From Candidatus Caldarchaeales archaeon (GTDB taxonomy: Archaea > Thermoproteota > Nitrososphaeria_A > Caldarchaeales > Calditenuaceae): a stretch of DNA of 32,000 nucleotides. The stretch's first letter is position 1, and every line of letters starts with the position of its first letter. This document shows, piece after piece, positions 1 through 32,000 of this stretch. The notes under the pieces are model-generated. The model had not been told where the DNA came from. It saw only the letters and a program-made list of their open reading frames with translations, and made no database searches. The stretch lies in NCBI GenBank assembly GCA_039630085.1, contig JBCNVM010000006.1, positions 1-32,000 of the forward strand. Direction: 5' to 3'. Made by a program: the position numbers and the translations under genes.

Positions 1-1079
1 TAGGCGCCGGGAGAGGCGCCGGGCGAGACGTAGACCTCGAAGGCGTCCCGCACCTCGACAACCTCGCCGGGCTTAACTGCGTCGAGCCAGACGGTCGAAG
101 GCGTCAGCACGACCAGCGGAGAGCCGGGCTGCGACGCGACCGTGAGGAGGAGCTGGGAGACATCCTCGGTCCCACTGTTAGCCACCCGGACCGTCAGGAC
201 GTTCCTGGTTCCCGCAACTACCTCCTTCGGGAGGACCTCGAAGGAGAGCCTGACGCTCCCCCTCAGGGAAACTTCGAGGGCGTAAATGTAAGTCCTCTTG
301 GTGCCCCACTCGAGGGAGTAACTGAGGCTGAGCTCGACCCTCGCGGACTTCGCCGATGTCCTCGAGACCAAGTCGAAGGCCAGCGTGATCAGGGTGCCGG
401 TCAACCTTCCGACCGCCGACTTGGCGACCTTGGAACCTGCAGGCGTCTCGAGACCCTCTGGCAGCCTGAGCTCTCCCACCGCGTCCGAGATGGCCGTGAG
501 CTCCGGCAGCCTCAGCGAGACGACCAGCCTGCCCGCGGCGCCGGTCTCGGGCGGAAGGCCTCCCGACCACGACGCGTCCACCAGCTCCGGCTTCCCGGGC
601 TCGCCGACGAGCCTCACCTTCACCCGCTCGAGGGACCGGCCAGTCTCGAACTCGCCGCGCGCGTTGACGTACTGGTAACCGAGCTGGACGTAGAGCTCGT
701 AGTCACCCGGCGCCGCTCGAGGGTCCACGTCGAGCTCGAACGTGATGTGCGTGATCTCGCCGGACCTCACGGTGAGGCTGTTGTAGGCAAAGGCCCCGGA
801 TCCCCCATCGGAAGGGCTGAAGGGTGAACGGTCGAGCAGGAGCTCCCCGACCAGCGAGACCAGCGCCTCCCTCCTCGCGTTGATGACCGCGACCGTGAGG
901 GGCATCGACCTGTCCCCGGGTCCGGCCTCTACCCTAGCCCCAGGCCTCCCCCAATAGGCGTCAAGGACCGAGACCTCGTTAGCGGGAGGCAGCCTCTCGG
1001 CGGCGGCCGTCCGGACCAGGAGGGTCGACGGGGAGAAGAGGATCGCGAGGACGAGCGCGACCAGGACCGCGGACCTCAA
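1..1079 (-). CDS. Secreted surface (S-layer/CARDB-like repeat) protein; start is in the window and the 3' end runs off the left edge
   Basis: Absent from the ORF track because it has no stop inside the window. My manual minus-strand translation starts at TTG 1079-1077. An in-frame stop lies at 1091-1089, and GGAGTGAGG sits about 8-10 nt upstream of the TTG. The frame stays open to position 1. It begins MRSAVLVALVLAILFSPSTLLVRTAAAE (signal-peptide-like). Beta-rich repeats follow, e.g. TRNVLTVRVANSGTEDVSQLLLTV...LDAVKPGEVVEVRDAFEVYVSPGASPG, typical of CARDB/COG1361-type archaeal surface domains. Confidence 0.6.
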   Translation of the reverse strand, partial: MRSAVLVALVLAILFSPSTLLVRTAAAERLPPANEVSVLDAYWGRPGARVEAGPGDRSMPLTVAVINARREALVSLVGELLLDRSPFSPSDGGSGAFAYNSLTVRSGEITHITFELDVDPRAAPGDYELYVQLGYQYVNARGEFETGRSLERVKVRLVGEPGKPELVDASWSGGLPPETGAAGRLVVSLRLPELTAISDAVGELRLPEGLETPAGSKVAKSAVGRLTGTLITLAFDLVSRTSAKSARVELSLSYSLEWGTKRTYIYALEVSLRGSVRLSFEVLPKEVVAGTRNVLTVRVANSGTEDVSQLLLTVASQPGSPLVVLTPSTVWLDAVKPGEVVEVRDAFEVYVSPGASPGA

Positions 1080-1102
1080 GGACCCGCCTCACTCCCCTGG
1101 CA

Positions 1103-1849
1103 TCAGATCGAGGCGTCCCACTCCTCGACGAAGACGACCCTCGTCACGCCCTTCAGGTGCTCAAGGATCTCCCTCGCGAGGGCCCTCTTCACCAGCTGAA
1201 TCCCCGAGATCAGGTAGACCTCCTTCGGGAACCTCACGACGACCTTCCCGTCCTCGAGGCTGACCTGTGTGTTGCCCCTGTTCACCTCCGGGATCCGGGA
1301 ATGGAGGAGCGCGTAGACCTTCTCGAGGTCGTCGGTGATTATCCTCCTGACCCTGAGGTCGCAGACCAACGTCTTCCCGGCGAGGTGGTGGTTGAAGTCG
1401 ACTTGGACCCTGCCCGAAGATATGCTCCTCACGACGCACTCCTTGCCGTCGATGATCAGCCTAGTCCCGACCGCGATCGGCTGGTCCAAGTCCCTCAGCC
1501 GCCTCAGCGGTATCACCCTCACCTTGCTCGGGTCCCTCTGCCCGAAGGCCCTCTCCGGCGGTATCTCGAAGGTCTTCGACTCGTCCTCCCGCATCCCCAC
1601 CATCTCCTCCTCGATCGCCCTGAGGAGCATGCCCCTCCCGACGACGGTCAGCCTGGGCTCGAAGACAGCTGCTCCGGCTTCCATCACGGCCTCCTTCGCC
1701 ACCTCCTCGAGCGTCGTGTCGACAAGCTCCCCCGTCTCCTTCACCCTGAGCGTGTAGTCGACCTCGACGAAGCTCCCCTGCTCGACGACCTTGCCCGCCG
1801 AGCCCGCCTGCGCCTCCGCCATCACCAGAGCAGGAGCCGCTACGTCCAT
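1103..1849 (-). CDS. FKBP-type peptidyl-prolyl cis-trans isomerase (archaeal long-type / SlyD-like)
   Basis: Motifs VDYTLRVKETGELVDTT, FEIPPERAFGQRDPSKV (flap insert) and DFNHHLAGKTLVCDLRV. The ATG at 1849 abuts a TTTTTAT element, so the second Met at 1822 (MAEAQAGS...) may be the real leaderless start. Confidence 0.85.
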   Translation of the reverse strand: MDVAAPALVMAEAQAGSAGKVVEQGSFVEVDYTLRVKETGELVDTTLEEVAKEAVMEAGAAVFEPRLTVVGRGMLLRAIEEEMVGMREDESKTFEIPPERAFGQRDPSKVRVIPLRRLRDLDQPIAVGTRLIIDGKECVVRSISSGRVQVDFNHHLAGKTLVCDLRVRRIITDDLEKVYALLHSRIPEVNRGNTQVSLEDGKVVVRFPKEVYLISGIQLVKRALAREILEHLKGVTRVVFVEEWDASI

Positions 1850-2421
1850 AAAAATCCGAGGAGTCAGATCGCCGCGCGCCGCCCCCTCGGTTACAGAGAG
1901 GCTCGAGAGGCACGACTTAGGGTTCAGGCCCGTTCGACTGGAAGAAGCTCACTCACGCTGTGTTAAGAGAGACGCGTCGGGGAGTTCCCGAGAGGGCGCG
2001 AGACCTGCGGCGGTCACGGCGCTCTTGGCTCTGGCGGTCGGTGCGGTCGCGGATACTTCTCGGCCGAGCGCGATGCGGCTGAGGTCCCTGGGAACCTTAC
2101 CGGATTCATGCGCACGACGACCGTTATGATATGGACGACGCGCCGGTGACGGGCTCGCACAGCCAGCCGGTGCCCCTGGTTAGCGTCGATCACACCGCCC
2201 CGCACGCGCTGAACGTCTACTTCTGACCCGACTTGAACGGCCTCGCCGAAGTGAGGGATCTTCCCGGACGGGTCACGTCCCGCGGAGTGCACGCCGTGCG
2301 CGCAACAGAACTGATTTCGAGCCGGCGCTGTTCGACGACTCCGACACGTCTTGATTCCGTCTCCTGATCCCAGTTTCGATTCACAGACACACATTTAATT
2401 TAATCATAAAAAGCGATGTGT

Positions 2422-3564
2422 TCAGTTTCCGCCGGGCGCTCCCAGCGGCAGGTTTATCCACGGCCATTCGAAGACGCTGTCGTCGTCGAACCACGCGTAG
2501 TAACCGACTGGAACTCTCTGCAGGATGCAGCGGGTGTGGTCGCAGTTAGAGGCGGGCTGCTCGCGGCCGAAGGCGTCGGTCCAGAAGTATTCCGATCCCG
2601 AGTTGCCCCATCCGAAGTCTGGATGTTCGACGGCTCTCAGGTTGCCGAGGAAGAAGCTCCGCGGGTCTCCGAACGGCAGACCCTCGACTTCGCTGCATAC
2701 CGGGTAAACCCGCGAGAGGTTCCCTACCTTCATGTACGTCATGGGGTTGTACACCCCTATGCCGGGGGCTGCGAAGAACCTCGCTCCGTGAATCGTTCCC
2801 GTGCCGACCCGGACGCTGAAGTACCAGACCTCGTAGAAGAGGCGCCTACTGACGCATTCCTCGTCCGGGACGATTCTGTCACCGACCCTCGGGCCGCACT
2901 TGGGGTTGAGGTTCCCCGTGTCGCCCATCACGTTCACGCTGGTCCTCCTGCCCGCAGCGTCCACGATGTCTATCTGTATGCTGTGAAAGGCGCGGACCAA
3001 TCTCGCCGCACCGGCAGTCCCCTGATGGACGACGATCCTCCATTCAGCGTTGTTTCCCATCCCGTCGCCCGTTCGGGGCTTGTAGAAGACCTTGAACCCT
3101 GCGTGGGCCGCTATCTCCTCGACCATACCCGCGATCTTCGCCGCGTACCCGAAGGCCGGGAGGTCCCGGAAGCTCCCCTGCACCGGGTTGTCTCCGTGTT
3201 CGTGTGCGAACGTGCAAGTGCCCCGTGAGGGGTTGCTGGGATCTATGGGGACCGTGACCGGGTGCCATGTCCGGTATTTCCGGTCATCCGGTCCGATGAC
3301 GTAATACCTGTCGTGGACTTCCGGCGGGCAGGTACCTAAGATAGCCGGGTTGACCGCTGGAAAAGTGTCCGAATACTGCGCCGTCGTGGTGGTCGTCGTG
3401 GACGTTACCGTTGTGGTGGTCGTCCTCGTCGTCGTTCTGGTCCGCGTGGTTCTCGTCGTGGTAGTTCTCCGCTGGGACTGTGCCTCGGCAGATTCAAGGA
3501 CCAGCGTAGTAAGCAGGAGTATTACGACTGCCACCGCTAGGACGGCGGGCAGCCTGGAGTTCAT
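2422..3564 (-). CDS. Secreted protein of unknown function: signal peptide, Thr-rich linker, 8-Cys globular domain
   Basis: N-terminus MNSRLPAVLAVAVVILLLTTLVLESAEA is signal-peptide-like. The Thr/Arg linker QRRTTTTRTTRTRTTTRTTTTTVTSTTTTTT is encoded at about 3382-3465. The body carries 8 Cys and a CTFAHEHGDNP motif that I do not recognise. A TATA-like palindrome lies about 26 nt upstream and a T5 tract about 10 nt after the stop. Confidence 0.7.
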   Translation of the reverse strand: MNSRLPAVLAVAVVILLLTTLVLESAEAQSQRRTTTTRTTRTRTTTRTTTTTVTSTTTTTTAQYSDTFPAVNPAILGTCPPEVHDRYYVIGPDDRKYRTWHPVTVPIDPSNPSRGTCTFAHEHGDNPVQGSFRDLPAFGYAAKIAGMVEEIAAHAGFKVFYKPRTGDGMGNNAEWRIVVHQGTAGAARLVRAFHSIQIDIVDAAGRRTSVNVMGDTGNLNPKCGPRVGDRIVPDEECVSRRLFYEVWYFSVRVGTGTIHGARFFAAPGIGVYNPMTYMKVGNLSRVYPVCSEVEGLPFGDPRSFFLGNLRAVEHPDFGWGNSGSEYFWTDAFGREQPASNCDHTRCILQRVPVGYYAWFDDDSVFEWPWINLPLGAPGGN

Positions 3565-4025
3565 GCCCCCGTCCCGCCAGGTTTATGCATAAAAGCTTTT
3601 TGCGACAAGGCTGGGCGGTGAAATTCCAGAAGTTTTATGTGTAAAGGAGCACGGGAGACAACTAACGCCCGACGAAAGCTGCCGGCCCTCGTCTTTCAGA
3701 GCTGCAGGGGCGTCAGATCAATTACTTCAGGCTGAGGTTACGAGGGGAGGCATTCGAGTCCAGAGAGTGGGAGCGTCGGTCCCCTAAGTCCCATGCAGAC
3801 GATCGATGAGGCCGCAGACGTCATCGAGCGGGGAGGACCCCCGTTCACGTCATGCCTTCTCTCCTTCTCGAGAGAGGACTCGCGATGATCCTAACAAACG
3901 CTCCGCAGCGCCTGCGTCTTGAAAAAGGAGACTCGGAGGGATCCGCGAAACTTCGCGACCGTGCCCGATCTCCCGGCACGAGGACTCATTCGCCTCTTCG
4001 AGGCCAGCGTGGTTATCAGTCTTAT

Positions 4026-4361
4026 ATGGAGGACGGTCACTCGGTCCGTGCCGTGAGGGAGACGGTCGAGGTCGTGAGGAGGGTCGAGGAGGAGCTCGAC
4101 GGCCTCGAGTCGAGGGTCGAGGAGTTCTCGAGGCAGCTCGAGGAGCGCGCGGCGAGGCAGCTCGAGGAGCTGAGGGGGAGGGTGAGGGAGCTGGTCGAGT
4201 CGGAGAGGAGGAGGCTGACGGCGGAGCTCGAGGAGCAGCTCAGGGCCTATTCCGCCGAGGCCGGCGCGAAGTACTCGAGGAGGGTCGAGGAGCTGAGGAG
4301 GAGGTTCTCGGAAAGGAGAGAGGAGATCACTCAAGCGCTGGTGAGGGCGATCCTCGGCTGA
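4026..4361 (+). CDS. atpH: A/V-type ATP synthase subunit H-like coiled-coil protein
   Basis: About 111 aa, E/R-rich and all helical, ending ...ITQALVRAILG like archaeal AhaH/AtpH. It sits 6 nt upstream of a subunit C gene. The track ORF starts at 3852, but its first 58 codons (MPSLLLERGLAMILTN...GQRGYQSY) look non-coding, so I prefer ATG 4026. Confidence 0.5.
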   Translation: MEDGHSVRAVRETVEVVRRVEEELDGLESRVEEFSRQLEERAARQLEELRGRVRELVESERRRLTAELEEQLRAYSAEAGAKYSRRVEELRRRFSERREEITQALVRAILG

Positions 4362-4367
4362 TCGGGA

Positions 4368-5408
4368 ATGGACTCGAGGTACATCTACGTCCTCGCCTTC
4401 GCGACCAGGGGCAAGCTGCTGGAGAGGAGGGCGCTGGAGGACCTCGCCGACTCGAAGACCTTGGACGACTTGGTCACCGCGCTCAGGGCCACCCACTACT
4501 CGGAGGCCGTCTCAGAGCTCCCGCAGCCGGTCACCGCCAGGAGGGTCGAGCTGGCGCTGAGGAGGTACCTGTACCGATACCACCACTCGATGATCAGGTA
4601 CACCTCTTGGAACCCCGCGCTGGTCGCCCTCTTCGAGAGGTACGTCGTCAGGGAACTTAAGGCCGCCGTCAGGGGCATCGCGTCCGGGAAGTCGGTCGAC
4701 GAGGTGATGAGGGAGGTCGACCTCGTGCCCGCCGAGCTCCTAGGGGTCAGGGACGTGACAGCGAGGGCGGTGGCGTCGAGGTCCGCGACCGAGCTCAGGC
4801 TGGCCCTCAGGGGGACGAAGTACGAGGCTCCGGTGAACTCCGCGCTCGACTACTTCGAGAGGACCGGCGACCCCGCCGCGATAGACGTCGAGCTGGACAA
4901 GTCGATCGTCGGCTCCCTGTCGGCCTCGATCCGCGCCCTCAAGGGGACCGACAGGAGGTGGGTGAGGTGGATGGTCGAGCGCTACCTCAACTCGGTCGTC
5001 GTCGAGGCGGTGCTCAGGTCGAAGGCTTGGAGGCTCGAGCCGGGCGAGGTCAGGAGGGCGATAGAGGGCCTCGAGCACGGGATACCGCGTCCGGTGATGG
5101 AGGTCCTGCTGGAGAGCTCCGAGGCCGAGGCTGTCTCGAGGGCCCTTCAGCTCGTCGAGGGGAAGAGCCTGCCGCGTCTGACCGAGAGGCTGAGCCTGAC
5201 CGCGATGGCCTCACAGCTGAGGGAGAGGGCGTGGAAGGACCTGGTCTCGAGGGCGAGGAGGGCCTTCCTGATCACGGACTCGCACCTGGCCCTTGCCGTT
5301 GCTTCGGTCTTCCTCCTCGAGGACGAGGTCGCGCGGGTGACGTCGATCGCTACCGGGATCGAGATGGGCCTCGGGAAGGAGGAGATACTCGAGGTCGCAC
5401 TCTTCTGA
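4368..5408 (+). CDS. atpC: A/V-type ATP synthase subunit C (eukaryotic V0 d-like)
   Basis: 346 aa, all alpha. The N-terminus YIYVLAFATRGKLLERRALEDLADSKTLDDLVTALRATHYSE matches the usual Y.Y...R.r....ll....l..l...L..t.Y pattern of subunit C. It is adjacent to the AtpH-like ORF. Confidence 0.7.
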   Translation: MDSRYIYVLAFATRGKLLERRALEDLADSKTLDDLVTALRATHYSEAVSELPQPVTARRVELALRRYLYRYHHSMIRYTSWNPALVALFERYVVRELKAAVRGIASGKSVDEVMREVDLVPAELLGVRDVTARAVASRSATELRLALRGTKYEAPVNSALDYFERTGDPAAIDVELDKSIVGSLSASIRALKGTDRRWVRWMVERYLNSVVVEAVLRSKAWRLEPGEVRRAIEGLEHGIPRPVMEVLLESSEAEAVSRALQLVEGKSLPRLTERLSLTAMASQLRERAWKDLVSRARRAFLITDSHLALAVASVFLLEDEVARVTSIATGIEMGLGKEEILEVALF

Positions 5409-5464
5409 GGTCACCTGGCGGGGAGACCCGTCAGAGCCTCTGGTGGCGATCGGAACGCGTGACG

Positions 5465-5470
5465 AAAAAA
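5465..5470 (-). terminator. Oligo-T tract (T6 on minus strand) about 30 nt downstream of the CoxL-like stop
   Basis: The plus strand reads gacgAAAAAAggg, so the minus strand reads cccTTTTTTcgtc. Archaeal intrinsic termination typically uses oligo-T tracts. Confidence 0.35.
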
Positions 5471-5501
5471 GGGAGCTCTAGGAGGATTCCTATGTGAGAA
5501 C

Positions 5502-7859
5502 TCATTTCGCGACTGACTTTATCGCCCTCAGGACCTTCTCCGGCGTCAGCGGCATGTCGAGGTGCTTGACGCCGAGGTGGGCCAGCGCGTCGAGGACCGC
5601 GTTCACGACGGCAGGCGTGGAGGCTATCGTCCCCGCCTCTCCGATCCCCTTCACCCCGAGCGGGTTGTGCGGCGAAGGCGTGACCGTCGAGTCGGTGACG
5701 ATGTCCGGGATCTCGACAGCGGTCGGGACCAGGTAGTCGTTCAGGGTCGAGGTGAGAAGGTTGCCCGACGCGTCGTAGGCCGCCTCCTCGTAGAGCGCCT
5801 GCGCGAGCCCCTGAGCGATGCCCCCGTGTATCTGGCCCTCGACGATCATCGGGTTGATCTGGTTGCCGCAGTCGTCGACCGCGACGTACTTCAGCAGCTT
5901 GACCTGTCCGCTGTCCCGGTCCACCTCGACGACGCAGACGTGCGTCCCGAACGGGAAGGTGAAGTTCGGCGGGTCGTAGAAGACCGTCGCCTCAAGTCCC
6001 GGCTCCATGCCGCTGGGGATCTCGTTGGCTCCGGCTCCGTAGGCCGCGAACGCGACCTCTTGTATCGTCTTGGACTTCTCGGGAGCCTCCCTGACGTAGA
6101 ACCTCCCCGCCTCGAAGGCTAGGTCCTCCTCCCTCACCTCGAGCATGTGGGCCGCGATCCTCTTGGCCTTCTCGATCACCTTGTCGCACGCGAGGGCGAT
6201 CGCTCCGCCCGCGACCGGCGTCGTCCTGCTCCCGTAGGTGCCCATCCCGAACGGCACCTGATCGGTGTCGCCGTGGATCACCTCGACGTCCTCCAGCGGC
6301 ACGCCCAGCTTGTCGGCCACTATCTGGGCGAAGGTCGTCTCCTCGCCCTGGCCGTGCGGGTGCCCTCCCGTGAAGACCGAGACCTTCCCGGTCGGGTGGA
6401 CCCTCACGACCGTGCTCTCCCAGAGGCCGAGCCCGAACCCCAGCGACCTCACCGCGGCCGACGGCCCCATCCCGCAGACCTCGACGTAGCTGGAGATCCC
6501 GATCCCGATCAGCCTGCCCATCTCCCTTGCCCTCCTCTGCTCCTCCCTCCACCTGTGGTAGTCGACGAGCTCCAGCGCCCTCCTGAAGGCCCTCTCGTAG
6601 TCGCCGCTGTCGTAGACCAGGGCTATCGGGGTCTGGTACGGGAACCTGTCCTTCGGTATGAAGTTCCTCGCCCTGACATCCGCCGGGTCCATCCCTAGCT
6701 CCCTCGCGACGAGGTCCATCACCCGCTCGAGGATGTAGGTCGCCTCCGGCCTGCCCGCGCCCCTGTAGGCGTCGACCGGAGCCGTGTTGGTCAGGGCCCC
6801 TATCACCTCTACCGATATCCCCCTGATCGCGTACGGGCCCGAGAGCATCGGCCCGAAGAGGATCGTGGGTATGCCCGGGGCCGCCGTTGAGATGTACGCT
6901 CCGAGGTTCGCGTAGGACCTCACCCTGAGGCCCAGGACCTTCCCGTCCTTCGTAGCCGCCGCCTCCACGTACTGGACGTGGTCCCTTCCGTGGATCGTGG
7001 AGGTGAAGTTCTCTTGCCTCGTCTCGACCCACTCGACCGGCAGCTCCAGCCTCTTCGCGAGGTGAAGGACCACGGCCTCGGGGCCGTAGCAGTGGATCTT
7101 CGACCCGAAGCCGCCTCCCACGTCGTAGGAGACCACCCTCAGCTTGTGCTCGGGCGTCCCCGTGATCGCGGAGAGAAGGAGCCTGTGGACGTGCGGGTTC
7201 TGCGTCGTCAAGTAGATCGTAGACCTGTCAGAGAACCTGTCGTAGACCGCGAGCGCGGCCCTCGTCTCCAGCGCGGCGGGCTGGAGCCTCGAGTTCACCA
7301 TCCTCTGCTTGACCACGACGTCCGCCCGCGAGAACGCGGCCTCGACGTCCCCTCCCGATGCCCTCCAGGTGAAGGCCCTGTTATCGGGGACCTCGTCGTA
7401 GAGCAGCGGAGCTCCGGGCTGTACGGCCTTCTCCGGATCGGTCACCGCAGGGAGCTGCTCGAACTCGGCCCTCACGAGCCCCGCTGCGTCCGCGGCCGCG
7501 TAGGGAGAGCGGGCCACGACCACTGCGTAGGGGTCGCCGACGTACCTGACCTTGTCGACCGCGACCGGCATGTACTTCGGGACCTTGAGGTCGGCGCCCG
7601 GTATCTGCCAGGCCGTGGGGACGGGACCGATCGAGTCCGCGAGGTCGCGGCCCGTGAAGACCGCGATCACGCCGTCCGCCCTCTGCGCCCTCGAGACGTC
7701 GACGGACTTGATCCTCGCGTGGGCGTACGGGCTCCTCACGAAGTGGGCGTAGACCGTGCCCGGGAGCGCGATGTCCGCGGTGAACCTCCCCTTCCCGGTG
7801 ATCAGCCTCGGGTCCTCCTTCCTCTTAACCCTGGCACCGAACAGTTTAGTTACGGCCAT
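5502..7859 (-). CDS. Xanthine dehydrogenase/CO dehydrogenase family molybdopterin-binding large subunit (form II CoxL-like)
   Basis: N-terminus [23 protein letters not shown], then [10 protein letters not shown] and [15 protein letters not shown]. The AYRGAGR spelling is form II-type, not the form I AYRCSFR active-site loop. Length 785 aa. Confidence 0.85.
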
Positions 7860-7880
7860 GCAGAGGTAGATCTCCGGCCG

Positions 7881-7895
7881 ATAGAAAATTTTTTC
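7881..7895. promoter_or_regulatory. AT-rich TATA-like element shared by the divergent CoxL-like and NUDIX genes
   Basis: atagaaaattttttc lies in an otherwise GC-rich 49-bp spacer. It is about 25-30 nt from ATG 7859 (minus strand) and from TTG 7909 / ATG 7924 (plus strand). Confidence 0.4.
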
Positions 7896-7908
7896 GACGA
7901 ACGCGGGG

Positions 7909-8397
7909 TTGAGTTCGGAGGAGATGTCGGGAGGCGAGGGCTCCGCGGCCAGGACCAGGACGAGGAGGGAGAGGTCGGCGGGGTGCGTCGTCTTCCACTC
8001 CTCGCCGGACGGCCGGAGGAGGTACCTCGTGCTCCACTACCCGAACGGGCACTGGGACTTCCCGAAGGGCCACGTCGAGAGGGGAGAGGACGACTTCGCG
8101 GCGGCCCTCAGGGAGCTCCGCGAGGAGACCGGGATATCGCGGGTCGAGCCGGTCCTCGGCTTCAGGAGGGAGATCTCCTACTTCTTCACGGACTCGGGGG
8201 AACTGGTCGCCAAGAAGGTCGTCTACTTCGCAGCGAGGGCGCTGAGCTCGGAGGTCAAGCTCTCGGAGGAGCACTTGGGCTACGAGTGGCTCGCGTACGA
8301 GGACGCGGTGAAGAGGCTCTCCTTCAGGAGCTCGAGGGCGCTGCTCGAGGAGGTCGAGAGGTTCCTGGCTTCGCAGTCCGAGGCTCCGCCGGCCTGA
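7909..8397 (+). CDS. NUDIX hydrolase (Ap4A-hydrolase-like)
   Basis: Complete Nudix box GHVERGEDDFAAALRELREETGI, preceded by WDFPKG. The start could be TTG 7909 or the ATG five codons later. Confidence 0.85.
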   Translation: MSSEEMSGGEGSAARTRTRRERSAGCVVFHSSPDGRRRYLVLHYPNGHWDFPKGHVERGEDDFAAALRELREETGISRVEPVLGFRREISYFFTDSGELVAKKVVYFAARALSSEVKLSEEHLGYEWLAYEDAVKRLSFRSSRALLEEVERFLASQSEAPPA

Positions 8398-8422
8398 AAG
8401 TCCGGTCCAGCTGCCTCGATCG

Positions 8423-8800
8423 TCAGAGGACCTGGGCTCCCTGCTGTATGTCCCTCTCCGGGACTATCGGAACGACGTTGGACTCGTCGGTCATCGCGGC
8501 CAGTATCATGCACTCCGAGACCAGCCCCCTCACCTTCTTCGGCCTAAGGTTGGTCACGAAGACGAACTTCCTGTTGACGAAGTGCTCCGGGCCGTAGAGG
8601 TGCCCCAGCCCCGCGAGCGCCTGCTTCCTGAAAGTCCCGAAGTCGACCGTCAGCCTGATCAGCCTGTCCGTCCCCTGGACCCTCTCGGCCTCGATCACCA
8701 TCCCGACCCTGATCTCCGCGCGCCTAAACTCCGAGATGTCCAGCTCCGACGACAAGCCGCTGCCCGTCCAGCGGGCCTGTTGATTAAGGTGGCGAAGCAT
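8423..8800 (-). CDS. tRNA-binding domain protein (Trbp111/CsaA/EMAPII-like OB fold)
   Basis: AEIRVGMVIEAERVQGTDRLIRLTVDFG...KFVFVTNLRPKKVRGLVSECMILAA is the classic tRNA-binding OB-domain pattern. A shorter start at TTG 8755 (MSSELDISEF...) is possible. Confidence 0.8.
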   Translation of the reverse strand: MLRHLNQQARWTGSGLSSELDISEFRRAEIRVGMVIEAERVQGTDRLIRLTVDFGTFRKQALAGLGHLYGPEHFVNRKFVFVTNLRPKKVRGLVSECMILAAMTDESNVVPIVPERDIQQGAQVL

Positions 8801-8867
8801 CTGGCGGCGATCGGTTCCCGACCGGGGAGTACGGGACTAATGCGACGCCTTGGCTTCACGCACTCCA

Positions 8868-8876
8868 GTTAAATAC
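8868..8876 (+). promoter_or_regulatory. TATA-like box upstream of the SMC-like gene
   Basis: GTTAAATAC lies about 30 nt upstream of ATG 8905. Confidence 0.35.
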
Positions 8877-8904
8877 GGATCGGGGCGAGGGGCACGGGGG
8901 AAGG

Positions 8905-10647
8905 ATGGTCAAGGTCTACGGGCCGCTGGAGGAGGCGAGGCCGGCGCTGAGGAGGGTCCACGTAAGGGAGGTGGTGCTGGAAAACTTCATGTCGCACGAG
9001 TACAGCAGGGTAAGGATATCGAGGGGGATCAACCTGATCACCGGCCCCAACGGCGCCGGGAAGTCCTCGATACTGCTCGGGATCTCGGTAGCGCTGGGTC
9101 AGAGCTACACCGAGAGGGGCGAGAGGCTCGCGGACCTCATCAGGAGGGGCCGGGACTCCGCGAGGGTGTCGGTCGTGCTGGACAACTCGCCGCTCGACGG
9201 CGAGCGCCCCGTTAAGTCGATCCCGCTCGACACCATCACGATCACCCGGTACATCAAGAGGACCGGAGAGTACTGGCACTACGTCAACAACAGGTTCAGG
9301 ACGAAGGCCGAGGTCGACCAGCTACTAAGGTCCCTTGGGATCAACCCGAACAACCTCCTGATCGTGATGCACCAGAACATGATCGAGGAGTTCGCGGCCC
9401 GCGACGACGCCGAGAAGCTCAGGATGCTCGAGGACGCCGTCGGCCTCTCGTCGATGAGGGAGAGGATCCTCCAGGCGCAGGAGAGGCTCTCGTCCCTGAT
9501 CGGCGAGGTGAACGCGGTGAGGAGGGCCCTCGAGGAGGCGGCGGCCGCCGTTGAGTACTGGAGGTCCGAGGTCGAGAAGCTCTCGAGGAAGAGGGAGCTA
9601 GAGTCGAGGAGGGCGGCCCTAGAGCTGGAGTACCTCTGGAGCCTCGCGAGGTCGACGGAGCTGGCGGCGATGAGGAAGTCGGAGCTGCTCGACCGGGTCA
9701 GGTCCGAGCTCTCCGAGCTCAGGACCGAGGAGGCCGAGGTCTCCGAGAGGCTCAGGTCGGGGAGGTCCGCGCTCGCGGAGCTGCTCAGGTCCGGAGCCGG
9801 CGACGCCGAGTCAATCCTGAGGGAGGTAGACGGGCTGATCGAGCTGGCGGCGCGGAGGGGCGTGATCGGCTACAGGATCGGCGAGCTGGAGAGGGAGGAG
9901 AGGGACCTCGAGAGGGAGATCAGGGCCCTCGAGAGAGAGCTCGAGGAGAGGACGAGGGCCGCGTCGGAGAGGGGGCCGCGGGTCGAGACCGACCGGGAAC
10001 CCACGGAGGTCCAAGAGGAGCTGAAGTTCGTGGCGCTCCAGCTCTCCTCGATCGGGACCGTCGTCGGCGAGGCGGAGGAGATGTACTTCATGGCGGACTC
10101 GAAGTTCAGGGGCCTCCAGATCCGGGCCGAGGAGCTGGAGCAGAACGTCAAGAGGGCGCTCGAGGAGGTCGAGCACCGCAAGAGGGTCTGGAGGGAGAAG
10201 CTCGAGGAGCTGGTTGAGGAGGTCAACCCCGTCTACGACGAGATCCTCTCCAGCGTCGGGGGAACCGGCGCGATCAGGCTCAGGGGACTCGAGGACCCAG
10301 CGACCGCGAGGCTCGAGCTCTACGCGGGCTTCAGGGGGAACCCGGCGACGCTCCTCGACGCGAGGACCCACAGCGGCGGCGAGAGGGTGCTGGCGACGCT
10401 CGGCTTCCTGCTCGCGGTCCAGTCCAGGGTCAAGTCGCCCTTCAGGGCCGTCGACGAGTTCGACGTCCACCTCGACCCTCTGAACAGGGAGAGGATGATG
10501 ACGATGCTCCTCGAGACCGCTCGGAGGCACGGCGACGTCCAGTACATCATCATCACGCCCGGCAGGGTCCCCGAGATGGACGGGGTCAACCTGATCGTGG
10601 TCCAGAACGTCTCCGGGCGCTCGATCGTGACGGGAGGTCAGGTATGA
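8905..10647 (+). CDS. Short SMC-superfamily ATPase: hinge-less, no zinc hook, SMC5/6-like head motifs
   Basis: N-terminal head LENFMSHEY...INLITGPNGAGKSSILLGISVALGQ (Walker A). Q-loop-like IVMHQNMIEEFA. About 240 aa of heptad-rich coiled coil with a Gly-rich turn (LLRSGAGDAES). C-terminal head HSGGERVLATLGFLLAVQ (signature) and SPFRAVDEFDVHLDPLNR (Walker B/D-loop). No Cys residue anywhere in the arm. Confidence 0.8.
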   Translation: MVKVYGPLEEARPALRRVHVREVVLENFMSHEYSRVRISRGINLITGPNGAGKSSILLGISVALGQSYTERGERLADLIRRGRDSARVSVVLDNSPLDGERPVKSIPLDTITITRYIKRTGEYWHYVNNRFRTKAEVDQLLRSLGINPNNLLIVMHQNMIEEFAARDDAEKLRMLEDAVGLSSMRERILQAQERLSSLIGEVNAVRRALEEAAAAVEYWRSEVEKLSRKRELESRRAALELEYLWSLARSTELAAMRKSELLDRVRSELSELRTEEAEVSERLRSGRSALAELLRSGAGDAESILREVDGLIELAARRGVIGYRIGELEREERDLEREIRALERELEERTRAASERGPRVETDREPTEVQEELKFVALQLSSIGTVVGEAEEMYFMADSKFRGLQIRAEELEQNVKRALEEVEHRKRVWREKLEELVEEVNPVYDEILSSVGGTGAIRLRGLEDPATARLELYAGFRGNPATLLDARTHSGGERVLATLGFLLAVQSRVKSPFRAVDEFDVHLDPLNRERMMTMLLETARRHGDVQYIIITPGRVPEMDGVNLIVVQNVSGRSIVTGGQV

Positions 10648-11390
10648 GGCCGGTGGAGGTCAGGGTCGAGGAGCTCCGGAGGATGGCGGCGGCCCTCGAG
10701 TCGGTCCTTAGCATGAAGGTCGAACCATTCACCGTCAACGTCTCCTCCCTCCTCAGGAGGCTCAGGTCGATCATCGAGGAGAGCAGGGACCTAGAGACGG
10801 TCGTCCTCGACGCCGAGGTCCTCTACAGAGTCTCAGTGGTCCTGGGACTCCAGCAGAGGTACATCCTCCAGAGCGCCTCCTCGCTGCTGGTCGACTCCCA
10901 GCTGGTCGTCGCGAAGGTCCTCAGGTCCGAGCCCCACGAGCTCGCAGCGTCCTTCGTCTCTGCGTGGCGCCCCATCGCGAGGGTCGAGCACGTCACAACT
11001 CCCCTGCTCATCAGGGCCTACGAGCACTTCCTCTCGCTCCCGGGGAAGCCGTTGAGGGTCGAGGTCGGGCCGTCCGCGGAGGAGAGGGCCCCGGGCTGGG
11101 AGGCCTACGAGGCTGCGTTCGAGGAGGAGCTGAGGTCGCTGAGGGCGGAGCTCGAGTCCACGGGCGGCTGGGTCGACTACTGGGAGTTCGTCTCGAGGGA
11201 GGGCGACCGCCGTAGGGCCGGCAGGGCCTACCTCCTGAGCTTCCTCATCACCCGGGGCGAGGCCGAGGTCCGGTACGACCCGCTCAGGGAGGAGATCAAG
11301 GTGAGGGCCGCGACCTCTCCGCAGCAGAGGAGGGAGGGCGACGTCCTCTCGCTGGTGATATCGCTGGGTCGGATCGGACAGGGCGGCTGA
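10644..11390 (+). CDS. Kleisin-like (ScpA-like) protein, translationally coupled to the SMC-like ATPase
   Basis: ATGA start/stop overlap at 10644-10647. N-terminal region LDAEVLYRVSVVLGLQQRYIL resembles the kleisin N-domain pattern (LD.a.EYLvmAa.L..iKs..L). C-terminal VDYWEFVS...GRAYLLSFLITRGEAEVRYDPLREEIKVRA resembles the ScpA winged-helix pattern (tFLALLEL.k.g.i.l.Q.e.fgeI.i). Judged by eye only. Confidence 0.55.
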   Translation: MRPVEVRVEELRRMAAALESVLSMKVEPFTVNVSSLLRRLRSIIEESRDLETVVLDAEVLYRVSVVLGLQQRYILQSASSLLVDSQLVVAKVLRSEPHELAASFVSAWRPIARVEHVTTPLLIRAYEHFLSLPGKPLRVEVGPSAEERAPGWEAYEAAFEEELRSLRAELESTGGWVDYWEFVSREGDRRRAGRAYLLSFLITRGEAEVRYDPLREEIKVRAATSPQQRREGDVLSLVISLGRIGQGG

Positions 11391-11460
11391 GCGACGGACT
11401 CAACCCATGGCCAATCCCCCGGCCTCCGGGCTCCACTTCCGGCAGGGTTGAGTAGCGGGT

Positions 11461-11530
11461 CCACTTTCGGAGCGCACTCGGACTTTCGGGAGACCCTCCG
11501 TGGATTTCGGGGACCTCGACCGCCTTCGGG
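11461..11530 (+). repeat. Four phased TTTCGG/TTCGGG direct repeats about 20 bp apart, just upstream of ATG 11534
   Basis: ccacTTTCGGag (TTCGG at 11466), ggacTTTCGGGag (11485), ggaTTTCGGGGa (11506), cgccTTCGGGcc (11525). Spacings are 19, 21 and 19 nt. A related CACTTCCGG lies at 11434-11442. Confidence 0.5.
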
Positions 11531-11533
11531 CCG

Positions 11534-11815
11534 ATGGGCAGGACCGTCCCGACGTACAGGCAGAGGCTCCTGGCCGAGCTCGAGAGGTGGAGGTGCTTCA
11601 GGTCGGCGCTCCTGAGGGAGGAGAGGGAGGACTTCGACGGGCTGGTGGACCAGGCCTTCTCCTACGTCCACGCGGGCTCCATGTGCCCAGATAGGGAGGC
11701 TTTCGAGGTGCTGGTGTTCTCGCTGCTCCTCGCCCACGAGTCGAGGCTCAGGTCGCTCGAGAGGGCGGCCGGCCTCGAGGCTCCCAGGGTCGGGACGAAG
11801 GGGCTTGATCGGTAG
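11534..11815 (+). CDS. Small alpha-helical protein of unknown function; its 3' end overlaps the PolB start
   Basis: 93 aa: MGRTVPTYRQRLLAELERWRCFRSALLREEREDFDGLVDQAFSYVHAGS...FEVLVFSLLLAHESRLRSLE. Composition is protein-like. It overlaps the PolB TTG start by 11 nt in a different frame. It looks like a conserved archaeal hypothetical, but I cannot name the family. Confidence 0.5.
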   Translation: MGRTVPTYRQRLLAELERWRCFRSALLREEREDFDGLVDQAFSYVHAGSMCPDREAFEVLVFSLLLAHESRLRSLERAAGLEAPRVGTKGLDR

Positions 11816-13988
11816 GCTGCTGGACCTGAACGTCACGCCCGACGGCGAGGCGGTCGAGCTCTGGCTCAAGTCCGGAGAGTCCCGGGTCGAGAGGGTCCGC
11901 GTCGGGTGGAGGCCCTCGGTCTGCGCGGTCGGGCCCGAGAGCGCGCTGGAGGAGCTCGCGAGGGCGTTCGGCGAGCGCTCGGAGCAGGTAATGGCCTCGG
12001 AGGAGCCCGGGAAGGAGCCGAGGCCGGCGCTGAGGATTAGGGCGAGGGCTTGGGAGAGGAGGGAGCTCGCGAGGCGGATCGAGTCGTCCTTCGGGAGAGG
12101 AGGTGTCAGGGTCTACGACGTTGACGTCCCGGTGCTGCAGCAGTTCCTCTACGAGCACGGGCTCTTCCCCACCGCGCTGGTCGAGGTCGCGGGAGACCGG
12201 CTGAGGGCCCTCGACTCGAGGGAGGACGCGGACTACGATGTCTCGTGGGTCAGGGTCGTGGAGCTCGAGGTCTCGACGCGGGGAGGCTCGGCCTACCCCG
12301 ACTTCGACGAGCCCCTGAGGTCCTTGAGGCTGAACTCCGGGGAGGGAGAGGTGGAGCTGGAAGGCGACGAGCCCGGCGTCCTCGAGGAGCTGAAGAGGGC
12401 CGTGGAGCCCTTCGACGTGCTGCTGGTCAGGGGCGGCGACTCCTTCGCGATGCACTACCTCCGCCACAGGGCGTCGGTCAACGGCGTCGAGCTCGAGCTT
12501 GGGAGGGACAGGTCCCCGAGGCCGAGGAGGGACTCGAGGGCCTACTGGAGCTACGGCAGGGTCTACAGGAGGCACAGCGCCTTCAGGCTGAGGGGAAGGG
12601 TCCACGTCGACCCGCTCAACTCCTTCGTCTACGCCCACTCGGGGCTCAACGGCCTCCTCGAGGTAGCTAGGACCTGCGTCGTCCCGCTCCACGACGCCGC
12701 GAGGTACACGATCGGGCAGTGCATGACCTCCCTTCAGTTCGAGGTCGCGAACAGGAGGAACGTCCTCGTGCCTTGGAAGGCCGGAAGGCCGCTCTACTTC
12801 ACCCTCGGGGAGCTCAGCCTGATGGACAGGGGAGGCCTCACGCTCGACCACAGGCCCGGAGTCTACTGGGGAGTCGCGGAGATCGACTTCCAGAGCATGT
12901 ACCCGATGATCATCCTGACGAGGAACGTAAGTGCCGAGACCGTGAACTGCGGGTGCTGCGGCGGCCGCGGAACGCCGGTCCCTGAGATCGGAGGCCACAC
13001 CTGCTCGAGGAGGGTCGGGCTCGTCCCGGAGGCGATATCGCTCCCGCTCAGGAAGAGGCTCGCCTACAAGTCGATGCTCAGGGAGGGGAGGGGCGACCCG
13101 GAGGTCCTCGGGGCGAGGTCGGACGCGCTGAAGTGGGTCCTCGTCTCGTCCTTCGGATACCTGGGCTTCAGGAAGGCTAAGTTCGGGTCGAGGCTCGCCC
13201 ACATGGCCGTCTGCGCCCACGCCAGGGACGCGTTGTTGAAGGCGGTGAGGGTCGCGGAGCGGATGGGCTTCGAGGTCGTCCACGGGATCGTCGACTCGCT
13301 CTGGGTCAGGAGGGAGGGCGCGGCGGAGGAGGACTACCTGGAGCTGGTGAAGGCGATCGAGGAGGAGACCGGCCTGCCCGCGGCCCTCGAGGGGACCTAC
13401 CGGTGGATCGCGTTCCTCCCATCGAAGTCCTCTCCGCTCAGGCCCGTCAACGGGAGGTACTTCGGCTTCAAGACCGACGGCAGGGTGAAGTTCAGGGGGA
13501 TAGAGGCGAGGAGGTCGGACACGCCGCCGCTGGTCAGGAGGATGCAGCTGGAGATGCTCGAGGTCCTCTCGAGGGTCGAGGCCCCCGAAGACCTTCCGGG
13601 CGCAGCGGAGGAGTGCGTCGGCGTGCTGAGGAGGTACGAGAGGGACCTAGTCCTCGGGAGGGTGGGCGTGGAGGACCTGGTGGTGACGGTGAGGCTCTCG
13701 AGGGACCCCCTCGGTTACGTCAACAGGGTCAGGCAGGCGGCGGCAGCGAGGAGGCTCCTGAGGATGGGCGTGGAGGTCGGGGCCGGGAGCGCCGTCAGCT
13801 ACGTCGCCCTCGGAGAGGGCTCCGCGCCCTACCCTTCGGAGGAACCAATCAGCCCCGCCTGCTGCTCGACGAGGTTCTACCTGAACGCGCTCAGGAGGGC
13901 CGCGGAGACGATCATCTCGCCGCTGGTCCGGGCCGCGGCCGAGGCGCGCGGTGGACCCGTCGCCGTCAGGGCCTCAGCAGCACCTTGA
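11805..13988 (+). CDS. polB: Family B DNA polymerase with degenerate exonuclease and polymerase motifs (PolB2-like)
   Basis: Motif A DFQSMYPMIILTRN is intact. Motif B is KWVLVSSFGYLGF, versus the usual K...NS.YG. Motif C is VVHGIVDSLWV, versus YGDTDS. The K.Y/thumb region reads GRYFGF...FRGIEARRSDTPPLV. The Exo I position reads VVELEVST (no D.E) and the Exo II position GGDSFAMHYL (versus N...FD..Y). Length 727 aa, no intein. Confidence 0.8.
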   Translation: MIGRLLDLNVTPDGEAVELWLKSGESRVERVRVGWRPSVCAVGPESALEELARAFGERSEQVMASEEPGKEPRPALRIRARAWERRELARRIESSFGRGGVRVYDVDVPVLQQFLYEHGLFPTALVEVAGDRLRALDSREDADYDVSWVRVVELEVSTRGGSAYPDFDEPLRSLRLNSGEGEVELEGDEPGVLEELKRAVEPFDVLLVRGGDSFAMHYLRHRASVNGVELELGRDRSPRPRRDSRAYWSYGRVYRRHSAFRLRGRVHVDPLNSFVYAHSGLNGLLEVARTCVVPLHDAARYTIGQCMTSLQFEVANRRNVLVPWKAGRPLYFTLGELSLMDRGGLTLDHRPGVYWGVAEIDFQSMYPMIILTRNVSAETVNCGCCGGRGTPVPEIGGHTCSRRVGLVPEAISLPLRKRLAYKSMLREGRGDPEVLGARSDALKWVLVSSFGYLGFRKAKFGSRLAHMAVCAHARDALLKAVRVAERMGFEVVHGIVDSLWVRREGAAEEDYLELVKAIEEETGLPAALEGTYRWIAFLPSKSSPLRPVNGRYFGFKTDGRVKFRGIEARRSDTPPLVRRMQLEMLEVLSRVEAPEDLPGAAEECVGVLRRYERDLVLGRVGVEDLVVTVRLSRDPLGYVNRVRQAAAARRLLRMGVEVGAGSAVSYVALGEGSAPYPSEEPISPACCSTRFYLNALRRAAETIISPLVRAAAEARGGPVAVRASAAP

Positions 13989-14925
13989 GCGTCCCCGGAG
14001 AGGACGCGGCCGCGAAGGCCTCCCGGTGCTCCTCGAGCCTGTAGATGGCGTCTATCAGCCTTCTGACGTCGACGAGCCCCCTCTCCAGCGCCCTGATGGC
14101 CGGCCTGAAGGGGCCGCACCTCGAGCCTACGACGTGAACCTCGTCGACGACGACCTTCGCGAGGTCGATCCTGTACTCGGCGGCGATCGTGGACTTCAGG
14201 ACCAAGTAGCCCCTCGGCCTGACGAGCTTCAGCGCGGTCGCCAGCCCCTCCGCCCTCCCCGTGGCCTCGACCACGAGGTCGTAGGAGGACTCGTCGCCCG
14301 GAGCCAGGCCCTCGGCCGCGTCGATCCCGAGCTCCCTCAGCAGCCCTATCTTCCTCCCGTGCTTCCCGATCACCCTCAGCCTCGAGACCCTGTCCCTCAG
14401 GACCTGCGCGATCAGGTTCGCGAGCCTCCCGTCGCCGACCACGCAGGCGCTCCAGCTCGGGTCGACGTGGACCTGCTCGAGGACCTCGAAGGCCGCGGCG
14501 AGGGGCTCAACGAAGACGGCCCTCTCGTCCTCGACCGAGTCCGGAACCCTGTGTAAGTTCTCGGCCGGAAGCCTCAGGTACTCCGCGAACGCTCCGTCCC
14601 TCCCCTTGATCCCGAGGACGGTCCTGTTCCTGCAGTGCCTCCTCAGCCCGACCGAGCACATGTCGCACCTCCCGCAGGCGGCGTTGATCTCTCCCACCAC
14701 CCTCGCGCCCACGAGGTCGCTCCTGTCCGACTCGACCACCTCGCCGACGAACTCGTGCCCCGGGACTCCCCTGAAGCCCGCGTAACCCTTCAGTATCTGG
14801 AGGTCGGTGCCGCAGATCCCCGCGAGCCTCACCCTGATCAGCGCCTCGCCGTGCCGTTCGACCGAGTGATCCTCCACGAGCCTGATCTCCCGGCCGTCGA
14901 AGTAGAGAGCCTTGCATCTCACCAT
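13966..14925 (-). CDS. Zn-dependent medium-chain alcohol/threonine-type dehydrogenase
   Basis: GICGTDLQILKGY...VPGHEFVGEVVE (catalytic Zn site) and CGRCDMCSVGLRRHC (structural Zn). The start ATG is 1 nt after the EcfT stop. The 3' end overlaps the PolB 3' end by 23 nt (convergent). Confidence 0.85.
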   Translation of the reverse strand: MVRCKALYFDGREIRLVEDHSVERHGEALIRVRLAGICGTDLQILKGYAGFRGVPGHEFVGEVVESDRSDLVGARVVGEINAACGRCDMCSVGLRRHCRNRTVLGIKGRDGAFAEYLRLPAENLHRVPDSVEDERAVFVEPLAAAFEVLEQVHVDPSWSACVVGDGRLANLIAQVLRDRVSRLRVIGKHGRKIGLLRELGIDAAEGLAPGDESSYDLVVEATGRAEGLATALKLVRPRGYLVLKSTIAAEYRIDLAKVVVDEVHVVGSRCGPFRPAIRALERGLVDVRRLIDAIYRLEEHREAFAAASSPGTLKVLLRP

Positions 14926-14926
14926 C

Positions 14927-15724
14927 TCAGATCACGTGCGGGAAGACGACGCCGTAACCGTTCAGCCTCAGGTAGACCGAGAGGGCCGCGAGGAAGAGGA
15001 CCGTCGCGGTGAAGGCCGCGTCCCTCGCCCTGAACCTCAGGTCCAGCAGGTAGCTCCTCTTCGCGGTCGGGACGAACCCCCTGGACTCGATCGCGAGCGG
15101 CAGCTCCCCGAACCTCCGCATCGTCGTGATGAAGAGCGGCACGATCACCGCCGCCGAGTTCCTCATCCTCGAGAAGACGCTGCCCTTGACCAAGTTGACC
15201 CCCCTCGCCCTCTGGGCCGCGAGGATCGTCAGCCCGTCGCCGACCATCGCAGGTATGAACCTGAAGACCGCGGAGACCCCGAAGGCCATCGAGTAGGGCA
15301 TCCCGAGCTTCGTCAGGGCCAGCTCCAGGTCCTCGATCCTCGAGGTGGTGAGGAGCAGCAGGCCCGAGAGGACCATCGCGACCAGCCTGAAGGCGACCGC
15401 GAGGGCGTACATCACCGACTCCTGCGTGAACGCGACCCCCGCGAGCTGGAAGAGGACCGTCTCGCCTCCCCTCCTGAAGAGCGGCCAGAGGACCAGGCTC
15501 ATGACGGCCAGCGAGACCAGCCCGAACCAGAACATCTTCAGCCTCGAGGCGACCCCCGACGAGAGGACCATCGCGAGCACCGCGGCGAGGACCGTTCCAG
15601 TGTAGAGCGGGTGGTTGAAGACCGAGGACCAGACGAAGACGCAGACGACGAACGCGATCTTCGCCCTCGGGTCGAGGGAGTGGAAGAAGCTCCTACCCTC
15701 GACGTATAGGATGTATTTCGACAC
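14927..15724 (-). CDS. ecfT: ECF transporter transmembrane (T) component, EcfT/CbiQ family
   Basis: 265-aa polytopic membrane protein with FHSLDPRAKI... and ...ILAAQRARG.. patterns typical of CbiQ/EcfT. Its GTG start is 1 nt after the stop of the fused ATPase gene. Confidence 0.8.
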   Translation of the reverse strand: MSKYILYVEGRSFFHSLDPRAKIAFVVCVFVWSSVFNHPLYTGTVLAAVLAMVLSSGVASRLKMFWFGLVSLAVMSLVLWPLFRRGGETVLFQLAGVAFTQESVMYALAVAFRLVAMVLSGLLLLTTSRIEDLELALTKLGMPYSMAFGVSAVFRFIPAMVGDGLTILAAQRARGVNLVKGSVFSRMRNSAAVIVPLFITTMRRFGELPLAIESRGFVPTAKRSYLLDLRFRARDAAFTATVLFLAALSVYLRLNGYGVVFPHVI

Positions 15725-15725
15725 A

Positions 15726-17405
15726 TCAGTCCACCTCCACGCGCTCTACGAACTCCCTCGGCGTGAGGAGCGTGACGCCCGTCAACCTCCTCGAGAGCTC
15801 GCAGGTCTCCGGCGGGAAGATGTCGTGCTGGATCAGGAGCTCGGGGCTCGAGAAGGCAGCCCTCGTCGGCGCGTCGAGGACGATCCGGCCGTCGGCCATC
15901 ATGACGGTCCTCGTGCAGTACTCGGCCACGACCCACATCTCGTGGGTGATGGTGATGACCGTCGTTCCCGACCTGTTCAGGCTGAGCACCGTGTTCATCA
16001 GGGCCCTCGTCTCGCTGGGGGAGAGGCCGGTCGTGGGCTCGTCGAGTATGATGACCTTTGGGTTCAGGGCAAGTATCGAGGCGACCGCGACCCTCTGCCT
16101 TTCGCCCTTCTGGAGGAAGAACGGGTCCTCGTTGAGGAGGCGCGTTATCCCCATCATCTCCGCGACCTCCTTCACCCTGCTGTCGACCTCGGCCGCGCTC
16201 AGGCCCCTCGCCCTGAGGCCATACGCCAGCTCCTCGTAGACCGTCTGCGAGAAGATCTGGTAGTCGGGGTTCTGGAAGATGTACCCGACGTCCCTCGCCC
16301 TCACGGAGACGTCCTCCGCGGTCGCGTCCCTCCCGAAGATCCTCACCCTGCCCCTCCCCGGCCTGAGGATACCCATGATCACCTGCGCGAGCGTCGTCTT
16401 CCCGCTCCCGTTCTGCCCTATCAGCGCCATCATTTCGCCCCGGTGGATCCGGAGGTCCACGCCCCTCAGCACCCAGTTCTGGCCCTCGTAGGCGAACCAG
16501 ACGTCCTCGAGCTCCACCGCGACGCCGTCGCCCGCAGCGGACCTCTCCTCCGGCGGCCTGACACCCTTGACCTTGGGGAAGACCCGAAGGGCCTCGTCGA
16601 GCAGGACCGGGACCGAGTTGGCTCTGACCCTCATGTCCCAGCAGATCTCCGCGACCTCCGGCGGCTTCAGCCCGAGGGACCTCAGCTCCTCGACCATCCC
16701 CAGCACCTCCCTCGCCTCCCCCTCTGCGGCAACCCTTCCGTCAGCCAGAAGGATCACCCTGTCGGCGAACTCCGCGACCTTCTCGAGGTGGTGATCGACT
16801 AGGACTAGGGATCTGATCACCTCCTCGTCCAGGAGCTTCCTCATCACGTCGTAGACCTCCCTCTTCCCCCTTGGGTCGAGGTCGCTCGTGGCCTCGTCGA
16901 GTATCAGGACCGAGGGCTGCAGCGAGAGCAGCGAGGCTATCGCGAGCCTCTGCTTCTGCCCTCCGCTGAGCGCGAACGAGTACCTCTTCTCGAGGCCGGA
17001 GAGCCCCACGAGCTCCAAGGCCCACCTGACCCTCCTCCCGATCTCCTCCCTCTCGAGTTGGAGGTTCTCCGGCCCGAACGCGACCTCAAGCTCGACGGTG
17101 GTCCTGAAGAGCTGGACCTCGTAGTCCTGCATCACCATCGCGCACCTCTTGCTGATCTCCCCGACCCGCTTGGACGTCGTCGGCTCCCCGTACACCCTCG
17201 CCTCCCCCCTGAAGTCGTCGTAGACGCCCATGTTGGGTATCAGGCCTGCCATCACCTTGCAGAGGGTCGTCTTGCCGGCGCCCGTCGGCCCGATGATCGC
17301 GACGACCTCGCCCTCCGAGACCTCAGCGCTGACCCCCTTGAGAGCGTAGTCGCCCGAGCCCCTGTACTTCACCCAGACGTCCTTAACCTCGACGGCCCTC
17401 GCCAT
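15726..17405 (-). CDS. Fused double ABC ATPase of an ECF transporter (EcfA1-EcfA2 fusion, YkoD-like)
   Basis: Two complete ABC cassettes. The first has GPTGAGKTT ... LSGGQKQRLAIA ... ILILDEATSDLD. The second has GQNGSGKTT ... QKGERQRVAVA ... VIILDEPTTGL. Confidence 0.9.
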   Translation of the reverse strand: MARAVEVKDVWVKYRGSGDYALKGVSAEVSEGEVVAIIGPTGAGKTTLCKVMAGLIPNMGVYDDFRGEARVYGEPTTSKRVGEISKRCAMVMQDYEVQLFRTTVELEVAFGPENLQLEREEIGRRVRWALELVGLSGLEKRYSFALSGGQKQRLAIASLLSLQPSVLILDEATSDLDPRGKREVYDVMRKLLDEEVIRSLVLVDHHLEKVAEFADRVILLADGRVAAEGEAREVLGMVEELRSLGLKPPEVAEICWDMRVRANSVPVLLDEALRVFPKVKGVRPPEERSAAGDGVAVELEDVWFAYEGQNWVLRGVDLRIHRGEMMALIGQNGSGKTTLAQVIMGILRPGRGRVRIFGRDATAEDVSVRARDVGYIFQNPDYQIFSQTVYEELAYGLRARGLSAAEVDSRVKEVAEMMGITRLLNEDPFFLQKGERQRVAVASILALNPKVIILDEPTTGLSPSETRALMNTVLSLNRSGTTVITITHEMWVVAEYCTRTVMMADGRIVLDAPTRAAFSSPELLIQHDIFPPETCELSRRLTGVTLLTPREFVERVEVD

Positions 17406-17428
17406 AGGACGACTATCATCTGTTCGCC

Positions 17429-17444
17429 CTAAAGATATACGCTA
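17429..17444 (-). promoter_or_regulatory. TATA-like element upstream of the ECF ATPase gene
   Basis: The minus strand reads GCGTATATCTTTAG about 30 nt upstream of ATG 17405. It sits in the 84-bp gap after the S-component gene. Confidence 0.35.
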
Positions 17445-17475
17445 AAGAACGGAGGGGTTCCGGAGGAGGGGAGCC

Positions 17476-17480
17476 AAAAA
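17476..17480 (-). terminator. T5 tract 10 nt after the S-component stop
   Basis: The minus strand reads TGAagctccgaaTTTTTggctcc. Confidence 0.3.
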
Positions 17481-17489
17481 TTCGGAGCT

Positions 17490-18317
17490 TCAGTCCTTCG
17501 CCAGTAGCGCCATCCCGACCGCGAAGATCAGGATGAAGACGCCGCCGACCGTCAGGAGGGGCGCGCCCGCGAAGACCGGGGCGAACTGCAGCAGCGGCTG
17601 GCCGAGCCCTATTCCGACCATTATGGTGACCCAGGTGCCCACGACGCCCGCGATGAATACCAGCGCTGTCCCGATCCGGTGATAAGACTTGACCTCCGTC
17701 GGCGTGTACTGGTAACCCTTCATCACGTCGGTCCAGAGCCAGCCCGCCCTCTTCGCCCTCGGGTAGACGAGGGCCATCAGGACCGGAGCGATGATGCCCG
17801 CCGAGATCAGCTCGTTGAAGAAGATGATGAACGCGAGGAACGTGAACGGCACGAACCCGACCAGCTCGGTCCAGTAGGGGATGATCAGCGCGCAGACCCC
17901 CGAGTGCACCAGTATCACGAACTCGTACTTCAGGAGGCTCGAGAGCGTCCTGCAGTGCGGCTCCTCTTTGAAGACCCTGTGCCAGATCTTGTACGGCACG
18001 AGCCCTAGGAAGAAGTTCCCGATGAAACCGCCGATGCTTCCGATCGTCAGAGCTCCGCCCAGTATGTCGAAGCCTATCAGGTTCCCCACTGCCGAGCCCC
18101 ACGCCGCCGCAGGCCCGAAGAGCAGGCTGGTGAACGGAGGTATCGCGTTGCCAGGCCTTATCGCGGTTACGCCGGGGATTATCCAAATCGGGAGCGCCGC
18201 GAAGACGAAGAGCAGCGCGGCGTAGAGTCCGGCTGAGACGACGAATGCCGTGATCATCTGCGTGAAGCGCCACATCGTGAAGATTTCCCTCATGGCGTCT
18301 ATAATCGGTCGATTCAA
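17490..18317 (-). CDS. ECF transporter substrate-specific (S) component, substrate unknown
   Basis: Membrane protein with IRPGNAIPPFTSLLFGPAAAWGSAVGNLIGFD, a pattern I associate with ECF S components. It lies directly upstream of the AA-T module. The track start (TTG 18317) overlaps a GTTTTATATTG TATA-like element. ATG 18293 (MREIFTMW...), about 24 nt downstream, is the more likely leaderless start. Confidence 0.65.
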   Translation of the reverse strand: MNRPIIDAMREIFTMWRFTQMITAFVVSAGLYAALLFVFAALPIWIIPGVTAIRPGNAIPPFTSLLFGPAAAWGSAVGNLIGFDILGGALTIGSIGGFIGNFFLGLVPYKIWHRVFKEEPHCRTLSSLLKYEFVILVHSGVCALIIPYWTELVGFVPFTFLAFIIFFNELISAGIIAPVLMALVYPRAKRAGWLWTDVMKGYQYTPTEVKSYHRIGTALVFIAGVVGTWVTIMVGIGLGQPLLQFAPVFAGAPLLTVGGVFILIFAVGMALLAKD

Positions 18318-18511
18318 TATAAAACGGTTCCGCCACGAGAATTAACGATCTCAATCAACACGTGTCGCGGAGAGGCAAAACGGTGTCCGGTCGTGGAGGC
18401 GCTGCACGAGAGGCGATAAGTTCTGCTCTTAAATATGTAACAAAAGCTTTAAATAAGGATTAAATGAAGATATGAATCAGACGCATAAACTGTTTATACA
18501 ATCTATATGCA

Positions 18512-18521
18512 ATATTTAAAT
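18512..18521 (+). promoter_or_regulatory. TATA box (ATATTTAAAT) for the zinc-ribbon ORF
   Basis: It lies about 30 nt upstream of ATG 18548, inside a roughly 130-bp AT-rich block (18417-18545) that holds three more TTAAAT-type elements, at 18429, 18448 and 18459. Confidence 0.5.
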
Positions 18522-18547
18522 CTAAACCAAAATCCTCTATTGCAGCC

Positions 18548-18751
18548 ATGGCGGTCGTGCAGAACCAGGTCAGGAAGGAGGAGAAGGTCGTCACGAGGAG
18601 GAGCTACGCGGCCGGCTACAGGTACTGCTCGAGGTGCAGGGTCTACCACCTGACCGACAGCGTGAGGTGCCCGTACTGCGGGATCCTCCTGAGGAACTCT
18701 CCGAGGAAGAAGAAGCCGGTGGACCCGTCGAAGTACGTCAGAATCGAGTGA
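18548..18751 (+). CDS. Small zinc-ribbon protein with a basic C-terminal tail (Rpo12/RpoP-like ribbon; function uncertain)
   Basis: 67 aa with YRYCSRC-x10-VRCPYCG followed by LLRNSPRKKKPVDPSKYVRIE. VRCPYCG and Y.C..C are reminiscent of RNA polymerase subunit P/Rpo12, with some likeness to L40e. However, a 25-aa N-terminal extension is present and the ribbon spacing is shorter. Confidence 0.45.
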   Translation: MAVVQNQVRKEEKVVTRRSYAAGYRYCSRCRVYHLTDSVRCPYCGILLRNSPRKKKPVDPSKYVRIE

Positions 18752-18824
18752 GCTCGAGCGGAGCGGGACGACGGACCGAGGAGCCCGATAAGCTATTAGA
18801 CGACTCGGAAGCCCTCACGGCGGA

Positions 18825-20090
18825 GTGTGGGAGGAGGAGTACAAGCGGAGGTACGTCTTCGGGGCCGACTACGGGACCAGCGACTACAAGTACGGTCCGA
18901 TAACGCTCGGCGAGAGGCCGCAGGTGACCGAGAACAGGGGCTACTTCCCTGAGCCTTCTATCGTCTCGAGGATAATGGGCGTCGAGAGGGAGGTCGTGGT
19001 GGGGAAGGACGTCGTGCTCTTCCTCGAGAGCGGCGCCGACCTGCTGAGCAGGATGGTCTACCCGATGAGGAGCGGGATAGTGGGCAAGGACGACGTCAGG
19101 GCCTGGAAGGTGATCAGGGAGCTGACGAGGGCCTCGCTGGAGGAGTTCAGGCCGAAGGGCGTCGGGTTCAACGGGTTCTACGTCGTGGCGGCGCTCTCGG
19201 CGGTCGCGCCCAAGTACATGTACGAGCGGCTCTTCGAGGTCCACTCGGAGCTCGCGAAAGAGGGACTTGTCCACTCCTCGACGATCATACCGCAGCCCCT
19301 CGCCGTCGCCATCGCCCACAAGGCGACCTCCTGCGTCGTCGTGGAGAGCGGTCACGGGAACACCCAGGTCACGCCGATCTCGAGGGCCCCGATCAGGGGA
19401 GCGGTTGTGGCCCTGAACAGGGGCGGGGCCGACGCGAACGCGATCACCGCGGAGATCCTCAAGGACGCGGGGTACGGCGACCTAGCGAGGGAGGAGGCGC
19501 TCGTGAGGAGGGTGAAGGAGCAGCTGGGCCTTCTGCCGCTCGACCTCGACAGGGCGGTCTCGTTCGCGAGGTCCAACCCCTCCTTAGTCAGGAAGGCGAT
19601 CAAAGTTCCTGGGACCAGGATCAGGATCGACCTGGGGGAGAACTCCTGGGCGAGGTTCCTGATCGGCGAGTACGTCTTCGACCCGAACAAGGAGGTCTTC
19701 GAGAGCTACTTCAAGCGCGGGATGCCGAGGCCGAAGGACGTGAAGTTCGGCGACACCGTCTTCTACGGGACGACGACCGTTGCGGACGCGATCATCTCCG
19801 CGGTCGAGAGGTGCCCGGTGGAGCTTCAGCCCTACCTCTACTCGCAGGTAATCCTCTCGGGAGGGAACCTCTCGTGGTCGGTCCCGCAGGAGCTGAAGGG
19901 CGTTGCCTCCGACGCGGCCACCAGGGTCAAGAAGGACCTCTCGGAGAGGGGCGTGGAGAACGTCACCGTCAGGTCCTCCGAGGAGCCCCAGTTCACGGTC
20001 TGGAGGGGCTGCATCGTCTTCGGGTACTCGGTGCCCGCGAACTACGAGTGGTCCTGGGAGAGGATGGAGGGGTGGATGGGGTTCAGGTGA
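18825..20090 (+). CDS. Crenactin (archaeal actin homologue)
   Basis: Near-collinear with my memory of Pyrobaculum crenactin: YVFGADYGTSDYKYGPITL, IIPQPLAVAIAHKATSCVVVESGHGNTQVTPIS, ALNRGGADANAITAEILKDAGYGDLAREE, FLIGEYVFDPN, SQVILSGGNLSW, EPQFTVWRGCIVFGY. GTG start, with an ATAAGCTATTA element about 30 nt upstream. Confidence 0.9.
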   Translation: MWEEEYKRRYVFGADYGTSDYKYGPITLGERPQVTENRGYFPEPSIVSRIMGVEREVVVGKDVVLFLESGADLLSRMVYPMRSGIVGKDDVRAWKVIRELTRASLEEFRPKGVGFNGFYVVAALSAVAPKYMYERLFEVHSELAKEGLVHSSTIIPQPLAVAIAHKATSCVVVESGHGNTQVTPISRAPIRGAVVALNRGGADANAITAEILKDAGYGDLAREEALVRRVKEQLGLLPLDLDRAVSFARSNPSLVRKAIKVPGTRIRIDLGENSWARFLIGEYVFDPNKEVFESYFKRGMPRPKDVKFGDTVFYGTTTVADAIISAVERCPVELQPYLYSQVILSGGNLSWSVPQELKGVASDAATRVKKDLSERGVENVTVRSSEEPQFTVWRGCIVFGYSVPANYEWSWERMEGWMGFR

Positions 20091-20096
20091 GGCCCC

Positions 20097-21140
20097 TTGG
20101 GGTGCGACGTGCTCTTCGACGTCCTCACCCCGAAGCAGGCCCTCTTCTTCTGGGCCGTCGGCCAGGAGCTCAGGGCCCGGGGCATCGAGGTCTCCTACGT
20201 TGCCAGGGAATACGAGCAGCTGGACTGGGTCGAGCGTGAGCTCCGGCTCGGGGCCCTGAAGGTCGGGAGGTTCGGCGAGGAGGGGCTCGAGGGGAAGCTG
20301 GTCGCGAGCACCGAGAGGCAGGCGGCCCTCATCGGGGTCCTCAGGGAGCTCAGGCCGAGGCTCACGGCCTCGAGCGGGTCTATCGAGCTCTGCAGGGTCG
20401 CTTACGGCCTCGCGGTCAGGCACTACCTCGCCTCCGACACGCCCCACTCGCCGGTGAACAGGGTCTGCGTCCCGCTCTCCGACTTGGTCGCGACGCCCCG
20501 CTACATACCCATCGGGGAGTGGAGGAGGTGGGCGACGCCCTCGACCGAGTTCCTGAGGTACGGGGCCCTCGACCCGATCGCTTGGATCAGGAGGCTGGAG
20601 GACTCGGCGCAACGGAGCCCGGGGAGGAGGTACGTCCTCGTCAGGCCGCCGGAGAGGAAGGCGAGCTACCTCCAATCGAGGGGCTTGGAGGGGACATCGG
20701 CGGTGATCCGGGCCCTCAGCTCCAACTACGAGGGCGAGGTGCTGGTAGTCGCGAGGTACAGGGACGACGCCCCCCTTCTCTCAGGGGCCTCGGGAGATCG
20801 GGTGAAGGTGCTGAACGAGCCGACGCTGCTGCTGCCGCTGATCGCCGGCGCCGACGCGGTCTTCTCCGGCGGCGGGACCACGGCCCAAGAGGCCGCGCTG
20901 CTCGGCGTCCCTACGTTCACCTTCTACCCCGGGGAGATGCCCGCCGTCCACAGGTTCCTAATCAGGCGAGGATTGTTGAGGGAGGTCGAACCCGAGGAGC
21001 GCTCGGTCTCGGCTGCGATCGAGCTCGCGGGGGATGCCGGGTTCAGGAGGAGGCTCCGGGAGAGGGCGAGGAGGCTGAGGGACTCGATGGAGGACCCCGC
21101 CGAGGCCCTCGCGAACGCCATCGCCGCTGGACTGGAGTAG
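20097..21140 (+). CDS. DUF354-family protein (GT-B / epimerase-like fold, predicted glycosyltransferase-related)
   Basis: N-terminus VLFDVLTPKQALFFWAVGQELRARGIEVSYVAREYEQL and C-terminal FSGGGTTAQEAALLGVPTFTF match the DUF354 pattern as I recall it. It starts 6 nt after the crenactin stop. Confidence 0.65.
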   Translation: MGCDVLFDVLTPKQALFFWAVGQELRARGIEVSYVAREYEQLDWVERELRLGALKVGRFGEEGLEGKLVASTERQAALIGVLRELRPRLTASSGSIELCRVAYGLAVRHYLASDTPHSPVNRVCVPLSDLVATPRYIPIGEWRRWATPSTEFLRYGALDPIAWIRRLEDSAQRSPGRRYVLVRPPERKASYLQSRGLEGTSAVIRALSSNYEGEVLVVARYRDDAPLLSGASGDRVKVLNEPTLLLPLIAGADAVFSGGGTTAQEAALLGVPTFTFYPGEMPAVHRFLIRRGLLREVEPEERSVSAAIELAGDAGFRRRLRERARRLRDSMEDPAEALANAIAAGLE

Positions 21141-21182
21141 CTTGATGGACCGGCGATTCGGGTCGCTACTCGGTGGTGGGCG

Positions 21183-22487
21183 CTGAGGGTCTTCGCTGAC
21201 CTGCAGATCCACTCGAGGTACTCGGGGGCCACCTCGACCAAGATGACCTTGGACGAGCTCGTCTACTACGCCGACCTCAAGGGAATAGACCTGATGGGTA
21301 CCGGCGACGCCCTTCACCCGCTATGGCTGAGGGAGCTGACCGAGAACACAACGGAGGTCTCGCGGGGCATCTACGCGTACAGGGGAGGAGGGAGGGTGAG
21401 GTTCGTGGCCCAGACGGAGGTCGCGACCGTCCACGACTACGCCGGGAAGACGAGGAAGATCCACCACGTGATCCTGATGCCGAGCCTCGAGGTCGCGGGC
21501 CAGCTCTCGGACGCGCTGAGGAGGTACGGGAACGTCGATTCAGACGGGAGGCCGGTGCTGAACGTCAGGCCGAGCGAGCTGGTCGAGGTCGTCCTCCAGA
21601 CCGACCCCAGGTGCTACGTCTTCCCCGCCCACGCCTGGACTCCTTGGTGGTCGATCTTCGGGGCCTTCAGCGGCGTCGACTCGGTCGAGGAGTGCTACGA
21701 GGACAAGTCCGACCGGATCCGCGCGATCGAGACCGGTCTGAGCAGCGACCCCCCGATGAACTGGAGGGTGAGCGCGCTGGACCGATACCTCCTGATCAGC
21801 TCCTCCGACTCCCACAGCCCCTACCCCTACCGCATAGGGAGGGAGATGGTCGTCCTCGAGCTGGAGGACCTCTCCTACGACAGCCTCCACGCGGCCCTCT
21901 CCCGCTCCCCGGGCCCCTCGAGGGCCGTCATGACGGTCGAGGTCCCTCCGAGCTACGGGAAGTACCACTGGTCGGGGCACAGGAGGTGCGGCGTGGGCCC
22001 GCTGAGCCCGAAGGAAGCGAGGAGGCTGAACTACGTCTGCCCGAGGTGCGGCAGGAGGCTCACGAAGGGCGTCGAGGACAGGGTCGAGGAGCTCGCCGAC
22101 AGGCCGGAGGGCTACAGGCCGGAGGGCGCACTGGACTTCGTCTACCTGCTGCCGCTTCAGGAGCTGATCGCCCTTAGCAGGGGAGAGGACCCGAACTCGG
22201 TCAACCTGATGTCGAAGGCGATATGGGGCGAGTACGTGAGGCTGGTGGGGTCCTTCGGGAGCGAAGTCCGAGTGCTCCTCGAGGCGCCAGTCGAGGAGAT
22301 CGCGAGGCTCAACGACTCTATCCTCGCGCGGCTGATCGAGAGGATGAGGAGGAACCGGCTTGAGGTCGTGCCAGGATACGACGGCGTCTACGGAAGGGTC
22401 AAGCTGCCTGAGGGCATCGGCGCTAGGAGGAGGGCGCCTGAGTCCGGGGCTGGGAAGAGGAGGACTAAGACCCTCGACGATTACTGA
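21183..22487 (+). CDS. endoQ: Endonuclease Q (PHP-domain lesion-specific endonuclease); start codon unresolved
   Basis: GTGDALHPLW, FPAHAWTPWWS, SSSDSHSP, GKYHWSGHRRC, the zinc finger CPRCGRRLTKGVEDRVEEL and YDGVYGRV all match EndoQ. The first ATG is at 21243, but the conserved N-terminal PHP motif (FADLQIHSRYS) lies upstream of it. No in-frame ATG, GTG or TTG follows the TAG at 21138. CTG 21183 would give an N-terminus of the length seen in Pyrococcus EndoQ. Confidence 0.75.
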   Translation: MRVFADLQIHSRYSGATSTKMTLDELVYYADLKGIDLMGTGDALHPLWLRELTENTTEVSRGIYAYRGGGRVRFVAQTEVATVHDYAGKTRKIHHVILMPSLEVAGQLSDALRRYGNVDSDGRPVLNVRPSELVEVVLQTDPRCYVFPAHAWTPWWSIFGAFSGVDSVEECYEDKSDRIRAIETGLSSDPPMNWRVSALDRYLLISSSDSHSPYPYRIGREMVVLELEDLSYDSLHAALSRSPGPSRAVMTVEVPPSYGKYHWSGHRRCGVGPLSPKEARRLNYVCPRCGRRLTKGVEDRVEELADRPEGYRPEGALDFVYLLPLQELIALSRGEDPNSVNLMSKAIWGEYVRLVGSFGSEVRVLLEAPVEEIARLNDSILARLIERMRRNRLEVVPGYDGVYGRVKLPEGIGARRRAPESGAGKRRTKTLDDY

Positions 22488-22502
22488 CGTGAAACCCTGT
22501 GG

Positions 22503-24407
22503 TTAGGCGAGCCTTAGGGAGTCGAGGTTGTTCGGCGCGTAGACCGAGGCCCCCGGAACCACCTTCCTCGCGACCGGGTACATGGCCTGGATCGCCTCGG
22601 GCTCACCGTGGAGGAGGACGACGTTCCTGGGCCTGGTGGAGACCCGCTTGAGGTAGTTGATCAGCTGCTGCCTGCTCGAGTGGCCCGAGAACCCGTCGAC
22701 CTTGTCGACCTTCATCCTCACCGTCAGGGCCTCGAACTTCCCCTCCTCGTTCATCACCTGGACCTCCCTCATCCCCTTCAGGATCTTCCTCCCGAGGGTG
22801 CCCTCGACCTGATAGCTGACAAACTGCAGCAGGTTCCGCTCGTCGCCGCAGAGCTTCCTGAAGTACACGAGGACCGGACCTCCCTCCATCATGCCCGAGG
22901 TCGCGAGGATGATGGCGGACTCCGTCGACTGGAGGACCTCCTCCCTCTGGTGGGGGCTCCTGACCAGCGTGAAGTAGTCGGAGAGGAAGACGTTCCCCAC
23001 CTGCTCCATCTCGGCCTGGAGCTTGGCCGACATGTACTCGGGAAACGTCATGTGGATCGCGGTGGACTCGATGAGGAGTCCGTCGAGGAAGACCGGGACC
23101 TCAGGGATCACCTTCTGCTCGAAGAGCCTCCTGATCACCAGCATGATCTCCTGGGCCCTCCCGACCGCCGGAACGGGTATCAGGACCTGCCCTCCCTCCC
23201 TCACGGTCTGGGATATCCTCTCGCCGAGCATCCTGACGCTCTCCTCCCTCGTGTAGGGGACCGGAGTCGCGCCGTAGGTGCTCTCGAGTATCAGCGTCTC
23301 GACCCTCGGGAACTTCGTGACCGCGGGGCTCAGCATCTCGGTCTCCTCGTACTTGAAGTCGCCGGTGTAGACGACGTTGTGAAACCCGTCGTTGACGTGG
23401 AGGTGCGCTATCGCGGAGCCTATGATGTGGCCGGCGTTGTAGAACGTCAGCCTCATGTCTGGGGTTATGTTGGTGACCACGCCGTACCTGAGCGTGACCG
23501 TGTACTGCGCGACCGTCCTAATGTCGTGCTCTGAGTAGGGCGCGAACTCCCCCTCCTTCCCCATCAGGTTGAGGTAGTCGAGGTGCTCCATGATCATCAG
23601 GGGCAGCGTCGGCTCCGTCATGTAGACCGGGCCCCTGTAGCCGTACTTGAAGAGAAGCGGGAGGGCCCCGTGGTGGTCCATGTGGGAGTGCGTTACGACG
23701 ACCGCGTCCAGCTCCTCGATCAGGTCCGGGTGGGCGTCGAACCTCGGGAAGACGTCGTGGATCTTGGTCGCGCCGGCGTTGATGCCCGCGTCGAGTAGGA
23801 CCGTGCTCTCCTTCGTCTTGACCAGCAGGCAGGACCTCCCGACCTGCATAGCGCCCCCGAGGAACGTGACGACGACCTCGCTGTCCTGGAAGAGCCTGTC
23901 CCTGAAGACCCTCTCGCCGATCGACCTGAGGATCTCTATCCGCTCGGGCCCGGCCCCGTAGATGTACTTGCTCACCTTCTCGACGGTCGTCGAGGTCATC
24001 GGCGGAGCCCTCCTCACCGTCACGACCCACCTGAGCCTGTTCTCGAGGTCGGCCACGACGGCCTCGTCGATCGGGACCACAACGTCCTTCGTCTTGATGG
24101 TGACGATCGCCTCGCCCAGCTCCTCGTCGACCCGGAGGCTGTACTGGTGGCCCGCGAACGCCTCAGCGACCGCGGCCTCCACCTCCTCCCTCGGAGCCCT
24201 TATCGAGGGGTCAGGCCTGATCACGACCCTCTTCTTGATCATGCTGACCAGCTCCCTCGCGATCCTGTTCCTGTCCGCGAAGACTTCCGGCCTGTCGGTG
24301 TAGATCGCGATCCTCGGCCCCTCGTAGTCTATCTTCGTCGCGACGCGCTGTCCTTGACCCACCGTCGCTAGATAGCCTAAGATCTCGTCCCTGATCGGGC
24401 TAAACAT
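22503..24407 (-). CDS. fttA: aCPSF1/FttA: KH-domain beta-CASP metallo-beta-lactamase ribonuclease (transcription termination factor)
   Basis: 634 aa. N-terminal KH region (KIDYEGPRIAIYTDRPEVF), MBL motif VVTHSHMDHHGALP, beta-CASP region, and a C-terminal ...LLHGEP motif. An AGGTGA Shine-Dalgarno-like element lies 9 nt upstream and a CACTTAAATAAAG TATA about 55 nt upstream. Confidence 0.9.
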   Translation of the reverse strand: MFSPIRDEILGYLATVGQGQRVATKIDYEGPRIAIYTDRPEVFADRNRIARELVSMIKKRVVIRPDPSIRAPREEVEAAVAEAFAGHQYSLRVDEELGEAIVTIKTKDVVVPIDEAVVADLENRLRWVVTVRRAPPMTSTTVEKVSKYIYGAGPERIEILRSIGERVFRDRLFQDSEVVVTFLGGAMQVGRSCLLVKTKESTVLLDAGINAGATKIHDVFPRFDAHPDLIEELDAVVVTHSHMDHHGALPLLFKYGYRGPVYMTEPTLPLMIMEHLDYLNLMGKEGEFAPYSEHDIRTVAQYTVTLRYGVVTNITPDMRLTFYNAGHIIGSAIAHLHVNDGFHNVVYTGDFKYEETEMLSPAVTKFPRVETLILESTYGATPVPYTREESVRMLGERISQTVREGGQVLIPVPAVGRAQEIMLVIRRLFEQKVIPEVPVFLDGLLIESTAIHMTFPEYMSAKLQAEMEQVGNVFLSDYFTLVRSPHQREEVLQSTESAIILATSGMMEGGPVLVYFRKLCGDERNLLQFVSYQVEGTLGRKILKGMREVQVMNEEGKFEALTVRMKVDKVDGFSGHSSRQQLINYLKRVSTRPRNVVLLHGEPEAIQAMYPVARKVVPGASVYAPNNLDSLRLA

Positions 24408-24456
24408 GAGCTTTCTTTCACCTTCTGGGCGACAGCCCGAACTGAACCCACTCCGT

Positions 24457-24469
24457 CTTTATTTAAGTG
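24457..24469 (-). promoter_or_regulatory. TATA box for aCPSF1/FttA
   Basis: The minus strand reads CACTTAAATAAAG. This is the only AT-rich element in the 258-bp spacer. Confidence 0.4.
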
Positions 24470-24665
24470 TAAATCGGCGGACTTTCGCCCCGTTTGGCGC
24501 TCGCATCGCCGGTTCGCGTCCGCGCTCACCACCCCGATGACGCCGGAGGGGGCACGGCGTCGTCACGGCACCCGCTGAGCCGACGCGCCGAGGACCGGAC
24601 CAGAGCAGCTCCGGCCCTCCTCGGGACGGTTTATCTCCAAGCGAGGCGCGGAATGTGGACCGAAA

Positions 24666-25997
24666 TTGCAGGACGAAGTGGTAAGCGTGACTAGGGCCCA
24701 CCTCTTCGGGACCTGGAGGAAGCAGAGGGGCTGGACGCCCCTCAACGTCGTGAAGGGGGAAGGCTGTTACGTCCTGGACGCCTCGGGGAGGTCTATCCTG
24801 GACTTCTCCTCGATGCTGGTCTGCGTCAACCTGGGATACTCGAACAGGGCGATATCGGAGGCGGTGGCGTCGCAGATCGGAACCCTGCCCTACGTGATAC
24901 CCTTCATGACCACCGGCGTGAAGGCCGAAGTCGCGCGGCTCCTGAAGGAGGTCCTTCCGGAGGGCCTCGAGAAGTTCTTCTTCTCGACGTCGGGGACGGA
25001 CGCGGTCGAGGCCGCGATCAAGATCGCGAGGCTGAAGACCGGCAGGCCCAAGATCCTCTCGAGGTACGTCTCCTACCACGGGTCCACGACGGGTTCCATC
25101 GCGGCCAGCGGCGAGGTGAGGAGGTGGTTCGTCGAGCACTTCGGGAAGGCCGGAGACGTCGTCTTCGCCCCGCCGCCCTACTGTTACAGGTGCCCGTTCA
25201 AGCTGAAGTACCCCGACTGCGGAATCGCCTGCGTCGAGGTCATCGACCACATAATCAAGAACGAGTTCGGGATAGCGGGGATCCTCTTCGAGCCCGTGGT
25301 GGGCACTAACGGCGTGATAGTCCCTCCGGACGGGTACATGGAGAGGCTCCAGGAGATAGCGAGGGAGAACGACGTCCTCCTCATCGACGACGAGGTGATG
25401 ACCGGATGGTTCAGGACCGGGAAGTGGTTCGCGGTCGAGCACTGGGGCGTCAAGCCCGACATCCTCGTCACAGCTAAAGGCCTCACCTCCGCATACGTCC
25501 CGCTCGCGCTCACCGCTGTCAGCAGGGAGATCGCCGAGCACTTCGAGGACAACTTCTTCGCCCACGGCCACACGTACGAGGCCCATCCGGTGGCGCTAGC
25601 CGCCGCGAAGGCCGCGATCCAGGAGTACCGGAGGCTGAGGATTTGGGAGAACGTCGAGAGGGTCGGGAAATACTTGGGCAGAAGGCTGAGGGAGCTGGAG
25701 GAGAGGCACCGGTCGGTGGGAGAGGTGAGGGGGATCGGCATGTTCTGGGCGATCGACCTCACTAGGGACAGGAGCACGAGGGAGCCCTTCAACGTCTACT
25801 CGGACAAGTACGCGGGGAACTCGACGATGGCCGAGAGGTTGGCGGCGGAGGCGCTCAAGCGGGGCGTCTACGTCCTAGGCTACGTCAACAACCTCGTGAT
25901 CGCTCCGCCCCTCATCGCGACCGAGGCCGACGTCGACAGGGGAGTTGCGGTCCTGGACGAGGTCCTCCGCGTCTCGGACCAGGAGGCGAGGGGCTGA
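24666..25997 (+). CDS. Class III (omega-type) PLP-dependent aminotransferase
   Basis: VVKGEGCYVLDASGRSILDF, STSGTDAVEAAIKIAR, LLIDDEVMTGWFRTGKWFAVEHWGVKPDILVTAKGLTS (catalytic Lys). The start is TTG 24666, or a GTG 4-7 codons later. Confidence 0.85.
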   Translation: MQDEVVSVTRAHLFGTWRKQRGWTPLNVVKGEGCYVLDASGRSILDFSSMLVCVNLGYSNRAISEAVASQIGTLPYVIPFMTTGVKAEVARLLKEVLPEGLEKFFFSTSGTDAVEAAIKIARLKTGRPKILSRYVSYHGSTTGSIAASGEVRRWFVEHFGKAGDVVFAPPPYCYRCPFKLKYPDCGIACVEVIDHIIKNEFGIAGILFEPVVGTNGVIVPPDGYMERLQEIARENDVLLIDDEVMTGWFRTGKWFAVEHWGVKPDILVTAKGLTSAYVPLALTAVSREIAEHFEDNFFAHGHTYEAHPVALAAAKAAIQEYRRLRIWENVERVGKYLGRRLRELEERHRSVGEVRGIGMFWAIDLTRDRSTREPFNVYSDKYAGNSTMAERLAAEALKRGVYVLGYVNNLVIAPPLIATEADVDRGVAVLDEVLRVSDQEARG

Positions 25998-25998
25998 C

Positions 25999-26919
25999 TC
26001 AGGCCACCGACAACATCAGGTACGAGACGACTATCGAGACGTAGATCAGCGAGAAGGAGATCAGCGCGGCCACGTGCCACCTCATCCTCCTCACGTAGGA
26101 GAGGCCGGCCGCGAAGACGAGGAACGACCCCATCTGAGCTATCACTAGGATCAGGTTCGCGGTGACGCTGTTCGGGAGCGGGAACGCGGCCTCGAACTGC
26201 CCGAGCCTCAGGACCCTGTCGACGAAGGCCGCTGCGGGGTATAGTGACATCGGGAGGAGCCCGAGCGGCAACAGGGCCAGCATCTGCCTCCACTGCCCCC
26301 CGAACGTGATCAGCGACGCGAGGAGCCCCTTCACCCCCTTGAACCTGTCGGGCGTCCTGCCCGAGAGGCGCTCGTAGACCTCGGAGAGGGCCGAGAAGTA
26401 CCCGTAGGTGAGGAGGGCCGTGGCCGCGAGGCAGGCCGCGAGGCCGTCGACCGTGAAGTGCTTGAACTTGTACACGTGGAGGATCAGGATGACGAACTTG
26501 CCGTTCAGCAGGAGCGCCACCAGCACGGCCGCCGAGAGGGCCGCCGTCAGCGCCCCGATCCTCGGCCTCTCCACGAAGGGGCCGATCAGCCACGTGGGGA
26601 CGAAGACCTGGCTCAGCAGCTCGATCGCCCTGCTCCGCCTCTGCTCAATTTCCTCGAAGGAGAGGTCGTCCCTCGTCTTCAGGTACCTGTAGACCTGCTC
26701 CCCGAGCTTGGTGAGGACGTAGTTCCGCTTGTCGTCCTGGGCCACGAGGTCCCTCAGCTGCCTGAGGTTGTAGTAGAGGGAGCCCGTGCTTATTCCGAGC
26801 CTCTCCCTCAGGGCGACCGCGCCTATCCTCCCCGAGTCGCCGACGACCTCGATGATCCTCCGCCTGATGCGGTGCCGGAGCAGCCACAAGAGCTCCCGCT
26901 CGTCGATGCCTTCAGCCAA
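25999..26919 (-). CDS. Winged-helix (ArsR-like) DNA-binding domain fused to a multi-pass membrane domain
   Basis: The N-terminus IRRRIIEVVGDSGRIGAVALRERLGISTGSLYYNLRQLRDLVAQDDKRNYVLTKLGEQVY is a wHTH pattern. About 6 hydrophobic helices follow. It is divergent from top6A. Confidence 0.6.
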   Translation of the reverse strand: MAEGIDERELLWLLRHRIRRRIIEVVGDSGRIGAVALRERLGISTGSLYYNLRQLRDLVAQDDKRNYVLTKLGEQVYRYLKTRDDLSFEEIEQRRSRAIELLSQVFVPTWLIGPFVERPRIGALTAALSAAVLVALLLNGKFVILILHVYKFKHFTVDGLAACLAATALLTYGYFSALSEVYERLSGRTPDRFKGVKGLLASLITFGGQWRQMLALLPLGLLPMSLYPAAAFVDRVLRLGQFEAAFPLPNSVTANLILVIAQMGSFLVFAAGLSYVRRMRWHVAALISFSLIYVSIVVSYLMLSVA

Positions 26920-26971
26920 AATCTCCGCACCAACGGGTGACCGGGTCCGCTGGATATTTACCGTTATTCGG

Positions 26972-27019
26972 CCGGAGCCTCACAACGTAGCCTCGAATGA
27001 CCTTAAGAGAAGGCTCCGG
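26972..27019 (+). repeat. Perfect 9-bp inverted repeat (CCGGAGCCT ... AGGCTCCGG) with a 30-nt spacer in the top6A leader / divergent promoter region
   Basis: Arms at 26972-26980 and 27011-27019, read directly from the sequence. The right arm ends 15 nt before ATG 27035. Confidence 0.5.
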
Positions 27020-27034
27020 ACCCGCACGTCGGGA

Positions 27035-28141
27035 ATGAAGGACAGCGGGCCCGGGAAGTCGGTCTACAGGGCCGACAAGGAGAAGGAGGAGGTCCTCAAG
27101 GGGCTGAAGGCGCTCGGGACCAGGATTGTCAACGACCTGAAGAGGGAGAGATGGCCCTCGGTTGAGCTGCCCCTCAGGACGACCAAGAACATCGTCTACG
27201 ACGCGGACCTCAGGCAGTACGTGCTCGGGCCGAAGAAGGCCGTCAGGACCCTCAGCAACATCAGGCACGTCAGGCCCTTCGCGCAGATGGTGTGGTTGAT
27301 GAAGTTCTCCAAGCAGCTGATCGAGTCGGGGAAGACGTCGACCCTCAGGGACACCTACTACGTCGCGCTGGGCGAGAACGTCGACTTCGAGGACCAGGAC
27401 GAGAGCGACGACATCATCTTGGAGCTGGAGAGCGTGCTCGGGCACCCGAGGGAGGACTTCAACATCTTCCCGGAGGAGAGGGCCTCGATATACGGGGACC
27501 TCGTGATCGAGTACACCGTTCCCGGCTTCAGGGGGAACAGAGTAGACCTCTCGACGCACCCGGACGGATACGCGATCGGTCCGGCCCTCACGACCGCCGA
27601 GTTCGTCAGGTGCGGGGCAGAGATGGTCTTCGTGATCGAGAAGGGCGCGGTCTTCAGCAGGTTCGTCGAGGAGAGGGCCGACAGGAAGTTCAAGGCGCTC
27701 CTGATCCACACCGCCGGTCAGTCGCCGAGGAACTGCAGGAAGCTGATCAGGAGGCTGAGGGAGGAGCTGGACCTCCCGATCTACGTCTTCACCGACGCCG
27801 ACCCCTACGGCGTCCACATAGCCTCGGTCCTGATCCACGGATCAGCGCTCTCCGCGCACATCAAGCAGATCAACGTCCCCGACGCGATCTGGGCCGGCGT
27901 CTACGCGACTGACATCACGAAGTACAAGCTGCCCTCGATGAAGTTCACCGATGTCGACGAGAAGAGGCTCTCGGAGCTCCTGGAGGACCCCAGGTATCAG
28001 GCCGACCCCTGGAGGAGGGAGGTGAAGTACTTCGAGAAGCTGAAGAGGAAGGCGGAGCTCGAGGCCTTCTCGAAGTACGGGCTCGAGTTCATCGTGAAGG
28101 ACTTCCTTCCTGAGAGGCTAGCGGAGCTCCAGAAGCGGTGA
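27035..28141 (+). CDS. top6A: DNA topoisomerase VI subunit A (Spo11 homologue)
   Basis: GKTSTLRDTYYV (catalytic Tyr region), Toprim FVIEKGAVFSRF and YVFTDADPYGVHIA. The track ORF starts at 26786, but that stretch overlaps the divergent gene and looks non-coding. ATG 27035 (MKDSGPGKSVY...) gives a 368-aa protein. Confidence 0.9.
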   Translation: MKDSGPGKSVYRADKEKEEVLKGLKALGTRIVNDLKRERWPSVELPLRTTKNIVYDADLRQYVLGPKKAVRTLSNIRHVRPFAQMVWLMKFSKQLIESGKTSTLRDTYYVALGENVDFEDQDESDDIILELESVLGHPREDFNIFPEERASIYGDLVIEYTVPGFRGNRVDLSTHPDGYAIGPALTTAEFVRCGAEMVFVIEKGAVFSRFVEERADRKFKALLIHTAGQSPRNCRKLIRRLREELDLPIYVFTDADPYGVHIASVLIHGSALSAHIKQINVPDAIWAGVYATDITKYKLPSMKFTDVDEKRLSELLEDPRYQADPWRREVKYFEKLKRKAELEAFSKYGLEFIVKDFLPERLAELQKR

Positions 28142-28176
28142 GTTATTAGGCCGGCGGGGCGTAACGCTCTTGGGTA

Positions 28177-28986
28177 TTGGTGCTGAGGTTCGCGGGCGAG
28201 GGGCCGGCCGTCCTGATAGAGAGCTCGGGGAGGAGGTACCTGCTGGTCTCGGACGTCCACCTGGGCTACGAGCTGGAGCTCGCGAGCAAGGGCGTTAGGG
28301 TCCCCCCGCAGGCCCCCAAGGTCACCAGGCGCCTCCTCGAGCTGGGCGAGGAGTCCGGAGCCGAGGTGCTGGTCCTGCTGGGCGACGTCAAGCACAGGGT
28401 CACCGGCGTGAGCTGGAGGGAGGAGGTGGGCGTGAGGGCGATGCTCGCGGAGCTCAGCAGGAGGTTCGAGGAGGTGGTAGTCCTCCCGGGGAACCACGAC
28501 GCCGGCATCTCGGAGCTCGTGAAGGGCACCGCGAGCCTCGCGGGGAGCAGGGGCATCAGGATCGGGGGCTACTGGGTGATGCACGGCCACACATGGCCCC
28601 TCCCCGAGTCGCTGGACGCTGACGCCTACGTCATCGGGCACACGCACCCGACCGCGGTGATCAGGACGCCCGAGGGGAGCTTCAGGATGAGGGTGAACCT
28701 AGTCCTGAGGGGCTCGAGGTCCAAGCTCGCGAGGGCGGTCGCCACTAGGCCCGGCTACGCCGAGGTCCTCGAGGGGCGGAGGCCGAGGGGGACGGTCAAG
28801 CTGCTGGTGCTGGCGCACTTCAGCCCGATGGCCCCGGGCGTCGACGTGGCGGAGCTCCCCGGTTCCCCGCGGACCAGCCCGCTCCTGAGGTCCGGCGCCT
28901 TCGACGTCTCTGAGGCCGACGTCCTTAGCACCTCCGGCGAGCTGCTGGGGAGGCTGGCAGAGCTTGGGGTCGAGGAGGAGGCCTGA
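28177..28986 (+). CDS. Calcineurin-like metallophosphoesterase, SbcD/Mre11-related small archaeal type (COG1407-like)
   Basis: All five phosphoesterase motifs are intact: LLVSDVHLG, VLLGDVKH, LPGNHD, VMHGH, VIGHTHP. It starts 35 nt after the top6A stop. Confidence 0.75.
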   Translation: MVLRFAGEGPAVLIESSGRRYLLVSDVHLGYELELASKGVRVPPQAPKVTRRLLELGEESGAEVLVLLGDVKHRVTGVSWREEVGVRAMLAELSRRFEEVVVLPGNHDAGISELVKGTASLAGSRGIRIGGYWVMHGHTWPLPESLDADAYVIGHTHPTAVIRTPEGSFRMRVNLVLRGSRSKLARAVATRPGYAEVLEGRRPRGTVKLLVLAHFSPMAPGVDVAELPGSPRTSPLLRSGAFDVSEADVLSTSGELLGRLAELGVEEEA

Positions 28987-29287
28987 GCCCGAGGAGGAGG
29001 CGAGGAAGCTCGCGGAGGAGGGCAGGGTCAAGCGGTACGTCTTCAGGCCGAGCGGCCGCGTCGTCTGGGTCGTCGTGGGGAGGAGGAGGGAGTACATCGT
29101 GATGCCCGAGGTAAACTACTGCACCTGCGACGACTACTACTTCAGGGTGATCGGGGGCCAGAAGCCCTCGTGCTACCACATAGCCGCCGTGAGGACCGCG
29201 ATCTCCGAGGGGAGCTACGTCGAGGTCGAGGAGGAGGACAGATGGTTCTGGCACCTCCTCGACGAATGGCTCGGCTGGAGCGGGTGA
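28964..29287 (+). CDS. SWIM zinc-finger protein
   Basis: NYCTCDDYYFRVIGGQKPSCYHIAAV matches the C.C...C.H SWIM signature. Its start overlaps the phosphoesterase gene by 23 nt. Confidence 0.75.
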   Translation: MGSRRRPEPEEEARKLAEEGRVKRYVFRPSGRVVWVVVGRRREYIVMPEVNYCTCDDYYFRVIGGQKPSCYHIAAVRTAISEGSYVEVEEEDRWFWHLLDEWLGWSG

Positions 29288-29808
29288 GCGGGCCGGGGCT
29301 TATTCCGGGCGAAGCGCGTCCCTCCGGGTCCCACGGGGGCCTTCGCTTCACGACTCTCTGAGCCTCGGTAGCCCGAGGGCCTCACCCTCCATACCCAGAC
29401 GAAGCTCGTGAGGAGGTTGACGGAGAAGGCGACCACGACCGCGAGGAAGTAAGAGACCAGGTGGTTGACCAGCAGGACTTTGTTCAGCAGGTAGAAGGTC
29501 GCGAGGTTCACCGCGACGCTTCCGGCCCTCGAGACGTGGAACTTCAGCAGCCTGACCGCGAACCCGTTGCCGGGGTTTCCACCCGCGCCGAAGGTCCACC
29601 TGTCGTTGATGAGGAAGTTCGCGAAGATCGTGACCTCTGTGACTAGGACGGCGCTGACGAACGACTCCGCGCCGAGCAGGTCCACCATCCCGAACATCAT
29701 CGCCTCGGCGAGTGCGAGCGTCGCGACCCCGACCGCCACGAACCTGTACGTTCTCCGGTCCTTGAGCAGTGCGAGTCCGTAGGACCAGGCGACCCTGAGG
29801 GTCCTCAA
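29215..29808 (-). CDS. GtrA-family membrane protein with a low-complexity C-terminal tail
   Basis: YRFVAVGVATLALAEAMMFGMVDLLG...FANFLINDRWTFG... shows four TM helices typical of GtrA. The TTG start overlaps the nfo stop (TTGA). The last ~50 aa are low complexity and lie antisense to the SWIM gene's 3' end. Confidence 0.7.
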   Translation of the reverse strand: MRTLRVAWSYGLALLKDRRTYRFVAVGVATLALAEAMMFGMVDLLGAESFVSAVLVTEVTIFANFLINDRWTFGAGGNPGNGFAVRLLKFHVSRAGSVAVNLATFYLLNKVLLVNHLVSYFLAVVVAFSVNLLTSFVWVWRVRPSGYRGSESREAKAPVGPGGTRFARNKPRPAHPLQPSHSSRRCQNHLSSSSTST

Positions 29809-30656
29809 CCCGTGGCCCCCTCGTAGAGCGACCTGAGCACGGAGAGGTCCCTAGCGTAGTCCCCGTGCTCGTCCTCCGGCGTCTCGATTATCATCGGGAG
29901 CCTCGTAAGCTTCGGGTGGTTGACTATCCTCCTGAAGCCCTCCCTCCCGATCTTGCCGAGGCCTATGTGCTCGTGCCTGTCGAGCCTGCTCCCGAGGCCG
30001 CCCTTCGAGTCGTTGAGGTGGAGGACCTTGAGGTCTCCGATCCCGACCAGCTCGTCGAAGGACCTCAGGGTCTCCTCGAGGCCGGACGCGGACCTGATGT
30101 CGTAGCCGGCCGCGTAGAGGTGACACGTGTCGAGGCAGACTCCCACCCTGTCCCTGAAGGAGAGCCTCCCGAGGATCTCCCTGATCTCCTCGAACCTCGA
30201 ACCGACGCTCCCCTTCTGCCCCGCCATGTTCTCGAGTAGGAGCACGCACTTCGGGTCGACCTCGCCGATCGCCCTGTCGACCGCCTTCACGACCTGAGAC
30301 ATGCCGACCTCAACTCCCTTCCCCAGGTGGCTCCCCAAGTGGCAGACGAGGTACTCGATGCCCAGCGCGTCGCACCTCTTCAGCTCCTCGACCAGCGACC
30401 TGACCGACCTCTCCCATCCCTCCTTCACCGGCGAGGCGATGTTGGGGAGGTAGGGCATGTGGGCCACGACGACCTCGTAACCCGCCTCTTTCCTCCGCCT
30501 CCTGAACTCCTCGACCTCTGCGTCCTTCAGCCTCCCGGCCCTCCAGCCCCTGGGGTTCCTCGTGAAGATCTGGAACGTCGTGCACCCGAGCTCCTGGGCC
30601 CTTTCGACCGACTTCGCGATCGACCCGGCGATCGAGACGTGCGCGCCCAGCAGCAT
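29805..30656 (-). CDS. nfo: Endonuclease IV (AP endonuclease family 2)
   Basis: LLGAHVSIAGS...CTTFQIFTRNPRGW, VVAHMPYLPNIAS, LVCHLGSH, LLENMAGQ, VCLDTCHLYAAGYD, LHLNDSK, DRHEHIGLGKIG. Confidence 0.9.
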   Translation of the reverse strand: MLLGAHVSIAGSIAKSVERAQELGCTTFQIFTRNPRGWRAGRLKDAEVEEFRRRRKEAGYEVVVAHMPYLPNIASPVKEGWERSVRSLVEELKRCDALGIEYLVCHLGSHLGKGVEVGMSQVVKAVDRAIGEVDPKCVLLLENMAGQKGSVGSRFEEIREILGRLSFRDRVGVCLDTCHLYAAGYDIRSASGLEETLRSFDELVGIGDLKVLHLNDSKGGLGSRLDRHEHIGLGKIGREGFRRIVNHPKLTRLPMIIETPEDEHGDYARDLSVLRSLYEGATG

Positions 30657-30713
30657 CCGATTCCACCTGCCCCTTACACCATAAATGCTTGTCCCGGCGG
30701 CCCGGACGTGTCA

Positions 30714-32000
30714 TCAGAGCAGGAGCGGGATCAGGAACGACGAGCCCATCAGCGCGAGGTAGACGGCGATCGACCTCTGCGTCAGCCCCGACAGCCTCTC
30801 GAGCGCGTCGCCGCTTAGGGCTGGCACGTCCCTGTGGGCCGCCTCGACTACCGAGACCTCGGCCTCCTCCAGCGATCTCAGTGCATCCCTCGCGAGCCGC
30901 CTCAGCCTCTCCGCGACGGCGCCCGCGCTCACCGACTCCCCTATCGTCCTGTAGCCCCTTCCGCCCAGCTTCACGCCGTTCACCGAGTGCGTGTCGGTCG
31001 TGAGGAACTCCACCGCGTCCCAGCCCTCCCCCCTCACGGCCTCGAGGACTAAGGGCCTCACCTCCGGGAGCGCGTTGTTCCCGTCGACGACCGCCATCGC
31101 GAGCCTGTATCCGTTCACCTCCAGCCCGAAGACCGACATCCCTGAGGGCCCCATGCCCTCGGTCGGGCCGAGGTCCTCGGGCACCTCCCTCGCGAGCGCC
31201 ACCTTCGGCCTTCCCGTCACCCGGGCCGATGAGCTCAGGAACCGATCAAGTGCCGCCCTGATCCCAGACAGCTCCCGGTCGGAGAGGCCGTTGTAGCCGT
31301 CCATGAAGGAGTTGTGAGGGTCGATCAGCCTTACGCCTCTGCCGGTGAAGGGCTCCTCGAGGGACTTTGGGAAGTCCTCCATCGGCATCGGGTGGAGCGT
31401 GGCAACGACGAACGTCCTCCCGCACGCCTCGATGCCCACCAAGGTGACGCCGTCGACCTCGCGCTGAGGGAGGATCGACGCGGTCCGGGAGGGAGGACCA
31501 GCGTGACCCGCGACGGAGTCCGCGACCTCAGCCACCACCCTCCTCACGGACCCCGAGTCAGCGACGTCCGCGTCGTGCCCCGCGCAGCCCTTCAGCACTA
31601 GGGCCTCGAAGCCGCGTCTCGAGAGCTCCAGCTCGACCTGGTAGTTCAGCATCGAGCTCCCGACGTTCCTGAAGGGGCCGAAGTGGAAGTCGGTCACGAC
31701 CAGCGCCAGCCTCTTGCCAGAGGCCGTCCTGAAGACAATCGCGGTCGACGCGAAGTCCCTCCTCTCCGAGAGGAGCATCAGCTCCCGCTCGAGGCGTCCC
31801 GGGTCTCCCGCGAGGATCGTCCTCGCGAAGCCCCTCGCGAGCCTGAGGGGCGTGGTCCCTGAGAAGCCGGCGGAGAGCGCTGCGAGCGAAGCAGCGGGCG
31901 CGAAGAACGTCGCGGCGAGTGAAATCGCGACCGGGTGGTGGAGCTCGGGCCGCGGCGCCGCGACCAGATACCTCACGAGGACCTCGGCCACACCGACGGC
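30714..32000 (-). CDS. Conserved membrane-anchored protein of unknown function (possibly DUF2070-like); 5' end probably off the right edge
   Basis: The ORF stays open to the window edge; the track start at 31991 is a GTG with open frame upstream. It has hydrophobic N-terminal segments, a soluble middle (VVTDFHFGPFRNVGSS, ATLHPMPMEDFP) and a C-terminal TM (IAVYLALMGSSFLIPLLL). The family assignment is only a vague recollection. Confidence 0.4.
   Translation of the reverse strand, partial: AVGVAEVLVRYLVAAPRPELHHPVAISLAATFFAPAASLAALSAGFSGTTPLRLARGFARTILAGDPGRLERELMLLSERRDFASTAIVFRTASGKRLALVVTDFHFGPFRNVGSSMLNYQVELELSRRGFEALVLKGCAGHDADVADSGSVRRVVAEVADSVAGHAGPPSRTASILPQREVDGVTLVGIEACGRTFVVATLHPMPMEDFPKSLEEPFTGRGVRLIDPHNSFMDGYNGLSDRELSGIRAALDRFLSSSARVTGRPKVALAREVPEDLGPTEGMGPSGMSVFGLEVNGYRLAMAVVDGNNALPEVRPLVLEAVRGEGWDAVEFLTTDTHSVNGVKLGGRGYRTIGESVSAGAVAERLRRLARDALRSLEEAEVSVVEAAHRDVPALSGDALERLSGLTQRSIAVYLALMGSSFLIPLLL

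What the first reader, a model, noticed from the sequence alone, without database searches (positions are those of the whole stretch)
8905..11390. Hinge-less mini-SMC ATPase with SMC5/6-style head motifs, translationally coupled to an ScpA-like kleisin
Seen in the 580-aa ORF: complete ABC/SMC head motifs (GPNGAGKSS, HQNMIEEFA, HSGGER, FRAVDEFDVHLDP). The two head halves are separated by only about 240 aa of heptad-rich sequence. That arm has a Gly-rich turn (LLRSGAGDAES), no cysteine (so no Rad50 zinc hook) and no room for a globular hinge. The spellings ENFMSH and DEFDVHLD are what I associate with SMC5/SMC6-type heads. They differ from canonical SMC (GFKS..., LDEVDAALD) and from Rad50. The stop overlaps the start of the next ORF (ATGA). 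That 248-aa ORF carries kleisin-like N-terminal (LDAEVLYRVSVVLGLQQRYIL) and C-terminal winged-helix-like (AYLLSFLITRGEAEVRYDPLREEIKV) patterns. Inference: a miniature SMC-kleisin ring with arms about a quarter of normal length. No ScpB/KITE-like gene is adjacent. How such a short hairpin arm would dimerise or entrap DNA is unclear. It could relate to the SMC-like arcadin-4 of the crenactin 'arcade' cluster, to coalescin-type proteins, or to an undescribed family.
Basis: partly seen in the sequence, partly recalled or inferred. Interest (0 to 1): 0.78.

Follow-up and report, generated by a model that had tools for sequence, protein, structure and literature searches.

The report
Hinge-less short-armed archaeal SMC5/6-type complex
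An uncultured hot-spring-type archaeon (Aigarchaeota/Caldarchaeales) encodes a half-length relative of the eukaryotic SMC5/6 chromosome-maintenance ATPase with no hinge domain, next to its Nse4-type partner, which offers a natural minimal version of these DNA-handling machines.

Summary
Window 8905-10647 (+) encodes a 580-aa SMC-family ATPase with intact, invariant ATP-binding and hydrolysis motifs. Its antiparallel coiled-coil arm spans about 268 residues and reverses at a 4-residue turn. It has no hinge, no cysteine and no zinc hook. Its stop codon overlaps (ATGA) the start of a 248-aa gene.

The interpretation needs three corrections.
1. The partner is a kleisin, but of the Nse4 (SMC5/6) type, not the ScpA type.
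2. A kite subunit exists. An Nse1/Nse3-like gene follows the kleisin in nearly all related loci. In the window's two closest relatives it has moved elsewhere in the same genome.
3. The ATPase is not arcadin-4, ClsN/ASRP, Rad50 or RecN. It belongs with the published "SMC5/6-related archaeal SMC" lineage.

What I could not find described in the papers I could search is the architecture. About 55 clusters (at 50% identity) and 193 genome loci in Caldarchaeales, Methanomethylicia, Hadarchaeales and Bathyarchaeota carry this short form. The arm tip is the least conserved part, while the nearest long relative keeps a hinge.

The most likely mechanism is an ATP-gated DNA clamp built from two heads, one kleisin and kites. 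This is inferred, not shown. Novelty: new variant of a known kind.

The parts
8869..8875 (+). TTAAATA box, a candidate archaeal TATA element 36 nt upstream of the ATPase start codon
   Evidence: Read directly from the sequence. The same box is present in L009, and TTTAAAT occupies the corresponding position in L006. Promoter function is inferred.
8905..10647 (+). Gene for the 580-aa hinge-less SMC5/6-type ATPase
   Evidence: ORF. Pfam SMC_N 112.6 bits. PDB best hits Smc5 E=1e-36 and Smc6 E=4e-28. AlphaFold2 mean pLDDT 86. 193 related genome loci.
8959..9447 (+). N-terminal half of the ATPase head (residues 19-181), including NFMSH (27-31), Walker A GPNGAGKSS (47-55; nt 9043-9069) and the Q-loop Q157
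   Evidence: Motif positions. These residues are invariant in alignment A2. Mean conservation 0.81.
9448..9792 (+). Continuous ascending arm helix (residues 182-296). Its head-proximal neck carries conserved A212, V216, W219 and L232.
   Evidence: DSSP on the model gives H182-296. Conservation falls from 0.63 at the neck to 0.38 distally.
9793..9804 (+). Arm tip: a 4-residue turn GAGD (residues 297-300) in the place of a hinge or zinc hook
   Evidence: Model. It is the least conserved segment (0.27), and almost all family length variation maps after residues 286 and 296. No short arm contains CxxC.
9805..10251 (+). Descending arm (residues 301-449), with two conserved helix breaks at 357-365 and 384-389 (nt 9973-10071) that resemble the Smc joint
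   Evidence: DSSP gives H301-356, H366-383 and H390-449. G357, R359, R364 and G384 are conserved. The published joint has a continuous N-terminal helix opposite a broken C-terminal helix (PMC5526789). Top fold hit is 5xei.
10252..10614 (+). C-terminal half of the head (residues 450-570): signature HSGGER (489-494; nt 10369-10386), Walker B and D-loop FRAVDEFDVHLDP (513-525; nt 10441-10479), and ITP at the H-loop position (550-552; nt 10552-10560)
   Evidence: Motif positions. Invariant residues. Group-wise motif counts.
10633..10647 (+). Gene junction: GGAGG (10633-10637), a 6-nt spacer, then ATGA (10644-10647), where the kleisin start overlaps the ATPase stop
   Evidence: Read directly from the sequence. 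The same 4-nt type of overlap occurs in 27 of 81 related loci. Translational coupling itself is inferred.
10644..11390 (+). Gene for the 248-aa Nse4-type kleisin
   Evidence: ORF. 11 close homologs. Found next to the ATPase in 85 of 89 loci. The family profile hits EID3/NSE4B and yeast Nse4. Pfam Nse4_C matches 22/33 members.
10644..10928 (+). Kleisin N-terminal helical region (residues 1-95), including the conserved LDAE...LQ..W...AS.L..D block. It is the presumed binding site for the SMC neck.
   Evidence: Helices 8-23, 33-46 and 57-78 in the model. D56, A57, E58, Q70, W73, A78, L81 and D84 are conserved. Neck binding is inferred from known kleisins and was not tested.
11097..11309 (+). Kleisin C-terminal winged-helix domain (residues 152-222), the presumed binding site for the SMC head cap
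   Evidence: Helix-helix-helix-strand-strand with pLDDT 64-89. Foldseek matches ScpA C-terminal domain 4i99_C/D (prob 1.0, TM 0.61, rmsd 3.6), 5h66_C and Scc1-C 1w1w_E. Profile alignments to Nse4 cover this region.

Best explanation
The two genes encode the SMC subunit and the Nse4-type kleisin of an archaeal SMC5/6-related complex, in a derived form that has lost the hinge and about two thirds of each arm. The third subunit, an Nse1/Nse3-like kite, is encoded elsewhere in this sublineage.

Proposed mechanism. Shown steps:
- All ATP-binding and hydrolysis motifs are intact.
- The kleisin has the C-terminal winged helix that in known kleisins binds the head cap.
- The head-proximal neck and a joint-like interruption of the arm are conserved.
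- The arm tip is not conserved.

Inferred steps:
- Two ATPase molecules dimerise through ATP-dependent head engagement.
- They are held together by one kleisin that binds the neck of one molecule and the cap of the other, and the kleisin carries the kites.
- DNA is clamped on top of the engaged heads inside the kleisin-kite compartment, as in DNA-bound yeast Smc5/6.
- With no hinge or hook to close the arms, the complex is unlikely to entrap DNA between its arms or to extrude loops. It more likely acts as an ATP-gated DNA clamp or tether.
- It plausibly works in DNA repair or at stalled replication forks, given what SMC5/6 does in eukaryotes and the recurrent Lhr helicase neighbour.
For: Identity of the ATPase:
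- Best solved-structure sequence matches are Smc5 (E=1e-36) and Smc6 (E=4e-28), ahead of prokaryotic Smc (E=4e-24).
- Motifs shared with SMC5/6 and absent from canonical SMC.
- Head-only neighbour-joining tree: short forms + CxxC forms + P0186 form a clade at 77% bootstrap, on the SMC5/SMC6 side of the canonical root.

Partners:
- The kleisin profile hits Nse4 chains at E=1.4e-4 to 9e-4, and Nse4_C matches 22/33 members. Fold hits are mostly kleisin chains.
- Kite members hit MAGE in 13/31 and SMC_Nse1 in 9/31 cases.
- The order ATPase-kleisin-kite is found in 79 of 89 loci, with most exceptions explained by contig ends.
- The kite is found in the same assemblies as the kite-less pairs.

Architecture:
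- Model with pLDDT 86 and no hinge.
- 5xei aligned over 558 columns.
- Arm lengths of 249-383 residues in 135 family members, with no CxxC.
- The tip is the least conserved segment and takes nearly all the indels.
- The sister protein P0186 keeps a hinge (E=2e-11 to the Pfam-verified hinge of P0219).

Housekeeping character:
- Identity tracks taxonomy: 94%, then 70%, then 51-59%, then 42-48%.
- GC content matches the surrounding genome.

Repair link:
- Lhr is the convergent neighbour in 28/62 loci, across three lineages.
Against: - No complex was modelled or measured. Stoichiometry, neck and cap contacts and DNA binding are all inferred by analogy.
- The window's own kleisin does not reach any Pfam model by itself. 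Its model is poor outside the C-terminal domain (mean pLDDT 55), and Foldseek E-values are no better than 5.6e-3.
- The tree is neighbour-joining on 335 columns. The window's head is as similar to canonical SMC (31%) as to eukaryotic SMC5/6 (28-29%).
- Van Hooff et al. scored the Caldarchaeales SMC inconsistently, as SMC5/6-related in two genomes and only as "unknown archaeal" in a third.
- An unconserved tip does not exclude lateral arm-arm association that closes a small ring.
- The Lhr link is absent from this window and from more than half of the loci.
Confidence: 0.7

Rival explanations
1. The complex is the same, but it still forms a closed ring. The two short arms associate laterally or at their tips without a dedicated domain, roughly as RecN is thought to dimerise through its coiled-coil ends. 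The complex would then entrap DNA topologically, or even translocate, within a small lumen.
For: The distal descending arm is slightly richer in hydrophobic residues (0.46) than its neighbours (0.35-0.39). Canonical Smc arms zip along their length and contact each other at the joint (PMC5526789). A related subclade carries a mid-arm CxxC, which suggests that joining the tips is useful in this family.
Against: The tip is the least conserved segment (0.27) and absorbs insertions of variable length. No short arm has a cysteine pair, and 76/135 members have no cysteine at all. No globular element is predicted at the tip.
Confidence: 0.2
2. The arm does not fold back within one molecule. Instead, two molecules form an intermolecular antiparallel coiled coil. 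Each head would be built from the N-terminal half of one chain and the C-terminal half of the other, giving a dumbbell with a head at each end.
For: With no hinge, nothing in the sequence enforces intramolecular folding. Monomer structure prediction cannot distinguish the two topologies.
Against: The model predicts a confident hairpin, with pLDDT 76-83 at the turn. The family tolerates variable insertions exactly at residues 286-296, which suits a loop but would disturb a continuous helix. The turn is Gly-rich. All characterised SMC-family proteins fold back intramolecularly (established knowledge). A kleisin that bridges neck and cap fits two adjacent heads, not heads about 35 nm apart.
Confidence: 0.05
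3. It is an SMC-based immunity system against foreign DNA, comparable to Lamassu (LmuB-LmuC) or Wadjet, and not a chromosomal maintenance complex.
For: PADLOC models mad3 (114 bits) and LmuB (65 bits) match the ATPase. Short-armed SMC-like ATPases with kleisin-like partners occur in defence systems, and Smc5/6 has a role in antiviral immunity in humans (PMC10586767 abstract).
Against: The kleisin and kite hit no PADLOC model. The operon contains no nuclease or other effector. The genes are found as one locus per species genome in the scan, their identity tracks taxonomy, and their neighbours are housekeeping genes. GC content equals that of the genome. Scores against Smc5 (130 bits) exceed those against LmuB.
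Confidence: 0.05

Closest known systems
Archaeal SMC5/6-related complex (SMC + Nse4-related kleisin + Nse1/3-related kite), described phylogenetically by Yoshinaga & Inagaki 2021 (PMC8665677) and van Hooff et al. 2025 (bioRxiv 10.1101/2024.01.07.573240)
   Same: Same three subunit types and the same operon logic. Found in TACK archaea. Head motifs and best matches point to SMC5/6. Caldarchaeales genomes, including HRBIN02 (my L015), are already scored in that dataset.
   Different: In the parts I read and searched, those papers describe SMC proteins as dimerising through hinge domains and do not mention length or hinge loss. Here the SMC is 580 aa with no hinge. Hinge-bearing members of the same lineage, P0186 (982 aa) and P0219 (835 aa, Asgard), show what has been lost.
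Eukaryotic Smc5/6-Nse1/3/4 core (e.g. PDB 7tve, 7qcd, 8i4x)
   Same: Best sequence matches for the head. SMC6-like NFMxH and DEFDV motifs and ITP at the H-loop position. Nse4-type kleisin C-terminal domain. MAGE/Nse1-like kite.
   Different: The eukaryotic proteins are about 1100 aa, form heterodimers, and have long arms and a hinge. They also carry Nse2, Nse5/6 and a RING domain on Nse1. The archaeal protein is presumably a homodimer and has none of these. Head identity is only 28-29%.
Engineered Pyrococcus yayanosii Smc head + coiled coil + joint fragment (PDB 5xei, PySmcHd-CC80; PMC5526789)
   Same: Top structural match (E=5e-21, 558 aligned columns). Same layout: head, neck, and a joint in which the N-terminal helix is continuous and the C-terminal helix is broken.
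   Different: 5xei is an artificial truncation of a canonical Smc. The window protein is a natural full-length product, extends about 55 residues per strand beyond the joint, and has SMC5/6-type motifs.
RecN (bacterial SMC-like repair ATPase)
   Same: [quoted passage not shown] A DNA-repair role is plausible for both.
   Different: NCBIfam recN scores 27.5 bits against a cut-off of 407.85. RecN has no kleisin or kite partner. The resemblance is in architecture only, and the description of RecN is from my own knowledge.
ASRP family (ClsN/coalescin, Sph1/2) and arcadin-4
   Same: Archaeal SMC-superfamily ATPases, some of about 600 aa.
   Different: [quoted passage not shown] This protein has no cysteine. 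NCBIfam ASRP scores 68.8 against a cut-off of 300, and arcadin-4 scores 32.2 against 860. The ASRP paper found no consensus in the genes flanking ASRP genes.
"Hinge-less" SMC variants from marine metagenomes (PMC12153180)
   Same: SMC-type head with a coiled coil, no hinge and no CxxC. This is an independent report that hinge loss occurs in nature.
   Different: Those variants are bacterial (assigned near Actinobacteria) and related to canonical SMC. The words kleisin, Nse4 and SMC5 do not occur in that paper's main text. The present family is archaeal, SMC5/6-type, and has identified kleisin and kite partners.

Membership tests
SMC superfamily (ABC-type head split by a coiled coil) | Walker A, Q-loop, signature motif, Walker B and D-loop present in an N/C-split arrangement | tested here: met
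   Pfam SMC_N scores 112.6 bits against a cut-off of 40, spanning residues 20-551. The motifs are located and invariant in the family.
Canonical SMC (TIGR02169 / TIGR02168) | Full-length match above the curated cut-off, including the hinge domain | tested here: not met
   176.8 bits against a cut-off of 729.4, and 137.1 against 567.35. Pfam SMC_hinge gives no hit at E<=1. The model has no globular insert.
SMC5/6-related archaeal SMC lineage | Head closer to SMC5/6 than to canonical SMC | tested here: met
   PDB ranking: Smc5 1e-36, Smc6 4e-28, prokaryotic Smc 4e-24. Shared ITP, DEFDV and NFMxH motifs that are absent from 5/5 canonical SMC.
SMC5/6-related archaeal SMC lineage | Phylogenetic placement with hinge-bearing SMC5/6-related archaeal SMC and eukaryotic SMC5/6 | tested here: inconclusive
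   The neighbour-joining head tree places the short forms with P0186 (77% bootstrap) and on the SMC5/6 side of the canonical root. The method is crude, and deep nodes were either untested or weakly supported. No maximum-likelihood analysis was possible.
SMC5/6-related archaeal SMC lineage | Nse4-related kleisin encoded alongside | tested here: met
   The adjacent 248-aa gene belongs to a family that matches Nse4 chains (E=1.4e-4 to 9e-4) and Pfam Nse4_C in 22/33 members. The window's own copy does not reach Nse4_C by itself.
SMC5/6-related archaeal SMC lineage | Nse1/Nse3-related kite encoded alongside | tested here: inconclusive
   Absent from the 32-kb window. Present directly downstream in 79 of 89 loci, with MAGE and Nse1 hits. 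Present on another contig in the two closest relatives' assemblies. The window's own genome could not be searched.
SMC5/6-related archaeal SMC lineage | Hinge dimerisation domain and long arms, the general SMC architecture | tested here: not met
   This is the respect in which the protein is a variant.
Kleisin superfamily | C-terminal winged-helix domain of the kind that binds the SMC head cap | tested here: met
   Residues 152-222 fold as helix-helix-helix-strand-strand. Foldseek matches ScpA-C 4i99_C/D (prob 1.0, TM 0.61), 5h66_C and Scc1-C 1w1w_E. Profile alignment to Nse4 covers this region.
Kleisin superfamily | N-terminal helical domain that binds the SMC neck, so that one kleisin bridges two heads | not testable with these tools
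   Conserved N-terminal helices exist, but no multimer prediction was available.
ASRP (ClsN / Sph) | Zinc-hook CxxC at the arm tip, and a score above the NCBIfam cut-off | tested here: not met
   No cysteine. 68.8 bits against a cut-off of 300.
Arcadin-4 (Rkd4) | Score above the NCBIfam cut-off; crenactin cluster context | tested here: not met
   32.2 bits against a cut-off of 860, covering the N-terminal 76 residues only. No crenactin-type neighbours in any locus examined.
Rad50 | Zinc hook; Mre11 partner; score above the cut-off | tested here: not met
   73.5 bits or less against cut-offs of 700 or more. No cysteine. No Mre11-like neighbour in the examined loci.
RecN | Score above the NCBIfam cut-off | tested here: not met
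   27.5 bits against a cut-off of 407.85.
Lamassu / MADS / Wadjet defence ATPases | Matching partner genes and an effector in the operon | tested here: not met
   Only the ATPase head hits mad3 and LmuB. The kleisin and kite hit nothing. No effector gene in the operon.

The most novel reading that the evidence does not exclude
This is a natural SMC-kleisin-kite holocomplex that works with no device at all for joining the arm tips. It would be a minimal, head-centred, ATP-gated DNA clamp that cannot extrude loops. It would represent either what an SMC5/6-type machine does at its core, or a separate functional class derived from it. Within the same clade, one lineage (Bathyarchaeota, 1016-1047 aa) later re-extended the arms and acquired a Rad50-like zinc hook in place of the lost hinge.
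Probability: 0.35. Interest if true: 0.8.

Novelty: new variant of a known kind. Interest (0 to 1): 0.62.

Why it matters
Current models of SMC action, including loop extrusion, DNA-segment capture and topological entrapment, give essential roles to the long arms and the hinge. Engineered short-armed bacterial Smc variants have been studied for exactly this reason, and one such "Mini-Smc" is described as non-functional (PMC5526789; PMC5344682).

This family is conserved and diverse, appears to be vertically inherited, and keeps the heads, neck, joint, kleisin and kite while discarding the hinge and about two thirds of each arm. It is therefore a natural experiment on which parts are needed for which function.

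Because the family sits in the lineage from which eukaryotic SMC5/6 is thought to derive, it also bears on what the ancestral SMC5/6-type activity was. The proteins are small and come from high-temperature environments (my own knowledge of these lineages), which would make them attractive for cryo-EM of the DNA-clamped state. If the mechanism proposed here is wrong and the complex does close a ring or translocate, that would be equally informative.

Tried and rejected
- **First head tree.** Global profile alignment kept only 34 head columns because arm lengths differ, so the tree was meaningless and I discarded it. A rerun with Biopython distances timed out. I replaced it with motif-anchored head extraction and numpy distances.
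- **ASRP/ClsN, arcadin-4, Rad50, RecN, RecF.** All fall far below curated cut-offs, and the protein has no cysteine.
- **Defence system.** PADLOC gives only generic head similarity.
- **Truncation or assembly artefact.** Rejected because lengths of 548-685 aa are consistent across about 55 clusters at 50% identity and 193 genome loci.
- **Kite remnant in the window.** tblastn and HMM searches found nothing. The 93-aa ORF at 11534-11815 is unrelated to the kite; its counterpart in L006 is annotated DUF8156 and is paired with the polymerase gene.
- **Single-sequence searches for the 248-aa protein.** Pfam, NCBIfam and PDB gave nothing significant. Only the 33-sequence profile reached Nse4.
- **Rfam and promoter/terminator scans.** These found nothing relevant. 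The promoter scan models bacterial sigma-70 sites and does not apply to archaea.
- **Cluster look-ups for taxonomic names.** Few names were returned.
- **Literature searches for a prior description of the hinge-less archaeal form.** None was found, but the library does not cover most subscription journals.


Full report
**Source and observation**

The window has about 65% G+C throughout. The closest relatives of the genes studied come from MAGs of Candidatus Calditenuaceae, order Caldarchaeales (the former Aigarchaeota), phylum Nitrososphaerota.

Every quoted motif is present, neither protein contains a cysteine, and the junction reads GGAGG, a 6-nt spacer, then ATGA.

The genes are real. The ATPase has full-length relatives of 574-606 aa down to 51% identity, and all catalytic residues are invariant across a 40-sequence alignment: K53, Q157, S490-G-G-E-R494 and D517-E518-F-D520. 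The 248-aa protein evolves faster, with only 11 hits in a single-sequence search. HMM searches nevertheless find it next to the ATPase in 85 of 89 loci.

**Architecture of the ATPase**

AlphaFold2 on the 40-sequence alignment gives a confident model with mean pLDDT 86. Its layout is:

| Residues | Element |
|---|---|
| 19-181 | N-terminal half of the head |
| 182-296 | One continuous helix |
| 297-300 | Four-residue turn (GAGD) |
| 301-449 | Return strand, broken at 357-365 and 384-389 |
| 453-565 | C-terminal half of the head |

There is no globular insert, and Pfam SMC_hinge is not detected at E<=1. The best structural match in the PDB is 5xei, an engineered Pyrococcus yayanosii Smc "head + coiled coil + joint" fragment, aligned over 558 columns. 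Smc5/6 head-region structures follow.

The published Smc joint has a continuous N-terminal helix opposite a C-terminal helix split into short pieces (PMC5526789). The model shows the same pattern, and the break residues G357, R359, R364 and G384 are conserved. In effect, the protein is an SMC cut off about 55 residues per strand beyond the joint. From the helix length I estimate an arm of roughly 17 nm, about one third of the 47-49 nm given for canonical Smc.

**Which family the ATPase belongs to**

Curated models exclude the named alternatives:

| Model | Score (bits) | Cut-off (bits) |
|---|---|---|
| Canonical SMC (TIGR02169) | 176.8 | 729.4 |
| ASRP | 68.8 | 300 |
| Arcadin-4 | 32.2 | 860 |
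| Rad50 models | 73.5 or less | 700 or more |
| RecN | 27.5 | 407.85 |

[quoted passage not shown] This protein has no cysteine.

The positive evidence points to SMC5/6. The best sequence matches among solved structures are yeast Smc5 (E=1e-36) and Smc6 (E=4e-28), ahead of prokaryotic Smc.

| Motif | Short forms | Euk. SMC5 | Euk. SMC6 | Canonical SMC |
|---|---|---|---|---|
| (I/V)TP at the H-loop position | 30/30 | 10/10 | 11/11 | 0/5 |
| D-loop DEFDV | 29/30 | 0/10 | 11/11 | 0/5 |
| N-terminal NFM(S/C)H/Y | 30/30 | 4/10 | 10/11 | 0/5 |

I built a head-only neighbour-joining tree from 335 columns with 100 bootstraps. It groups the short forms with the 982-aa protein P0186 at 77% and places them on the SMC5/SMC6 side of the canonical root. 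This tree is crude. Head identity to canonical SMC (31%) is no lower than to the fast-evolving eukaryotic proteins (28-29%). I therefore treat the phylogeny as consistent with the SMC5/6 assignment, not decisive for it.

**The partner proteins**

On its own, the 248-aa protein matches nothing significant. With a 12-sequence profile, the only PDB hit was 4i99_C, the chain co-crystallised with the Pyrococcus Smc head, at E=0.75.

A 33-sequence profile built from related loci hits human EID3/NSE4B (E=1.4e-4) and yeast Nse4 (E=3e-4 to 9e-4) over the C-terminal domain. Pfam Nse4_C matches 22 of the 33 members, with a best E-value of 1.3e-7.

The monomer model is poor overall (mean pLDDT 55). Residues 152-222, however, fold as a winged helix with pLDDT 64-89. 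Foldseek hits are weak but thematically uniform: Nse4 (7qcd_F, 7tve_G), ScpA C-terminal domain (4i99_C/D, 5h66_C), Scc1-C (1w1w_E), RAD21-C chains and Brn1-C (6qj2_B). One search confirms that 7qcd_F and 7tve_G are Nse4 chains. The protein is therefore a kleisin of the Nse4 type, not the ScpA type.

**The kite**

Relatives carry a third gene of about 190-220 aa directly after the kleisin. An HMM finds it in 79 of 89 loci, and most exceptions are explained by contig ends. Its members give sub-threshold hits to MAGE (the Nse3 family) in 13 of 31 cases and to SMC_Nse1 in 9 of 31. The family profile touches a MAGE-domain chain, 7dg2_C, at E=0.05.

The window, its 94%-identical relative L009, and L006/L007/L010 (two assemblies labelled Thaumarchaeota/Calditenuaceae, with identical ATPase sequences) lack this gene after the kleisin. 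In L006 and the window, a 93-aa ORF (annotated DUF8156 in L006) and a family-B polymerase gene follow instead.

The kite has moved, not disappeared. Proteins 71-73% identical to the Calditenuis kite are encoded on other contigs of the very assemblies that hold L006 (GCA_033581515.1) and L009 (GCA_033581555.1). In each case the gene stands alone next to a UbiA-family gene and a DNA ligase. The window's own genome could not be searched, but the same arrangement is the likeliest.

**Distribution and evolution**

An exhaustive search of cluster representatives (50% identity) finds about 55 clusters at E<1e-90 with lengths of 548-685 aa. A scan of one genome per species finds 193 loci, of which the best 80 were returned. 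They come from Caldarchaeales, Methanomethylicia and Hadarchaeales. One 685-aa member is named as Bathyarchaeota.

Identity tracks taxonomy: 94%, 86%, 70%, 51-59%, then 42-48%. The genes also share the G+C content of their surroundings. Both features suggest vertical, housekeeping-type inheritance.

Among 135 family members, the arm is 249-383 residues long (median 268). None has CxxC in the arm, and 76 have no cysteine at all.

Conservation falls from the heads (0.75-0.81) through the neck (about 0.65) to the tip. The turn is the least conserved segment (0.27), and nearly all indels map after residues 286 and 296.

The nearest long relative, P0186, has a middle domain that aligns to the Pfam-verified hinge of the Asgard protein P0219 at E=2e-11. 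The hinge-less state is therefore most simply a derived loss.

Two side observations come from relatives, not from the window:
- **Zinc-hook-like relatives.** Proteins of 1016-1047 aa, in a cluster that includes a Bathyarchaeota-named member, fall inside the short-form clade in the tree. They carry a single conserved mid-arm C-x-x-C-G-S motif.
- **A second hinge-less group.** P0196 and P0207 branch separately from the main short clade.

**Relation to the literature**

Yoshinaga & Inagaki (2021) defined "SMC5/6-related" archaeal SMC homologs. They accepted sequences of 500-1500 aa and removed coiled-coil columns before building trees.

Van Hooff et al. (2025 preprint) describe archaeal operons of an SMC5/6-related SMC, an Nse4-related kleisin and an Nse1/3-related kite in TACK and Asgard archaea. 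Their Supplementary Table 3 already scores three Caldarchaeales genomes for these subunits, although inconsistently for the SMC itself.

In the main texts, and in the van Hooff supplementary files I could search, neither paper mentions a missing hinge or short arms. My other searches found no description of an archaeal hinge-less form either. A 2025 paper reports hinge-less SMC variants in marine metagenomes, but these are bacterial and canonical-SMC-like, and its main text does not mention kleisin, Nse4 or SMC5 (PMC12153180).

The lineage and the three-subunit logic are therefore known. The architecture appears to be new, within the limits of a library that omits most subscription journals.

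**How it most likely works**

Shown:
- The ATPase has a complete, conserved ATP-binding and hydrolysis apparatus.
- The neck and joint are conserved, while the tip is unconstrained.
- The adjacent gene encodes an Nse4-type kleisin with a C-terminal winged helix.
- An Nse1/3-type kite is a regular third subunit in relatives.

Inferred from established SMC structural biology:
- Two ATPase molecules engage their heads around two ATP molecules.
- One kleisin binds the neck of one molecule through its N-terminal helices and the cap of the other through its winged helix.
- The kites sit on the kleisin's central linker.
- DNA is clamped on the engaged heads, as in DNA-bound yeast Smc5/6 (PDB 7tve).

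Without a hinge, hook or conserved tip, the arms cannot form a covalently continuous lumen. I therefore expect an ATP-gated clamp or tether and not a loop extruder.

A role in DNA repair or at replication forks is plausible but weakly supported. It rests on what SMC5/6 does in eukaryotes and on one recurrent neighbour: an Lhr-type helicase is the immediate convergent neighbour in 28 of 62 loci with enough sequence, in all three lineages. That helicase is not present in this window.

Rivals:
- **Closed small ring.** Lateral or tip-to-tip arm association could still close a small ring. The data cannot exclude this.
- **Intermolecular dumbbell.** Two chains could form one long antiparallel coiled coil with a head at each end. 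This is disfavoured by the loop-like indel pattern at the tip and by the confident hairpin model.
- **Defence system.** This is disfavoured by the lack of an effector gene, by core-genome behaviour, and by the absence of PADLOC hits for the partner proteins.

**Verdict**

It needs correcting on the kleisin subtype, on the existence of a kite, and on the candidate families.

It is a new architectural variant of a known kind of system. It should interest SMC specialists as a natural minimal complex. Nothing about its quaternary structure or activity has yet been shown.

Noticed in passing
Relatives P0163, P0164, P0173 (1016-1047 aa) and fragments P0199, P0200; not in the window: Long-armed relatives carry one conserved mid-arm C[DE][KR]CGS motif that resembles a Rad50 or ASRP zinc hook. 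A member of the P0163 cluster is named Bathyarchaeota. In the head tree they fall inside the hinge-less clade, which suggests that a hook replaced the lost hinge within an SMC5/6-type family.
   Followed up: partly
Relatives P0196 and P0207 (628-633 aa); not in the window: A second group of short, hinge-less SMC5/6-type ATPases branches apart from the main short clade (99% bootstrap for the pair), near the hinge-bearing Asgard protein P0219. Hinge loss may therefore have happened more than once.
   Followed up: partly
L001 9104-11932 (-), and the equivalent position in 28 of 62 related loci: An Lhr-type helicase of about 940-950 aa (DEAD, Helicase_C, WHD_Lhr, DEAD_assoc) is the immediate convergent neighbour of the kite gene in Caldarchaeales, Methanomethylicia and Hadarchaeales, with gaps of -46 to +57 nt. 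It is not present in this window.
   Followed up: partly
L092 6001-6615 and L093 6001-6615 (assemblies GCA_033581515.1 and GCA_033581555.1): In the window's sublineage, the Nse1/3-like kite gene stands alone. It lies between a molybdopterin oxidoreductase / Fe-S gene cluster and a UbiA-family gene, with an ATP-dependent DNA ligase just beyond.
   Followed up: yes
window 11534-11815 (+) and 11805-13988 (+): A 93-aa ORF overlaps the start of a 727-aa family-B DNA polymerase gene. Its counterpart in L006 is annotated DUF8156. The polymerase scores below all NCBIfam cut-offs (351 bits against 516) and shows no significant exonuclease-domain match (E=0.15). It may be a divergent or inactive PolB paralogue.
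   Followed up: no
window 11391-11533: The spacer after the kleisin gene holds a perfect 9-nt inverted repeat (11398-11406 / 11445-11453, 38 nt apart) and three ACTT(T/C)CGG copies (11435, 11463, 11482). This could be a terminator region or a scar of the rearrangement that removed the kite gene.
   Followed up: no
L051 (contig CAZHGP010000008.1), ATPase at 4968-6788: This locus has a 606-aa short-form ATPase (48% identical to the window's) but neither a kleisin nor a kite within 5 kb. A 511-aa ORF on the opposite strand follows instead. This may be another case of operon break-up.
   Followed up: no
van Hooff et al. Supplementary Table 3 (bioRxiv 10.1101/2024.01.07.573240): The three Caldarchaeales genomes are scored inconsistently. 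The SMC5/6-related SMC is marked present in Caldarchaeum subterraneum and HRBIN02 but absent in NZ13-MG1, which instead has an "unknown archaeal" SMC. The Nse4-related kleisin is marked missing in C. subterraneum. All three genomes have an ScpB-like kite, which hints at a second, canonical-type system.
   Followed up: partly
window 8869-8875: A TTAAATA box lies 36 nt upstream of the ATPase start codon. It is also present in L009, and TTTAAAT occupies the corresponding position in L006. It is a plausible archaeal TATA element that would give a very short leader.
   Followed up: partly

Follow-up and report, generated by a model that had tools for sequence, protein, structure and literature searches.

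A PolB2-PPB2 gene pair without a detectable inactive RadA gene in a Caldarchaeales archaeon

Two overlapping open reading frames (ORFs) in the genome of a Candidatus Caldarchaeales archaeon raise the question of what a family-B DNA polymerase with altered catalytic motifs and a 93-aa partner encode together. A sequence-only reading of the window (the whole stretch of 32,000 nucleotides analysed here) had described the pair as a PolB2-like polymerase with rewritten motifs and a new accessory protein. We rechecked the coordinates and found both ORFs where that reading had placed them, overlapping by 11 nt, with the polymerase in frame +1 relative to the small gene:

11534..11815, + strand: PPB2 (arCOG07300, "Partner of PolB2"), 93 aa, assigned from its arm motif, BLASTP, an AlphaFold2 model and co-occurrence
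11805..13988, + strand: PolB2 (Dpo2-type family-B DNA polymerase), 727 aa, with a TTG start within the end of PPB2

The small ORF runs from an ATG at 11534 to a TAG stop at 11813-11815, and the TTG at 11805 is the earliest start possible in the polymerase frame, which ends at 13988. Together they form an unexceptional example of the published archaeal pairing of PolB2, a damage-tolerance DNA polymerase, with its small helical partner PPB2. The sole unusual point of the locus is that an inactive RadA (iRadA), normally the third partner, has no gene that could be detected in this hot-spring lineage. We estimate at roughly 0.8 the probability that the two genes specify parts of the archaeal PolB2 translesion "mutasome", with the PolB2/Dpo2-type protein as its catalytic subunit and PPB2 as its small subunit.

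The polymerase was assigned to the PolB2 (Dpo2) family by profile matches and phylogeny. It matched Pfam DNA_pol_B with an E value of 1.2e-17, and its top NCBIfam model was NF004416 (351 bits). An IQ-TREE phylogeny of 21 sequences split PolB2, with the window protein among its members, from PolB1 and the PolB3-like proteins at a support of 100/98, and the window polymerase fell in a 100/99 clade inside PolB2, in agreement with the group assignment made earlier. The motifs were read from two alignments, one made with phmmer against Pyrococcus abyssi PolB and one of 21 sequences made with MAFFT:

12261..12275, + strand: Exo I remnant ELEVS, aa 153-157, aligned with the DIE of PolB1
12432..12461, + strand: Exo II remnant GGDSFAMHYL, aa 210-219, from the phmmer and MAFFT alignments
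12789..12836, + strand: loop PLYFTLGELSLM followed by DRGG, aa 329-344, from PolB2 alignments
12885..12914, + strand: polymerase motif A DFQSMYPMII, aa 361-370, intact, from the phmmer and MAFFT alignments
13131..13160, + strand: polymerase motif B KWVLVSSFGY, aa 443-452, a PolB2 variant, from the alignments and the published PolB2 table
13281..13298, + strand: polymerase motif C HGIVDS, aa 493-498, from the alignments

These alignments reproduced the earlier description of the polymerase motifs. Motif A is intact; in motif B, Val and Phe replace the Asn and Tyr of the Kx3NSxYG pattern; and motif C has Ile for the leading Asp of DTD and retains Asp497, the metal ligand. The claim that the acidic Exo I and Exo II residues are missing held only in part. 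The catalytic Glu of Exo I is replaced by Ser157 and the catalytic Asp of the "FD" in Exo II by Ala, but Glu155 occupies the Asp position of DxE and remains acidic, although it is not conserved in relatives. The altered motifs proved to be a family signature and no peculiarity of this gene. ALKW[IV]LV..FGYLG, HGIVDS[LI]W, GGDSF and DRGG are all present in the window protein and identical to entries in the published PolB2 table, haloarchaeal PolB2 carries the same HGIVDS as HGIVDS(I/L)WV, and motif C of S. islandicus Dpo2 reads IID. All aligned PolB2 share the GGDSF(x) form, and DRGG (aa 341-344), which supplies the conserved D(K/R) motif of the loop before motif A, is invariant in 24 distinct PolB2 sequences. 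The PolB2 C-termini showed no canonical PCNA-binding box.

The 93-aa protein gave no match in Pfam and NCBIfam scans. A database search, however, returned 234 homologues at E ≤ 1e-3, all belonging to a single precomputed family (PF26485). Because of these homologues, the 19 invariant columns in a 28-sequence alignment and a pN/pS of 0.26-0.60 against five orthologues, which is the coding signature sought for this ORF, sequence conservation identifies it as a genuine gene and not a chance high-GC ORF. Comparison with one published PPB2 (supplement of PMC11791011) gave 37% identity over 76 aa (E of 4e-17, BLASTP), which points to PPB2 (arCOG07300) as the identity of the protein. Its N-terminal arm, MGRTVPTYRQ, contains MGRT with Arg3 and Arg9 and fits the published description (PMC11791011); M1, G2, R3, T7, Y8 and Q10 were invariant in 16 orthologues. 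The AlphaFold2 model (pLDDT of 80.7) placed helices at residues 8-24, 28-48 and 56-78, and its match to sigma-factor region 2 was non-significant (TM of 0.49, E of 8).

Among 41 related genomes, PPB2 was restricted to those bearing PolB2. Of the 21 genomes that carry a PolB2 of this clade, 19 have PPB2, and in the remaining two a contig end truncates PolB2; all 11 genomes that lack PolB2 lack PPB2 as well. The small gene immediately precedes PolB2 in genera g1, g2, g4, g8, g9 and g12, and the pair looks co-transcribed; in a sister family of the window lineage (f4), the two genes are unlinked, and in one of its genomes (G024) they lie hundreds of kb apart. The earlier proposal is supported: the small ORF is not noise but probably a translationally coupled accessory protein. 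The description of the partner as new did not survive comparison with the literature. arCOG07300 had been linked to PolB2 by Makarova & Koonin in 2013 and by Makarova et al. in 2014 (PMC4104785), and in 2025 Timinskas et al. presented models in which PPB2 is a subunit of PolB2 (PMC11791011). The degenerate polymerase with a small overlapping partner is therefore a rediscovery whose value lies in correct annotation only; every homologue of the small protein in public records is labelled "hypothetical". What the locus adds to the known is modest, namely a clade without detectable iRadA and a Sulfolobus-type Orc1-2 damage element in the promoter.

The published models suggest how the two proteins would work together. 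The PolB2-iRadA-PPB2(x3) "mutasome" was modelled in 2025 (Timinskas, Timinskas & Venclovas, PMC11791011), with a PPB2 homotrimer binding PolB2 through one arm, DRGG contacting that arm and the preceding loop binding iRadA; even in Sulfolobus, the heteromeric complex is a computational model only. By analogy with S. islandicus Dpo2, a robust polymerase without proofreading that extends mismatched termini (PMC8764526), the window PolB2 would be active and exonuclease-free, would rely on the Asp of motif A and on Asp497, the one left in motif C, and would chiefly extend mismatched or lesion-opposed primer ends. In the AlphaFold models, PPB2 is predicted to form a trimer with one MGRT arm inserted beside the DRGG loop and DNA. 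Translation of PolB2 probably restarts at the TTG in the PPB2 stop region, and DNA damage probably induces the pair via Orc1-2-type elements.

We examined the region upstream of PPB2 for such elements, and five features could be placed on the strand of the gene pair:

11407..11414, + strand: ATGGCCAA box, about 127 nt upstream of the PPB2 ATG, from its recurrence in relatives
11435..11442, + strand: ACTTCCGG, a degenerate distal ANTTTC copy, from sequence reading
11463..11470, + strand: ACTTTCGG, a DNA-damage-response-element-like site at -71, which fits ANTTTC-RG
11482..11496, + strand: ACTTTCGGGAGACCC, a proximal DNA-damage-response-element-like site at -52, which fits AATAGTTTCRGWDTACTCWS
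11502..11510, + strand: GGATTTCGG, the putative TATA box at -32 to -24, from alignment with relatives

The proximal site ACTTTCGGGAGACCC fits the S. islandicus Orc1-2 site consensus AATAGTTTCRGWDTACTCWS, with ANTTTC 23-55 nt upstream of the start codon, a consensus that derives from Sulfolobales (PMC6061795); the window 15-mer departs from it in having CCC for CTC. The long element pattern occurs just 7 times genome-wide, and ACTTTCGG and ACTTTCGGGAGACCC form the sole ANTTTCRG pair within 45 nt in the 1.41-Mb genome. ANTTTC was present upstream of PPB2 in 19 of 20 loci inspected and absent only from L011; sixteen loci had it at -52 to -56, two (L004 and L005) at -71 and one (L020) at -36. The ACTTTCGG site was kept at -71 in all five g1 loci, and at the site of ACTTCCGG relatives have a complete ANTTTC at about -99 to -107. 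The ATGGCCAA octamer recurs approximately 105-130 nt upstream of PPB2 in four genera (among them g1, g4 and g9) with differing upstream genes, and family f4 has the related TGGCCGT. Furthermore, ANTTTC precedes PPB2 in family f4 too, where the gene stands apart from PolB2, and in G024 the unlinked PolB2 is preceded by the same element. The putative TATA box aligns with CTTATCA, GATATCA and AATTTCA, which relatives carry equally far from the start codon, and this position suggests that the PPB2 mRNA is probably leaderless or near-leaderless.

The genome encodes two Orc1/Cdc6 paralogues, one of which has an ANTTTC element in its own promoter and may correspond to Sulfolobus orc1-2. The element, followed by TATA, also lies ahead of the orc1/cdc6 orthologue in g1, g2, g4, g5 and g6. 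Since the PPB2 promoter has Orc1-2-type elements (ANTTTC-RG-N4-CTC) just upstream of the TATA position, we consider it likely, by a reading based on a short motif, that the PPB2-PolB2 pair is induced by DNA damage jointly with the orc1/cdc6 gene having the same element. Conservation of the ANTTTC element suggests that the Orc1-2 damage response of Sulfolobales operates in Caldarchaeales too.

Other explanations of the gene pair fared less well against the same data. The sequence-only reading had raised the idea of a frameshift fusion, in which the 93-aa ORF would be the N-terminus of the polymerase, joined by a programmed +1 frameshift in the 11-nt overlap. The ORFs do overlap in different frames, and Sulfolobus dpo2 was formerly annotated as a frameshifted gene; a separate "amino-end" ORF is indeed on record in Sulfolobus, where sso8124/sso1459 and SiRe_0614/0615 have been annotated as two Dpo2 parts (PMC2246294, PMC6061795). 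However, the junction in relatives ranges over overlaps of 20, 11, 5 and 1 nt and gaps of 11 and 17 nt, with frame offsets of +1 or +2. Because spacing and frame vary, the sequences indicate that PPB2 and PolB2 are two separate proteins and not a frameshift fusion. The separation of the genes in family f4, the ATG start of PolB2 in sister species and the alignment of the window PolB2 to full-length NCBIfam family models from residue 3 also speak against the fusion, which we regard as extremely improbable. An equally slim chance attaches to the small protein being a PBP1/PBP2-type subunit. The Sulfolobus PolB1-PBP1-PBP2 holoenzyme (PMC5418573) likewise combines a crenarchaeal family-B polymerase with very small accessory proteins, but it contains a different, replicative polymerase, and the 93-aa protein showed no detectable sequence relationship with it; the PPB2 profile matched no solved structure among PDB sequences, whereas the protein matches published PPB2 directly and tracks PolB2, not PolB1, which is found in every genome. 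A catalytically dead polymerase with a structural or regulatory role, the original "inactivated PolB" view of 2008, would account for the replacement of the first motif C Asp, the motif B Asn and Tyr and the catalytic Exo I/II residues. It is nevertheless very unlikely: S. islandicus Dpo2, with the same Ile-x-Asp motif C, is active and is required for damage-induced mutagenesis, activity has been reported for the PolB2 family (PMC8764526, PMC7390963), and the MAFFT alignment shows conservation throughout the clade of motif A, of the second Asp in motif C and of the Lys in the fingers. The experimental demonstration of S. islandicus Dpo2 activity makes the residual activity proposed earlier for the window enzyme plausible.

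Two single-sequence probes and an 11-sequence HMM found no iRadA in the window genome or approximately 21 clade relatives, including a one-contig genome that is 99% complete; they recovered solely canonical RadA and a universal RadA paralogue. At 11 of 12 loci from other Thermoproteota, one of the single-sequence probes detected an iRadA gene immediately preceding PPB2, with E values of 1e-27 to 1e-42 in other classes. No iRadA gene adjoins the window pair on either side: the upstream neighbours of PPB2 are an SMC-like ATPase gene and its 248-aa partner, and the downstream neighbour of PolB2 is a convergent alcohol dehydrogenase gene. Since no iRadA gene is detectable, we lean slightly towards a clade that operates with PolB2 and PPB2 alone. 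A canonical three-protein mutasome, with an iRadA that is too divergent, unassembled or replaced by RadA or the RadA paralogue (G000:C19:427-1164), appears less probable, though it deserves weight. The source genome is metagenome-assembled and 89.9% complete, and the absence of iRadA from the clade is not proven because some iRadA proteins are so degenerate that only HHpred-level methods detect them (Makarova 2014, PMC4104785). The loop before DRGG also keeps its length and a hydrophobic-x-x-small pattern, but its consensus is specific to this clade, with Y[MFIL]x[GAL] as opposed to (E)xFK[ST]A in iRadA-linked PolB2. As for replacement, the published models reject RadA as a PolB2 partner (PMC11791011). 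The RadA paralogue on contig C19, with the Walker A sequence GEEKSGRT, was rejected as iRadA; it occurs in almost all 41 relatives, including genomes without PolB2 and PPB2, and some orthologues retain an intact GKT. The 248-aa upstream ORF was likewise rejected as a decayed iRadA: it has no iRadA HMM match, overlaps the SMC-like gene and lies upstream of PPB2 in only part of the genus.

For the two-component reading in its full form, in which the clade dropped iRadA, remodelled the contact loop and in one family separated the genes yet left them with a shared Orc1-2-type promoter, we would give even odds. If it is true, the mutasome can do without its RadA-like subunit, and the ANTTTC damage regulon reaches from Sulfolobales to the Nitrososphaeria side of Thermoproteota. 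The iRadA-less clade would provide a naturally reduced form of the PolB2 mutasome, a complex that still awaits verification. Should its PolB2 and PPB2 form a stable, active complex, they would offer a simpler target for a first experimental structure and would reveal the contribution of iRadA in other lineages. No Caldarchaeales loci are among the listed supplement entries of PMC11791011.

Comparison with known systems showed what the window pair shares with them. With the PolB2 mutasome operon (PMC4104785, PMC11791011), it has in common the IVD motif C, the KW[IV]LV..FGY motif B, the dead exonuclease, DRGG, the three-helix partner with an MGRT arm and the position of PPB2, directly upstream of and overlapping PolB2. 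It differs in the missing iRadA gene, the iRadA-contact loop and the unlinking of the genes in the sister family. In S. islandicus (SiRe_0614/0615; operon PPB2-PolB2-iRadA), PPB2 also precedes PolB2, Ile also replaces the first motif C Asp, and ANTTTC lies no more than ~55 nt from the start codon, the arrangement seen in damage-induced promoters that depend on Orc1-2; the Sulfolobus enzyme, however, has a smaller size and an exonuclease domain that has decayed further, and its iRadA gene lies downstream. Both induction and activity have been demonstrated for S. islandicus Dpo2, and from this we infer them for the window pair. The pair would resemble E. coli Pol V (UmuD'2C-RecA) and eukaryotic Pol zeta, which are damage-induced, proofreading-free, multi-subunit translesion or extender polymerases. 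Neither has a PPB2 homologue, and Pol V belongs to an unrelated catalytic family (Y) and requires RecA, whereas no RecA-family partner is apparent here. In Pol V, the N-terminal arm of the small subunit inserts near the active site, an analogy drawn in PMC11791011.

The ORF check confirmed exactly the positions and the 11-nt overlap that the sequence-only reading had given for a PolB2-like polymerase and a 93-aa partner ORF. The source genome is metagenome-assembled and 89.9% complete, the names of the closest database proteins place it in Caldarchaeales (Aigarchaeota), and the G+C content of the window is 62-69%. The locus contains the following features:

8905-11390: SMC_N/AAA_23 ATPase (580 aa) and a 248-aa ORF without family match, overlapping by 4 nt
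11407-11414: ATGGCCAA box
11435: degenerate ACTTCC
11463: ACTTTCGG
11482: ACTTTCGGGAGACCC
11502: GGATTTCGG at the TATA position
11534-11815, + strand: PPB2 ORF, 93 aa
11805-13988, + strand: PolB2 ORF, 727 aa; TTG, 11 nt inside the PPB2 ORF, is the earliest possible start in frame
13966-14925, - strand: convergent zinc alcohol dehydrogenase gene, whose 3' end overlaps that of PolB2 by 23 nt (13966-13988)

The 93-aa ORF is PPB2 (arCOG07300), described as a ~90-aa all-helical protein associated with PolB2 (Makarova et al. 2014, PMC4104785) and later renamed, with a conserved 'MGRT' N-terminal arm carrying Arg3 and Arg9 (Timinskas et al. 2025, PMC11791011). It begins with MGRTVPTYRQ and showed 37% identity over 76 residues to PPB2 from the PMC11791011 supplement (BLASTP, E 4e-17). 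In its AlphaFold2 model (pLDDT 80.7), residues 1-7 form a free arm ahead of three helices; PPB2 has been modelled as a trimer with one arm placed between PolB2, iRadA and DNA (Timinskas et al. 2025, PMC11791011). The homologue search returned 234 database sequences, every one named 'hypothetical protein' in public records. The ORF is conserved, with 19 invariant columns in a 28-sequence alignment, and has a coding signature (pN/pS of 0.26-0.60). The mention of a Sulfolobus 'dpo2 amino-end' ORF in the sequence-only reading is correct; sso8124/sso1459 were interpreted as one frameshifted gene in 2007 (PMC2246294), and in 2018 SiRe_0614/0615 were taken for two parts of Dpo2 (PMC6061795). That reading had also presented the overlapping small ORF as new, but the core of this observation was already published (Makarova et al. 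2014; Timinskas et al. 2025).

The 727-aa polymerase, which matches Pfam DNA_pol_B, is PolB2, as had been proposed. In the maximum-likelihood tree it lay inside PolB2, within a clade of Caldarchaeales sequences (support 100/99), and PolB2 was split at 100/98 from the PolB1 and PolB3-like sequences that these genomes also encode. The best NCBIfam model spans the entire protein from residue 8, indicating that no N-terminal piece is missing. Aligned to Pyrococcus abyssi PolB with phmmer and in a set of 21 sequences, the protein showed motifs A, B and C as read earlier: motif A (DFQSMYPMII) is intact, motif B (KWVLVSSFGY) has Val for Asn and Phe for Tyr, and motif C (HGIVDS) has Ile for the first Asp and retains the second. 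The acidic Exo I/II residues had been called missing, which holds for the catalytic Glu of Exo I (ELEVS, Ser157) and the catalytic Asp of Exo II (GGDSFAMHYL, Ala), but Glu155 remains at the Exo I Asp position. These 'rewritten' motifs are the PolB2 family signature. The published PolB2 table includes haloarchaeal entries with ALKWILV..FGY...HGIVDSIWV (Timinskas et al. 2025, PMC11791011) and a Nitrososphaerota archaeon with ALKWVLVTSFGYLGF...HAIVDSIWV (PMC11791011), and motif C of S. islandicus Dpo2 is IID. The latter enzyme, long predicted to be dead, is in fact a robust polymerase, exonuclease-free, that extends mismatched termini (PMC8764526), and damage-induced mutagenesis requires it. Experimental work on one member of the family is thus consistent with the suggestion that residual activity is plausible.

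We surveyed 41 related genomes for co-occurrence of the two genes. PPB2 was found in 19 of the 21 genomes with the window's PolB2 clade, PolB2 being truncated by a contig end in the remaining two, and was absent from all 11 genomes lacking PolB2; in six genera it immediately preceded PolB2. A programmed-frameshift fusion of the two, floated earlier, is not supported. Among relatives the junction can be anything between a 20-nt overlap and a 17-nt gap, and the frame offset differs; PolB2 starts with ATG in sister species, and the two genes are far apart in the related family f4. This pattern indicates two separate, translationally coupled proteins, in line with the accessory partner first proposed. 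The unlinking in the sister family, with a promoter element in common, is a modest novelty. In f4 (L008, L012, L013, L015-L017), PPB2 stands alone with its own ANTTTC promoter, downstream of a conserved ~430-aa protein and upstream of a tRNA gene or a convergent RtcB-like gene. The f4 genomes carry additional PPB2 paralogues, some with internal stops (e.g. G024:C1:728452). Some f4 PPB2 C-termini (L011, L013, L016, L017) end in ...SLQDFF or ...TLNHFLEK, resembling PCNA-binding boxes minus the Gln; no such box was found in the PolB2 tails of the window's clade.

In the published PolB2 system an iRadA gene lies next to PolB2 and PPB2, whereas in the window's clade PPB2 and PolB2 occur with iRadA not detected, a lineage-specific composition that is modestly new. 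The PolB2-iRadA-PPB2 complex is itself a computational model, in Sulfolobus as elsewhere. An ATPase-dead RadA (iRadA) lay directly upstream of PPB2 in 11 of 12 PPB2 loci of other Thermoproteota, the twelfth ending at a contig edge. At one canonical iRadA-PPB2-PolB2 operon with DUF72 neighbours (L061, G136:C78), PolB2 is in two ORFs (387 and 377 aa), through a frameshift or an assembly error. Within Caldarchaeales, two other arrangements retain iRadA. One, in genus g3, comprises RadA, iRadA, PPB2 and a deep-branching PolB2; in G016 (L028, G016:C24), where radA is also present, iRadA is fused to PPB2, an MGRI start motif lies inside the fusion, and motif C of PolB2 (YGDVDS) keeps its DVD intact. 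The other, in G028 (L029, G028:C36), consists of a zinc-ribbon iRadA, a single ORF with two PPB2 repeats, and PolB2.

No iRadA was found at the window locus, which is flanked upstream by the SMC-like ATPase and its 248-aa partner and downstream by the alcohol dehydrogenase. The 248-aa ORF was rejected as a candidate: it did not match the iRadA HMM, and among the five g1 loci (the window's own genus) that include an upstream flank, only three have the pair immediately before PPB2. A genome-wide search with two probes and an 11-sequence HMM returned only canonical RadA and one RadA paralogue. This paralogue occurs in 39 of the 40 relatives examined, even in those lacking PolB2, and its GKT is intact in some orthologues, so it is not a PolB2-specific partner. 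iRadA was likewise not found in relatives, including a one-contig genome that is 99% complete. The PolB2 loop modelled in contact with iRadA reads (E)xFK[ST]A-x-ELL-x-DRGGF in iRadA-linked PolB2 and Y[MFIL]x[GAL]...DRGGL in the window's clade, where it is altered yet not deleted. Because highly degenerate iRadAs exist (Makarova et al. 2014, PMC4104785), we put a true absence from this clade at about 55-60%.

The 143-nt spacer upstream of PPB2 contains several elements. Genera whose upstream genes are unrelated share the ATGGCCAA octamer ~105-130 nt before PPB2, and in most of those loci a distal ANTTTC comes 8-10 nt after it. Among 20 loci inspected, ANTTTC lay 52-56 nt before the PPB2 start in 16, at -71 in two and at -36 in L020, and was absent in L011. 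In most loci this element is followed by xG-N4-CTC and then, ~30 nt ahead of the start, by a TATA-like CTTATCA. The arrangement persists where PPB2 is unlinked and also precedes the unlinked PolB2 of G024. The element matches the one that S. islandicus Orc1-2 binds (consensus AATAGTTTCRGWDTACTCWS, 23-55 nt upstream of ATG) when activating damage-induced genes including dpo2 (PMC6061795). Its presence here extends ANTTTC to Caldarchaeales, a modest addition, and PPB2-PolB2 transcription is predicted to be damage-inducible and probably leaderless.

The long pattern of the element occurs only seven times in the 1.41-Mb genome, and two of the other matches precede ORFs, one for Orc1/Cdc6 and one unannotated, of 652 aa. 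The Orc1/Cdc6 gene (L087; 396 aa; G000:C45:97500-98690, - strand) carries, 62 nt ahead of its ATG, ACTTTCAGCTCACCC together with a TATA-like box, an arrangement kept in five genera (g1, g2, g4, g5, g6) and not in g9 or most of g3. Its orthologue is at position 98 of the one-contig genome G024 and may therefore adjoin the replication origin. ANTTTCRG sites also occur at promoter positions G000:C1:130333 and G000:C1:187566; one precedes the 652-aa ORF, which has no Pfam match, and the other a 141-aa ORF (MANRIMTS...VLVEGRTDAEALRSAG) that is possibly Toprim-like.
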